Part shown: positions 1-46,022 of the stretch, in pieces
How positions within the stretch are numbered: position 1 is the stretch's first letter
Layout of the letters: every line of letters begins with the position of its first letter
DNA from: a virus
Direction: 5' to 3' (one strand)
IMG/VR virus record: IMGVR_UViG_3300045988_121014
Coordinates: 1-46,022 of that record
DNA: 46,022 bases
Notes under the pieces: model-generated
Database searches by the model: none
Told to the model about the DNA's origin: nothing
What the model saw: the letters and a program-made list of their open reading frames with translations, nothing else
Translations under genes and position numbers: made by a program

Positions 1-7345: not shown

Positions 7346-7366
7346 AAAAAGCCGCCCGAAGGCGGC
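7344..7366 (-). terminator. rho-independent terminator for the minus-strand mini-gene
   Basis: GCCGCC-cgaa-GGCGGC hairpin. On the minus strand it is followed by a run of seven T. Confidence 0.75.
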
Positions 7367-7372
7367 GAGTAA

Positions 7373-7528
7373 CTATTCCTGCGACTGCTTAAGCCGCCGC
7401 AGGAGGGCGATTGCTTTGCGCTTGTTTTCAGGCGTAAGGGTGCGGAAGTCTTCGATGACACGGCGTTCATCTTGATCGAGGTGCTTGCTTCGGTCGGGCG
7501 GTTCAGGCTGATTCGATGTGTGCGGCAT
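7373..7528 (-). CDS. 51-aa protein resembling the C-terminal tail of the XRE repressor
   Basis: Hand translation MPHTSNQPEPPDRSKHLDQDERRVIEDFRTLTPENKRKAIALLRRLKQSQE. GAGGA SD 6 nt upstream. Has its own promoter and terminator. Confidence 0.6.
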   Translation of the reverse strand: MPHTSNQPEPPDRSKHLDQDERRVIEDFRTLTPENKRKAIALLRRLKQSQE

Positions 7529-7564
7529 TTGTTGTCCTCGCTTTCGCGTTTATTTCATGATTCC

Positions 7565-7593
7565 ATTATACACCTTTTTGCACAGAAAAGCAA
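7565..7593 (-). promoter_or_regulatory. near-consensus promoter TTGCTT-N17-TATAAT
   Basis: Reverse complement of 7565-7593 = TTGCTTttctgtgcaaaaaggtgTATAAT. Confidence 0.65.
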
Positions 7594-7644
7594 GGGCAAT
7601 CGTAGGTCATTTTTCGACATTTTGTGGGTGATGGAGGACAATTC

Positions 7645-8076
7645 ATGGTTAGCATAATAATAAATCCGGACATTTTGCGCCGGTTGATGGATCAACAGCA
7701 CTACACGAACGCTCGTCTGGCGGAGGAGACGAAGTTGTCCGAGGGCACGGTGAAGAGGTTGCTGAAGGGCTGCCCGACGACATACGTGACAGCATCGCTG
7801 CTGTCGATGACACTCGGTGTGACGGTTGACGAGTTGATCAGCGGCGAGACCGCAGCGAGCGACCAGGAGGAGACCGTCGAGATGACGGCGGAAGAAGCCT
7901 TGAAGATGTTGGAAAAATTGTATCTCGACCGCATTTCGGATTTGAAAGCGGTGATCGCCCGCATGAGCCGGGAGTTCCGAGTCGCGGTGACGATTGCTGT
8001 TGTACTGATGGCGTTCATATGTTTTCTTTTTGCGTTTGACGTCATAAACCCGAGCGTGGGATGGATAAAGAGGTGA
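7645..8076 (+). CDS. membrane-anchored XRE-family HTH protein
   Basis: HTH TNARLAEETKLSEGTVKRLLKG. C-terminal TM VAVTIAVVLMAFICFLFAF. GGAGGA SD before the ATG at 7645. Confidence 0.65.
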   Translation: MVSIIINPDILRRLMDQQHYTNARLAEETKLSEGTVKRLLKGCPTTYVTASLLSMTLGVTVDELISGETAASDQEETVEMTAEEALKMLEKLYLDRISDLKAVIARMSREFRVAVTIAVVLMAFICFLFAFDVINPSVGWIKR

Positions 8077-8080
8077 TAAG

Positions 8081-9115
8081 ATGATTATGGACAAGCTCCC
8101 GAGCGGTAGCTGGCGTGCAAGAGTGCTGATAGGAGAAAATAAGTACAAAACGTTTTCGGGCAAGGATAAGAAGGACGTGCAGCTCCGCGCGGCACAGTTC
8201 GAGGCGGAGAGGAAGATGGACAAGCCGGACGATCCGTATGCGGGCATGACGGTTGGAGAGGCTATGGAGCGGTACGTCGAGGCGAAGAAGAATACCCTGT
8301 CGCCGTCCTCGTACCGCGAATTTACACGCATCAGGTTAAGCAATCTTTCTGCGTTGCGAAATGTAAAGCTCGCCGATCTGACGCAGGAGCAGGTGCAGCT
8401 TGCCATAAGCGCGGAATCCGCCGACCACTCGCCGAAGACTGTCCGCTGTATGCACGGGCTGTTGTCCTCGACGTTGAAAATGTTCCGACCGGATATGACG
8501 CTGCATACGAAACTCCCACAGACGCAGAAGAGTGAGATCGTGATTCCGGAGGAGGTTGACGTCATGTCTCTGCTGGCGACTGTGCGGGGAAGTGATATCG
8601 ACGCCGCTGTTCACCTCGGCGCGCTGTGCGGGATGAGGATGTCGGAAATCCTCGGGCTGAGATGGTCTAAGGTGGATTTCGACGCGAAGACAATCCACAT
8701 CTGCGCGGCGAAGATCAGAGGGATGTACAACAAAGCTACTATGAAGCTTCCAAAGACCAGAGCCGGCGACCGGACAATCAGGATGCTGCCCGCCGTCGAG
8801 GCGGCGCTCAGACGCGCGTATCAGCCGGATGCGGAGTTTGTCACCACACTGTCGGAGCGTACCGTGCGGAAGCACTATCAGCACGCGCTTGAGCTGTGCT
8901 GTGGCAAGCACTATACTTTTCACGCTCTGCGCCACTATGCGGCGTCTGTGATGATCCTGCTGAATATCCCGGTGAAGTACATCGCCGACTATCTCGGGCA
9001 CGAAACTGAAGACATGGTGAACCGCATCTATGGGCATATTATGCGGGACAAGAAGGATGAAATATTCGCCCGGCTTGAAGAATACTATGATAACATTTTG
9101 CAAAATCCGTCATGA
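8081..9115 (+). CDS. int: tyrosine integrase (phage integrase family)
   Basis: C-terminal HALRHYAASV...LGHETEDMVNRIYGHI (R-H-R-Y catalytic signature), MRMSEILGLRW box. Adjacent attP-like region. Confidence 0.9.
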   Translation: MIMDKLPSGSWRARVLIGENKYKTFSGKDKKDVQLRAAQFEAERKMDKPDDPYAGMTVGEAMERYVEAKKNTLSPSSYREFTRIRLSNLSALRNVKLADLTQEQVQLAISAESADHSPKTVRCMHGLLSSTLKMFRPDMTLHTKLPQTQKSEIVIPEEVDVMSLLATVRGSDIDAAVHLGALCGMRMSEILGLRWSKVDFDAKTIHICAAKIRGMYNKATMKLPKTRAGDRTIRMLPAVEAALRRAYQPDAEFVTTLSERTVRKHYQHALELCCGKHYTFHALRHYAASVMILLNIPVKYIADYLGHETEDMVNRIYGHIMRDKKDEIFARLEEYYDNILQNPS

Positions 9116-9126
9116 AATCCGTCACG
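9104..9126 (+). repeat. tandem 11-mers AATCCGTCATG / AATCCGTCACG (candidate integrase arm-type sites)
   Basis: Two adjacent copies overlapping the int stop codon. Confidence 0.5.
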
Positions 9127-9137
9127 CAAAGACCAAA

Positions 9138-9160
9138 GCGCCTTTATTTCAGGCGTTTTT
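9138..9160 (+). terminator. terminator after int
   Basis: GCGCCT-ttatttc-AGGCGT hairpin (one G-U pair) followed by TTTTT. Confidence 0.55.
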
Positions 9161-9199
9161 GGATTAAGTTTACAAGTTCAAGTCTTGTCACTCAGACCA
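9161..9199 (+). other. tRNA 3'-end-like segment, candidate attP core (T-arm + acceptor 3' strand + CCA)
   Basis: ACAAG-TTCAAGT-CTTGT (5-bp stem, TTCRANY loop), then 7 nt CACTCAG, discriminator A, CCA. No matching 5' acceptor strand upstream, so this is not a full tRNA. Confidence 0.6.
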
Positions 9200-9206
9200 A
9201 ATGAAT

Positions 9207-9238
9207 AAACCGCTTATCAAGCCGATAGGCGGTTTTTT
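9207..9238 (+). terminator. hairpin plus T6 immediately after the tRNA-like segment
   Basis: AAACCGC...GCGGTTT stem with inner TATC/GATA pairing, followed by TTTTTT. Confidence 0.55.
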
Positions 9239-9321
9239 CTTGTATTCATGCGGGTTTTCGGGCGTTCTTATTCCACCTCCCGTGACGAAATTCCGCCGTC
9301 AAAAACGGTATTTTGGAATCA

Positions 9322-9343
9322 AATCTGTCACGAATCTGTCACG
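9322..9343 (+). repeat. perfect tandem 11-mers AATCTGTCACG x2 (candidate arm-type sites)
   Basis: 9322-9332 and 9333-9343 are identical. A third partial copy CTGTCAT follows. Confidence 0.55.
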
Positions 9344-9351
9344 CTGTCATG

Positions 9352-9378
9352 AGAAAAGCCGGGGATTTTTCCCCGGCT
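9352..9378 (-). terminator. terminator ending accessory cassette 2
   Basis: AGCCGGGG-N6-CCCCGGCT hairpin. The minus strand continues TTTCTC. Confidence 0.7.
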
Positions 9379-9381
9379 CCG

Positions 9382-9759
9382 TCATGCGTTTTTACGATAT
9401 GTCTTAAGCGCGTCTGAGATCAGCTCATTCGCAGTCATCCCATATGCCCCGCGAAGCTCGTCGATCAGCGCTTTGGTCGTCGACGACACGCTGATCTTCG
9501 CCCACTCTTTTTTTGCGCCGGTCTTAGCGTCGTAGTAGGCGTCTACGGGTCCGTAAGCGACCATAATCCAATCAGCGGCGGCTGTATTGGTCATCAGGTA
9601 TATATCCTCTCGCACGAGCCCTTTACTCCGTACAGTGTGGATAAAGTACTTCCCTGATTTCGTTCGGTAAAGGTACTCGGTGCACCCGTCGTACCGCGAT
9701 TCGCCGATCTGCTCCGCTGTGGAGGTATCGCACAGCGTGCCTTTAATTGTTCGTTTCAT
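9382..9759 (-). CDS. hypothetical protein with C-terminal ribbon-helix-helix-like segment (125 aa)
   Basis: AAGGAG SD. C-terminal KISVSSTTKALIDELRGAYGMTANELISDALKTY fits a beta-alpha-alpha RHH pattern. Confidence 0.6.
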   Translation of the reverse strand: MKRTIKGTLCDTSTAEQIGESRYDGCTEYLYRTKSGKYFIHTVRSKGLVREDIYLMTNTAAADWIMVAYGPVDAYYDAKTGAKKEWAKISVSSTTKALIDELRGAYGMTANELISDALKTYRKNA

Positions 9760-9840
9760 TTTCGTACTCCTTGATTATCGGCGCAAAATATTGTGCCTCC
9801 GCGATCTTTCTCGCCGACCGGTAAGATCGTATTTCATACT

Positions 9841-10314
9841 TTACATTCTGATGCCGGTTCCGGCGTATTTTCCGTACTTCAGCACGATCTTGTAAGCGCG
9901 AGCTTCGTCCTCGTCGAGGTCTTCGACGCGATTCCACCCGTTAGCGTCATTAAACTTTTCGCGATAGTACTTACCGGTCTCGCTGTCGCGGCTTATAAGC
10001 CCTCCGCGCTTTGGATTGATAACGCGCCCGAAATCGAACAGGTTCCGTTCCGTGAACATAAACGTTTTTCCGTTCACTGTGACGATGTGTTCATACATCA
10101 TTGTTTTGCCGCCTTCATCGGTGATTTGCTTGCCGTTTACATCCCACGTTACGCCATCAAGCAGACGTGTCTTCTCCTCCTCATAGGCGCGTTTCTTCGC
10201 GTCTTCTGCGGAGACAGCATCGTCCAGGGCTTTTGTCGCGCGGTCGATAAACTCATCGAGTGCAACAGCGATTTTTGCCTGTGTCTCCGGCTTAAGCGTG
10301 TATCTCTGATACAC
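9841..10314 (-). CDS. hypothetical protein. Same frame as 10372..10602 and separated from it only by one TAG. No SD of its own
   Basis: The frame is open from 10371 (IADLDVEWTKERNKSYLYDV precedes the GTG chosen by the track). Confidence 0.5.
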   Translation of the reverse strand: MYQRYTLKPETQAKIAVALDEFIDRATKALDDAVSAEDAKKRAYEEEKTRLLDGVTWDVNGKQITDEGGKTMMYEHIVTVNGKTFMFTERNLFDFGRVINPKRGGLISRDSETGKYYREKFNDANGWNRVEDLDEDEARAYKIVLKYGKYAGTGIRM

Positions 10315-10371
10315 ATCGTACAGATAGCTTTTGTTGCGTTCTTTCGTCCACTCGACGTCGAGATCAGCAAT

Positions 10372-10602
10372 CTATGCGAGCTTACTACACCCCGGAAGAA
10401 GCCAGTGCATACCAATTCTGTCGTCGCTCGAATAGTACTCGCCATCAGTCTTAAGGTCGTTGAACATATCGTTGACATTTACAACGAACGGCTCCCCGAG
10501 GTTCTTTTTATAGTCCTTCGCGTGCTCGATGTCTATTTCAATGACTTTTTTGGAGTAGGTTTTGATTTTCCATCCAGCTAGTCCCATTACTTCGATTATC
10601 AT
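10372..10602 (-). CDS. hypothetical protein (76 aa), N-terminal part of a TAG-interrupted 252-codon frame
   Basis: GGGGAAGGAGA SD before ATG. The TAG stop at 10372-10374 is in frame with the downstream ORF. Confidence 0.6.
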   Translation of the reverse strand: MIIEVMGLAGWKIKTYSKKVIEIDIEHAKDYKKNLGEPFVVNVNDMFNDLKTDGEYYSSDDRIGMHWLLPGCSKLA

Positions 10603-10646
10603 GACTTATCTCCTTCCCCGTATAGCCGATAGGACAGCTTGATTTT

Positions 10647-11006
10647 TTATTCTTCCTCTGGCGCGATGTCAGTGCCAACAACGATTTTCACGGACTGGTA
10701 ATGTCCCTCATCGTTGCTGTACTTGTCAATAGTTTCCATTGACTTGATTCGGCGCAGACCGTATGCGGTCTTGATTATGCCGTCCGACGTGCCGCGCCAT
10801 CCGTGGTAGCGGCAGATTTCAGAGTTCATGTTACCAGGCATCCCCTTTCCGTTGTCCTTCATGACGCGGAATGATTCGGTGCTATCCGGAGCGCCTTCGC
10901 GCTTATATCCGTAGAGGATAACCGCGTCACCGACGTGATAATCGGTGTAAATGTCATTGACCGATCGATTGTAGTTTGTGTCGATGTAAAGGGTTTTCTG
11001 CTTCAT
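10647..11006 (-). CDS. hypothetical protein (119 aa), first gene of accessory cassette 2
   Basis: GAAGGAGAAAA SD before ATG. Confidence 0.7.
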   Translation of the reverse strand: MKQKTLYIDTNYNRSVNDIYTDYHVGDAVILYGYKREGAPDSTESFRVMKDNGKGMPGNMNSEICRYHGWRGTSDGIIKTAYGLRRIKSMETIDKYSNDEGHYQSVKIVVGTDIAPEEE

Positions 11007-11059
11007 GATTGTTTTCTCCTTCGCGGTTTTGGGTTGTCCGCGTCCCTTGTGATGTATAT

Positions 11060-11088
11060 ATTACAGCACACTCGGTACAAAAAGTCAA
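11060..11088 (-). promoter_or_regulatory. promoter TTGACT-N17-TGTAAT for accessory cassette 2
   Basis: Reverse complement of 11060-11088 = TTGACTttttgtaccgagtgtgcTGTAAT. Confidence 0.55.
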
Positions 11089-11135
11089 TAGCTTTCGGAG
11101 AAAAAGTACCGTATCTATTTGTAAATACTATATGA

Positions 11136-11161
11136 ATAAGAAAAAGGAGCATTTCTGCTCC
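11136..11161 (-). terminator. strong rho-independent terminator
   Basis: Minus strand reads GGAGCA-gaaa-TGCTCC followed by TTTTTCTTATT. Confidence 0.8.
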
Positions 11162-11246
11162 TTTCCCTGATCTCATAATGAAATCTTCAATATTTCAATC
11201 CACACCATCCTCGCGGATGGAGACACGCTCAGGATTTCTCCTTCGC
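11138..11246 (-). ncRNA. candidate sRNA of about 108 nt between a perfect promoter and a terminator
   Basis: Predicted start about 7 nt after the -10. GGAGA/UCUCC and CCAUCC-GCGA-GGAUGG hairpins. No SD-preceded ORF. Confidence 0.5.
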
Positions 11247-11252
11247 AAAATC

Positions 11253-11281
11253 ATTATATCACTGTTTCCCAGATTTGTCAA
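11253..11281 (-). promoter_or_regulatory. perfect TTGACA-N17-TATAAT promoter
   Basis: Reverse complement of 11253-11281 = TTGACAaatctgggaaacagtgaTATAAT. Confidence 0.8.
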
Positions 11282-11296
11282 GCGTTTTCGCGAAAT

Positions 11297-11581
11297 TCAC
11301 GCCTTGAATTTCATAACTTTATCGAGCAGCTCTCGGTAAGCCGCCCGATGCCACTCGATGAGCTCATCGGTCACTCCGTCGACAGCCCCGTGCATACTCA
11401 TCGCGCGGTCATACCACTCCTTCACCTTCCCGAGCCGGTATTTCGCGTCCTCAATAAACAGCGCCGCGAGCTCAGGCTTTCCTGCTTCTTTCGCGTCTTC
11501 GGCGTAGTTGTACGCCATCCCCGCGTCCTTGATGCCGTCGGTCGTCATCCAGATGACGCCGCGCATTACTTCGTCTTTCAT
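11297..11581 (-). CDS. hypothetical protein (94 aa)
   Basis: GGAGG SD before ATG. Confidence 0.7.
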   Translation of the reverse strand: MKDEVMRGVIWMTTDGIKDAGMAYNYAEDAKEAGKPELAALFIEDAKYRLGKVKEWYDRAMSMHGAVDGVTDELIEWHRAAYRELLDKVMKFKA

Positions 11582-11582
11582 T

Positions 11583-11921
11583 TTAGCCTCCGATTATATA
11601 TCCATACAGCTTGTCCACATCGGCGGCGGTCAGAGTCAGAGCGCCGACGAGCGGTACGTCGAAAGTTATCGCCCCGCGCTGCGCCTGAGCCGCGAATTCG
11701 CGGTAAACCGCGTCGATGTCGATTTGATCCTGCTCATCTATGACTCCCATCGCCGCGACGACGGGGTTATTTTTCAATGTATTAAAAATCTCTCCCGACC
11801 GGGACAGCATACGAGACGCTGCCGCGCCGAGAACCCATTTCTGCCAGCCGGGGATTTTCGCGAGGATTTCGGTGTCGAGATACCGCTCGATTCCGGCTGT
11901 AGCCTGTGCCAGAGTTACCAT
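11583..11921 (-). CDS. hypothetical protein (112 aa)
   Basis: GAGGTGA SD before ATG. Confidence 0.7.
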   Translation of the reverse strand: MVTLAQATAGIERYLDTEILAKIPGWQKWVLGAAASRMLSRSGEIFNTLKNNPVVAAMGVIDEQDQIDIDAVYREFAAQAQRGAITFDVPLVGALTLTAADVDKLYGYIIGG

Positions 11922-11959
11922 TTCATCACCTCATGGGGCGGCGATTGCCGCCCCTGCCG

Positions 11960-12535
11960 TCAGTTACAGCCGCAGCCGCAGCCGCACCCGCACTTCGGAA
12001 TCGGATTGTACGTGCTCTGCGCCGTGGTCGCCGTGCCGGTCGTGACGTCCGCGACCTGCTTCGGATAGAACGTCGCGTTGGCGTAGGTGACGATGCTGTT
12101 GTCGCCGCAGCAGCGCTTCTCAGCTTCGTTGCGGATTGCGCCGTAGAGCTCGTTCTTGACGCAGACGAGATCATTGTGTGCTGCCTCAAAGCTGTCAGCG
12201 ACGCGCTGGTTAGTGACTGCCTGTGCCGCGTCTGCCATCTCGAGTCCGCGCACCTTGCCGTCGAAGTACTTGTACATCTCGAGCATTTTCTGGTCGGTGT
12301 ACGTGTTCGCGTCGCGCAGCTTCACTTCGGTCTCCAGCTGCGCGATCCGCGCCGCCTGTCCCGCTTCGTAGCGGTCGACGACGTGATCTTCGCTACAGCC
12401 GCAGTTGCCGTTTCTCCAGCCACCGAAGAGCCCGTTCAGCCCGCCGTTGAGGAGAGCCGCGCCGACGCCCGACGCACCGATGATTCCGGTCGCAAGAGCC
12501 GCGTTCGCCTTGCCGTTGCTTGCAAATTCTGCCAT
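11960..12535 (-). CDS. Gly-rich hydrophobic N-terminus, coiled-coil protein ending in KCGCGCGCGCN
   Basis: GGATGGTGA SD before MAEFASNG. The C-terminal (Cys-Gly)4 is encoded by TGCGG(C/T) repeats at 11963-11992. Confidence 0.65.
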   Translation of the reverse strand: MAEFASNGKANAALATGIIGASGVGAALLNGGLNGLFGGWRNGNCGCSEDHVVDRYEAGQAARIAQLETEVKLRDANTYTDQKMLEMYKYFDGKVRGLEMADAAQAVTNQRVADSFEAAHNDLVCVKNELYGAIRNEAEKRCCGDNSIVTYANATFYPKQVADVTTGTATTAQSTYNPIPKCGCGCGCGCN

Positions 12536-12584
12536 GGATTTCACCATCCTGTATATATACTCGGATTTATCATCCGGCGTATAT

Positions 12585-12613
12585 ATTATAGCACGATTTT
12601 TGTGCAAAGTGAA
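12585..12613 (-). promoter_or_regulatory. extended -10 promoter TTCACT-N17-(TGc)TATAAT for accessory cassette 1
   Basis: Reverse complement of 12585-12613 = TTCACTttgcacaaaaatcgtgcTATAAT. Confidence 0.55.
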
Positions 12614-12615
12614 CG

Positions 12616-12642
12616 AAGAAAAACCGCCGCTTTCGCGACGGT
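12616..12642 (-). terminator. terminator closing the late/lysis operon
   Basis: Minus-strand RNA reads ACCGUCGC-gaaa-GCGGCGGU (one G-U pair) followed by UUUUUCUUCG. Confidence 0.7.
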
Positions 12643-12652
12643 TTCATGACAT

Positions 12653-12865
12653 TTATATACGTGATTTGATTTTCTGTTCGCAGGCTTTGACGATCCGCTG
12701 CGTCTGCCGGACGGAAAGCCCGAACTCCTCCGCGAGGGGCTCGAACTTAATTCCGTCAAGCCAGCGTCTCTTGAAAATATCTCGCCATTTCCGATCATGG
12801 ATGCACTCGTCGATAATTCGCGTCCACTCAGACCGCGTGAGGTCAGCCACGTCGTCAGCTCTCAT
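12653..12865 (-). CDS. 70-aa protein resembling sigma-70 region 4 (HTH)
   Basis: RDIFKRRWLDGIKFEPLAEEFGLSVRQTQRIVKACEQKI matches the region-4 pattern (R..f..r...g.s..eIA...g.s..tV....ka). GAGG SD. Confidence 0.5.
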   Translation of the reverse strand: MRADDVADLTRSEWTRIIDECIHDRKWRDIFKRRWLDGIKFEPLAEEFGLSVRQTQRIVKACEQKIKSRI

Positions 12866-12866
12866 T

Positions 12867-13226
12867 TCACGCCTCGCTTTCGGCGTCCGAGTCGGAATCT
12901 TGCTTGAACTGGTTAAACAGCTCCCACACGGTACTGTCGATCAGCGCCTGCATGGTATCGGCGTCGAAGGTCACGCCGCGAGCCTCGAGGAAGCTTTTCG
13001 CGTACTGATACTTCGCTTTCTTGTCGATCAGCCCGGAACGTTCCGCTTCCTCAGCCGCCTGAACCGCGAGTTCTACCCAGCGGATGATTTTCTTCTGGTC
13101 ACTCTCCGCGACCTTGGTCGATATCAGCTCCTTCAGTTTCGGAACGAGGAAAATCGTTATCAGCGTGAATATCAGCTTCACTACCAGCTCCAGTATCGGC
13201 GTTATATCCATCTTGTTCATTTTCAA
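12867..13226 (-). CDS. holin-like protein (N-terminal TM plus charged C-terminus, LL-H-family-like)
   Basis: ITPILELVVKLIFTLITIFLV TM, then a long helical charged domain. Adjacent to the endolysin. Start is TTG 13226 or ATG 13220. Confidence 0.55.
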   Translation of the reverse strand: MKMNKMDITPILELVVKLIFTLITIFLVPKLKELISTKVAESDQKKIIRWVELAVQAAEEAERSGLIDKKAKYQYAKSFLEARGVTFDADTMQALIDSTVWELFNQFKQDSDSDAESEA

Positions 13227-13428
13227 TATATCCTTTCTTGCTTATCTCTTTGTTTTCAGTGATTTTAATGACGCTCCCCAGCGCGAGTTCCACAGCTCCG
13301 ACGATCCCGCCGACCGAAAAAGCGGCGGTCAGGTCGGTGCCGGTGAGGGCTTGCAGGACGGCGATAAACGGCAGATAAATCGCGAGGTATATCAGCACGG
13401 CGAGTATCAGCCGTTTTAAGTACCTCAT
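13099..13428 (-). CDS. small two-TM membrane protein (second holin candidate). The 3' end overlaps the next gene out of frame
   Basis: LILAVLIYLAIYLPFIAVL and FSVGGIVGAVELALGSVI hydrophobic segments. ATGA overlap with the endolysin stop. Confidence 0.5.
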   Translation of the reverse strand: MRYLKRLILAVLIYLAIYLPFIAVLQALTGTDLTAAFSVGGIVGAVELALGSVIKITENKEISKKGYIENEQDGYNADTGAGSEADIHADNDFPRSETEGADIDQGRGE

Positions 13429-14225
13429 ACCGTCACCCAGCTGTTGATCTCGCTGAGCAGTATCGCGCCGGAGCGGACCTGTCGGACGATGTAGGTCTTG
13501 CCGACGAGCCGTGCCGGAACTTTGCGCCCGGTCGTGTAGACGTCGCCCGCCTTGACGGTGTAGGTGTCGCCGACTTTGTAGGTTTTCTTCGGCGCGGGCG
13601 GCTTGACGCCGTACCCATAGTCAATGTCCACATTCCCGACGGCTTTCGGCATTTTGCACATACCGAACTGCCACAGCATAGCGTTCGAGAACGCGGGCGG
13701 AAGGTCGGTCGGCAGGACGGTATCGAAAGTCGCCTTGCCGTCCTTGCTTTTGTACGAGGCGATCCACAGCGCGTACTTCGACAGCCGGTCGGAGTTGAGC
13801 CGGTACAGCCAGTAGTCCGGGTTTGTATACACTCCGGCTTTATACCCGCGCTTCGTCATTTCGGTACAAAATGTCTCTATGATGTCCGTCCGGAGCTTCG
13901 GGCTATACGCCACCTTGTGTTTCCCGGCGTACCGCTCCGTGTCATATTCAAAGTCATAAAACACCGGCAGATTGAGCTGACGCCCGCGCAGTGTCTCCGC
14001 GCATGCCTCGGCTTCCCGCCGCGCGTCGGCGACGTCGAGCGCGTAGCAGAACCAGTACACGCCGACGAGCATACCGCAGTCTTTCGCCGCTTTGATGTGG
14101 GATTCGAATTTTGCGTCGATGACCGTGCCGTACCCGGCGCGGATGACGCAGAAATCCACACCCTGTGACTTTATCGCGGGGAAACTCCGGATCGTGTTGT
14201 GCCGGGAGATATCGATGCCTTTCAT
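13425..14225 (-). CDS. endolysin: GH25 muramidase plus C-terminal SH3-like binding domain
   Basis: MKGIDISRHN..DFCVIRAGYG..GVYWFCYA..FYDFEYD is a GH25 signature. C-terminal KVGDTYTVKAGDVYTTG... Confidence 0.85.
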   Translation of the reverse strand: MKGIDISRHNTIRSFPAIKSQGVDFCVIRAGYGTVIDAKFESHIKAAKDCGMLVGVYWFCYALDVADARREAEACAETLRGRQLNLPVFYDFEYDTERYAGKHKVAYSPKLRTDIIETFCTEMTKRGYKAGVYTNPDYWLYRLNSDRLSKYALWIASYKSKDGKATFDTVLPTDLPPAFSNAMLWQFGMCKMPKAVGNVDIDYGYGVKPPAPKKTYKVGDTYTVKAGDVYTTGRKVPARLVGKTYIVRQVRSGAILLSEINSWVTV

Positions 14226-14509
14226 TATACCTCATCTCCTATCAGTATTTTCCATGCTTTTTCATAGTCGGGTTCCTCTTCGGCTTCTATGGCGCGGCGG
14301 TTGTCGACGGTCTGCTGTACTTCCGTCCGCCACTTTTCGGGGACGTCCTCGATAGTGATTTCCCCTGCGTACAGTCGGTCGGCGAGCAGTCGCTTTTCCT
14401 CGATTTCCGCGAGGACGGCTTTGTAGTCGTCCTCGGTGATTTCCGTACCGCCGAACCCTGTGCCGACGGCGATGATCGTGTCGCCGTCATACTCTGCGTA
14501 GTACCTCAT
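14225..14509 (-). CDS. hypothetical acidic protein (94 aa)
   Basis: GGGGGTGA SD before ATG. Confidence 0.65.
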   Translation of the reverse strand: MRYYAEYDGDTIIAVGTGFGGTEITEDDYKAVLAEIEEKRLLADRLYAGEITIEDVPEKWRTEVQQTVDNRRAIEAEEEPDYEKAWKILIGDEV

Positions 14510-15087
14510 GATTTTTCACCCCCAACCGCGACCCAGAAATAGGTAGCGCCTCCGCTCAGGACATAAGTCCCGGCGCTGTCCGCGACGGTGATAGTGTCTG
14601 CGTTCGCTTCGGTCAGACAGCACTGAAAGCCTGACACGGTGATTGCTCCTTCGCGTAATCCTCCTGCGGGCGGGCGCAGTGGCGATGTCGCATACATTTT
14701 GTACTGGATGCTGTGGTCGCGCATTCCCCATGCGCCGATCAGGATGTTTCGCTTGCCGGAGAGGTTAAGATAACTCGTCCGCATACCGATAAAAAACGCT
14801 CTCGGCACTTCGCCGAGCCTGTGCGCGAGCGAGTAGTTGCTCCGGTCGGATGTCGTCGTGATTTCTCCGCAGGTGGCGTTAAGTCCCGCCGCGGCGGCGG
14901 CTTCGTAAGCACCCGTAATCAGCTTTCCATCCGCGCCGTGTGCCGTAAAGCCTTTGAGTAAGCTCTGCGCGGTGATGGTATCCGCCGTGAGATCGATAAG
15001 CGTTTCGCCGTTGAGGACGATTTTGTTATACTCTTTCATTGTTGGTTCCGGCACCGCTGTCGGTTCCGGCATTCTGACGATTCCCAT
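14506..15087 (-). CDS. tail fibre/receptor-binding-like protein, paralogous N-terminus to 15089..15676
   Basis: NKIVLNGETLIDLTADTITAQSLLKGFTAHGADGKLITG aligns with the N-terminus of the upstream gene. Confidence 0.6.
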   Translation of the reverse strand: MGIVRMPEPTAVPEPTMKEYNKIVLNGETLIDLTADTITAQSLLKGFTAHGADGKLITGAYEAAAAAGLNATCGEITTTSDRSNYSLAHRLGEVPRAFFIGMRTSYLNLSGKRNILIGAWGMRDHSIQYKMYATSPLRPPAGGLREGAITVSGFQCCLTEANADTITVADSAGTYVLSGGATYFWVAVGGEKS

Positions 15088-15088
15088 A

Positions 15089-15676
15089 TCAGCCGCCCAC
15101 CGTGACGGTGACCCCTCCGGCGGCGTTGTCGGTTTCGGTCACCGGGATTTTCGCCACAGTCACTTTCGCGAGGTAGTCATATCCGGCGTCCGGCAGTACT
15201 TCCTGCGCCACGAAGGTCGGAGTGACGTTTTTGTTCGCCTGAGCCTTGACGGCTTCGCCGCCGTAAGTACCCTCGACGCCGAGGATGGTGATACCTTTTT
15301 TAATGTTTCCCGCGACGATCGAAGCCTGAGCGGCGGAGGATATCCCGACCTTGCCCGAGCCGTCATGGAATCCAGCGGGGATTGCGAACTGCTCTGTTTT
15401 TGTGGTGATATTGCCGGTCACAGCGCCTTTATTCGGCATGACTCCGACGATTTTGTTCCCCGCGACGTAGGCGGTTTTCCCGTCGAGGATTTCCGCCGCC
15501 GCGGCGGTCGCGTCTCCGGTGTCGGCGTCGTAGGTGTTTGTTCCGACGATAGGCGCGCCGGACTTGTCGTGCGCTTTGTAGCCCTTCGCGAGCTTGTCCG
15601 CGACTACGGTGTCGCCGGTAAGGTCGAGTTTTGTCTCGCCTCCGACGACGACCTTGTTGACATATTGATTTGCCAT
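15089..15676 (-). CDS. tail fibre/virion protein
   Basis: NKVVVGGETKLDLTGDTVVADKLAKGYKAHDKSGAPIVG. Located in the tail module. Confidence 0.6.
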   Translation of the reverse strand: MANQYVNKVVVGGETKLDLTGDTVVADKLAKGYKAHDKSGAPIVGTNTYDADTGDATAAAAEILDGKTAYVAGNKIVGVMPNKGAVTGNITTKTEQFAIPAGFHDGSGKVGISSAAQASIVAGNIKKGITILGVEGTYGGEAVKAQANKNVTPTFVAQEVLPDAGYDYLAKVTVAKIPVTETDNAAGGVTVTVGG

Positions 15677-16072
15677 TTATAGCTCCTCTCCGATTATGAG
15701 CGTGTTTCCGCCCGCGCCGTTGCCGACCTCGAGCTGACGCATTTTTTTGACGGTTATATCGTCCCTCATGTTTTTGCCTTTCGTCGGCAGGATGACCGGC
15801 GCTTTGATCAGCGGGTCGACGACGTAAGCGCCGTCATATGGCGGCAGCTCCGAGACTTCGACGAGTTGTAAGCCCTCGATTCCCGCGTCAAACTCCGCGC
15901 TCTGGTCTTCCATTCGTAGATCAAATTCGGCGCATTTCGCTTCAAGTGTCGCCGTGAAATCTCCGTCGGCGGAAAATTCCACCGCGCCGAAGTCGGTGCT
16001 CGTGGCGCCGAACTCAACATCGAGTTCAACGCCCGAGCCGAATTCTACCAGGAATTCACACGCTTTGGTCAC
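15677..16072 (-). CDS. acidic virion-associated protein with xEF(G/D) quasi-repeats
   Basis: Contiguous with the fibre genes. Repeats VEFG/VEFS/AEFD. Confidence 0.55.
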   Translation of the reverse strand: MTKACEFLVEFGSGVELDVEFGATSTDFGAVEFSADGDFTATLEAKCAEFDLRMEDQSAEFDAGIEGLQLVEVSELPPYDGAYVVDPLIKAPVILPTKGKNMRDDITVKKMRQLEVGNGAGGNTLIIGEEL

Positions 16073-16377
16073 TCTATCACCCCATCCCGGAGAATCTTCG
16101 AAACGTCGGCGGTGATGATTTTCGACGCGATAGCGTTGCCCGCAGCGTCGATAGCGCGTATCTGGATGTCCACAGACTGTGGACGAAATAGCAGTGTGTC
16201 GTCCTGTGACAGCTCGACGATCAGCTGATTCCCTTCCGCCGTGATTTCAGCGCCGTGCTTTGTCAGCACCTCGCGATAGGACTGCGCGAAAGTGATATAT
16301 ACACTCGACAGCTGTTTCGCCTCGAACGGCAAGGTGAATTTTAGTGTCGGGGTAGTGCCCCGTGGAAACGCAGCCAT
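16069..16377 (-). CDS. hypothetical tail-module protein (102 aa)
   Basis: Start/stop overlaps with both neighbouring genes. Confidence 0.6.
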   Translation of the reverse strand: MAAFPRGTTPTLKFTLPFEAKQLSSVYITFAQSYREVLTKHGAEITAEGNQLIVELSQDDTLLFRPQSVDIQIRAIDAAGNAIASKIITADVSKILRDGVIE

Positions 16378-16685
16378 TATTCTCTCACCTCCGTCGGCAG
16401 TGCCATCACTTCGTTGTAAAGCCCGGTCGCGACGTCGTTTCCGTGCAGTTCGTAGTATGCGTGATAGGCTCGCTTTAAAGCCTCCTTCGCGTAGATCGGG
16501 CAGTAGTTCTTATCCAGCACGTACTTGTCATGATTCCGGATGATCTCAGCGCGGAGCAGGCACTGTACCCCCTCCTGCATCGCGTCGTTCCGCCGTCTCA
16601 GTGTCTTGACATAGGCAATCAGCCCGGTGATCACGCCGCCACAGACGAAAGGTATCGCCCATGATATGATTTTTTCGACTATCAT
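16377..16685 (-). CDS. N-terminally membrane-anchored protein (102 aa)
   Basis: IISWAIPFVCGGVITGLIAYV TM followed by a soluble domain. Confidence 0.6.
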   Translation of the reverse strand: MIVEKIISWAIPFVCGGVITGLIAYVKTLRRRNDAMQEGVQCLLRAEIIRNHDKYVLDKNYCPIYAKEALKRAYHAYYELHGNDVATGLYNEVMALPTEVRE

Positions 16686-17122
16686 TCAGTCACCTCCTGC
16701 CACAGTGCGGCAGTTCCGACGGCTCCGGGCTCCCAGACGTTGTTGTCGATAAGCGACACCCATGTCTTGCCGTTATGCTTTACTTTGTCGCCCTTCATGT
16801 AGGGGTTCGTCGAGTCGGGCTGTTCCCACTCCGGCACGACGGTCGGGTCAGGAATCAGCACCTTCGCGAAAAGCGACGGCGCGGCGGTCGGCTTCCATCC
16901 CGCCTGCGAGGTGTGGTTTTGGAGCACGGTGTAAAGCGCCCCGTCATCCTGGACCCGCTGCCCCTTGACATACGCGACGCCGTTTCCGCTCCATTTCGGG
17001 TGCAGGCAGGTCGCGGCGACCGCCTCCGCGTCAGTCAGCCCCGGCGCGACGGTCATCGCCTTTTCGAGGATTGCGCGGAGTTCCCGTGCCTTTGCGATAA
17101 GTTTTTCGTCCATATCATTCAA
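16682..17122 (-). CDS. protein with two CBM5/12-like carbohydrate-binding repeats
   Basis: W..G.AYVKGQRV..DGALYTVLQNHTSQAGWKP and YMKGDKVKHNGKTWVSLIDNNVWEPG match the chitin-binding-type motif. Confidence 0.65.
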   Translation of the reverse strand: MNDMDEKLIAKARELRAILEKAMTVAPGLTDAEAVAATCLHPKWSGNGVAYVKGQRVQDDGALYTVLQNHTSQAGWKPTAAPSLFAKVLIPDPTVVPEWEQPDSTNPYMKGDKVKHNGKTWVSLIDNNVWEPGAVGTAALWQEVTE

Positions 17123-17477
17123 CTCCTAAAATGGTTTTGTTGACGGCTTCGATCGTCGCGAGCTGCTCCTCGAGGCTCGCGACCTTTGCGGACAGCGTAG
17201 TCAGGTCCCCAGACGGCTTCGGCTTCGGCTTCTCCCCGTCTGCCGGATAAAATGTCCCGGTCGCGTCGTCATACAGCCAGCCCTCCGGCGGTGTGGGCTT
17301 GATGAAGCGGGCGTCGCCTTCCTGTGTGCTGTCATAGCCCCAGCCCTCGAAGACATTATCCGGAGCCTCGACGAAGAGGACATCCGGAGGGTATTTGCCC
17401 TCCGTGTCGGCGAGCGTCGGGTGCACCGGCGTCGCGTCGTAGTAGCAGAAATTGTCGACTATCTGAAATACTTTCAT
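17115..17477 (-). CDS. hypothetical protein in the tail-fibre chaperone position (120 aa)
   Basis: GGAGG SD before MKVFQIV. The track ORF N-terminus (to 17606) is an Arg-rich artefact of the GGN repeats. Confidence 0.55.
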   Translation of the reverse strand: MKVFQIVDNFCYYDATPVHPTLADTEGKYPPDVLFVEAPDNVFEGWGYDSTQEGDARFIKPTPPEGWLYDDATGTFYPADGEKPKPKPSGDLTTLSAKVASLEEQLATIEAVNKTILGVE

Positions 17478-17479
17478 AA

Positions 17480-18739
17480 TCATGCCTCCATGATGTTGTA
17501 TGTGATCACGGCAATGCCGTCTCCGCCCTTGCCGCCGGTGCCACTGTCGCTGCCTGCGCTGCCGCCTCCGCCTCCACCAGCAGCTGTGCCGCCATCGCCA
17601 CCCCAATACGGCGAGGGGGTGTTATTCCCGCCGCGACCGCCGTTGCCATCGGCTCCGTAGCCGCCTCCACCGCCGCCGCCGCCGAAGTTGGGTTTCCCGC
17701 CGTCTCCGCCTTTGCCGCCATATCCGCCGCCAGCGCCGCCGCCACCGGATCCAGCGCCACCAGCACCCGTTCCTCCTGCGGCGGCTGTGCCATTCCCGCC
17801 GTTGCCAGCGGCAGAAGAGTTTGATAGTCCTCTTCCACCGCTCCCACCATAGCTGCCAGAACCGCCGGTGCCGCCAGACACTGTTCCGCTAGTGCTTTGG
17901 GCTCCGGCTCCACCACCACCGGTGCCGCCAGAGCCGCCATCGCCAGCATAATTGGTGCTGCTAGAAGCACGCCCCGCCGTGCCGCCACTGCCGCCATTGG
18001 CGGAAGCGAGCGTGCCAAAAGACGTAGCTCCACCATTACCTCCGGCAGTGCCGCTGTTATATCCAGCGGAGCCGCCATTTCCTCCGGTACCTATGGTGAT
18101 TGGATACACCTGTCCTGGAGTGACTGTCAACACTTTAGACACCATGTGTCCGCCGCCTCCGCCTCCACCGGCGGTGCCGCCGTTGCCGCCTCCACCGCCT
18201 CCACCGCCGAATAGCAGGATGTGAATGGAGGTGACGCCCTGTGGGCACTCCCATGAGCCGGACTGTGTAAATATTTTAGTCACCTGTTTCGCCGTCATAT
18301 TGAGGATTACATAACCGTCGAGCGTAGATGAATACACCAGTATCATCCACACGCCAGCTTTTATGCCGCCTTTTACTTCTTGCCCGGATGCTGTGTAAAT
18401 GGTCTTCGCCCCCGTCCCATTGACATTAAGAGTTGCACCACCCGCGAGGTTATATGTGGACTTAATCCGCACCTCCGCCCCGTCCACCAGCGCAAAACCC
18501 TCCTGCGCGAGAGTCAGCGCGGAAGTCGTTCCGCCCGCTGTTCCTGATGCTGCAAGAATTTCGTCGAGGAGCTGTTTGTTAATTGCCGTGCCTTCGTTCA
18601 CGACGGTGTTTTTTAGTTCCAGCGCGACGTTTTCCGCGACTTTCGTCCCGTCCGGGCGCTTTATGTCATATCGCGGTATGACCGTCGCGTCGGTCGACAC
18701 TGCTTTCGCGAGCACTTCATCTTGTCTTTTTATCGCCAT
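17480..18739 (-). CDS. tail fibre with a long glycine-rich C-terminal domain
   Basis: About 230 residues of GGxGG-type repeats after a globular N-terminal half. Confidence 0.7.
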   Translation of the reverse strand: MAIKRQDEVLAKAVSTDATVIPRYDIKRPDGTKVAENVALELKNTVVNEGTAINKQLLDEILAASGTAGGTTSALTLAQEGFALVDGAEVRIKSTYNLAGGATLNVNGTGAKTIYTASGQEVKGGIKAGVWMILVYSSTLDGYVILNMTAKQVTKIFTQSGSWECPQGVTSIHILLFGGGGGGGGNGGTAGGGGGGGHMVSKVLTVTPGQVYPITIGTGGNGGSAGYNSGTAGGNGGATSFGTLASANGGSGGTAGRASSSTNYAGDGGSGGTGGGGAGAQSTSGTVSGGTGGSGSYGGSGGRGLSNSSAAGNGGNGTAAAGGTGAGGAGSGGGGAGGGYGGKGGDGGKPNFGGGGGGGGYGADGNGGRGGNNTPSPYWGGDGGTAAGGGGGGSAGSDSGTGGKGGDGIAVITYNIMEA

Positions 18740-18740
18740 T

Positions 18741-19283
18741 TCATATGCTCCTTATCATCTGTCTTGTATAGCTGCCACCGGCAGTAAACGTTCCGGCTCG
18801 TCGGTATATGGATTTCATTCCATCGAGTAGCAAGTCAATATCCGCGAGCACCTTCTCAATGTTGTTCGCGCCGACGTAGCCGAGCTTGTCCTCCGGCTTC
18901 GGTAGCTGTCCGGTTTCCGTGAGCGTGTAGTAAGCGTCGCGCAGTCTCTGTACGTTGTCAAGATAAGTCGTCCATTGCGCCCACCGAACAATATCGCCTT
19001 CCTGCCACTCGCGGTCTTCCGCTTTGCTCCCCTTAAGCACCGGCGTCACCTTAACCGGATACCCCGCCGACGTCAGCGCGGCGGCGAGGGTTTTTACCGC
19101 GGATTCGACGCGGTTGAGGGTGTTGTAGGTGAGCGTTCCGCGCTCTAACTGTGCCCTTTCGGTGTCTGTCAGCCCCGACCAGTTGCCGAGGGTCTGGTAG
19201 GATTTCCGTATCGCGGCGGAGGCGGTTTCGTCGCTTTCCGTGCGGTCATAGATTAAATTGAGGTTCGCTGTATCAAGGCTCAT
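18741..19283 (-). CDS. tail/baseplate-associated hypothetical protein (180 aa)
   Basis: GGAGGTGA SD. Position between the tail-tip protein and the fibre. Confidence 0.6.
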   Translation of the reverse strand: MSLDTANLNLIYDRTESDETASAAIRKSYQTLGNWSGLTDTERAQLERGTLTYNTLNRVESAVKTLAAALTSAGYPVKVTPVLKGSKAEDREWQEGDIVRWAQWTTYLDNVQRLRDAYYTLTETGQLPKPEDKLGYVGANNIEKVLADIDLLLDGMKSIYRRAGTFTAGGSYTRQMIRSI

Positions 19284-20887
19284 TTGATGGTCACCTCCGC
19301 GACTTGTGCGGTTCCGGAGACGGTGTGTTTCATGCTGACGATGCGTCCGGTCACGTCATCCATGTAATCGTATTCCTGCGTCACTTTGTCGCCGACTTTG
19401 AGATTGCCGGTGAGTATCTTTTCAGATATTTCGCGGCGGGCGGAGTAGTAGTTATACGCCGCTGTGGCGAGTTCGTCGGCGTTTGTCCGGTTCACGAGGG
19501 TGAAGTCTTTGAGCTCGACTACGTTCTCTTTGTCCCCGGCGAGGATGAGCGGATTCCGCTTCGTGATGATGGTTTGGGTTTTGTCGTATTTCTTGCCGGT
19601 CAGGACGCAGTTCGCGTCCGCGTTGATGACGGCTTGGTTGACAGTCTGGGAGACTATCTTGCCGTTCGTGATGGACAGGGAGTGGAGCGGCTCGGGGAAG
19701 GCTACGGTGATGCCGCTTCCGGTTCCGCTGTCCGCCGCTTTATATGCGGTGTAGTCGGTTGTCCCGGCGACGTAGGAGTACGCGGTGAGCCGCAGTTCGG
19801 TGAGCTTGTCGCGGAATGTGGTCGTCTGCCCGGTGAAGGTGTTCGAGGCGTTCAGCGTGCCCGCGACGGTGTCGGACAGCTTGTACAGCTTCACTTTGTC
19901 GGAGTAGCTGGTGTCTACAACCGCGCCGAGGGCGAAGGCGATCTGATTGAGAGCTTCGCGGCAGGAGGATATCGCGAGGTATCCGGTGAGTGTCGCGTTT
20001 TGCAGACTGCCCGCGATTTCGTATTCAACCTTGAGCGGCGAGAGCATTTCGCCGATGAGGGCTGCCGCGTTCTTCGCAGAGTAGATACCGCCGCCGAACG
20101 GGGAGTCGTCGAGAATAGAGACATAGTCTTCCGACTCGATATCGTATGTCCTGTCGGAATTCCGCTCGTAGTGCGTGATGAACGTGGTCTGCACGAGTGT
20201 GTCGTCGAAGTAGGTATATAACGGCTGCTTTTCCTGGAAGATGAAGTCGACGTCGCTCTGCTTTTTGAGAGTGAAGCCCACGGTGTTGATCGAGACAGTT
20301 TCGGATACCGGCTCGATTTCCTGGAGCAGGGAGAAATTTTCGATTTCGTCTTTCCCGAAGTTGCGGACGGTTCCGTAGAGGATGTCCGTGAGATACAGCC
20401 GGTTCCTCGGCATATTCATCTTCGAGAAGGAGATTATCAGCTTGTTGTAGTTTTCGATTTTGTTCGCGCAGAAGAAATTCGGCTTGTCCGGCGTGAAGTT
20501 CTTGTCCGACAGAAGGGTGCTTCCGCGATACCATTTAATGTTGACCGCCGTCGCGTACCGGTTGGAGGTCTCATCAAAAACGAGCGTGATGCCTTGCGAG
20601 GTGTACTGCCCGGTCGCAGTGAGCGTGAGGACGAGCGGAGTTTCGAAGCTGCCGTCGGTCGCGCTCGACAGGCTGTCCGACACGAGGGCGTATTTCGGAT
20701 CGTCCGGCGGAACCGTGAGAGAGCCATCGAGCAGGACGGAGTATATCTCGCACGGATTCGCGTACATCGGGGTCTGCTGCCCTTGCAGTAGTGCCGGAGT
20801 CGAGTTGCTGGTCTGCCCGGTCGCCGATGGGGCGAAGTTTTCTTTCGCCCCGACAGCGACATCGGCGTAGGATACCCGGAGTTTCAT
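19280..20887 (-). CDS. tail-tip/minor structural protein (Tal position, 535 aa)
   Basis: AAGGAG SD before MKLRVSY. Size and position downstream of the tape measure and Dit-position gene. Confidence 0.6.
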   Translation of the reverse strand: MKLRVSYADVAVGAKENFAPSATGQTSNSTPALLQGQQTPMYANPCEIYSVLLDGSLTVPPDDPKYALVSDSLSSATDGSFETPLVLTLTATGQYTSQGITLVFDETSNRYATAVNIKWYRGSTLLSDKNFTPDKPNFFCANKIENYNKLIISFSKMNMPRNRLYLTDILYGTVRNFGKDEIENFSLLQEIEPVSETVSINTVGFTLKKQSDVDFIFQEKQPLYTYFDDTLVQTTFITHYERNSDRTYDIESEDYVSILDDSPFGGGIYSAKNAAALIGEMLSPLKVEYEIAGSLQNATLTGYLAISSCREALNQIAFALGAVVDTSYSDKVKLYKLSDTVAGTLNASNTFTGQTTTFRDKLTELRLTAYSYVAGTTDYTAYKAADSGTGSGITVAFPEPLHSLSITNGKIVSQTVNQAVINADANCVLTGKKYDKTQTIITKRNPLILAGDKENVVELKDFTLVNRTNADELATAAYNYYSARREISEKILTGNLKVGDKVTQEYDYMDDVTGRIVSMKHTVSGTAQVAEVTIK

Positions 20888-21267
20888 GCTGCGCTCCTTT
20901 GCGGCTCCATCGCGATAAAGTCGAAGGAGAGGTTGCCCCAATACCGGTTCGTCTCGGAGTACTGCCGGAGGAGATCGTCGCTGCCGCGCGAGACATACGC
21001 CTTGAATGAGAGCGTTTCGTTGCCGAACGGGACGACTATATCGTGACTTGCAACCGGCGCGGAAATCGTTTTGTAGAGAGCGTTGTACTCCGTCTGGGAC
21101 ATACGGTCGGTGTTGATCGTGATGGAGTAGTTGTAGTAGGTTCCAATGAGGTCGCGGTGCATGACACCATCGAGTGTGCGCCCGGCGTTATCGCCGTCGA
21201 CAACTTCAAAATTTCGCGTCAGCGCGGTAACGATACCGCCGTATTCGGTTCCGTCAACTTTGAACAT
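20884..21267 (-). CDS. small tail component (Dit position, 127 aa)
   Basis: Immediately downstream of the tape measure with overlapping start/stop. Confidence 0.5.
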   Translation of the reverse strand: MFKVDGTEYGGIVTALTRNFEVVDGDNAGRTLDGVMHRDLIGTYYNYSITINTDRMSQTEYNALYKTISAPVASHDIVVPFGNETLSFKAYVSRGSDDLLRQYSETNRYWGNLSFDFIAMEPQRSAA

Positions 21268-24200
21268 TACCGCGTCCCTCCGTTCGTGAATGTGATTTTG
21301 GTGTTCGCGCCGGAGCGCCTCTTTTCGGAGTCTATGGCGTCTCCGAAGACGCGTCCGACGACTTGCTTGTCGAGGACGAGTTCTATCTTTCCGCCGCGCC
21401 CTGAGCCGCGCTGTGCGGCTGTCATCGCGCGATAGACGGCATTCTCGATGCCTTCGATGATCTGCGCGTTATTCGCGACGGCAGTCCGCCCGTTCGCAAA
21501 GCGTCCGACGAGCTCGCCGGAGTTGGCGTAGAACATTCCGTCCTCGGGGAATCCGCCGGTCGCGAAGGCGGGGATCATGCGCGGCGTTTTGCCAATAAGG
21601 GATTGAGCCGCGCCGCCGCTGCTGAAAGACACGGACGAGAGCACCTGATTCAGCTGTCTGATAAAGGTGCGCGCCGACGCGAGCAGGCTGTTCGCGAAGG
21701 CTGAGAAGTCCACGCGGATAGACGTCCAGACGTTCCCGAAGGCGTCCTTGACGTTGGGGAGTCCGAGCGTGACGCCGTTCGCGAATCCAATGTCAACGTT
21801 GATGCCGTAGCCTTCAAAGACGGTCGACGGTGAGTGGATGCCGAGGCTGTCGGTGAACTGAACCATAGCTTTGTTCGCCATGCCGATCATACCTTTGGCG
21901 ACGTAATCGGCGTTGTAGTCAACTCCGGCGACGAAGCCCTTCGCGACGTTTTCACCCGCCGACTTGCCCTTCTGCCCCAGTTCATTCCCGACTTTATCCA
22001 TCATGCCATAGAGCGGCTTGTAAATGCCGGTCTTCGTAACGTCATTGATGCCGTTCTTGATGGTTTCCGTCGTGTTGTTGACGATTGATTGTGAATTCTG
22101 GTTGGCGATCGTAGAGCTGGAATAGAATTGACGGTTCAGATTATCAAGTTCGGTTGAGGTAGTCTTGACGTTCTGCTTGGCGACACTGGTGATTTCGTTC
22201 AGCTGCGCGGCGAGTTTCGGGTCGCCGAAGGTTGATATGACTTTGAAGGTGTTTTCGTCAATGCCGAACTGCGCTTTGAAGTCGAACGAGCCGAGGTCAA
22301 CCGCCTTGTCGATAGTGTCTTTGAGGCTGTTTGTGACGTTCTTGATACTGTGCCCGAGCGCTTCGGATACCGTTTCGAACGCTTTTCGGCATTCATCGGG
22401 GAATACCACGGCGCCGATGGTCGCGCCTATAATGATCGATAGCGCGCCTGCGAAAAGCCCTGCCGTTCCTGCTGCCGCGCCGGCTCCGACCATTTTTGCA
22501 ACTTTCACGCCGGCAAGAGTCGCCGCCGCAGTGTTGAGCAGTGAACCTATACCGAGTTTTATTGCCCCGGCAAGGTCATCCGCGCCGGTGTCGTTTCCGA
22601 GTTCAAATATTCCGACTGCCGACATTGTGAGACCGGCAAGCCCGATTGTGAGCGGGAGCCCGAATGCCTGAAAACCTTCCGCTCCGAGGAAAAATCGGGA
22701 TATGGTAGCACCGCCGAGCAGTGCCACAATGCCAGTCTTCGCGGCTCCGAGAAGTGTCTGAGCGCCGGTGACGTTCGGTGTACTCCCGATTGCCGCCGTT
22801 GTTATTGACAGGGCGGCTATGCTGAGCAGGAGCATCGGGACACTGCCTAAAAATCCGTCGCCGCTGCTGAGCGAGAGCAAGCTCAGCGCCTTAAGCCCGA
22901 GTAACGCTGCTATTCCTCCACTGACTGCGCCCATAAGCGTATCCTTACCGCTCGTGCTTCTGAGCTGCGAAGCTCCGAAGTCAAGGTCTATTCCGGTAAT
23001 TTTGAATACTGCGAATTTGAAGAAATCCCATATTTTCTGAGGGATTTTCCACAGTCCGAGCTTATCGGCAATTTCTTTCGCGGCGTCTTTTATTTTGCTG
23101 AAATAATCCCAGATGTCTTTCGCCCAGCTTTGTATTCCTTCGCCCTTTGTCAGCCAGTTCTCGATCTGCTCCGCGATCTTATCGGTCGTCTCGCCGAGGT
23201 TCTTTGAGAACATATCGTCCTCGAGTTTCGCGAGTCGGTTCAGCTCCGCTTCGAGCTTTGCGAGGTCGGCGGCGCTCGTGCCGCTTCCGGACGCGCCGGT
23301 GTTCTGTGAGCCGAGAATGTTCAGCTCGTCGAACGAGAGCTGATAGAGCTTTTTCATGCTCTTAGCGGCGTCATCGGCGGAGTCGGCGACGCCTTCGTTG
23401 CCTTTGATTACAGAATCGGCGTAGTCGAATTTCGGCAGTTCAAATCCCGCGAGGGCTGCGAACGCCGAGACGATGCGCTGTCCGACTTTGACGAACGCGA
23501 TCATGTACGGGAGCGTCTTCTGCACGAGCGGCAGGAAGAGGTCACCGATAGCGCGTCCGAGAAGCGTCAGCTGCGCTTTGAGGATTCTGAACTGGTTCGC
23601 GGGCTGCTCGAGCGTTCTCGCCATGTCGCCCATGGCGGAGTTTGACTGTCTCAGCAGTGAGATCGTCCGGAGCATTGCCTTTTCGGACTGGTTCATTGCG
23701 TCGACGTTCGCGGTGATGCCGAGTTCGGTCGCGAGGAGTTTGAGGTTCGCGACGGACAGGTCCTTACCGAGCGCGCGGATTGGCTCAATCTCGCCGACCA
23801 GAGCCGACCGGACCTTGTTCAGTGACTCGTCAACTTTGAGATTGTAGAGCGATGATATATCGTAAGTAAGCTGCGTCAGCGCTTTCGACATGGTATACGC
23901 CGTGCCGCTCGCCGTGCCGAAAGATTTCGAAACGTCCATGAAGGTAGCTTGCATCTTCATGAATTCGGCGGGGTCGACGCCGTAGCTGTCGCCGACGAGG
24001 TTAGCATAGTCCTGTGCCTTTTCGGCGTAGCTGCCCATTGAGACGTAGAACAGGTTCAGGGCTTCGATGTACTCGTTGGCGGATTCAAGAGAATCCGTAG
24101 CTTTCAGCCAGACTTTTTTGATTGTGGCAATCGAAAATAGCTGTTTTGCAAAGTTCGTCAGCCCAGATGAGCTCTTTTTACTGCCCTTTGATATGGTCTC

Positions 24201-24977
24201 AAAGAATTTCTGCCATGTCGGTTCGGCTTTCTTTACGCTCTTGGTTGACGCTTCATTATTTTTAATGAAGGTCTGAATCCTCTGCGGGAACGCTGAGAAT
24301 CCGCGGGCGATTTTGTCCATTTCGGTTGCGAGGGGTGCCATTGCCGCCGTGAGCCGTTCAATTGTCGCGGCAAACTTGTCCATGTCGACGGCTTCAAGAT
24401 CCTTCGACAGCTGAGTGAATTTACCGAGCTGATTTATAAATGAAGTGAGGTGCGCGGGGGTGAGAGCCGACAGCGGCTGCAACGCGGTCGCAAGGTCTTT
24501 GAAGCGTGCGAGGTTGACGCCTTGCAAGTTCTTTGCCGCGTCTCCGATGCTCTGGAGTTGATGCCCGATAGACGCTGAGATTTGCGGCATTTTCGCACCG
24601 CTGAGTTGGGTCAGAGCGGATGCCAGTGACGATATCCGCTTTACGTCCGACTCGGTGACGCCGCTCAGCGCGGTATCCAGGGCGGTGATCTGGTTCGAGA
24701 GTGATTTCGGCACGGCGGCGCTGACCTTCCCGACCGACTTGAGGTCGAGCAGTGACGAAGCGAGAGCCGTGATTTTGTCAGCGTTGTTCCCGATCCCGCC
24801 TATTGCCGTCGAAAGTGAGCCGAATTGTATAATCGCGTTGTTCAGATTCAGCCCCGCGACGCTCTTTTGCAGCTTCCGAAGTCCGGACGCGAGGCTCGAG
24901 AGGTCTTTCGACGCCGTGCCCGCGCTGTGCTCTATTGCGACAGACAGACTGTCTATCTGCACTTCGTTATCTGCCAT
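21267..24977 (-). CDS. tape measure protein (1236 aa)
   Basis: Length, helical repeats, central Gly/Ala-rich TM-like block, position after the G/GT chaperones. Confidence 0.9.
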   Translation of the reverse strand: MADNEVQIDSLSVAIEHSAGTASKDLSSLASGLRKLQKSVAGLNLNNAIIQFGSLSTAIGGIGNNADKITALASSLLDLKSVGKVSAAVPKSLSNQITALDTALSGVTESDVKRISSLASALTQLSGAKMPQISASIGHQLQSIGDAAKNLQGVNLARFKDLATALQPLSALTPAHLTSFINQLGKFTQLSKDLEAVDMDKFAATIERLTAAMAPLATEMDKIARGFSAFPQRIQTFIKNNEASTKSVKKAEPTWQKFFETISKGSKKSSSGLTNFAKQLFSIATIKKVWLKATDSLESANEYIEALNLFYVSMGSYAEKAQDYANLVGDSYGVDPAEFMKMQATFMDVSKSFGTASGTAYTMSKALTQLTYDISSLYNLKVDESLNKVRSALVGEIEPIRALGKDLSVANLKLLATELGITANVDAMNQSEKAMLRTISLLRQSNSAMGDMARTLEQPANQFRILKAQLTLLGRAIGDLFLPLVQKTLPYMIAFVKVGQRIVSAFAALAGFELPKFDYADSVIKGNEGVADSADDAAKSMKKLYQLSFDELNILGSQNTGASGSGTSAADLAKLEAELNRLAKLEDDMFSKNLGETTDKIAEQIENWLTKGEGIQSWAKDIWDYFSKIKDAAKEIADKLGLWKIPQKIWDFFKFAVFKITGIDLDFGASQLRSTSGKDTLMGAVSGGIAALLGLKALSLLSLSSGDGFLGSVPMLLLSIAALSITTAAIGSTPNVTGAQTLLGAAKTGIVALLGGATISRFFLGAEGFQAFGLPLTIGLAGLTMSAVGIFELGNDTGADDLAGAIKLGIGSLLNTAAATLAGVKVAKMVGAGAAAGTAGLFAGALSIIIGATIGAVVFPDECRKAFETVSEALGHSIKNVTNSLKDTIDKAVDLGSFDFKAQFGIDENTFKVISTFGDPKLAAQLNEITSVAKQNVKTTSTELDNLNRQFYSSSTIANQNSQSIVNNTTETIKNGINDVTKTGIYKPLYGMMDKVGNELGQKGKSAGENVAKGFVAGVDYNADYVAKGMIGMANKAMVQFTDSLGIHSPSTVFEGYGINVDIGFANGVTLGLPNVKDAFGNVWTSIRVDFSAFANSLLASARTFIRQLNQVLSSVSFSSGGAAQSLIGKTPRMIPAFATGGFPEDGMFYANSGELVGRFANGRTAVANNAQIIEGIENAVYRAMTAAQRGSGRGGKIELVLDKQVVGRVFGDAIDSEKRRSGANTKITFTNGGTR

Positions 24978-25664
24978 TCAATTCACCTCCTCCGAACTTT
25001 TCCTGTAATTTTCTTTCTTTATCCTGATATTCCTGCATGAGGATCATTCTCCGTGCGTATTCCTCGGGGGAAATGGCGGACGCTTTTTCCTCCTGACTCC
25101 GCAGGTCATATGGCTTATCCGGGTACTTCCCGTTCTTCGAGAAGCACGCGCCGATGGCGTCCCGGACATATATGCCGGTCATGTACGCGTGAAAGTTTAT
25201 CCGATCGCGTTCTTCACGCTGGTTTTGCTCGTATATATCGAGAAAAGGCTTCATGCGGCGCGGATTGAGCCGCCAGAATGTGGTAAGGTCAAGCCCGATC
25301 CTGTAAGCCGCAGGAAGCCAGTTTTCGTATATCGTTTCGGCGGCGCTCAGATTCAGGTGTTCTTTGCCTGTTTCTTGTCTGCTGCCTTCGCCTTCGCGAT
25401 CATCGCTTTGAAAAAAGCGCTGTCGTCACACGCCTTCATGAATGCCGCCGAGAGGTCGGAGAGGTCGCCGCCCCCTACGATGTGGGATTCGATTTCACGT
25501 CCAGCCGCTTCGGCGTCTATGCCCGCGCAGTACGCGAGATAGGCTCTGAGCGCCGCGAGGGGCTTTGTGCCGAAGGAGTAGATATCTCCGCCGAGATCGT
25601 TGAGTTCTATGGTGGCGTTGAAGTCGATGGGTTTAGCCGTTATTTCCTTGCCGTTGATTATCAT
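24967..25664 (-). CDS. tail assembly chaperone GT fusion product via -1 frameshift at TTTTTTC
   Basis: The -1 frame is open from the slippery site (25410-25416) through to ORF 24967..25254. Checked codon by codon. Confidence 0.7.
25353..25664 (-). CDS. tail assembly chaperone G (103 aa)
   Basis: Position between the major tail and tape measure genes. AAGGAGA SD. Confidence 0.75.
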   Translation of the reverse strand: MIINGKEITAKPIDFNATIELNDLGGDIYSFGTKPLAALRAYLAYCAGIDAEAAGREIESHIVGGGDLSDLSAAFMKACDDSAFFKAMIAKAKAADKKQAKNT

Positions 25665-25684
25665 GGTTTATCTCCTTGAGTTTA

Positions 25685-26143
25685 TCAACCGCCGATAGTG
25701 GGCTTTGCCGCGAGACCGGTGACTTTGTTTACGGTGATGGTGCCGGATACCTGGAACGCCGAGTTCGAGGTGACCTCGGGGAATCTGAGCATCGAAGGCG
25801 AGCCGGAGTAGTAGAAGCTCTTTTCGTAGTTCGGGATGACCTGGGTGAACCAGAGTGTCTTGCCTGCCGCCGCCGCGGTCGCCATGGCTTCTCGCATGGT
25901 CTCCCACGCGTCGATGAAATCAGAAGCCCAGTTGCCGGTGACGTCTACGCTGCCGGTGTCGGACAGTCCCTGCTCATAGCGCTTGAATGAGGTCTCGGAG
26001 ACCGGCGTGATTTCTATGGTATCGGGAGTCGAGCCGATTTCGCCCCAGCTGACGACGTTCGGAATTTCTATCCAGCCGGTGGTGGGCTGAGTGCCCGCGG
26101 TGGCTTCGGGGGCGTAATAGAATTTGATGCCGTTGGTGGTCAT
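25685..26143 (-). CDS. major tail protein (152 aa)
   Basis: Position and strong GGAGG SD. Confidence 0.7.
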   Translation of the reverse strand: MTTNGIKFYYAPEATAGTQPTTGWIEIPNVVSWGEIGSTPDTIEITPVSETSFKRYEQGLSDTGSVDVTGNWASDFIDAWETMREAMATAAAAGKTLWFTQVIPNYEKSFYYSGSPSMLRFPEVTSNSAFQVSGTITVNKVTGLAAKPTIGG

Positions 26144-26146
26144 TTA

Positions 26147-26542
26147 TCATACCTCCATTTTGGTTGATTGAAGTTTTGAATATCTCGCGACCATCCTGTA
26201 GATGGACGCATCGTTCTCGTTCGGGAAGGGATTGCAGAAGGTACGCTGGAAGTTGTAGCTTTGCATGGTCGAGTCGACCGCCGCCATAACTGCCTTGCAT
26301 TCGCTCTTTTTCCCGCTTTTCTTGTTCGAAAACACGTCGACGGTGTAGGAAAGCCGCGCGTTGGTCTCTCCGCCGGTCACACGGAAGGAGAGCGCCTCGG
26401 AGGCGTTATCGGTTTCGCGGATGTACACATGAGGGAAGGATGACGGCTTCGGGACGAATTCGGAGACAACCGTCGCTTTCGGGAACTTCTTCGTGACCGC
26501 CGTTCGCACAGCGTCAACAAATACGTTTTCAAAATCGATCAT
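26147..26542 (-). CDS. tail terminator/tail completion protein
   Basis: Position upstream of the major tail gene. 131 aa. Confidence 0.55.
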   Translation of the reverse strand: MIDFENVFVDAVRTAVTKKFPKATVVSEFVPKPSSFPHVYIRETDNASEALSFRVTGGETNARLSYTVDVFSNKKSGKKSECKAVMAAVDSTMQSYNFQRTFCNPFPNENDASIYRMVARYSKLQSTKMEV

Positions 26543-27042
26543 CTCTTCTTCGCCTCCTGTAATACCTCTTCAAAAGCTCTGTACAGCGGCATTTGCGCCG
26601 CTGTTCCGTGGGTGATGACGAGGTTGCCGTCTTCGGCGTAGTAGCCCCACGCCTTCTGGTTTCCTTGTCCCTTGCCATATCCTCCGATAACGAATCCGAG
26701 GTCTGCGCCGTCAGGGTGAGGGGACGTTCCGGCGGGGGGATTATAATAGACTCCTGCCCCGAACTCGATGAACGTCACCTCGTCCCCTTCGGCGACGACT
26801 TTATAGCCGGTGCCGGTCTTTTCTACCCGGCATTTAACGTCGGCTTCGCCCCTGACGCCTCTGGCAAGGCTGTCGTACCATGCCGCGTCGAAGTTGCTCT
26901 GCGCTTTTTCGCATATCCGTTCGGCAAGGTCGCGCGCGGCGTCATCAAGCCGGTTCCGGTTGGCTGACATGAGGGATGCTACCTCATCGAGAGCCGACTG
27001 TATGCTGCCGGACGAGAGCCGGACAGTTATGCGTTTGCGCAT
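26539..27042 (-). CDS. HK97 gp10-like neck/head-tail joining protein (167 aa)
   Basis: GGAGGAAA SD before MRKRITV. Position. The upstream part of the track ORF is Arg-rich. Confidence 0.55.
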   Translation of the reverse strand: MRKRITVRLSSGSIQSALDEVASLMSANRNRLDDAARDLAERICEKAQSNFDAAWYDSLARGVRGEADVKCRVEKTGTGYKVVAEGDEVTFIEFGAGVYYNPPAGTSPHPDGADLGFVIGGYGKGQGNQKAWGYYAEDGNLVITHGTAAQMPLYRAFEEVLQEAKKR

Positions 27043-27059
27043 TGTGTTTTCCTCCGCGG

Positions 27060-27413
27060 CTACGCGCCTACGTCGACTTGCTTCAGCGCGACGAGGGTTC
27101 CGTTGATCGACTTCGATACACGCCTGACTCGGTAATTGTACGGGGCGGTCGGCTCTGTGTCCAGCCAGACCACTGCGTTCTCGTCGAGGTCGGTCGTTTC
27201 GGTGCATAGCACCTTGTCGTAGTCGATCATCGTCCCGAACCCGGCGGCGTAAGAATCGCCTTTGGCAGCGGAGATGTTGCCCCACGCCTTTACGGGCTCG
27301 GTGTAGATGACTTCCTGCTCGCCTGTGTAATTGCCGTTTTCGTCGGTGACGTCCTGAGTGCCCGCGAAGAGGGCGTACCAGTACGGAATCCGGTTCTTCG
27401 CGAGGGTTCTCAT
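27060..27413 (-). CDS. head closure/head-tail adaptor protein
   Basis: Position. 117 aa. Confidence 0.55.
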   Translation of the reverse strand: MRTLAKNRIPYWYALFAGTQDVTDENGNYTGEQEVIYTEPVKAWGNISAAKGDSYAAGFGTMIDYDKVLCTETTDLDENAVVWLDTEPTAPYNYRVRRVSKSINGTLVALKQVDVGA

Positions 27414-27742
27414 GATATCACCCCGACATACGGCATTACGTTTTTATGGATGTATTCGAGGCAGGACGAATACCCGAACTGCCTCGATATTCCGTTTTCG
27501 TTGTGCGCGGTCTCACCTTCGCCGCCGATCTGCGAGAAGCTGATCATGACGGCGTTCAACTGGACGCTTTCGTATTCCTGCGGCACGTCGGTCACGTCGT
27601 CCGGTATGTTCCCGGTCGCCCCGTATCTCCACGAGAGAATTTCGTCTCTTGTGAAGTCGAGGAACGCCGAGAGCGTGTCGTCGTCCGTGTCGGGAAGCCG
27701 CATCATCCGTTTCAGCCGGATCAGCTTCTCGTCTACGGTCAT
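27410..27742 (-). CDS. gp6-like head-tail connector protein
   Basis: N-terminal ...LKRMMRLPDTDDDTLSAFLDFTRDEI resembles the gp6-like connector family. Directly after the capsid gene. Confidence 0.6.
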   Translation of the reverse strand: MTVDEKLIRLKRMMRLPDTDDDTLSAFLDFTRDEILSWRYGATGNIPDDVTDVPQEYESVQLNAVMISFSQIGGEGETAHNENGISRQFGYSSCLEYIHKNVMPYVGVIS

Positions 27743-27745
27743 GGT

Positions 27746-28768
27746 TTAGCCGTTCGTGAGGAGGCGTGCGATCGGGATTTCCTTCGGAGCGAACTTAAGA
27801 GCCCAGTTTGCGGACGCCTCGAGCTGCGCGTCGGTGGGGGAGTTGGTCCAGCCGGTGGAAGGCAGCTTGAACGAGAAGCCGTTCGGGTGGATGCACTCGC
27901 GGATTCTGGTGATGAGAGTGTCCTGACCGTTGTTCTTCGTCGGCTCGCGGAAAGTCTCGACCGGCACGTCCTGTCTTGCCCAGCAGTGGCGGAGAACGCC
28001 GGTGCCGAGGAGGTAGGTCGTGTACTTCTTGAGGTCCTTGTTCGCCTCAGAGCCGCCGACCGCGGTGACCGGAACGCCGTCGTCGATGATGACGGTATAG
28101 CCGTTCACGGACGCGAGGCCGAGGTTTCTCTGGATGCCGTTCGCGTCGGTCTGCTTCCAGTACTCGAGAACCTGGAGGTTTTCGAGGGTGCGGGCGACCG
28201 AGGAGTGCATGATAGCGAGCTTGTACGCGTCCTTGTTGTCGCCGAGGGTATCGGTTGCAAGGTCGTTGAGGTCGGTCTCGTTGATCTTTCTCGCGGTCGC
28301 GGTCGCGGAGCCGACGTCGACGGTGTGAGCGGTCCACGCGGCGTTGCCGGTGATGCCGAAGATTGCGCCGAGGATGGCGATAATCTTCTTCTGGCGGTAC
28401 TTCGCCCAGAATTTCGCGGTGGACGAGATGATGTGGCCCATCGGGTCTGCGCCGGAAAGCTCGCCGACGAAGTCACGCGCGGTCCATGCGACGTCGCGGC
28501 CATACGCGACGTAATTCTGCTGATCCGCCTGGGTCTCGGTCGAGGTGATGTCGGTCTGACCGTCGTGGTTCACGGGAGTGCCGGCGAGGGTCTTGTAGAA
28601 CGGAATGGTGCCGTAGTTGCCGGAGGATATGAGTCTCGAGGCGAGCACCGGATCTTCAACCATTACGCCGGAATCGAGGAGCGCGGTCTTTTCGGAGTCG
28701 GGCTCCGCAAGCCAGCGGGCAATGAAGAGATCGTCGTCAAAGGGGTAGTTGAGGTAGGTCTTGGACAT
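27746..28768 (-). CDS. major capsid protein (340 aa)
   Basis: Size and position after the scaffold gene. AAAGGATGA SD. Confidence 0.75.
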   Translation of the reverse strand: MSKTYLNYPFDDDLFIARWLAEPDSEKTALLDSGVMVEDPVLASRLISSGNYGTIPFYKTLAGTPVNHDGQTDITSTETQADQQNYVAYGRDVAWTARDFVGELSGADPMGHIISSTAKFWAKYRQKKIIAILGAIFGITGNAAWTAHTVDVGSATATARKINETDLNDLATDTLGDNKDAYKLAIMHSSVARTLENLQVLEYWKQTDANGIQRNLGLASVNGYTVIIDDGVPVTAVGGSEANKDLKKYTTYLLGTGVLRHCWARQDVPVETFREPTKNNGQDTLITRIRECIHPNGFSFKLPSTGWTNSPTDAQLEASANWALKFAPKEIPIARLLTNG

Positions 28769-28804
28769 TGTTTAATCATCCTTTCGAAAAATGAGGTTGT
28801 GCGG

Positions 28805-29347
28805 TCACGCCTTGAAGAGTGCCGCGAATTCGGTCGGATTATCGTTCTTGAACTGGACCTGTTCGGCGAAAGTGAGCTTGCCGAAAGCTTCTTTGGTCAT
28901 GGCGGTCGTTGCGGGAGCCTGCGAGGGGGCTTTGACGCCGGCCGCGAGTTCGCCCTTGACCTTGTTCGCCGTCGCTTCTCCATAAGCCTTGAACGCCGCT
29001 GCAATCGCCGTAGCGACCGAGGTCGTCTGTTCTGCGTCGGTGGTGACAATGCCGTCGAGGAAGGTCTCGTAAGCTTCCTTGGTCATGCCGTTCCCCGCGA
29101 GGATGCTTGCGGCTTCCTGCCGGTTCGCTTTGACGGTGAGCTGCTCGATCTGCTGCCTCTGCGCTTCGAGGCGTTCGGTCAGAGTGCCTTCATTGGTCTT
29201 CATGTCCTTCTTCGCTTTGGCGAGGTCGGACGCGGTTTTGTCGAAGGTCTCCTTGTTCACGAAGTTTTTGGTTGAGAGCGCGGTCGCGATCTCTTCCGCG
29301 GTCATCCCTTCGCGGTAGTCTTCGCCGAGTAAATCTCTGAGTTCCAT
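28805..29347 (-). CDS. scaffolding protein (180 aa)
   Basis: Helical, charged, Ala/Glu/Lys-rich. Lies between the portal and capsid genes. Confidence 0.65.
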   Translation of the reverse strand: MELRDLLGEDYREGMTAEEIATALSTKNFVNKETFDKTASDLAKAKKDMKTNEGTLTERLEAQRQQIEQLTVKANRQEAASILAGNGMTKEAYETFLDGIVTTDAEQTTSVATAIAAAFKAYGEATANKVKGELAAGVKAPSQAPATTAMTKEAFGKLTFAEQVQFKNDNPTEFAALFKA

Positions 29348-29472
29348 GTGATAATCCCTTTCTGCGTTTGGTGAGGCGGTTCTCTCCGCCATAGATTCGC
29401 GTTTTTCGGACTTCTCTGTCCATTGTTTAATAAATTAAAACCAGCGTCGCCCCGGGAGTGGGCTTAATAAAT

Positions 29473-29529
29473 TAAAAAGAGCACCAGAACCGACAGGCTG
29501 TGTAAAAGCCTGTAGATATCTGGCGCTCT
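29473..29529 (-). terminator. composite hairpin plus U-run inside the late operon
   Basis: Minus RNA reads AGAGCGCCAGA..ACAGGCU-uuuacac-AGCCUGU..UCUGGUGCUCU followed by UUUUAAUUU. Confidence 0.6.
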
Positions 29530-29563
29530 TGGCGCTCTGTGTTGTAGTGCGGGGTGTTCCCGC

Positions 29564-29749
29564 TTATGACGCGACCGTGCGTATGACGGCGTGTGAGCCT
29601 TCTGTGTGGGCTCTGACCGTCGTTCCGCAGCCGCGACACTTTATCTCCGCCACACCGCTTATTGCTCCGAGGAGCCTTCCGCAGTGCGGGCAGCGCACTT
29701 TAATCAGTTCCGGAGCTTCCGCCGCCGGAACTTTCTTTGTTTCCGTCAT
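29564..29749 (-). CDS. Com-like zinc-finger protein (Mu Com family pattern)
   Basis: IKVRCPHCGRLLGAISGVAEIKCRGCGT fits the RC..C.+LL...G..EIKC..C pattern. GGAGG SD. Confidence 0.65.
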   Translation of the reverse strand: MTETKKVPAAEAPELIKVRCPHCGRLLGAISGVAEIKCRGCGTTVRAHTEGSHAVIRTVAS

Positions 29750-31262
29750 TGCTTCCGCCTCCGGGCTTGTCCTGCCCTGACTTGTCCCGCGCGGTGCTCT
29801 CGAGGAGTTGGAGCCGCGCGGCGAGGTATGGGATCGAGTCGATATACGCCTGGTTCGGATCGTCGAACAGGTGAGGTATGCCGAACGCGATTTCGGGGTG
29901 TACTCCGGCGTCGAGAAGGTTCATGAGAGCCTGCGTTTTGACGAGCATATTCTCAGTGTTGCCCTTCGTGAACCGGATGTCGATGTCGGCGAGCCCGAGG
30001 TCGAGCTTGCCGTATGTTTTGAGAAGCGACAGCGCGATGCGGAGGAACTGTTTTTCGCTTCGTTCCCACTGCATAACGGTGTCTCTGGCGCAGCTTTCCG
30101 CCATTGCCCATCCGTCGCGGAGCAGTACGGCGTTGCCGGTGTCTCCGGTCGTGCGGTTCGCGCCGTTTCTGTCCGGCATACCGCAGATTGTGAGGGCTTG
30201 CTGATAGAGGTGGTCGATTTCGACCTGAGTTTGTGACTGGTCGAGTTCGGACGAGATGATGTCGACGTCCGAGGGGTTCGAGTTGTCCGACTTGATGACG
30301 ATAGCGCCTTCCTGCCGGAACTCTTTATACTTCTCGGGATCAATCTGGCAGTTGACGAATTTAATGAAACTCTGGACGAACTGTTCCGTGCCGTCGAGCC
30401 GGTTCGAGGACAGTTTGTTGATGCCGTCGAGGACTTCGAGAACGACTTCGAATGAGCCGAGCCGCGCGTTGTTGAGCGGGTATTCGATGATCGGCACCGC
30501 CCCGATGCCGTGGAGTCTCGAGGACGTGACGGTGTTGTTCACGATCTCGAACTGCATCGTATCGGTCCAGACGGTGTAGATTGTCTGCTGATTGTCCCTG
30601 AGCGTCTCCTGGAACGCCATGACCGGCTTCGCGCCGAGCTCTTTTGAGTAGACGACGCCGGTCCGTCTCGGGTCGAGACTGCCGATTTCGATTTTTTCGT
30701 CGTTTTCGAGGCTGCCGATGACATATCGGAACGCGGTTCCGCAGATGTGGTTCCACTCGGCTATGTCGTGGTCGATAGCTTCCTTGTCGAGGACGTGCAT
30801 GATTTCGTTGAGCCGCCCGACCTTTTCGGACACCGGATCGCGCGTCTGCGCGGCGGTGATCTCGTCGGGGGTCATGGTCATGCGGGCCTCTCCGCTCCGG
30901 ATTTTCCGGCGCGTGTACGCGATGGGCGCTCCGAGGAGGTACGCGACCTTGAAGGAGACGATTTCCCACGCGTGATTTTCGACGATTTTGTTGTTGATCT
31001 CCGGTCGTACTTCCTTGACGCGGTTGAGGATGGGCTGTCTGCCCTTGTAGTAGCCGTAGAGATAATTTATGTCGCTCTGGTTCCGGTGAAAGGTCGGAAG
31101 GACCTCGTTCAGCACCTGTACGACGTTCTCCACGTCGACCGTTTCTGCGTCGGTGTAGATGACGTGTCGTCCGGTCAGTACCGGAGAGACGTCGGGGAGG
31201 TCTGCCGCGCCGAATATGGGCGTTCCGTCATCTGCGTACCCTTCGACTTTTGGTTCCGCCAT
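29700..31262 (-). CDS. portal protein (SPP1 gp6-like)
   Basis: INYLYGYYKGRQPILNRVKEVRPEINNKIVENHAWEIV is a portal-family motif. Start chosen at MAEPKVE after GGTGGTGAAAGA. Confidence 0.85.
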   Translation of the reverse strand: MAEPKVEGYADDGTPIFGAADLPDVSPVLTGRHVIYTDAETVDVENVVQVLNEVLPTFHRNQSDINYLYGYYKGRQPILNRVKEVRPEINNKIVENHAWEIVSFKVAYLLGAPIAYTRRKIRSGEARMTMTPDEITAAQTRDPVSEKVGRLNEIMHVLDKEAIDHDIAEWNHICGTAFRYVIGSLENDEKIEIGSLDPRRTGVVYSKELGAKPVMAFQETLRDNQQTIYTVWTDTMQFEIVNNTVTSSRLHGIGAVPIIEYPLNNARLGSFEVVLEVLDGINKLSSNRLDGTEQFVQSFIKFVNCQIDPEKYKEFRQEGAIVIKSDNSNPSDVDIISSELDQSQTQVEIDHLYQQALTICGMPDRNGANRTTGDTGNAVLLRDGWAMAESCARDTVMQWERSEKQFLRIALSLLKTYGKLDLGLADIDIRFTKGNTENMLVKTQALMNLLDAGVHPEIAFGIPHLFDDPNQAYIDSIPYLAARLQLLESTARDKSGQDKPGGGSNDGNKESSGGGSSGTD

Positions 31263-31405
31263 TCTTTCACCACCAGTTCTTTGAAAATTCGCCCCGACGT
31301 GAGAAAGGTTAAAAACAGCGTCGGGGCGGAGGAGAAAACCATATCCGCAAACGGGCGGAGCATGGCAGACAGGCGGAAGGGGAAAGGGGGCGCCCGTCAT
31401 GTAAT

Positions 31406-31434
31406 ATTATACACCTTAAACGAATTTTTGTCAA
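31406..31434 (-). promoter_or_regulatory. perfect TTGACA-N17-TATAAT promoter between terL and portal
   Basis: Reverse complement of 31406-31434 = TTGACAaaaattcgtttaaggtgTATAAT. Confidence 0.75.
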
Positions 31435-31463
31435 GTGTTCCGGATAAACTTGTTGCATTATTA

Positions 31464-31497
31464 CGAAATTCCGTCATGGAAGGCGAAATTCCGTCAT
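31464..31497. repeat. 14-nt perfect direct repeat CGAAATTCCGTCAT x2 (20-nt period) upstream of the -35
   Basis: 31464-31477 and 31484-31497 are identical. Confidence 0.8.
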
Positions 31498-31502
31498 ACG
31501 TG

Positions 31503-33278
31503 TCAGAATACCCGTTTCTGCACAGAGACGATGCCCCAGTTTCCGGTGGCGAGGTCCATGAGCTGTGCGAGCGAATCGGGCGCGTCGTCGTGGACGTTCT
31601 TGCCGAGTGAGACGAAGGAGCAGAGCCATTCGATGAACGAACGGTACTCCGGCGTCGAGTGGTCGAAGTCGAGGAAGTGAATCTTCAGGATGTCCGGCGC
31701 GTACTGGATGATGCGCGAGAGCTTCGGCGCGTTTCCGGGAGCACGCCGCGTCGAGATGTTGAGAACGCACCCTTTCTCGCGGAGCATTTTGTCCACAGCC
31801 TGCGCGTATTCCGTACCGCCGTTGTTCGCCTCAAACTGCACCTGGTGTGGTCGGTGAATGAGCAGCTTTCCGACGACCGCGGGCTGCGTGAAGGTTTTGT
31901 TCGCATTCGAGAATACCACGTCGACGCAGTACATCGAGCCGTCGCCGTAGATGTAGACTATCGGCATCGCGAGGTAGTCGTCGCCGCCCCACGCGACGTC
32001 GCAGGCTGCGATTATCCTGTCCGGCTGACCGCCCGGGAGTATCCCGTTGTAACGGAGCAGGGAATCCGGCGGGAAGACAAGCCCCTGACGTATATACGGC
32101 GCCCCCTGATACTTCGCGCACCATGTGCAGTCGTCGATCGACGCTTTCATGTCGCGATAGTATTCGGTCGAGAACCCGACGCCGTAATCGTACTGGAAGT
32201 TCGATTCTCCGTTCGCGTCGAGCGCGGGAATGACGGTGAAGCGGTAATCCGGATTGTCGCGGTACTGCTCGCGCACACGCCCGAGCGGGTCCATGACGTT
32301 CCAGCGCGTACCGACCATCAGCTGTAGTGCGCCATCCTTCATACGGTCTTTCATCTGGTTCAGGTAGATGTTGTACTTCGCGTCGAGACGGGATGGAGAC
32401 AGCGATTCCTCGAGGTCTTTCACGAGGTCGTCGACATAGAGGATGCCGTCGCGCGAGATGTCGATAGCGCCCGTCCATGTACCTTCCGCCGACCGGCAGG
32501 TCATTGTCGGGAAGCGCTTCGGGTGGTTGAGGTTGATCTGGAGGTACTTCGCCGACCGGCTTTCGATCTGCGCGTGCGGGAACACGTCGTGCCAGAGGTA
32601 TTCGCCGTCCGGATCGAGCACCGCGTTCAGCTCACCGTAGAACCCGTTCACGAGTGTGTCGGAGTGCCCGCCCATTGCGGACGATTCGTCCGGATGACGT
32701 CCCATGTGCCAGGTCAGGAATAAGATGCAGAGAGTACTTTTGCCCGTCCTCGCTGGTAAGGACACCCCGAGAAACCTAATTTTGTGTTCTTCGAGGTCTT
32801 GAAGATCATTGCATATCCTGAGCAATATCTTCCGCCTCGGCAGCCAGAACTTTCTCGACGGCTCTCTGTTCCATTCGACGTACTGCATATAGTGGTCGAA
32901 TGAGTGCGGCGCGAGCAGAAGGCAGACTTTTCGTTTCAGCTCGTACCATTCCGGCGCGGCTGACGTCTTCGCGGCGGCTGACCTCGCGAGCATACGGTTC
33001 ACGACGTCGAAGAATTCTTTCCCTTTCGCCACCATGTAGGCAAGCTCCTCCTCGTATGATTCTGCCGAATTGTCCTGCGCGAGCCCCCTCAGCGCGTCGA
33101 AGTAGTCTTTCGCGACCGACAGACTGTCCGTTCCGTACGCCGCGACAGCCTCGCACAGCACGACGCACTCCGGCAGCCGGTCGTTCCAGTTCTCGAACCC
33201 GGGGAGAATCTTTTTGTTCCTATTCTTTACCTTTTTTGATTTCTTCTTTCCAGTATCTTCACATGAAAAAGCGCCCAT
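31503..33278 (-). CDS. terL: terminase large subunit
   Basis: LPARTGKSTL Walker-A-like ATPase motif, about 590 aa, upstream of the portal gene. AAAGGAGAG SD. Confidence 0.85.
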   Translation of the reverse strand: MGAFSCEDTGKKKSKKVKNRNKKILPGFENWNDRLPECVVLCEAVAAYGTDSLSVAKDYFDALRGLAQDNSAESYEEELAYMVAKGKEFFDVVNRMLARSAAAKTSAAPEWYELKRKVCLLLAPHSFDHYMQYVEWNREPSRKFWLPRRKILLRICNDLQDLEEHKIRFLGVSLPARTGKSTLCILFLTWHMGRHPDESSAMGGHSDTLVNGFYGELNAVLDPDGEYLWHDVFPHAQIESRSAKYLQINLNHPKRFPTMTCRSAEGTWTGAIDISRDGILYVDDLVKDLEESLSPSRLDAKYNIYLNQMKDRMKDGALQLMVGTRWNVMDPLGRVREQYRDNPDYRFTVIPALDANGESNFQYDYGVGFSTEYYRDMKASIDDCTWCAKYQGAPYIRQGLVFPPDSLLRYNGILPGGQPDRIIAACDVAWGGDDYLAMPIVYIYGDGSMYCVDVVFSNANKTFTQPAVVGKLLIHRPHQVQFEANNGGTEYAQAVDKMLREKGCVLNISTRRAPGNAPKLSRIIQYAPDILKIHFLDFDHSTPEYRSFIEWLCSFVSLGKNVHDDAPDSLAQLMDLATGNWGIVSVQKRVF

Positions 33279-33317
33279 GGCGCCACTCTCCTTTGGAAAA
33301 ATGGCGCTCTGGGCGCT
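33266..33317 (-). promoter_or_regulatory. two-part hairpin plus U4 enclosing the terL SD and start codon
   Basis: 33270-33276 pairs with 33311-33317 and 33280-33285 pairs with 33302-33307. The SD lies in the 16-nt loop and the AUG in the internal loop. Confidence 0.55.
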
Positions 33318-33478
33318 CTAAGTATAGGGGTACGGTACTCCGCCACGGCACGATGCTGGTGCGGGATTGCTAATTGTTCCGTGACCGCTTCACGCGGTCA
33401 GGTGAACGTTTGCAGTATCTGTTCGCTGTCTTTCCTTTTCGGGAACAGTCCTGTTATGGTCGGAGCCCTAACACTGAA

Positions 33479-33510
33479 TCAGCGTTAAGTCAGCGTTGAA
33501 TCAGCGTTAA
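33479..33510. repeat. TCAGCGTT(A/G)A x3 with an 11-nt period
   Basis: Copies start at 33479, 33490 and 33501. Confidence 0.8.
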
Positions 33511-33568
33511 ACTCGCGGCAACTTGCGTACTTGCACCGCCGTTTACACCTTGTTTGCGCATTGTTTAT

Positions 33569-33610
33569 AACTAAGTTAAAACTAACTTGAAACTAAGTTC
33601 AAACTAAGCG
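33569..33610. repeat. AACTAAGTT-like 9-mers x4 with an 11-nt period
   Basis: Copies start at 33569, 33580, 33591 and 33602. Confidence 0.8.
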
Positions 33611-33688
33611 GTCTGTTACACGTGTTATTGTGTTACGGTGTTACGGCTTGTTGGAGCTTGATTAAATCTTATTGTGGTGTTGTTGGAA

Positions 33689-34468
33689 TTATTTCAGTAT
33701 CGGCTCGTGCGCTCCGGGAACGTAGTCCTTCATGCTGCCGTACTTGTAGTACCCCTGGTACGTCTTCTTGTTCTCGTATATCGACTGAATCGAGCTGATA
33801 GAGAACTTCGAACCGCTGCGGTTCACCTTCCCGTCGCCGTTCAGCTTCGCGCAGATTCCCTGATATGTCGCGCCGAGATCGTCCTTCATGTGGAATACTT
33901 CACGCACAATCTCTGCCTCCGGCTCGTAGATTTCGAGCGCGTGATTCCTGACTTTGTACCCGTACGGAGCGCGCCCGCCGCTGTAGCCGCCGCTCGACGC
34001 CTTGACAGCACGTCCGGCTCCGGTCCGCTTGCTGATGTTGTCTCGTTCCATTGCCGCGCAGGTGAGCGTGAACGCCTTCAGCATCCCGGCGAACACGCCG
34101 AACTGCCCGAAGTCCTCGCAAATGCTGATAAGCTCAATCCCTTTGCGGAGAAGCGCCCCTTGATAGTAAAAGTAGATGTTGATGTCGCGTGCCACACGGT
34201 CTGACTTCGCCACGACGACCGCCTGTACCGGCGGATTGCTCACTTCACCGTATACGATCTCGTCGAATCCCGGACGGTACTTCGCGCCGCTCTCCCCCTC
34301 GTCTGAGTACCATTTCACGATGTTCATGTCATTCCTGCGGCAGTAGTCAATGATCTGCTCGCGCTGTGCCTCCAGCCCGAACTTATCCTCTCCGACCTGC
34401 CCGTCGGTGCTGACGCGGATGTACGCCACCACGTTTGTGATTTTCTCCTTGCTTACCTGATTCTCCAT
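33689..34468 (-). CDS. serine recombinase: resolvase catalytic domain plus recombinase domain, ending where large serine recombinases continue
   Basis: VVAYIRVSTDGQ catalytic Ser motif. PYGYKV...EAEIVREVF recombinase-domain motif. Ends ...GAHEPILK with no zinc-ribbon or coiled-coil region. Confidence 0.8.
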   Translation of the reverse strand: MENQVSKEKITNVVAYIRVSTDGQVGEDKFGLEAQREQIIDYCRRNDMNIVKWYSDEGESGAKYRPGFDEIVYGEVSNPPVQAVVVAKSDRVARDINIYFYYQGALLRKGIELISICEDFGQFGVFAGMLKAFTLTCAAMERDNISKRTGAGRAVKASSGGYSGGRAPYGYKVRNHALEIYEPEAEIVREVFHMKDDLGATYQGICAKLNGDGKVNRSGSKFSISSIQSIYENKKTYQGYYKYGSMKDYVPGAHEPILK

Positions 34469-34581
34469 TGCGGTTGATTCTCCATTCTCTGACCATGCCA
34501 CTGCGCCGGTCGCCTTTCTCGTCGGGGCTATGCTCCCCTTCACTGATTCTATTTCGGGGTGCTCCGCCCTTCGCTGATTCT

Positions 34582-34610
34582 ATTATACCACATTTACGGT
34601 TAATTGTCAA
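34582..34610 (-). promoter_or_regulatory. perfect TTGACA-N17-TATAAT promoter for the recombinase gene
   Basis: Reverse complement of 34582-34610 = TTGACAattaaccgtaaatgtggTATAAT. Confidence 0.75.
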
Positions 34611-34834
34611 GAGGGTTTGCGTATTTTTTCAGATTTTTTTGATTTTTCTTTGGTCGGGAGGGTCAACCGCGCCGCCTCCCCGACATATGCACCCCCCGGG
34701 GTATCCGCCGCCGCCCGGTCTGCGAGCCCGTCAGGACCGCGCGAAACCGCGAAAATCCGCCCCTGAAATACTGCACAAAAATATCATTTGAATTTATGCA
34801 ATGTGCTGATTTACTGAAAATCATGATTTTGCTA

Positions 34835-34863
34835 TTGACATTTACGGTTAATCGTGCTATAAT
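34835..34863 (+). promoter_or_regulatory. perfect TTGACA-N17-TATAAT promoter for the plus-strand island operon
   Basis: TTGACAtttacggttaatcgtgcTATAAT. The -10 is bracketed by the 10-bp inverted repeat TTTACGGTTA / TAACCGTAAA. Confidence 0.8.
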
Positions 34864-34915
34864 AGTAACCGTAAAGAGTAAACAGCAGCCCCGAGAGGGC
34901 AGAAAGGATCATACC

Positions 34916-35635
34916 ATGAAAACATACAATCTGAAAGCATACAGACTCGCCCACAGCGACGGCAGGGGCAATCACTCCACGCTTGTAGTAATTGCAGAGT
35001 CCGCGGAGCAGGCAGCCGCCTACTACACAGTAGAGCAGGGGGTCAACGTCATCACCTGTACCGAGACGAGCTGGCCGGAGCCCGAGCAGCCCCGCGGGCA
35101 CGTACCGTTGGACTGGGTCGCGCCGGCAGCAGAGCCGGAGACCGAGACCGAGACCGCCGAGAGGGCAGAAAAGGAGAACACCATGAAATATATCGACACC
35201 ACCAAAACACCGGCAGCAGAAATCGTGACCACCCAGAGAGCAGCAGAGATCGCCGACGCCCTGGACGGCATCCGCCGCGAACGTGCGGCATACGGCTACC
35301 GCGCAAAGCAGCGCGTCACCGCCCGCTGCATCCGCGAGGCGGAGAGCGTCGGACGTCCAACCGTCCGCGTCGGCTACTGCGACCTGCAAGACGCGCTGTC
35401 CGGGATCACGCCCGACTGCTACACAGCCGGCGTCTACGGCTGGAATTGCGACATCTATACTATCGCTGGATTAACCATCTGCACCGGCTACCGCCCCGCG
35501 GCGGGCGTCCGGGCTGTGGGCGTCCGTGAGCTTGCAGAGGCTTGCAGAGGCGCAGACACCGCGACCCGTGACCGGCTGTTTGCAGCCTGGATCGTCACCA
35601 ACCGCGAGAGAGCACGAGAGGGGGCGAGGGCATGA
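34916..35635 (+). CDS. island protein (239 aa) with an in-frame internal start at 35183 giving a nested 150-aa product
   Basis: The ATG at 34916 and the ATG at 35183 are each preceded by CCGAGAGGGCAGAAA(A)GGA. No stop codon lies between them. Confidence 0.6.
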   Translation: MKTYNLKAYRLAHSDGRGNHSTLVVIAESAEQAAAYYTVEQGVNVITCTETSWPEPEQPRGHVPLDWVAPAAEPETETETAERAEKENTMKYIDTTKTPAAEIVTTQRAAEIADALDGIRRERAAYGYRAKQRVTARCIREAESVGRPTVRVGYCDLQDALSGITPDCYTAGVYGWNCDIYTIAGLTICTGYRPAAGVRAVGVRELAEACRGADTATRDRLFAAWIVTNRERAREGARA

Positions 35636-35868
35636 TCGCATACCTGCCAACCTACGACGCCGGGCGCCGCGGCGCCGCTGAGATCGACTCGGCGGCATCG
35701 CGCCGACTGCCGCACGGCACCATCTTGCAGCATGGCACACTGTACCACTGCGACGGCGTGCTATATCGCACACACGATGCCGCTATGGCGTCCTGGGATC
35801 GCTGGGCGCGCGTAACGGACGCCCTGCGGATCACCGCAGACGCTTTTTACAGCATGGTGAGCAGATAA
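35632..35868 (+). CDS. hypothetical island protein (78 aa)
   Basis: ATGA overlap with the upstream stop codon. Confidence 0.55.
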   Translation: MIAYLPTYDAGRRGAAEIDSAASRRLPHGTILQHGTLYHCDGVLYRTHDAAMASWDRWARVTDALRITADAFYSMVSR

Positions 35869-35931
35869 CGCCCGCCACCGCATACAACCGCCGCCCCCGC
35901 CCGGCTAAGGCGGGGAGAAAGAGAGATTATC

Positions 35932-36138
35932 ATGGCAAACATCAGCATTAACAACAACCGTAGCTACTGCACCCCGGCGGAGGCTATCGCCGCGTTGGGG
36001 ATGGACGAGGTCGCGTCCTGGATGGATCCGGAGACCCGGGACGCGCTGTCTAACGAGTGGCAGGGCGCAGACGACGACTACACCGGTTTTTTGACGGAGT
36101 ATCTCCGCCGGGCGCCGTATGACCTTATTATCGGCTAA
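35932..36138 (+). CDS. small acidic hypothetical protein (68 aa)
   Basis: GGGGAGAAAGAGAG SD before ATG. Confidence 0.6.
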   Translation: MANISINNNRSYCTPAEAIAALGMDEVASWMDPETRDALSNEWQGADDDYTGFLTEYLRRAPYDLIIG

Positions 36139-36142
36139 CCCC

Positions 36143-36171
36143 TTGACAACCGCCCGCCGGCGTGCTATACT
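36143..36171 (+). promoter_or_regulatory. promoter TTGACA-N17-TATACT
   Basis: TTGACA at 36143-36148, 17-nt spacer, TATACT at 36166-36171. Confidence 0.7.
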
Positions 36172-36190
36172 GTAAGTGGGAGGTGATAGC

Positions 36191-36259
36191 GTGCTTGTAG
36201 TGCTGTACATCCTGATCGTGCCCGTGCTGATCCTGCTGGAACTCGCCCACCGTTCATAA
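36191..36259 (+). CDS. 22-aa hydrophobic peptide (M)LVVLYILIVPVLILLELAHRS
   Basis: GGGAGGTGA SD 4 nt before GTG. Promoter 20 nt upstream. Terminator 5 nt downstream. Confidence 0.55.
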   Translation: MLVVLYILIVPVLILLELAHRS

Positions 36260-36264
36260 CCCCC

Positions 36265-36290
36265 GACCGCCCCGCGTGGGCGGTCTTTTT
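36265..36290 (+). terminator. rho-independent terminator
   Basis: GACCGCCC-cgcgt-GGGCGGTC followed by TTTTT. Confidence 0.8.
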
Positions 36291-36339
36291 ATGCCCCTGT
36301 GGCCCGTCTGGACTGCCGAGGCTTTTTGTGTCCGCGCTG

Positions 36340-36788
36340 TGACGTCCCACAAGCCCGCAGAACGTCTTGAAAGCCTCGAGAGGGTATCTATATCACCAGC
36401 AGTGTAAACGCCCCGCGCAGAGCCTCACAGAGCCTCACAGCCCTATGCCCGCCGTCACCGCCTCGAGAGGGTGCGCAGCCGCCCGCGTGCCCGGCACGAT
36501 CCGCCGCCGATCCGCACGCCCTCGAGGCTGCATATCTCTGTGAGCGCCTACAAGCCCCGTGAGCGCGTTTAATCCCTCGATAGGGTTCTTATACCGCCGC
36601 GCCTATTTCCGCGCGTCCTGGGGCGTCTGCGCGCGCCTTGGGACGTCCTACGCAGTCACGCCGCCGTGATTATCCGCGCCGCCGCCCCACCGCCTGGGAC
36701 GTCCCGCCGCCGCGAGAGGGGCTGCCTGCCGCCTGGGTGCCGCTCAAAACCCGCTCAATTTCCCGCCGATTTCCGAAAAATTTCCGAT
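36340..36788. repeat. GC-rich repeat-dense non-coding region
   Basis: GCCTCGAGAGGGT x2, CCCTCGAGGCT, AGAGCCTCAC x2 in tandem, GTGAGCGC x2, GGGACGTCC(C) x3, CCTGGG x4. Only Arg/Pro-rich junk ORFs. Confidence 0.7.
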
Positions 36789-36838
36789 CCGGTTTTGAAA
36801 ATCTTTTCTGCGAGTTTCAAAAACCGGATTTTTATTTT
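36789..36838 (+). terminator. long hairpin plus T-rich tail
   Basis: CCGGTTTTGAAA (36789-36800) pairs with TTTCAAAAACCGG (36815-36827, one bulge), followed by ATTTTTATTTT. Confidence 0.55.
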
Positions 36839-36849
36839 CTCGGTTCGCA

Positions 36850-36923
36850 ATAGTCGCTGATAATTTTTCGCGATAGTCGCTCGATAGTCGCTGACCGTCC
36901 GATAGTCGCTGGCAATAGTCGCT
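36850..36923. repeat. five direct copies of ATAGTCGCT just downstream of terS
   Basis: Copies at 36850, 36873, 36884, 36902 and 36915. Confidence 0.85.
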
Positions 36924-37026
36924 CGAATGTCAGGGAACGTCAATCACGTTCGTCATATTGCACAATACTTTTAGTAATTTATCACTGGCAAGTCCATTTC
37001 GGCTGTCGAAAATCAAACCTTTTGCC

Positions 37027-37842
37027 TTACTTCACAGTCTTGTCTTCATAGTCGCTTTCCCTCATCCCTTGCAAATATCTTTCCTGTAGCTGCTTCGGCG
37101 TGAGGTTCGCTTCACCCATCGGATTTCGCGTAGTTTCGGGCAATTCTGCGTTATCCCGCATTCCGTAATAGCACTTCGCACGGAAGCAGTATGCCAAAAA
37201 ATTCATCTTCCCGGCGACCACAAGTTTCGCGTCAAAAGACTGTTGAAATTCTTTGGCTTTTTCGAGAATTTGCGAGGAGATGGGGGTGAACCCCCGCTCT
37301 TCCCCATGTATAATCGCATTGACTTTTTTCAGCCCATACCCCAAACTCAGGCACACTTCCTCCCATACGGGCGTGCGTCCCTCGTTCGCGCAGCGGTCGT
37401 AGTAGTCGCTGATTCTCTCCGCCATTTCGTCGTCGTCCTTCACGGTTGGCTTCCGGAACTCGGTCAGCAGTTCGCGGAGAATCTGGCTCACGAATGCGCG
37501 GTCGTCGTCGTTCTCCGGCGTCCAGACCTTGGTCGGGAGGTACTTGCCTTTGTCGCTCTTCCTGCGCAGTGCCGCGTCGGGCATGTCCTTTTCGGGGAGT
37601 GTCAGCGCGTTGATGATAGTCGCTTTGTCTTTCTCGTCGACACGCTCCGCCACGCTTTCTGCATACTCAACCGCCCGCTTCCTCGCGTAGTTGTTCGGCG
37701 CATGCCGCTCGATTTTCTCCTTCTTCGGCTTCGGCGGCGACTTCGGTCTGCCTCGTTTCTTCGGCGCAGGGCTGTCCGCTCCGGTCGCAGCCGCCTTGCC
37801 TTTCGCCGTGTTCTTCGCTCCGGCCTTCTTCTCTTCGTCCAT
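37027..37842 (-). CDS. terS: terminase small subunit-like protein (P22 gp3-like core) with a Lys-rich, AT-hook-like N-terminus
   Basis: ERISDYYDRCANEGRTPVWEEVCLSLGYGLKKVNAI...KAKEFQQSFDAKLVVAGKMNFLAYCFRAKCYYGMRD follows the gp3-type TerS pattern. N-terminal KKRGRPKSPPKPKK. Confidence 0.6.
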   Translation of the reverse strand: MDEEKKAGAKNTAKGKAAATGADSPAPKKRGRPKSPPKPKKEKIERHAPNNYARKRAVEYAESVAERVDEKDKATIINALTLPEKDMPDAALRRKSDKGKYLPTKVWTPENDDDRAFVSQILRELLTEFRKPTVKDDDEMAERISDYYDRCANEGRTPVWEEVCLSLGYGLKKVNAIIHGEERGFTPISSQILEKAKEFQQSFDAKLVVAGKMNFLAYCFRAKCYYGMRDNAELPETTRNPMGEANLTPKQLQERYLQGMRESDYEDKTVK

Positions 37843-37859
37843 GTGATCTCCTTTCGCCC

Positions 37860-46022: not shown

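Follow-up and report, generated by a model that had tools for sequence, protein, structure and literature searches.

Tandem (A)GAGCGCC repeats in the genome of an uncultivated tailed phage are, in our fairly confident reading, RNA binding sites of the phage's own Com-family zinc-ribbon protein, through which its late genes would be switched. The window analysed here is the whole stretch of 46,022 nucleotides of IMG/VR record IMGVR_UViG_3300045988_121014. It contains three such repeat pairs, and because each of them matches the known Com motif and provides a hairpin arm, the repeats are probably Com-operated switches for the packaging and head genes. A first-pass annotation had noted the element at three sites, all of which are present as written:

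6194-6221, plus strand: repeat site in the RNA from the promoter at 6126 (P6126 RNA), CCCTATACTgAGAGCGCCacAGAGCGCC
33330-33303, minus strand: repeat site in the terL leader, CCCCTATACTtAGAGCGCCcAGAGCGCC
29538-29522, minus strand: repeat site in the scaffold leader, AGAGCGCCaAGAGCGCC

An exact count over both strands of the whole window gave nine copies of AGAGCGCC versus 2.73 +/- 1.89 in 100 dinucleotide shuffles, none of which reached nine, so that the frequency is not at the level set by composition. Six of the nine make up the three tandem pairs, all of which read in the direction of local transcription; about 2e-4 such pairs would be expected by chance (arithmetic from the single-copy rate). 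The other three, about the number due to chance, are isolated at 39980-39987 (minus), 11638 (plus) and 26389 (plus); the first of these had been reported earlier as the one further copy, and that copy stands, although it is not the only one. The generalised motif GAGNNCC-N1-5-GAGNNCC matches the window at the three paired sites only.

SELEX with the Mu-like Com of Haemophilus sputorum yielded the consensus NGAGNNCC(N)2-3GAGNNCCNN (Nowacka et al. 2019, PMC6483171), and the selected RNA folds into a stem of 3-4 bp with an invariant C-G closing pair, Com contacting the GA of the loop (PMC6483171). The window sites read A-GAG-CG-CC-(CA, AA or ACA)-GAG-CG-CC; every fixed position of the published motif GAGNNCC(N)2-3GAGNNCC is matched by all three, with half-site spacers of 2, 2 and 3 nt (CA at terL, AA at the scaffold site and ACA in P6126 RNA). 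The repeats of a pair are predicted to form a small GCGC/GCGC hairpin, with loop CCAGA (-5.5 kcal/mol) or CACAGA (-5.8 kcal/mol) and, by sequence, CAAGA at the scaffold site, that is, a closing C-G pair and a loop C-N2-3-GA with the GA at its 3' end. The SELEX RNAs are artificial and lack a downstream partner arm, whereas many of the natural sites found in unrelated phages have a 4-nt spacer, which places them outside the SELEX range of 2-3 nt. In the window, each pair is also predicted to be the 5' arm of a larger and much stronger hairpin. Rfam 15 gave no matches at the gathering score over the whole window, and a relaxed search around the sites returned only chance-level matches (E about 0.2-1).

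The terL leader contains the following features, the U-tract pairing being taken from the predicted fold:

33320..33330, minus strand: CCCCTATACTT box directly 5' of the repeats, in common with the 6194 site only
33303..33319, minus strand: Com-site repeat pair AGAGCGCC-c-AGAGCGCC, fitting the SELEX motif (small hairpin GCGC/GCGC, loop CCAGA)
33266..33302, minus strand: 3' half of the leader hairpin, with U-tract, ribosome-binding site, AUG, 3' arms and U-run
33296-33302, minus strand: U-tract pairing with the ribosome-binding site
33286-33293, minus strand: terL ribosome-binding site AAGGAGAG
33276-33278, minus strand: terL AUG
33266-33270, minus strand: U-run ending the leader hairpin

The minimum free energy structure of this leader (-39.4 kcal/mol, z = -7.65) is a strong hairpin of 22 bp, with 3' arms GGCGCC and GGGCGCU, followed by the U-run; the ribosome-binding site and the AUG are both paired in it. 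The helices proposed for this leader in the first pass are subsets of the predicted ones. Its placement of the Shine-Dalgarno sequence in an open loop and of the AUG in an internal loop does not agree with the prediction, in which the ribosome-binding site pairs with the U-tract and the U and G of the AUG are paired. We read the segment 33266..33302 as a likely combined terminator and start-site mask for terL. The structure is retained in nine relatives, and in an 86%-identical relative (L007) both repeats and both 3' arms are altered in a compensatory manner; the relatives of the window phage being close, covariation within the lineage is thin. The CCCCTATACTT box is missing from the scaffold site, from L007 and from the unrelated phages carrying the element, and on these comparisons its TATACT part is specific to the lineage of the window phage. 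The CCCTATACT box may simply stem from a recent duplication between the 6194 and 33330 sites.

The second late site lies in front of the scaffold gene:

29522..29538, minus strand: Com-site repeat pair AGAGCGCC-a-AGAGCGCC, a covariance-model match
29472..29530, minus strand: predicted intrinsic terminator before the scaffold gene
29375..29421, minus strand: two hairpins with the invariant loop AGAGAA (stems GGAC/GUCC and GGCGG/CCGCC), between the terminator and the scaffold start
29347, minus strand: true scaffold start AUG

Here the predicted terminator (-32.9 kcal/mol, z = -6.83) has a helix of 29519-29530 with 29477-29488, whose 5' arm is repeat 2; an inner hairpin lies within it, and a U-run follows at 29472-29476 (minus), while repeat 1 stays outside the helix and is unpaired there. 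One fully compensatory pair (C-G, U-G, U-A) and G-C/G-U variation are seen in the relatives. The earlier description of the repeats at both late sites as the 5' arm of a hairpin followed by a U-run is thus upheld by the two z-scores. Hairpins with the AGAGAA loop were found in 34 of 66 unrelated Com loci (0.04 expected per locus) and are a second conserved motif of the module.

The third pair is located on the opposite strand:

6126..6154, plus strand: sigma-70-type consensus promoter TTGACA-17-TATAAT, making the RNA that carries the third site
6204..6221, plus strand: AGAGCGCC-ac-AGAGCGCC repeats of the third Com site, 44 nt into the transcript from promoter 6126-6154
6232..6329, plus strand: ribosome-binding site, GUG and hydrophobic 27-aa ORF (MSKFEKLYLTVCILQLIVDLLMLGLTL)
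6232-6241, plus strand: ribosome-binding site GGGGAGGUGG of this ORF
6246-6248, plus strand: GUG start of this ORF

Structure in the first 100 nt of this leader is not significant (z = -1.06). In the full RNA of about 290 nt, the pair table and unpaired probabilities have the ribosome-binding site and the GUG pairing with the repeat spacer and repeat 2, the unpaired probability of the GUG being at most 0.03. The frame of the 27-aa ORF is kept in relatives with synonymous and conservative changes, and the repeat pair is conserved throughout the close relatives, including those whose downstream HTH gene has no more than 62-66% identity. Since P6126 RNA carries the same 5'-arm sequence as the late leaders, it might pair with them in trans and shift termination, as might an antisense early leader from promoter 6501, which carries GGCGCUCU twice; promoters 6126 and 6501 are convergent, and both are consensus. 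However, the intramolecular hairpins (-33 to -39 kcal/mol) should outpace a trans duplex of 8-17 nt, and the terL-leader and com-proximal sites of the unrelated carriers examined occur with no third copy in the available DNA. The third copy pairs locally with the start region of the small ORF, and Com control of the hairpin over that start could account for it. We regard such RNA-RNA cross-talk as very unlikely.

A candidate for the protein that would act on these RNAs is encoded next to the scaffold site, and a possible source of its message lies further upstream:

29564..29749, minus strand: com, encoding a Com-like zinc-ribbon protein (CxxC...CxxC, 61 aa) whose top-ranking Pfam family is PF10122
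31406..31434, minus strand: consensus promoter between terL and portal, with hexamers invariant in 16 of 16 relatives examined and a variable spacer and flanks

The com gene overlaps the end of the portal gene, has the ribosome-binding site GGAGG, and stops 25 nt before the scaffold-leader repeat pair. A Com-like protein had already been named as a possible factor in the first pass, and the Com-like gene does adjoin this site. The best Pfam family of the product is PF10122, Zn_ribbon_Com (E=1.1e-4), at 22.0 bits, which is 0.9 bit under the curated cut-off of 22.9. It is 45% identical by alignment to proteins of the AEIKCPRC type, of which one, an intermediate protein, was scanned and passes the cut-off with 32.6 bits, and the columns R-C-x2-C-x2-LL...C-x2-C are invariant and common to the window Com and Mu Com. 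The assignment to the Com family is therefore borderline by score, and the genomic context makes it convincing. A protein search for homologues returned only three near-identical clusters, and tblastn of two Com types against cultured phages (INPHARED) found only weak Aeromonas and Vibrio matches and the unannotated record MT836094. The promoter at 31406..31434 could give rise to portal and com transcripts that bypass the terL-leader terminator.

The linkage of the repeats to com was assessed in 67 distinct Com-like loci drawn from IMG/VR by the protein pattern AEIKCPRC only, the RNA being ignored. A strict repeat pair lies within 200 nt downstream in 32 of the 67 loci (0.009 expected per locus), and a pair with at most one mismatch in 40. 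Among these 40, the cores are complementary in 34, and a 3' arm complementary to repeat 2 and followed by a U-run is present in 31. The pair is at least 35-fold enriched beside Com genes that were chosen without reference to RNA. Unrelated phages show the same order of portal, com, site with terminator and scaffold, together with another site in the terL leader, and many phages have the repeats within the 3' end of the com gene. As for the provenance of related sequences, two close genome-contig matches are phage-sized contigs binned in unrelated MAGs (Gastranaerophilales and Akkermansia), and more distant TerL relatives come from Clostridia and Erysipelotrichaceae MAGs.

Covariation was followed in 24 unrelated sites, where 7 of 13 terminator pairs have double changes and the stem of the small hairpin is 99% paired with six double changes, compared with 3-75% for a slid partner; this stem is kept in 26 of 32 distinct sequence triples with pairing not imposed. 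A covariance model, a check proposed in the first pass, was built from unrelated phages only and ranks the three window sites first to third: the scaffold site (29473-29539, minus; 38.4 bits, E=6e-7), the terL site (33263-33320, minus; 29.3 bits, E=6e-5) and the P6126 site (10.9 bits, E=0.68). The sites might nevertheless be ordinary factor-independent terminators with a duplicated 5' arm, their likeness to the Com motif being a coincidence. GC-rich stems with U-runs are common, and the P6126 copy has no terminator. This explanation would leave the enrichment beside blindly chosen Com genes unaccounted for, as well as the conservation of the unpaired repeat 1 and the covariation of its core with repeat 2, neither of which is expected of a plain terminator; we give it little credence. 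The motif match, the adjacent Com-like gene and the linkage in unrelated phages instead favor the earlier suggestion that the element is a binding site for an antiterminator or translational activator.

The repeats might also be recognized as double-stranded DNA, either as an operator or activator site of a late regulator or as a late promoter with TATACT as its -10 box. They lie in the leaders of regulated operons as direct repeats about one helical turn apart (9-10 bp), and the promoter at 36143 has TATACT as its -10. Yet neither TATACT has a -35 element 16-18 bp upstream, our promoter scan listed no promoter at 33321-33326 or 6198-6203, and the hexamer is replaced by CATACAAC in L007 and occurs neither at the scaffold site nor in any unrelated carrier, so that the phage promoter suggested in the first pass is not retained. 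Moreover, covariation of the repeat cores preserves their RNA pairing, both mutual and to the 3' arm, which a duplex-DNA site would not need, and every carrier examined has the element on one strand with the adjacent com or the downstream gene. Recognition as DNA is thus highly improbable. Inversion of the DNA between the 6194 and 33330 copies, which are mutually inverted, was rejected as well: when both orientations were sought in relatives, 15 terL-site and 14 P6126-site contexts all had the same flanks, and the sites are internally direct repeats with none of the dyad symmetry of invertase sites. A serine recombinase gene without a zinc-ribbon domain (33689-34543, 284 aa) lies beside the 33330 copy. 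Two further resemblances were dismissed. CCCTATAcTGAG is close to the reverse complement of the T7 promoter, but its orientation is wrong and no phage RNA polymerase was found in the subset of ORFs scanned, which leaves coincidence; and the boxA likeness of GCUCUUUUUAA is not retained in other carriers.

Under the preferred reading, that of RNA sites for Com, a strong hairpin would form at each site as long as Com is absent. In the terL leader the U-run hairpin would stop transcription and bury the ribosome-binding site and the AUG; after com, an intrinsic terminator would stand in front of the scaffold and capsid genes; and in P6126 RNA the hairpin would cover the ribosome-binding site and the GUG of the 27-aa hydrophobic peptide. 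The portal-com message would supply Com and could plausibly start from the conserved promoter at 31434. Once accumulated, Com would bind the repeats as the nascent RNA leaves the polymerase and hold them in the small hairpin, so that the strong hairpin could not nucleate and read-through would follow or the start site would open. We infer that Com binds the window RNAs, that its binding activates rather than represses, and that the U-run hairpins terminate in the host.

When the repeats were blocked in silico, 19-23 kcal/mol of structure was lost. At terL a 6-bp GC hairpin, GGCGCC-AUG-GGCGCU (-9.2 kcal/mol), stays in front of the U-run with the AUG in its loop, and relief by Com may for this reason be partial; the residual hairpin should be weaker in the relatives, which have GGCGUC. 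At the scaffold site the residual inner hairpin no longer abuts the U-run, while a weak arm upstream, GCACU, re-pairs in the prediction for the window variant with GGUGC beside the U-run. In P6126 RNA the predicted fold still pairs the ribosome-binding site of the 27-aa ORF.

The persistence of paired structure at the terL AUG and at the 27-aa ORF would suit the opposite sign of regulation, in which Com binds but represses by stabilising the terminator or the start mask, or the sites serve Com autoregulation or titration, for example with an abundant P6126 RNA as a sponge. The repeats within the 3' end of com in many phages are also what autoregulation would predict. However, in 31 of 40 sites the terminator takes its 5' arm from repeat 2, whose occupancy can therefore only weaken the terminator helix; the sole Com studied is an activator that opens a start-site hairpin; and com upstream of the terminator is the natural layout of a feed-forward antiterminator. 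Repression is, on balance, an improbable outcome, if the least improbable of the alternatives considered.

To our knowledge, proteins of the Com family are known experimentally only as translational activators in the mom operon of Mu and in its Mu-like relatives, and a literature search for links of Com to antitermination, to late genes or to the motif turned up only the work on Mu. The arrangement described here appears to be a variant of Mu com-mom, and we found no paper or Rfam family describing it. In both, the protein is small, has a CCCC zinc ribbon and belongs to one Pfam family, and its RNA site consists of two GAGNNCC halves that form a short hairpin closed by a C-G pair, with GA in the loop. 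The two systems also share a regulator gene just upstream of the target and a site that abuts or overlaps a hairpin hiding the ribosome-binding site and start (the TIS in Mu; here the terL and 27-aa ORF sites). They differ in the targets, which here are the terminase large subunit, the scaffold and the 27-aa ORF and not a DNA-modification gene, although a mom or adenine methyltransferase target is typical of the described members and not strictly defining. Two of the three hairpins here end in U-runs and resemble intrinsic terminators, which would place the control at transcription as well as at translation. Furthermore, the window genome has three sites, a small regulon, compared with one in Mu; the repeat doubles here as one arm of the inhibitory hairpin, next to which the Com hairpin of Mu stands as a separate one; and the window phage is a siphovirus-type gut phage, not a Mu-like one.

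As with BglG, LicT and SacY (at RAT sites), HutP and ANTAR proteins, a protein on nascent RNA overlapping the 5' arm of a terminator would favor a small alternative structure. The folds of those regulators (CAT/PRD, HutP and ANTAR) are unrelated to the zinc ribbon, and the RNA motif differs; no small-molecule or phosphorylation input is evident here, and the signal would therefore simply be the amount of Com. The terminator at the start of a late operon, overcome by a phage protein, recalls lambda Q and the PR'-tR' 6S RNA. Q, however, binds promoter DNA and modifies RNA polymerase processively, whereas the present evidence points to RNA binding at each terminator, and no Q-like gene or Q binding element was identified. 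The arrays of AGAGAA-loop hairpins resemble nut/boxB sites.

A broader proposal, which we advance tentatively and with distinctly less assurance than Com recognition of the repeats, is that a large group of uncultivated tailed phages uses Com as its master post-transcriptional timer for virion assembly. Com would act as an RNA-binding antiterminator at a conserved two-site regulon, the terL leader and the portal/scaffold junction, with a third site in the window phage that gates a toxin-like 27-aa peptide, and the AGAGAA-loop hairpin arrays may cooperate. Genome-engineering tools already employ Mu Com with its hairpin for tethering, and it is conceivable for this reason that small orthogonal switches could be made from the present family of protein-RNA pairs, which are diversified in nature and coupled to terminators. 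If the Com reading of the repeats is correct, the codons of the conserved small ORFs and of the 'TERQKSAS'-type C-termini that lie between the portal and scaffold genes would be explained as the RNA site. Transcription antitermination would then be a second function of the Com family, and phages that have no cultured representative in INPHARED by tblastn with two Com queries would possess a compact means, widespread among gut and environmental phages, of timing their packaging and head genes.

The recurring element described at three leaders by the first-pass annotation is enriched in the window: an exact search of both strands found nine copies of AGAGCGCC, against 2.73 +/- 1.89 in dinucleotide shuffles, and none of 100 shuffles reached nine. 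All three sites were recovered exactly as written. Six of the nine copies form three tandem pairs, where arithmetic from the single-copy rate gives a chance expectation of about 2e-4 pairs:

33303-33319, minus strand: tandem repeat pair in the terL leader (exact count)
29522-29538, minus strand: tandem repeat pair in the scaffold leader (exact count)
6204-6221, plus strand: tandem repeat pair in the RNA from promoter 6126 (exact count)

The three isolated copies are about the chance number; the one at 39980 (minus strand) had been noticed before, and those at 11638 and 26389 (plus strand) had been missed. The scaffold-leader repeats lie 25 nt from the end of a small gene, com:

29564-29749, minus strand: small ORF for a CxxC...CxxC protein, with a GGAGG ribosome-binding site

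The best Pfam family for its product is Zn_ribbon_Com (E 1.1e-4; 22.0 bits, under the cut-off of 22.9). The SELEX motif of Com is NGAGNNCC(N)2-3GAGNNCCNN, the halves of which flank a stem of 3-4 bp with a closing pair that is always C-G, and Com contacts the loop GA; in Mu, the Com hairpin is located directly 5' of the hairpin hiding the mom start (PMC6483171). The window sites, A-GAG-CG-CC-(CA, AA or ACA)-GAG-CG-CC, match all fixed SELEX positions, with spacers of 2, 2 and 3 nt and a predicted 4-bp small stem, GCGC/GCGC, that has a C-G closing pair with GA before it.

To avoid circularity, Com genes in IMG/VR were chosen by the protein pattern AEIKCPRC only, giving 67 distinct loci. A strict GAGNNCC-N1-5-GAGNNCC pair occurs within 200 nt downstream in 32 of them (0.009 expected per locus), and in 40 when one mismatch is allowed; among these 40 pairs, the cores are complementary in 34, and a 3' arm complementary to repeat 2 (the 3' half-site) precedes a U-run in 31. 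Many of these phages have the repeats as the final codons of com, and this accounts for the conserved '...TERQKSAS' C-termini. An exact repeat-pair scan of IMG/VR returned relatives and also unrelated contigs with the pair, a hairpin and then GGCGCU(C)UUUU, in several of which a Com-like ORF ends at or over the repeats. For 24 unrelated sites, RNAalifold pairs repeat 2 with the 3' arm in a helix of 13 bp, seven pairs of which show compensatory changes. Pairing in the alternative small stem reaches 99%, with six double changes, and collapses when the partner is slid; without being imposed, the stem persists in 26 of 32 distinct sequence triples. The same 24 sequences were used to build a covariance model, which ranks the three window sites first, second and third:

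29473-29539, minus strand: rank 1, 38.4 bits, E 6e-7
33263-33320, minus strand: rank 2, 29.3 bits, E 6e-5
6203-6249, plus strand: rank 3, 10.9 bits, E 0.68

At both late-operon sites a strong predicted hairpin and then a U-run stand 3' of the repeats, as had been proposed (terL leader, -39.4 kcal/mol, z -7.65; scaffold leader, -32.9 kcal/mol, z -6.83). The terL ribosome-binding site does not occupy the open loop assigned to it; in the predicted fold its partner is the U-tract 33296-33302, and the AUG has two of its bases paired. In the 86%-identical relative L007 the terL site is GAGCAUC-CA-GAAUGCC, with both 3' arms altered to match, and the site after com is GAGCGUC-AU-GAACGCC, with GGCGUUCUUUUU; within the lineage the scaffold terminator shows a C-G / U-G / U-A series. 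Repeat 2 (both repeats at terL) takes part in the large hairpin as well as in the small Com hairpin, so that only one of the two can form at a time. When the repeats are blocked in silico, 19-23 kcal/mol of structure is lost. At the scaffold site an inner hairpin is left, separated from the U-run, and in this variant GGUGC, beside the U-run, is predicted to find a new partner in a weak upstream arm, GCACU; at terL, a hairpin of 6 bp is predicted to persist ahead of the U-run. A related 48-kb contig (L003, IMGVR_UViG_3300045988_155472) has CCTATACTT at its position 1, 9 nt before the terL-leader repeats, which may be an assembly coincidence or hint at a nearby genome end.

The earlier reading of TATACT as a phage promoter fails, since the box has no -35 partner and is missing from the scaffold site, from L007 and from every unrelated carrier; it may be a relic, peculiar to this lineage, of a duplication between two sites. 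Flanks are uniform among relatives, which contradicts inversion by the adjacent serine recombinase.

The window resembles the complete genome of a temperate siphovirus-type phage from the human gut, organized as follows:

8081-9115: tyrosine integrase
6569-6907: HTH regulator
6126 (plus strand) and 6501 (minus strand): convergent consensus promoters
minus strand: early replication genes
31503-33278 (terL) to 13425-14225 (endolysin): late operon, with portal, scaffold, capsid and tail genes between
31406-31434, minus strand: consensus promoter, hexamers invariant in 16/16 relatives examined, spacer variable

The corrected starts of portal and scaffold are most likely 31261 and 29347. Both late sites are present in 17 close relatives from IMG/VR, and the 6194 copy in every relative for which that region was retrieved. 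In unrelated phages portal is followed by com, by the repeat pair and its terminator, and then by scaffold, whose protein visibly resembles that of the window. A second site is found 3.3-4.9 kb upstream of com, directly before a gene for the large terminase subunit (recognized by eye, from motifs in translations); its 3' arm includes the ribosome-binding site, and its U-run ends at the AUG. The combination of a terL-leader and a scaffold-leader site is therefore a family trait rather than a peculiarity of the window.

Several other features accompany these leaders. Between terL and a short serine recombinase (284 aa, Resolvase and Recombinase domains, without the zinc-ribbon domain) lies a gene-free region of 410 bp, 33279-33688, possibly a packaging site or iteron region. 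It holds direct repeats ACTTAGTT (four copies) and TTAACGCTGA (three copies) as well as a hairpin that is conserved, TGACCGC-GUGAA-GCGGUCA. Upstream of terL in the window, no gene for a small terminase is evident. Among relatives L008-L013, several have a terL match that extends over 2256 bp rather than 1773 bp, and in others the match begins at residue 178, about 1.6 kb past the leader, suggesting an intron, intein or homing endonuclease inserted within terL. The terL-portal spacer (31262-31502, minus strand) holds, besides the conserved consensus promoter, a conserved GGUUUUCUCCUCC tract and a structured leader with a 9-bp hairpin, GCCCCGACG...CGUCGGGGC, showing compensatory changes in relatives, possibly a further attenuator before portal. 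Between the terminator predicted to be Com-controlled and the scaffold gene, arrays of one to three hairpins about 30 nt apart (window 29375-29421, minus strand; L007 9650-9700; many AEIKCPRC-picked loci) have an invariant AGAGAA loop and variable, co-varying stems of 4-5 bp, e.g. GUGC-AGAGAA-GCAC, often with UUAAAACGCAA next. They number 86 in 34 of 66 unrelated Com loci (0.04 expected per locus), match nothing in Rfam and bear a loose resemblance to boxB/nut hairpins.

The third site lies 44 nt into the RNA from consensus promoter 6126. Over its full length of about 290 nt, this RNA is predicted to be closed by a 13-bp 5'-3' stem (6174-6186 with 6426-6438) and contains a short ORF:

6246-6329, plus strand: 27-aa hydrophobic ORF with a strong ribosome-binding site

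Relatives keep the ORF in frame, and the changes they carry are synonymous and conservative. When the full-length RNA is folded, the ribosome-binding site and GUG of the ORF are predicted to pair with repeat 2 and the repeat spacer (GUG unpaired probability <=0.03), a pairing also aligned by the covariance model; the first 100 nt alone give z -1.06. The site is modelled as a Mu-like start-site mask without a terminator, on weaker evidence than at the late sites. Trans cross-talk between this RNA and the late leaders, another proposed role, found no support. In L251-L262, otherwise near-identical phages, the leader is identical while the HTH gene shares only 62-66% identity with that at 6569-6907; this suggests that immunity alleles can be exchanged, with a mosaic boundary just past the small ORF. 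In one relative (L263, IMGVR_UViG_3300013936_000006, positions 1-60) the site is expanded to four tandem GAGCGCC half-sites and lies about 1.45 kb upstream of the HTH gene, compared with about 0.36 kb. The minus-strand RNA from 6501 reaches a terminator (6421-6394) only about 45 nt after its start, and the 6126-6501 layout recalls both type I toxin-antitoxin pairs and the P2/186 convergent switches.

No matching family was found in Rfam 15, the literature on Com yielded only Mu and Mu-like work, where Com controls translation of mom or an adenine methyltransferase, and tblastn with two Com queries found the module in no cultured INPHARED phage. The protein family and RNA motif, shared with the Mu system, are known; what we therefore consider new is the coupling to predicted intrinsic terminators, the targeting of virion packaging and head genes, the several sites per genome, and the wide distribution among uncultivated phages.

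We infer that Com bound to the nascent repeats would prevent the terminator or start-site mask from forming; by analogy with Mu, the effect would be activation. The timing of terL, of the scaffold and capsid genes, and of the small peptide would then depend on how much Com is present. Downstream of com stands its own terminator, and upstream of it the promoter at 31406-31434, which could start the circuit even while the terL leader is blocked.

Follow-up and report, generated by a model that had tools for sequence, protein, structure and literature searches.

The block of ~3.7 kb at 33279-37026, located between terL and the TerS-like gene in the 46-kb stretch of phage DNA analysed here (the window), is a permanent accessory-gene slot common to this group of gut phages, and not a foreign insertion. 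We consider it fairly probable that this terS-terL interval is a lineage-wide, moron-type accessory platform under the control of a recombinase. The initial annotation had described the block in two ways. On the one hand, it was viewed as a captured mobile element or hijacker separating normally contiguous genes; this reading fails, because every close relative with enough flanking sequence has the same frame at the same place. On the other hand, it was proposed to be a self-regulated accessory module in the packaging region, and this view is borne out by its own divergent promoters with shared operator-like repeats, its own terminator and its variable cargo.

Terminase genes and synteny of the block

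31503-33278, minus strand: terL, terminase large subunit (PHROG 38, E = 4e-50; NCBIfam TIGR01630)
37027-37842, minus strand: gene for a TerS-like protein of 271 aa, with a P22 gp3-like core at residues ~130-232

The PHROG match agrees with the earlier assignment of terL, which is followed by an SPP1-type portal gene. The earlier identification of 37027-37842 as a TerS-like gene is supported indirectly, and the protein would be of the P22 gp3 kind: Pfam PF16677 (GP3_package) is matched by 17 of 22 homologues (best 5e-9), with the window protein itself scoring only 13 bits, and the top PDB matches of its AlphaFold model are to the P22 small terminase (3p9a). Its N-terminal ~120 aa are K/R-rich and contain an RGRP (AT-hook-like) motif.

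The initial annotation had suggested alignment to related phages as a check, naming conserved synteny as the outcome that would speak against capture, and conserved synteny is what we found. The gene order terS, opposite-strand cargo, recombinase, terL, portal is kept in all 16 close relatives with enough flank, with a primase gene preceding the TerS-like gene and, in relatives L004 and L013, a small resolvase gene in the place of the recombinase gene. The same order is present in the further recombinase-carrying lineages L036, L040, L051, L052 and L053, that is, in 6/6 independent lineages of this kind. terS and terL are also separated in the cultured Clostridium phage Maintenon (by 2.65 kb) and in L019, a relative with 41% TerL identity (by 6.4 kb). 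Between relatives, the regions 38300-36139 and 34929-33000 are conserved and the region 36139-34930 is mosaic; this cargo variation occurs among phages whose TerL proteins are otherwise 92-96% identical.

That a mobile element, a satellite or a hijacker was recently captured between previously adjacent terS and terL genes is thus largely refuted, and we regard it as very improbable. The features that had suggested it are real: opposite-strand genes, promoters and a terminator of its own, a recombinase gene and a raised G+C content. However, all relatives, and distant lineages as well, have the frame in this position, no att-like boundaries or flanking direct repeats were seen around the block, no genes for replication, capsid remodelling or redirection of packaging were found in it, and its recombinase is a resident family member instead of a remnant. 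As for composition, the earlier remark that the block is richer in G+C holds (cargo 63%, window 56%; 35001-36000 is the window maximum at 65.3%), but 64% is reached by other kb-scale stretches of the window, and GC3 is not deviant, the cargo genes having values of 0.75-0.80 and the other phage genes 0.70-0.85. The block was also said to hold the sole opposite-strand genes outside the lysogeny module. This was checked only with a crude in-house gene call, which in addition lists two low-scoring plus-strand ORFs (26593-26967 and 40115-40756) as well as an ORF of 72 aa (45063-45281).

The serine recombinase and the promoters

33689-34468, minus strand: serine recombinase of 259 aa counted from MENQ (longest ORF to 34543)
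34610-34582, minus strand: P_rec, perfect consensus promoter (12/12), with TTAACCGTAAAT in the spacer
34835-34863 (element to 34875), plus strand: P_cargo, perfect TTGACA-N17-TATAAT (12/12)
36143-36171, plus strand: mini-gene promoter (11/12 consensus)

The presence of a serine recombinase gene on the minus strand at 33689-34543 is confirmed by Pfam matches to Resolvase (2e-23) and Recombinase (3e-9). The product consists of a catalytic and a recombinase domain, does not have the zinc-ribbon/coiled-coil domain, and aligns with the first ~245 residues of CcrB, CcrA and XisF. It had been considered C-terminally truncated, which does not agree with our data. There are 1,734 matches to the family, the best 120 of which are all 248-302 aa long with the same two domains, and two alleles that are 46% identical share the ending ...YVPGAHEPILK. 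Judged by sequence, then, the protein is complete, one of a large natural family whose members have ~250 aa. In 6/6 lineages its gene is found 0-3 genes upstream of terL. In L004 and L013 this slot is occupied by unrelated small resolvases, and the phage integrase is a distinct enzyme of the tyrosine type (8081-9115). Small HTH genes are located near the slot in L052 and L013; these could be the actual regulators at those loci.

Our promoter scan gave 8 sites, compared to 2.3 +/- 2.1 in shuffled sequences. Three of the four promoters described earlier for the block (34582-34610, 34835-34863 and 36143-36171) were recovered; the fourth, at 36366-36393, fell below the scan threshold. Having its own consensus promoters is not a foreign trait here, because four of the six perfect TTGACA-N17-TATAAT promoters of the window (6126, 6501, 11281 and 31434) lie outside the block.

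P_rec and P_cargo share an element, TTTACGGTTAA, which in the whole window is found only at 34593, at 34841 and, inverted and with one mismatch, at 34865. At P_cargo it forms part of a 33-bp palindrome, TTACG-N23-CGTAA, centred on the -10 hexamer. The P_rec spacer element changes with the recombinase allele, and at allele-B loci the operator element is altered jointly in both promoters; it is missing in L004 and L013, which have a small resolvase. TTACG...CGTAA also spans the -10 in L036, L052 and L053; in L040 the right arm is imperfect (CGTAC). CGTAA cores of a related kind are located around both promoters in L036, L040, L052 and L053, and around P_rec in L051, where no P_cargo scored above the scan threshold. 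Across lineages, the CGTAA/TTACG repeats track the recombinase family and disappear where its place is taken by a small resolvase. Such co-occurrence might result from mere linkage of promoter and gene variants; the fact that two separate promoters have changed as a pair, however, speaks against drift as the sole cause. These sequence patterns indicate that the recombinase probably controls the slot promoters.

Inverted repeat copies around P_cargo, together with a weak similarity of the recombinase to the Mpi invertase family, might alternatively point to a DNA invertase that flips the promoter region or the cargo as a phase-variable switch. There is little to recommend this idea, since the inverted copies are only 23 bp apart, which is too close for inversion, the other repeat pair is in direct orientation, a single orientation is observed in 16/16 relatives and five other lineages, and no long inverted repeats were found around any segment.

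A possible, though clearly unlikely, alternative is that the recombinase works mainly as a site-specific enzyme in packaging or the genome life cycle. In the headful phage P1, Cre and loxP are located near the packaging site, where they allow terminally redundant DNA to be circularised; in contrast to the block, P1 is a plasmid prophage and its Cre belongs to the tyrosine recombinases. The slot likewise has a candidate site near packaging genes. P_cargo copies would recombine in terminally redundant or concatemeric DNA, circularising injected genomes or resolving multimers; promoter overlap would be secondary, and a regulatory role is compatible with this. The intact R-x-S and D-R-x-x-R motifs, read directly from the sequence, fit such a function, as do the position 0-3 genes upstream of terL in all six lineages and the P_cargo palindrome, which has the size of a dimer site and recurs in L036, L052, L053 and, imperfectly, L040. 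The TerS is of a kind whose known members are headful, the assembly closes on itself through a 55-bp overlap, and the small resolvases of L004 and L013 suggest that what the slot keeps is some recombinase activity. However, neither a second site nor a recombination product was seen, IMG/VR contains neither of the two deletion-type junctions predicted between the direct copies, the domain that controls synapsis in large serine recombinases is lacking, and the phage already has a tyrosine integrase.

Cargo cassettes and their joints

34892-34899, plus strand: CGAGAGGG copy 1, in the cargo-operon 5'UTR, 24 nt (start to start) before the ATG at 34916
34916-35635, plus strand: cargo protein p239, an in-frame fusion of two cassettes
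35158-35165 and 35615-35622, plus strand: CGAGAGGG copies 2 and 3
35632-35868, plus strand: cargo cassette p78, in 7/16 relatives
35809-35934, plus strand: conserved cassette joint, made up of the p78-type gene's 3' end, a GC hairpin and the following gene's ribosome-binding site
35932-36138, plus strand: cargo cassette p68, encoding a small acidic protein; found in the window and L008 only

The three plus-strand ORFs had been reported to belong to no recognisable family, and our profile and structure searches came to the same result: the cargo proteins have no match in Pfam, PHROG, NCBIfam, PADLOC or PDB, and no annotated match by structure. p239 consists of an N-module (residues 1-~70), an acidic disordered linker (72-99) and a conserved C-module, which has its own SD and ATG at 35183 and is found alone elsewhere as proteins of ~150 aa. 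Its AlphaFold model (pLDDT 76) has no PDB match, and its BFVD matches are uncharacterised phage proteins only. p68 has no PDB sequence match, and its score against Pfam AcrIC5 is 20 bits, below the threshold of 27.

Variation between relatives is confined to 34930-36139, where promoterless cassettes and half-cassettes are swapped at short conserved joints. The top block-specific 8-mer, CGAGAGGG, occurs in 6 copies, all on the plus strand within 34892-36713 and none elsewhere in the 46 kb, with a similar distribution in 11 relatives. Homology breakpoints cluster at copies 1-3, so that three joints contain the motif, and in L011, L012 and L017 the N-module is missing exactly between copies 1 and 2. 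The recurrent joints at 35809-35857, 35934-35939 and 36139 do not contain it; BLAST HSP ends cluster at the first two in 10 relatives.

These joints raise the question of an integron-like platform, in which the recombinase or another enzyme would take up and shuffle cassettes through site-specific recombination at joints with CGAGAGGG, and P_cargo would be the counterpart of Pc. The divergent recombinase gene, the strong promoter reading into promoterless cassettes, the precise module loss and the restriction of an oriented 8-mer to the array are all in line with it. In addition, the motif is read in different frames (AERA or REG), so that it is a nucleic-acid signal and not a protein one, and a non-coding copy lies in an imperfect palindrome with a 2-nt bulge (36460-36528). 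We nevertheless consider this improbable. CGAGAGGG is kept whether a locus has allele A, allele B or one of two unrelated small resolvases, enzymes for which a shared DNA specificity is not expected, and the recombinase therefore does not explain it. Moreover, the recombinase-linked CGTAA repeat was not seen at the cassette joints, the motif itself is lacking from half of the recurrent joints, and other lineages do not have it in their cargo slots. The ~15 bp common to copies 1 and 2, with similarity continuing through the start codon, are sufficient for short-homology recombination.

Peptide mini-gene, terminators and repeats

36143-36285, plus strand: stand-alone mini-gene (promoter, SD GGAGGTGA, peptide and terminator)
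36191-36259, plus strand: 22-aa hydrophobic peptide MLVVLYILIVPVLILLELAHRS
36265-36285, plus strand: strong intrinsic terminator
36286-36772, plus strand: conserved non-coding stretch, with invariant motif cores and variable flanks
36773-36843: AT-rich hairpin with T-run flanks (inverted repeat I2)
36850-36924, plus strand: ATAGTCGCT repeat array of five copies, directly downstream of terS
33475-33650: three helically phased direct-repeat arrays, upstream of terL

The mini-gene is present in 11/11 loci where the promoter pattern was found. The hydrophobic peptide noted earlier keeps its length and character in divergent relatives: L009 and L013 encode a 21-aa peptide with the same hydrophobic/Pro/acidic pattern. 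Of the two plus-strand terminators proposed, the one at 36265-36285 is strong, whereas the other (35824-35839) is weak and lies within coding sequence.

Repeat searches confirm the repeat-dense non-coding DNA. The 36286-36772 stretch contains CGAGAGGG at 36377, 36464 and 36713 and, at 36578, a CGATAGGG variant; two palindromes span 36460-36528 and 36640-36705. Signs of a conserved fold are weak (z-scores of -2.6/-2.7 for the two strands, 13/158 pairs compensatory), and no Rfam family was found in it. The 36773-36843 hairpin is invariant in 12 relatives and paired in the consensus fold; it probably acts as a bidirectional terminator that keeps terS transcription apart from the plus-strand units. 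The ATAGTCGCT array may be a TerS-binding or pac element; five of the 11 window copies of TAGTCGCT, all on the plus strand within 36851-40647, lie in it. Near terL, the arrays consist of TCAGCGTTAA x3 and AACTAAGTT x3 (both with an 11-bp period) and GTGTTACG x2-3. They are conserved in relatives with variable copy number, irrespective of the recombinase type, and may serve late-operon control or packaging.

A model for the slot and its likeness to known systems

We envisage the platform as a frame of four parts: a short recombinase gene (~250 aa) transcribed towards terL from P_rec, a perfect sigma-70 promoter; the divergent and equally perfect P_cargo, which would drive a plus-strand operon of promoterless cassettes; a separate promoter-peptide-terminator unit encoding the 22-aa membrane-type peptide; and ~750 bp of conserved non-coding DNA adjoining terS, with the bidirectional terminator and repeat arrays. 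The recombinase is predicted to bind the CGTAA/TTACG repeats overlapping both promoters and, once bound, would repress itself and the cargo, in the manner of the Tn3/gamma-delta resolvase at res. With its catalytic residues intact, the protein may additionally catalyse recombination at the P_cargo palindrome. For lysogeny, perfect promoters of the constitutive type that face terL pose a difficulty unless they are tightly repressed.

The slot most resembles the morons and hotspots of temperate phages (HK97/lambda morons, P2 variable loci) in that its genes are flanked by conserved modules, come with a sigma-70 promoter and a terminator of their own, are transcribed independently of the flanking operons (here in the opposite direction), and vary in presence among close relatives. 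Unlike morons, it is built on a frame that is fixed throughout the lineage, with a resident recombinase and a pair of operator-bearing promoters, and its cargo, between terS and terL, consists of cassettes and half-cassettes fused in frame via an acidic linker.

With Tn3/gamma-delta TnpR and res it shares a serine recombinase gene divergent from the neighbouring unit and repeated recombinase-type sites over both promoters, predicting autoregulation and repression of the neighbour. However, the block protein has a recombinase domain of the large-serine-recombinase type where TnpR has a C-terminal HTH, and the slot is in a phage packaging region, not a transposon, with neither a three-subsite res organisation nor a resolution substrate seen. 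Compared to the large serine recombinases themselves (phage serine integrases, CcrA/B, TnpX, XisF), the block protein corresponds to the N-terminal part, without the class-defining domain that governs att-site synapsis, and, unlike serine integrases, it is not the integrase of its phage.

Integrons (intI, Pc, attI, attC) also have a divergent recombinase gene, a promoter expressing promoterless exchangeable cassettes, and a short oriented core sequence, which the slot has at several cassette boundaries. In contrast to integrons, whose recombinase is of the tyrosine type, the slot has a serine recombinase, its cassettes do not each end in a structured attC-like site, and the joint motif is independent of the recombinase present. 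Finally, like anti-CRISPR operons with Aca, the slot combines a very strong promoter with inverted repeats over the -10, small, fast-evolving unannotated proteins, and a linked DNA-binding protein as predicted repressor; it differs in having no HTH Aca protein, in the sub-threshold AcrIC5 match of p68, and in that the predicted repressor is the divergently encoded recombinase. The fast shuffling of cargo in near-identical phages suggests that the cargo proteins may have roles in phage-host or phage-phage conflict.

The block between terS and terL

The block at 33279-37026 lies between terS (37027-37842) and terL (31503-33278), both on the minus strand, and was read in the initial annotation as a captured island that splits these two genes. 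The observation behind this reading is largely real, but the interpretation as an island is wrong. Using TerL as the query, we fetched 34 IMG/VR loci and mapped the window proteins onto them. TerL is 86-96% identical in 16 of these loci, and each of them that has enough upstream flank displays the same order: primase, TerS-like gene, opposite-strand cargo, serine recombinase, terL and portal. BLAST boundaries separate two conserved flanks, the frame, from a mosaic centre:

38300-36139, conserved left frame: terS, non-coding DNA and a peptide unit
36139-34930, mosaic centre
34929-33000, conserved right frame: both divergent promoters, the recombinase, repeats and the start of terL

Close relatives therefore keep the frame at this very place, which is what the initial annotation had itself named as speaking against a captured island. 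Five members of the recombinase family (69-79% identical) from other phage lineages were also examined in their own contigs. In all five, the recombinase gene is located 0-3 genes 5' of terL on the same strand, and three of the five also have an upstream TerS of the GP3_package family, separated from it by one to three opposite-strand genes. In the more distant locus L019 (TerL 41% identical), a TerS homologue lies 6.4 kb from terL, with an HNH gene and opposite-strand genes between them, and the annotated terS-terL distance in the cultured Clostridium phage Maintenon (TerL 47%) is 2.65 kb. The presence of the gap in close relatives, in other lineages, in L019 and in Maintenon shows that it is ancestral and that the block is not an insertion.

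The initial view of the block as a self-regulated accessory module is supported. Like a moron, it has its own promoter and terminator, and its genes are variably present among related phages. We found in the block no integrase with att sites, no replication genes and no packaging-redirection genes, the traits of a satellite or PICI-like hijacker. An invertible segment was considered and rejected, since no long inverted repeats flank any segment and all loci have a single orientation. Three related loci, L001 (4522-4734), L010 and L017, have a 212-bp insertion right after the recombinase stop codon (window 33651-33657); it is an optional extra gene, coding for a small protein of ~65 aa (MNPAKKDNYNELAARN...) with a strong SD.

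The positions given for the open reading frames, for three strong promoters and for the main terminator of the block were confirmed. A promoter scan gave 8 promoter-like sites versus 2.3 +/- 2.1 in shuffled sequences. The window has six perfect TTGACA-N17-TATAAT promoters, four of them outside the block, including one directly 5' of the portal gene; perfect promoters are a habit of the whole phage. The perfect promoter at 31434-31406 (minus strand), located between terL and the portal gene, would give the structural genes a consensus sigma-70 promoter of their own, an oddity for a temperate phage if repression is not tight. The claim of a GC-richer block holds for overall composition, the cargo having 63% G+C versus 56% for the window, whose maximum (65.3%) is at 35001-36000. 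It does not extend to codon usage: cargo GC3 (0.75-0.80) equals that of the other genes, so the excess mirrors amino-acid content and not foreign codons. The two measures point different ways on deviant base composition, a further moron trait. The block had also been said to hold the sole opposite-strand genes outside the lysogeny module, and a crude gene call leaves one possible exception, a 72-aa plus-strand ORF at 45063-45281.

The phage genome

The window ends in an exact 55-bp overlap (1-55 and 45968-46022), which marks it as the circular assembly of a complete phage genome of ~45,967 bp. It is a temperate tailed phage, with these main features outside the block:

8081-9115, plus strand: tyrosine integrase
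6569-6907, plus strand: repressor-like gene
43022-43858 (exonuclease) to 38198-40048 (DUF927 primase/helicase), minus strand: replication module
31503-33278, minus strand: TerL, with an SPP1-type portal gene next to it, also minus

No tRNA genes were found. The single nucleotide match among deposited phages is MT836094.1, an unannotated human faecal scaffold, at 91% identity. Recombinase homologues bear the taxon labels Oscillospiraceae or Clostridia. Two near-identical phage-sized contigs (L045 and L046) are binned in MAGs labelled Gastranaerophilales and Akkermansia muciniphila, which is almost certainly mis-binning. The stretch 37860-38140, which separates terS from the DUF927 primase/helicase gene, looks like an iteron-type replication origin: its AT-rich core is surrounded by nine copies of GGGGTAAC/GTTACCCC, with both orientations represented. 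In relatives (L008-L013 and L015), the Walker A region of TerL (GK|...HN|S) is interrupted in frame by 474 bp or ~880 bp, at about codon 180 of the window protein, which has no such insertion. The two kinds of insertion are a mini-intein and a full one that has a LAGLIDADG-like motif.

The TerS-like protein

The product of 37027-37842 has no direct Pfam or PHROG match at E up to 0.01. Against PF16677 (GP3_package), to which the DNA-packaging protein gp3 of P22 belongs, it scores 13.4 bits (E = 0.087), below the curated cutoff of 29.4, in an alignment spanning profile positions 2-103 of 105. The same family is matched by 17 of the 22 aligned homologues (35-87% identical; best 5.2e-9), and precomputed tables assign it to homologues of 190-207 aa. 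An AlphaFold model built on the homologue alignment (pLDDT 67, core 80-94) has as its top PDB matches five chains of the P22 small terminase 3p9a, with a probability of 0.57-0.90 and a target-normalised TM of 0.52-0.58 over ~130 aligned columns, but with E about 1-3. On this transitive homology we accept the protein as a probable gp3-like TerS with a K/R-rich N-terminal extension.

A two-domain serine recombinase

The recombinase (33689-34468, minus strand) had been annotated as C-terminally truncated. It has an N-terminal catalytic domain (Pfam Resolvase, E = 2.3e-23) in which, as read from the sequence, the Arg-x-Ser and Asp-Arg-x-x-Arg motifs are intact (YIRVSTDGQ and SDRVAR), and a PF07508 Recombinase domain (E = 2.6e-9, residues 209-283). 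It aligns with the first ~245 residues of CcrB, CcrA, CcrC and XisF, covering just positions 5-244 of the 542-position CcrB model, and among PDB sequences it is nearest to the TP901-1 integrase and TnpX catalytic domains. Thus, it has the catalytic and Recombinase domains in common with large serine recombinases, but the third domain that defines them, the zinc ribbon with its coiled coil, is missing. It also differs from small serine recombinases, which have a C-terminal HTH where this protein has a Recombinase domain in its C-terminal half.

Its end (...HEPILK) corresponds, by our reading, to the boundary between the recombinase domain and the zinc ribbon, and the two alleles present in close relatives, A and B, share an identical end although they are only 46% identical to each other. 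Furthermore, the best 120 of 1,734 family matches are all 248-302 aa long with the same two domains. The shared ends and the family lengths show that this is a natural two-domain protein, a relative of the large serine recombinases, and not a truncated one. A split recombinase with its zinc-ribbon part encoded downstream was rejected, because other lineages have a mixed set of genes at that position, none of them Zn_ribbon_recom. Only the relatives L004 and L013 have true small resolvases: unrelated resolvase-type recombinases of ~190 aa in the same slot.

No description of the ~250-aa class or of this layout was found in the literature. To our knowledge too, a widespread two-domain recombinase that heads the packaging operon with an operator-bearing promoter pair appears to be undescribed, as do motif-marked cassette joints.

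A divergent promoter pair with CGTAA repeats

Two divergent promoters, 250 bp apart, serve the recombinase and the cargo:

34610-34582, minus strand: P_rec, the recombinase promoter
34835-34863, plus strand: P_cargo, the cargo promoter

The element TTTACGGTTAA occurs exactly three times in 46 kb: once in the spacer of P_rec, once in that of P_cargo, and once, inverted and with one mismatch, just 3' of the P_cargo -10, where it creates a TTACG-N23-CGTAA palindrome centred on the -10. Loci with the allele-B recombinase have TTCGCATTTACT / AGTAAATGCGAA in both spacers instead, and cargo type does not follow this change. CGTAA/TTACG cores flank both promoters in the same layout in four further loci (L036, L040, L052 and L053), with an imperfect right arm, CGTAC, in L040. 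L051 has them around P_rec, and no P_cargo is detected there at the scan threshold. In L004 and L013, with their small resolvases, the perfect -35 and -10 hexamers are kept and the cores are gone.

The recombinase is the sole gene always linked to the CGTAA/TTACG repeats. From this constant linkage we infer that it binds them and would repress both P_rec and P_cargo, much as Tn3 resolvase acts at res; as in res/TnpR-type systems, the repeats predicted to be its operators overlap its own promoter and a divergent one. The junctions that a deletion between the two direct operator copies would leave were not found in IMG/VR.

Cargo genes and their joints

The cargo consists of three plus-strand genes, with a peptide gene beyond them:

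34916-35635, plus strand: p239
35632-35868, plus strand: p78
35932-36138, plus strand: p68
36191-36259, plus strand: 22-aa peptide

The p239 protein is an in-frame fusion of two modules through an acidic PAAEPETETETAERA linker. Its C-module, which has an SD and an ATG (35183) of its own, contains the invariant GYCDL...YTxGxYGWNCDxY...ICTGYRP and also exists as stand-alone proteins of ~150 aa; relatives combine at least five N-module types with at least four C-module types. With the predicted structure of p239 (pLDDT 76), the PDB gave no significant match and BFVD only uncharacterised phage proteins. No family was found for p78 or p68. AcrIC5 was rejected for p68, as PF22147 gives 20.1 bits versus a threshold of 27 and there is no PDB sequence match. 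PADLOC defence models do not match the cargo of the window or its relatives. In the terS-terL slot of other lineages, an FtsK/SpoIIIE-like ATPase of 245-364 aa recurs as opposite-strand cargo:

L019, 5271-6023: FtsK-like ATPase
L036, 5347-6084: FtsK-like ATPase, with a weak nSTAND1 match
L051, 4085-4834: FtsK-like ATPase
L052, 2282-3376: FtsK-like ATPase

Three of the cassette joints are marked by CGAGAGGG, which ranked first among block-specific 8-mers in an unbiased screen. The window has six copies, each of them on the plus strand within 34892-36713, and none elsewhere, whereas ~0.7 plus-strand copies are expected. Eleven relatives have 4-7 copies per locus, all on the cargo strand and in the slot interval except for one copy ~80 bp into terS in L007; the other 10-18 kb of each of these loci contain none. 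Measured start to start, the motif precedes the first ATG by 24 nt, the ATG at 35183 by 25 nt and the p78 ATG by 17 nt, and three or four further copies lie in non-coding DNA past the peptide terminator. It is read in different frames (AERA versus REG), making it a signal at the DNA or RNA level. Homology breakpoints concentrate at the three coding-region copies, and in L011, L012 and L017 the N-module is missing exactly from copy 1 to copy 2. A general, Chi-like over-represented word was rejected, since unrelated loci are not enriched, bar five scattered copies in L036.

The simplest reading is that CGAGAGGG is a conserved linker supporting short-homology exchange. A more ambitious alternative is that the short recombinase and the CGTAA promoter pair, together with the cassettes joined at CGAGAGGG, make up a serine-recombinase analogue of the integron in a phage. 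Such a dedicated platform beside the packaging genes would capture and shuffle conflict genes through site-specific recombination and also express them. We consider this very improbable: CGAGAGGG stays unchanged with every type of recombinase, the cassette joints do not have the CGTAA repeat, three other recurrent joints lack CGAGAGGG, and the motif is not shared by other lineages. Moreover, integrons use the tyrosine recombinase IntI and have a structured attC at every cassette 3' end, whereas here the enzyme is of the serine type and the joints have short linear motifs, just one copy of which, a non-coding one, falls in a palindrome.

Peptide unit, non-coding DNA and repeat arrays

The peptide unit (36143-36285) is conserved among relatives, and the 21-aa peptide of divergent relatives keeps the hydrophobic-Pro-acidic-basic pattern, which indicates a real gene. 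A small hydrophobic peptide (22 aa) with its own promoter is a trait of type I toxin-antitoxin systems; an antitoxin RNA was looked for and not found, and there is no antisense promoter scoring at least 9/12 near 36190-36450. A candidate trans-antisense RNA at 7689-7713, a 25-nt complement, was rejected as not exceptional in a whole-window duplex scan. A unit of the same design adjoins the lysogeny switch at 6126-6330: a perfect promoter (6126-6154) followed by a small hydrophobic ORF of ~27 aa (SKFEKLYLTVCILQLIVDLLMLGLTL).

Relatives share 80-91% identity across the non-coding DNA at 36286-37026, whose motif cores are invariant. This stretch includes:

36773-36843: AT-rich hairpin with T-runs on both sides
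adjoining terS: five ATAGTCGCT repeats

A further motif, TAGTCGCT, is confined to the plus strand of 36851-40647 (the terS, primase/helicase and primase genes), with 11 copies against about 1.4 expected on both strands of the whole window. The repeat array adjoining terS is a candidate TerS-binding or pac element. No Rfam family was found in the non-coding DNA of the block; with folding z-scores of -2.6 for one strand and -2.7 for the other, and with weak covariation, a structured RNA is not supported.

Three helically phased repeat arrays 5' of terL (33475-33650) are conserved with every type of recombinase, and thus probably belong to terL control or packaging and not to the recombinase. The terL start codon lies in the loop of a GC hairpin (33270-33285), and an alternative, mutually exclusive pairing with 33302-33317 is possible; control of terL translation or attenuation through these pairings (33270-33317) is conceivable.

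Implications

These results correct two annotation reflexes: labelling ~250-aa recombinases as "integrase" or "truncated recombinase", and taking separated terS and terL genes as a sign of insertion. If the mechanisms that we infer for the slot hold, the ~250-aa serine recombinases, a very common yet unstudied class of which phages and prophages of gut Clostridia have >1,700 sequences, would acquire a proposed role as resident regulators of an accessory-gene slot and perhaps also as the recombinases of this slot, which heads the packaging operon. The perfect promoters with their operators, together with a compact recombinase predicted to bind DNA, could serve Clostridia genetics. Finally, since its cassettes differ among otherwise near-identical phages, the slot would be a place to seek new phage conflict proteins.

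Follow-up and report, generated by a model that had tools for sequence, protein, structure and literature searches.

A conserved, previously uncalled micro-gene for a hydrophobic peptide in a group of human-gut phages

A 148-bp stretch in the accessory DNA of a human-gut phage had been read, from its letters, as a self-contained gene for a hydrophobic peptide resembling type I toxins of the Ibs, Lpt and Fst classes or small membrane modulators. This locus raises two questions: whether it is a protein-coding gene at all and, if it is, whether its product is the toxin half of an RNA-controlled pair or a membrane peptide of another kind. The whole stretch of DNA analysed, referred to here as the window (46,022 bp, an entire virus record), is a complete temperate phage genome of siphovirus type. 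Its assembly is circular, because the 'direct terminal repeat' is merely a 55-nt assembler overlap. The structural genes form a long minus-strand operon, and the replication module holds a CHC2 primase in addition to a helicase-primase (Table 1). Compared by TerL, the named phage closest to it is Clostridium phage Maintenon (47% identity). A search of species genomes for the host returned a single match, a separate 46-kb contig binned in a metagenome-assembled genome (MAG), with similar G+C, and the phage was not found in the 40 relatives of that MAG that were checked. The host is probably a Gram-positive member of the Bacillota.

Every element of the original prediction, from the promoter and Shine-Dalgarno (SD) sequence through the GTG start and 22 codons to the terminator, was found where it had been placed (Table 1). 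The promoter is TG-extended, has a 17-nt GC-rich spacer and matches the consensus at 11 of 12 positions; judged from that match, it is probably strong. Transcription is predicted to begin at about position 36177–36179, which would give a monocistronic transcript of ~113 nt with a leader of ~13 nt, and the location of the SD at the extreme 5′ end of this RNA may restrict translation from it. The first terminator, T1, starts 5 nt past the TAA and consists of an 8-bp stem (7 G-C pairs) and a 5-nt loop. Absent from the original prediction is a second, tandem terminator, T2; relatives carry three different sequences at its position, each of them a hairpin followed by a U-run. Since no U-run follows either hairpin on the minus strand, T1 and T2 are expected to be one-way terminators. 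The unit is more than a chance assembly of signals, because only eight promoter sites matching at least 11 of 12 positions occur in the whole 46-kb genome (all TG-extended, the peptide promoter included), compared with ~0.6 expected in random sequence by our own estimate, and because the peptide ORF is the sole SD-preceded ORF of 18–30 codons with a GRAVY above 2 in the window.

Table 1. Coordinates of the peptide unit, its neighbours and landmark genes of the phage, given as positions in the window
Feature	Positions	Strand	Details
Window-type XRE repressor	7645–8076		
Tyrosine integrase	8081–9115		XRE-type repressors nearby
Large terminase gene (terL)	31503–33278		
Truncated serine recombinase	33689–34543		Matches only positions 76–343 of a 651-position integrase profile
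Upstream accessory cassette	34835–36138	+	Perfect promoter 34835–34863; ORFs 34916–35635, 35632–35868 and 35932–36138
Peptide promoter, sigma-70/SigA-type	36143–36171	+	-35 TTGACA 36143–36148; TG 36163–36164; -10 TATACT 36166–36171
Shine-Dalgarno GGGAGGTGA	36178–36186	+	GGAGG to start codon, 7 nt
Peptide micro-gene	36191–36259	+	GTG start 36191; 22 sense codons and TAA (36257–36259); encodes (M)LVVLYILIVPVLILLELAHRS
Intrinsic terminator T1	36265–36290	+	Hairpin GACCGCCC-cgcgt-GGGCGGTC 36265–36285, then T5 36286–36290
Second tandem intrinsic terminator T2	36293–36327	+	Interrupted hairpin 36293–36322, then U5
Small terminase gene (terS)	37027–37842		Convergent with the peptide unit
DUF927 helicase-primase	38198–40048		Replication module

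Relatives were gathered in four ways: with the exact terminator, with the promoter, with a degenerate version of the terminator (applied to both metagenomes and species genomes) and with the neighbouring TerS protein, the last of which samples loci independently of the peptide unit. The unit is present in ~30 related contigs, nearly all of them 38–49 kb in length and derived from human gut samples. Among 18 loci sampled through TerS, the peptide ORF was found in all 16 that reach its position, the remaining two ending before it, and the gene is present in all 14 whole genomes examined. These relatives hold at least 14 distinct nucleotide versions and eight peptide versions, and their micro-genes are 21 codons long, against 22 in the window. 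A degenerate peptide search of viral contigs recovered only an already known locus, and no analogous peptide is encoded between terS and terL in MT839459, MT839348 or Clostridium phage Maintenon.

The pattern of substitution among these versions bears directly on the first question. Of the 11 substitutions seen in the window's class, 10 are synonymous and the other is a single I-to-V change (binomial P = 7e-5), and two loci of different classes that encode nearly the same peptide (L014 and L003) differ at a pS of 0.64 with a pN/pS of 0.11. Variable columns are distributed 13/5/18 over the three codon positions, and the first-position changes are I/L/V swaps. GTG and ATG start codons interchange among relatives, the SD is kept in all relatives that bear the promoter, and the other frames, antisense included, hold stops in several variants. 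Conservation of the frame in homologous islands, which the original prediction had named as a refutation test, strongly favours coding.

The most telling evidence comes from three lineages that have no promoter and retain the ORF, joined to three different upstream genes. In L013 and L024 the upstream TGA is followed after 2 nt by the GTG, behind GAGGAGG; in L035 and L044 there is an ATGA stop-start overlap with the upstream gene; and in L047 a 12-nt spacer separates the two genes, with GGGGTG as the SD, at the same distance from the start as the GAGGAGG of L013. Because all three promoter-less lineages keep the ORF, the conserved thing is the peptide and not a small-RNA unit. On this comparative evidence, positions 36191–36259 are a genuine protein-coding micro-gene, one that is probably translated in vivo, and the earlier description of a self-contained, real peptide gene, with its own promoter, SD and terminator, stands. 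None of the eight peptide versions is present, by exact look-up, in a collection of 15 billion proteins, and none matches a family in Pfam, NCBIfam or PHROGs. The locus is a real gene, conserved among these phages and not called before, and it adds a new sequence family to the small membrane peptides of phages.

The peptide consensus is M-(V/I/L)3-Y-A-L-L-L-P-x-L-x-L-x-(D/E/W)-I-A-x-x-S, and versions include MLVVLYILIVPVL(I/V)LLELAHRS, M(V/I)(L/I)LYALLLPILVLLDIARNS, MVLLYAL(L/F)LPVL(V/I)LVWIAQDS and MIIVY(A/V)LLLP(A/V)LILVWIARDS. The N-terminus, M-(V/I/L)3-Y, is uncharged; ~15 apolar residues surround an invariant central proline, and a short polar, non-basic tail follows. GRAVY values are 1.8–2.1 for the whole peptide and 2.5–3.3 over the first 16 residues, and the net charge is 0 or −1. 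Seven residues are invariant (Y5, L7, P10, L12, L14, A18 and S21). Transmembrane (TM) positions vary only within I/L/V/A/F, radical changes being limited to positions 16, 19 and 20, so that the C-terminal hexapeptides read ELAHRS, DIARNS, WIAQDS or WIARDS. These properties point to a very hydrophobic, single-helix membrane micro-protein that probably inserts into the membrane.

The position of the gene is as constant as its surroundings are variable. In the window, terS and terL lie 3.7 kb apart, with the truncated serine recombinase, a plus-strand accessory cassette and the peptide unit between them, and ~700 nt of repeat-rich non-coding DNA separate the unit from terS. Homology of relatives to the window resumes exactly at 36139, 4 bases before the −35 element, and continues through terS. 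The cassette is a mosaic, in which a dozen or so unrelated orphan genes are distributed among the phages and joined at a few conserved segments, and the peptide gene is always the last gene in it. Searches with the cassette genes gave only sub-threshold matches, to AcrIC5 (E = 7e-4) and DUF3849 (E = 4e-4), and no plasmid match. Since no terminator separates the cassette from the unit, the peptide ORF is expected on cassette transcripts as well. The cassette's two divergent promoters contain TTTACGGTTA, likely an operator, in three exact copies. Neither TTTACGGTTA nor any other recognisable operator was found in the peptide promoter; the lack of TTTACGGTTA is the sole, indirect hint that this promoter may lie outside the control of the cassette promoters. 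We also looked for a partner by covariation, comparing the window genes with the full records of ten relatives (and the repressor alone in five more), and none could be named. The window-type XRE repressor was considered as a partner of the class 1 peptide and was rejected, given that a complete genome (G013) has class 1 without this repressor; other genes that separate the peptide classes simply follow overall relatedness.

On balance, we lean towards the view that the peptide serves as an accessory membrane effector, expressed autonomously and probably constitutively, and is not the toxin half of an RNA-controlled type I pair. Its ORF would be transcribed by two routes, from its own near-consensus, host-type promoter, whose expression is presumably constitutive, and as the last cistron of the cassette operon. 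The peptide would then insert into the cytoplasmic membrane of the host as one helix, kinked at its proline, and exert its effect there, perhaps by binding or mildly perturbing a membrane component that belongs either to the host or to an incoming phage, as in superinfection exclusion or host takeover. The roles that seem most plausible are exclusion of other phages and an effect on a membrane protein of the host. The tandem one-way terminators would keep plus-strand transcription off the ATAGTCGCT repeat array and the convergent terS.

Two kinds of known system resemble such an effector. Phage morons are autonomous units of promoter, gene and terminator whose expression does not depend on the phage programme (PMC7067206, PMC6469090), and the unit described here is likewise compact, lies in an accessory region and is encoded on the strand opposite the neighbouring phage genes. 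In contrast to morons, it is found in every relative examined while its neighbours come and go, and three lineages have it without a promoter. The peptide itself is comparable to AcrZ, MgrB, MgtS, KdpF, CydX, PmrR and SgrT, which are also single-helix micro-proteins, with a few invariant residues (here Y5, L7, P10, L12, L14 and A18); Gram-positive small membrane-protein regulators have been reviewed (PMC10730256). The invariant residues are compatible with a helix-helix contact to a larger membrane protein. Unlike regulators of the AcrZ/MgrB/KdpF kind, however, the peptide is phage-borne, is shorter and more hydrophobic than most, and has no partner that can be inferred.

The alternative that survives best is the one first proposed, a type I toxin of the Fst or Ibs kind, although we regard it as unlikely. 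In this case the peptide would damage or depolarise the membrane and be checked by an antisense RNA, stabilising the prophage or killing the host at a set time, and the antisense RNA would come either from a dedicated antitoxin that has escaped recognition or from minus-strand read-through out of terS. The appropriate comparison group consists of the Bacillota type I toxins (the Fst/Ldr superfamily; bsrG/SR4, yonT/SR6 and txpA/RatA of B. subtilis prophage elements; and the CD0977.1/RCd11-type pairs of the C. difficile phiCD630 prophages) and the 18–19-aa Ibs toxins of E. coli. Like these toxins, the peptide is tiny, very hydrophobic and predicted to form a single helix that ends in polar residues, and it has a proline at its centre; its gene has its own promoter, strong SD and terminator, was missed in annotation and lies in a prophage of a probable Bacillota host, and Bacillota prophages are the classic home of such toxins (PMC10730256; PMC7699646). 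So hydrophobic a peptide may well prove toxic when a strong promoter and SD drive its production, which fits a toxin at least as well as a benign modulator. The peptide may be membrane-toxic when over-produced.

The antisense partner is where this reading encounters difficulty. In Bacillota prophages, a type I toxin has a hydrophobic N-terminal portion and a positive tail and is paired with an antisense RNA that has its own promoter (PMC7699646, PMC10730256). The original prediction had reported no convincing antisense promoter, and this holds both in the window and in 24 distinct related sequences: prediction of minus-strand sigma-70-type promoters up to 600 nt downstream found none that is conserved, some of the sequences having a 9/12 site beside the terS stop. 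Read-through from the late gene terS would be antisense to the peptide ORF, since T1 and T2 spare the minus strand and the interval from terS to the ORF showed no minus-strand terminator. However, antisense RNA from late genes would be missing in lysogens, where the antitoxin is needed.

Other hallmarks of type I toxins are likewise missing. A positively charged tail has been named as characteristic of them (PMC7699646), whereas the tail here is neutral or acidic, and the peptide, at 21–22 aa, is below the 30–59 aa of the Gram-positive toxins listed in PMC10730256. The leader is only ~13 nt long and lacks a selected SD-masking fold: the probability that the SD is unpaired is 0.05–0.22, compared with 0.12–0.20 for shuffled ORFs, and the whole-transcript fold is not more stable than those of shuffles (z = −0.8). 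A candidate 5′-3′ lock, which classes 3, 4 and 6 could form by pairing the 5′ GGGAGGUGAUGA with UCAUAACCCCC immediately ahead of T1, was rejected because shuffled ORFs mask the G-rich SD equally. Scanning Pfam and NCBIfam to an E value of 10 matched no toxin family and gave only noise (BSMAP at E = 9.3; YnaM/YnfT at E = 0.043, with 14 bits against a cut-off of 35). Finally, three lineages carry the ORF as a plain, coupled last cistron. Given that the tests of tail, antisense promoter, leader and fold, SD pairing and family all failed, we do not file the peptide as a type I toxin, and the proposed kinship with the Ibs, Lpt and Fst classes is not upheld.

A further feature of the gene is the contrast between the ORF and its flanks. 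Between peptide classes, the 48 nt from the −35 element to the start codon are 84–92% identical, compared with 58–78% for the peptide ORF, and the 36 nt after the stop, which hold T1, are 100% identical in classes 1–4 and 6. T1 of the promoter-less c5/c7 lineage is a variant in which one stem pair has changed from A-T to G-C; because this change is compensatory, it supports a function of the T1 hairpin. Core genes of the same genome pairs show pS values of 0.05–0.5 with pN/pS near 0.1. In genome G002, terS, 770 nt away, has a pS of only 0.07 relative to the window, whereas the peptide ORF has a pS of 0.50 and a pN of 0.33. The near-identity of terS beside a diverged peptide ORF suggests allele replacement between conserved flanks. 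The hypervariable ORF acts like an allele that can be exchanged between conserved joints. This diversity is compatible with two explanations: weak constraint on a TM segment combined with recombination, or selection for diversity.

The gene might be a slot for allelic specificity peptides that set the 'type' of a phage at the membrane without a known receptor family, a proposal to which we give little credence. The promoter and terminator flanks would then serve as recombination joints that swap ancient, diverged alleles among near-identical phages, and the alleles would differ mainly in an exposed C-terminal hexapeptide; the type would serve kin recognition, exclusion or signalling. In a related and similarly improbable version, the peptide or its variable hexapeptide, once exposed or released, would act between related phages as a signal or exclusion determinant specific to each type, much as SHP/Rgg pheromones or arbitrium peptides do. 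The excess divergence of the ORF over its promoter and T1, and over terS in G002, speaks for this version, as do the clustering of radical changes within the last six residues and the occurrence of several classes in one metagenome data set. The peptide also resembles SHP/Rgg pheromones and the arbitrium peptide AimP in length (~21–23 aa), in the acidic residue that opens a short variable C-terminal segment and in its allelic classes. In contrast to those systems, gene lists and Pfam and PHROG scans revealed no Rgg-, AimR- or RRNPP/TPR-type receptor gene in the phage, and the peptide has neither a basic N-terminus nor a signal sequence, while its C-terminus is polar and not hydrophobic. There is no adjacent partner, the upstream genes being variable orphans, and no gene co-varies with peptide class beyond population structure. 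Weak constraint by itself also predicts fast change in a 20-codon TM segment.

The same conservation of promoter and T1 above the ORF could be taken to mean that the unit acts as RNA or DNA and that the ORF is incidental, the unit being a small RNA or a promoter-plus-terminator insulator against transcription near the terS-proximal non-coding region. The tandem terminators do point to a need to halt strong plus-strand transcription, and the monocistronic transcript is very short. We nonetheless consider this reading quite improbable, since the ORF outlives loss of the promoter in three lineages and substitutions in it are overwhelmingly synonymous or hydrophobic-conservative, with length and frame kept, and since the fold of the transcript does not go beyond that of shuffles. 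Rfam gave nothing at the gathering threshold over the window and nothing at E ≤1 over 35800–37100, and complementarity between the unit RNA and the rest of the phage does not exceed 12 nt, which is the chance level.

Least probable is a leader peptide or attenuator. Here a ribosome halted 5 nt short of T1 would keep one side of the hairpin, the left arm, from pairing and so permit regulated read-through. A terminating ribosome at the peptide stop would indeed cover part of the T1 stem, but downstream there is no plus-strand gene to regulate: T2 follows at once, then the non-coding repeats and, in convergent orientation, terS. Runs of regulatory codons are absent from the peptide, and RNA polymerase in Bacillota reportedly generally outruns the ribosome.

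In a common group of human-gut phages, this peptide gene is the single constant member of an accessory cassette that otherwise changes fast. Tiny hydrophobic genes of this kind are systematically missed in phage annotation, and at 148 bp the unit offers a compact test case for what such peptides do in the host membrane, including whether a toxin-like peptide can be carried without an RNA antidote. If its allelic pattern does reflect specificity, the gene would point to a novel means by which related phages distinguish one another.

The island between terS and terL is a mosaic. Comparison of the window with loci L002-L020, from related phages, shows variable orphan genes separated by a few conserved segments that act as joints (see table). 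One joint lies inside coding sequence, where different genes share the end ...DALRITADAFYSM(A/V)(G/S)R, which includes a terminator-like hairpin (window 35824-35839). The two terminase genes are also apart in a cultured relative, Clostridium phage Maintenon (ON453900.1; L086, 26723-31761; TerL identity 47%), with a gap of ~2.65 kb that holds small ORFs, two opposite-strand ORFs and two tRNA genes. Separation of the terminase genes could thus date far back in this lineage.

Features of the island, its surroundings and related loci
Feature	Position	Strand	Remark
Serine recombinase	33689-34543		aligns to positions 76-343 only of a 651-position integrase profile
TTTACGGTTA copy	34593-34602	+	exact match
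TTTACGGTTA copy	34841-34850	+	exact match
TTTACGGTTA copy	34866-34875	-	exact match
Conserved joint segments	34634-34929, 35809-35939, 36139 onward		compared with loci L002-L020
ATAGTCGCT repeat array	36850-36925		immediately downstream of terS stop; 5 copies
ATAGTCGCT repeat array	L035 (locus from a related phage; reverse complement), about 3290-3480		~9 copies
Other small peptide unit	6126-6501		27 aa, start at 6246; long leader

Three exact copies of TTTACGGTTA occur in the island and none elsewhere in the genome, with 1.2 matches expected at ≤1 mismatch. Each of the two perfect divergent promoters (minus strand, 34610; plus strand, 34835) has one copy in its spacer, and the third copy directly follows the -10 element of the plus promoter. 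The copies are probably an operator for a regulator of the island. Close to terS, the ATAGTCGCT array might serve as a binding site for terminase (pac) or for another protein; plus-strand transcription is kept off it by the two terminators in tandem that end the peptide unit (36143-36327).

A different arrangement is found in the window's other small peptide unit. There, the complementary sequences CGTCGGGTGAGGG (near 6177) and CCCTCACCCGACG (near 6425) give a predicted long-range 5'-3' pairing of the same kind as in type I toxin mRNAs. With this pairing and its long leader, the unit contrasts with the peptide unit of the island.

The serine recombinase is driven by its own perfect promoter; it lacks the C-terminal part, since only a portion of the integrase profile is matched. 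The tyrosine recombinase at 8081-9115 is the likelier candidate for the phage's working integrase; several relatives have another type of gene in its place (43-67% identity).

Two observations touch on the host. A whole phage-sized contig of the group, CAVIXF010000341.1 (L018/L091, 46,276 bp), was assigned by binning to a MAG that carries the label Candidatus Gastranaerophilales. The G+C content of the MAG's other contigs is 57-60%, compared with 55-56% for the phage, values close enough to make the binning compositionally plausible, although not proof of host. Separately, the metagenome contig OLZC01003662.1 (L046, 3341 bp) carries an N-terminal response-regulator receiver domain and a cassette gene of the phage group in one open frame, with the junction near ...KKQLSADLD.... 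The frame may have arisen as a chimera of the assembly; alternatively the fusion is genuine, in which case it might give a clue to the host.
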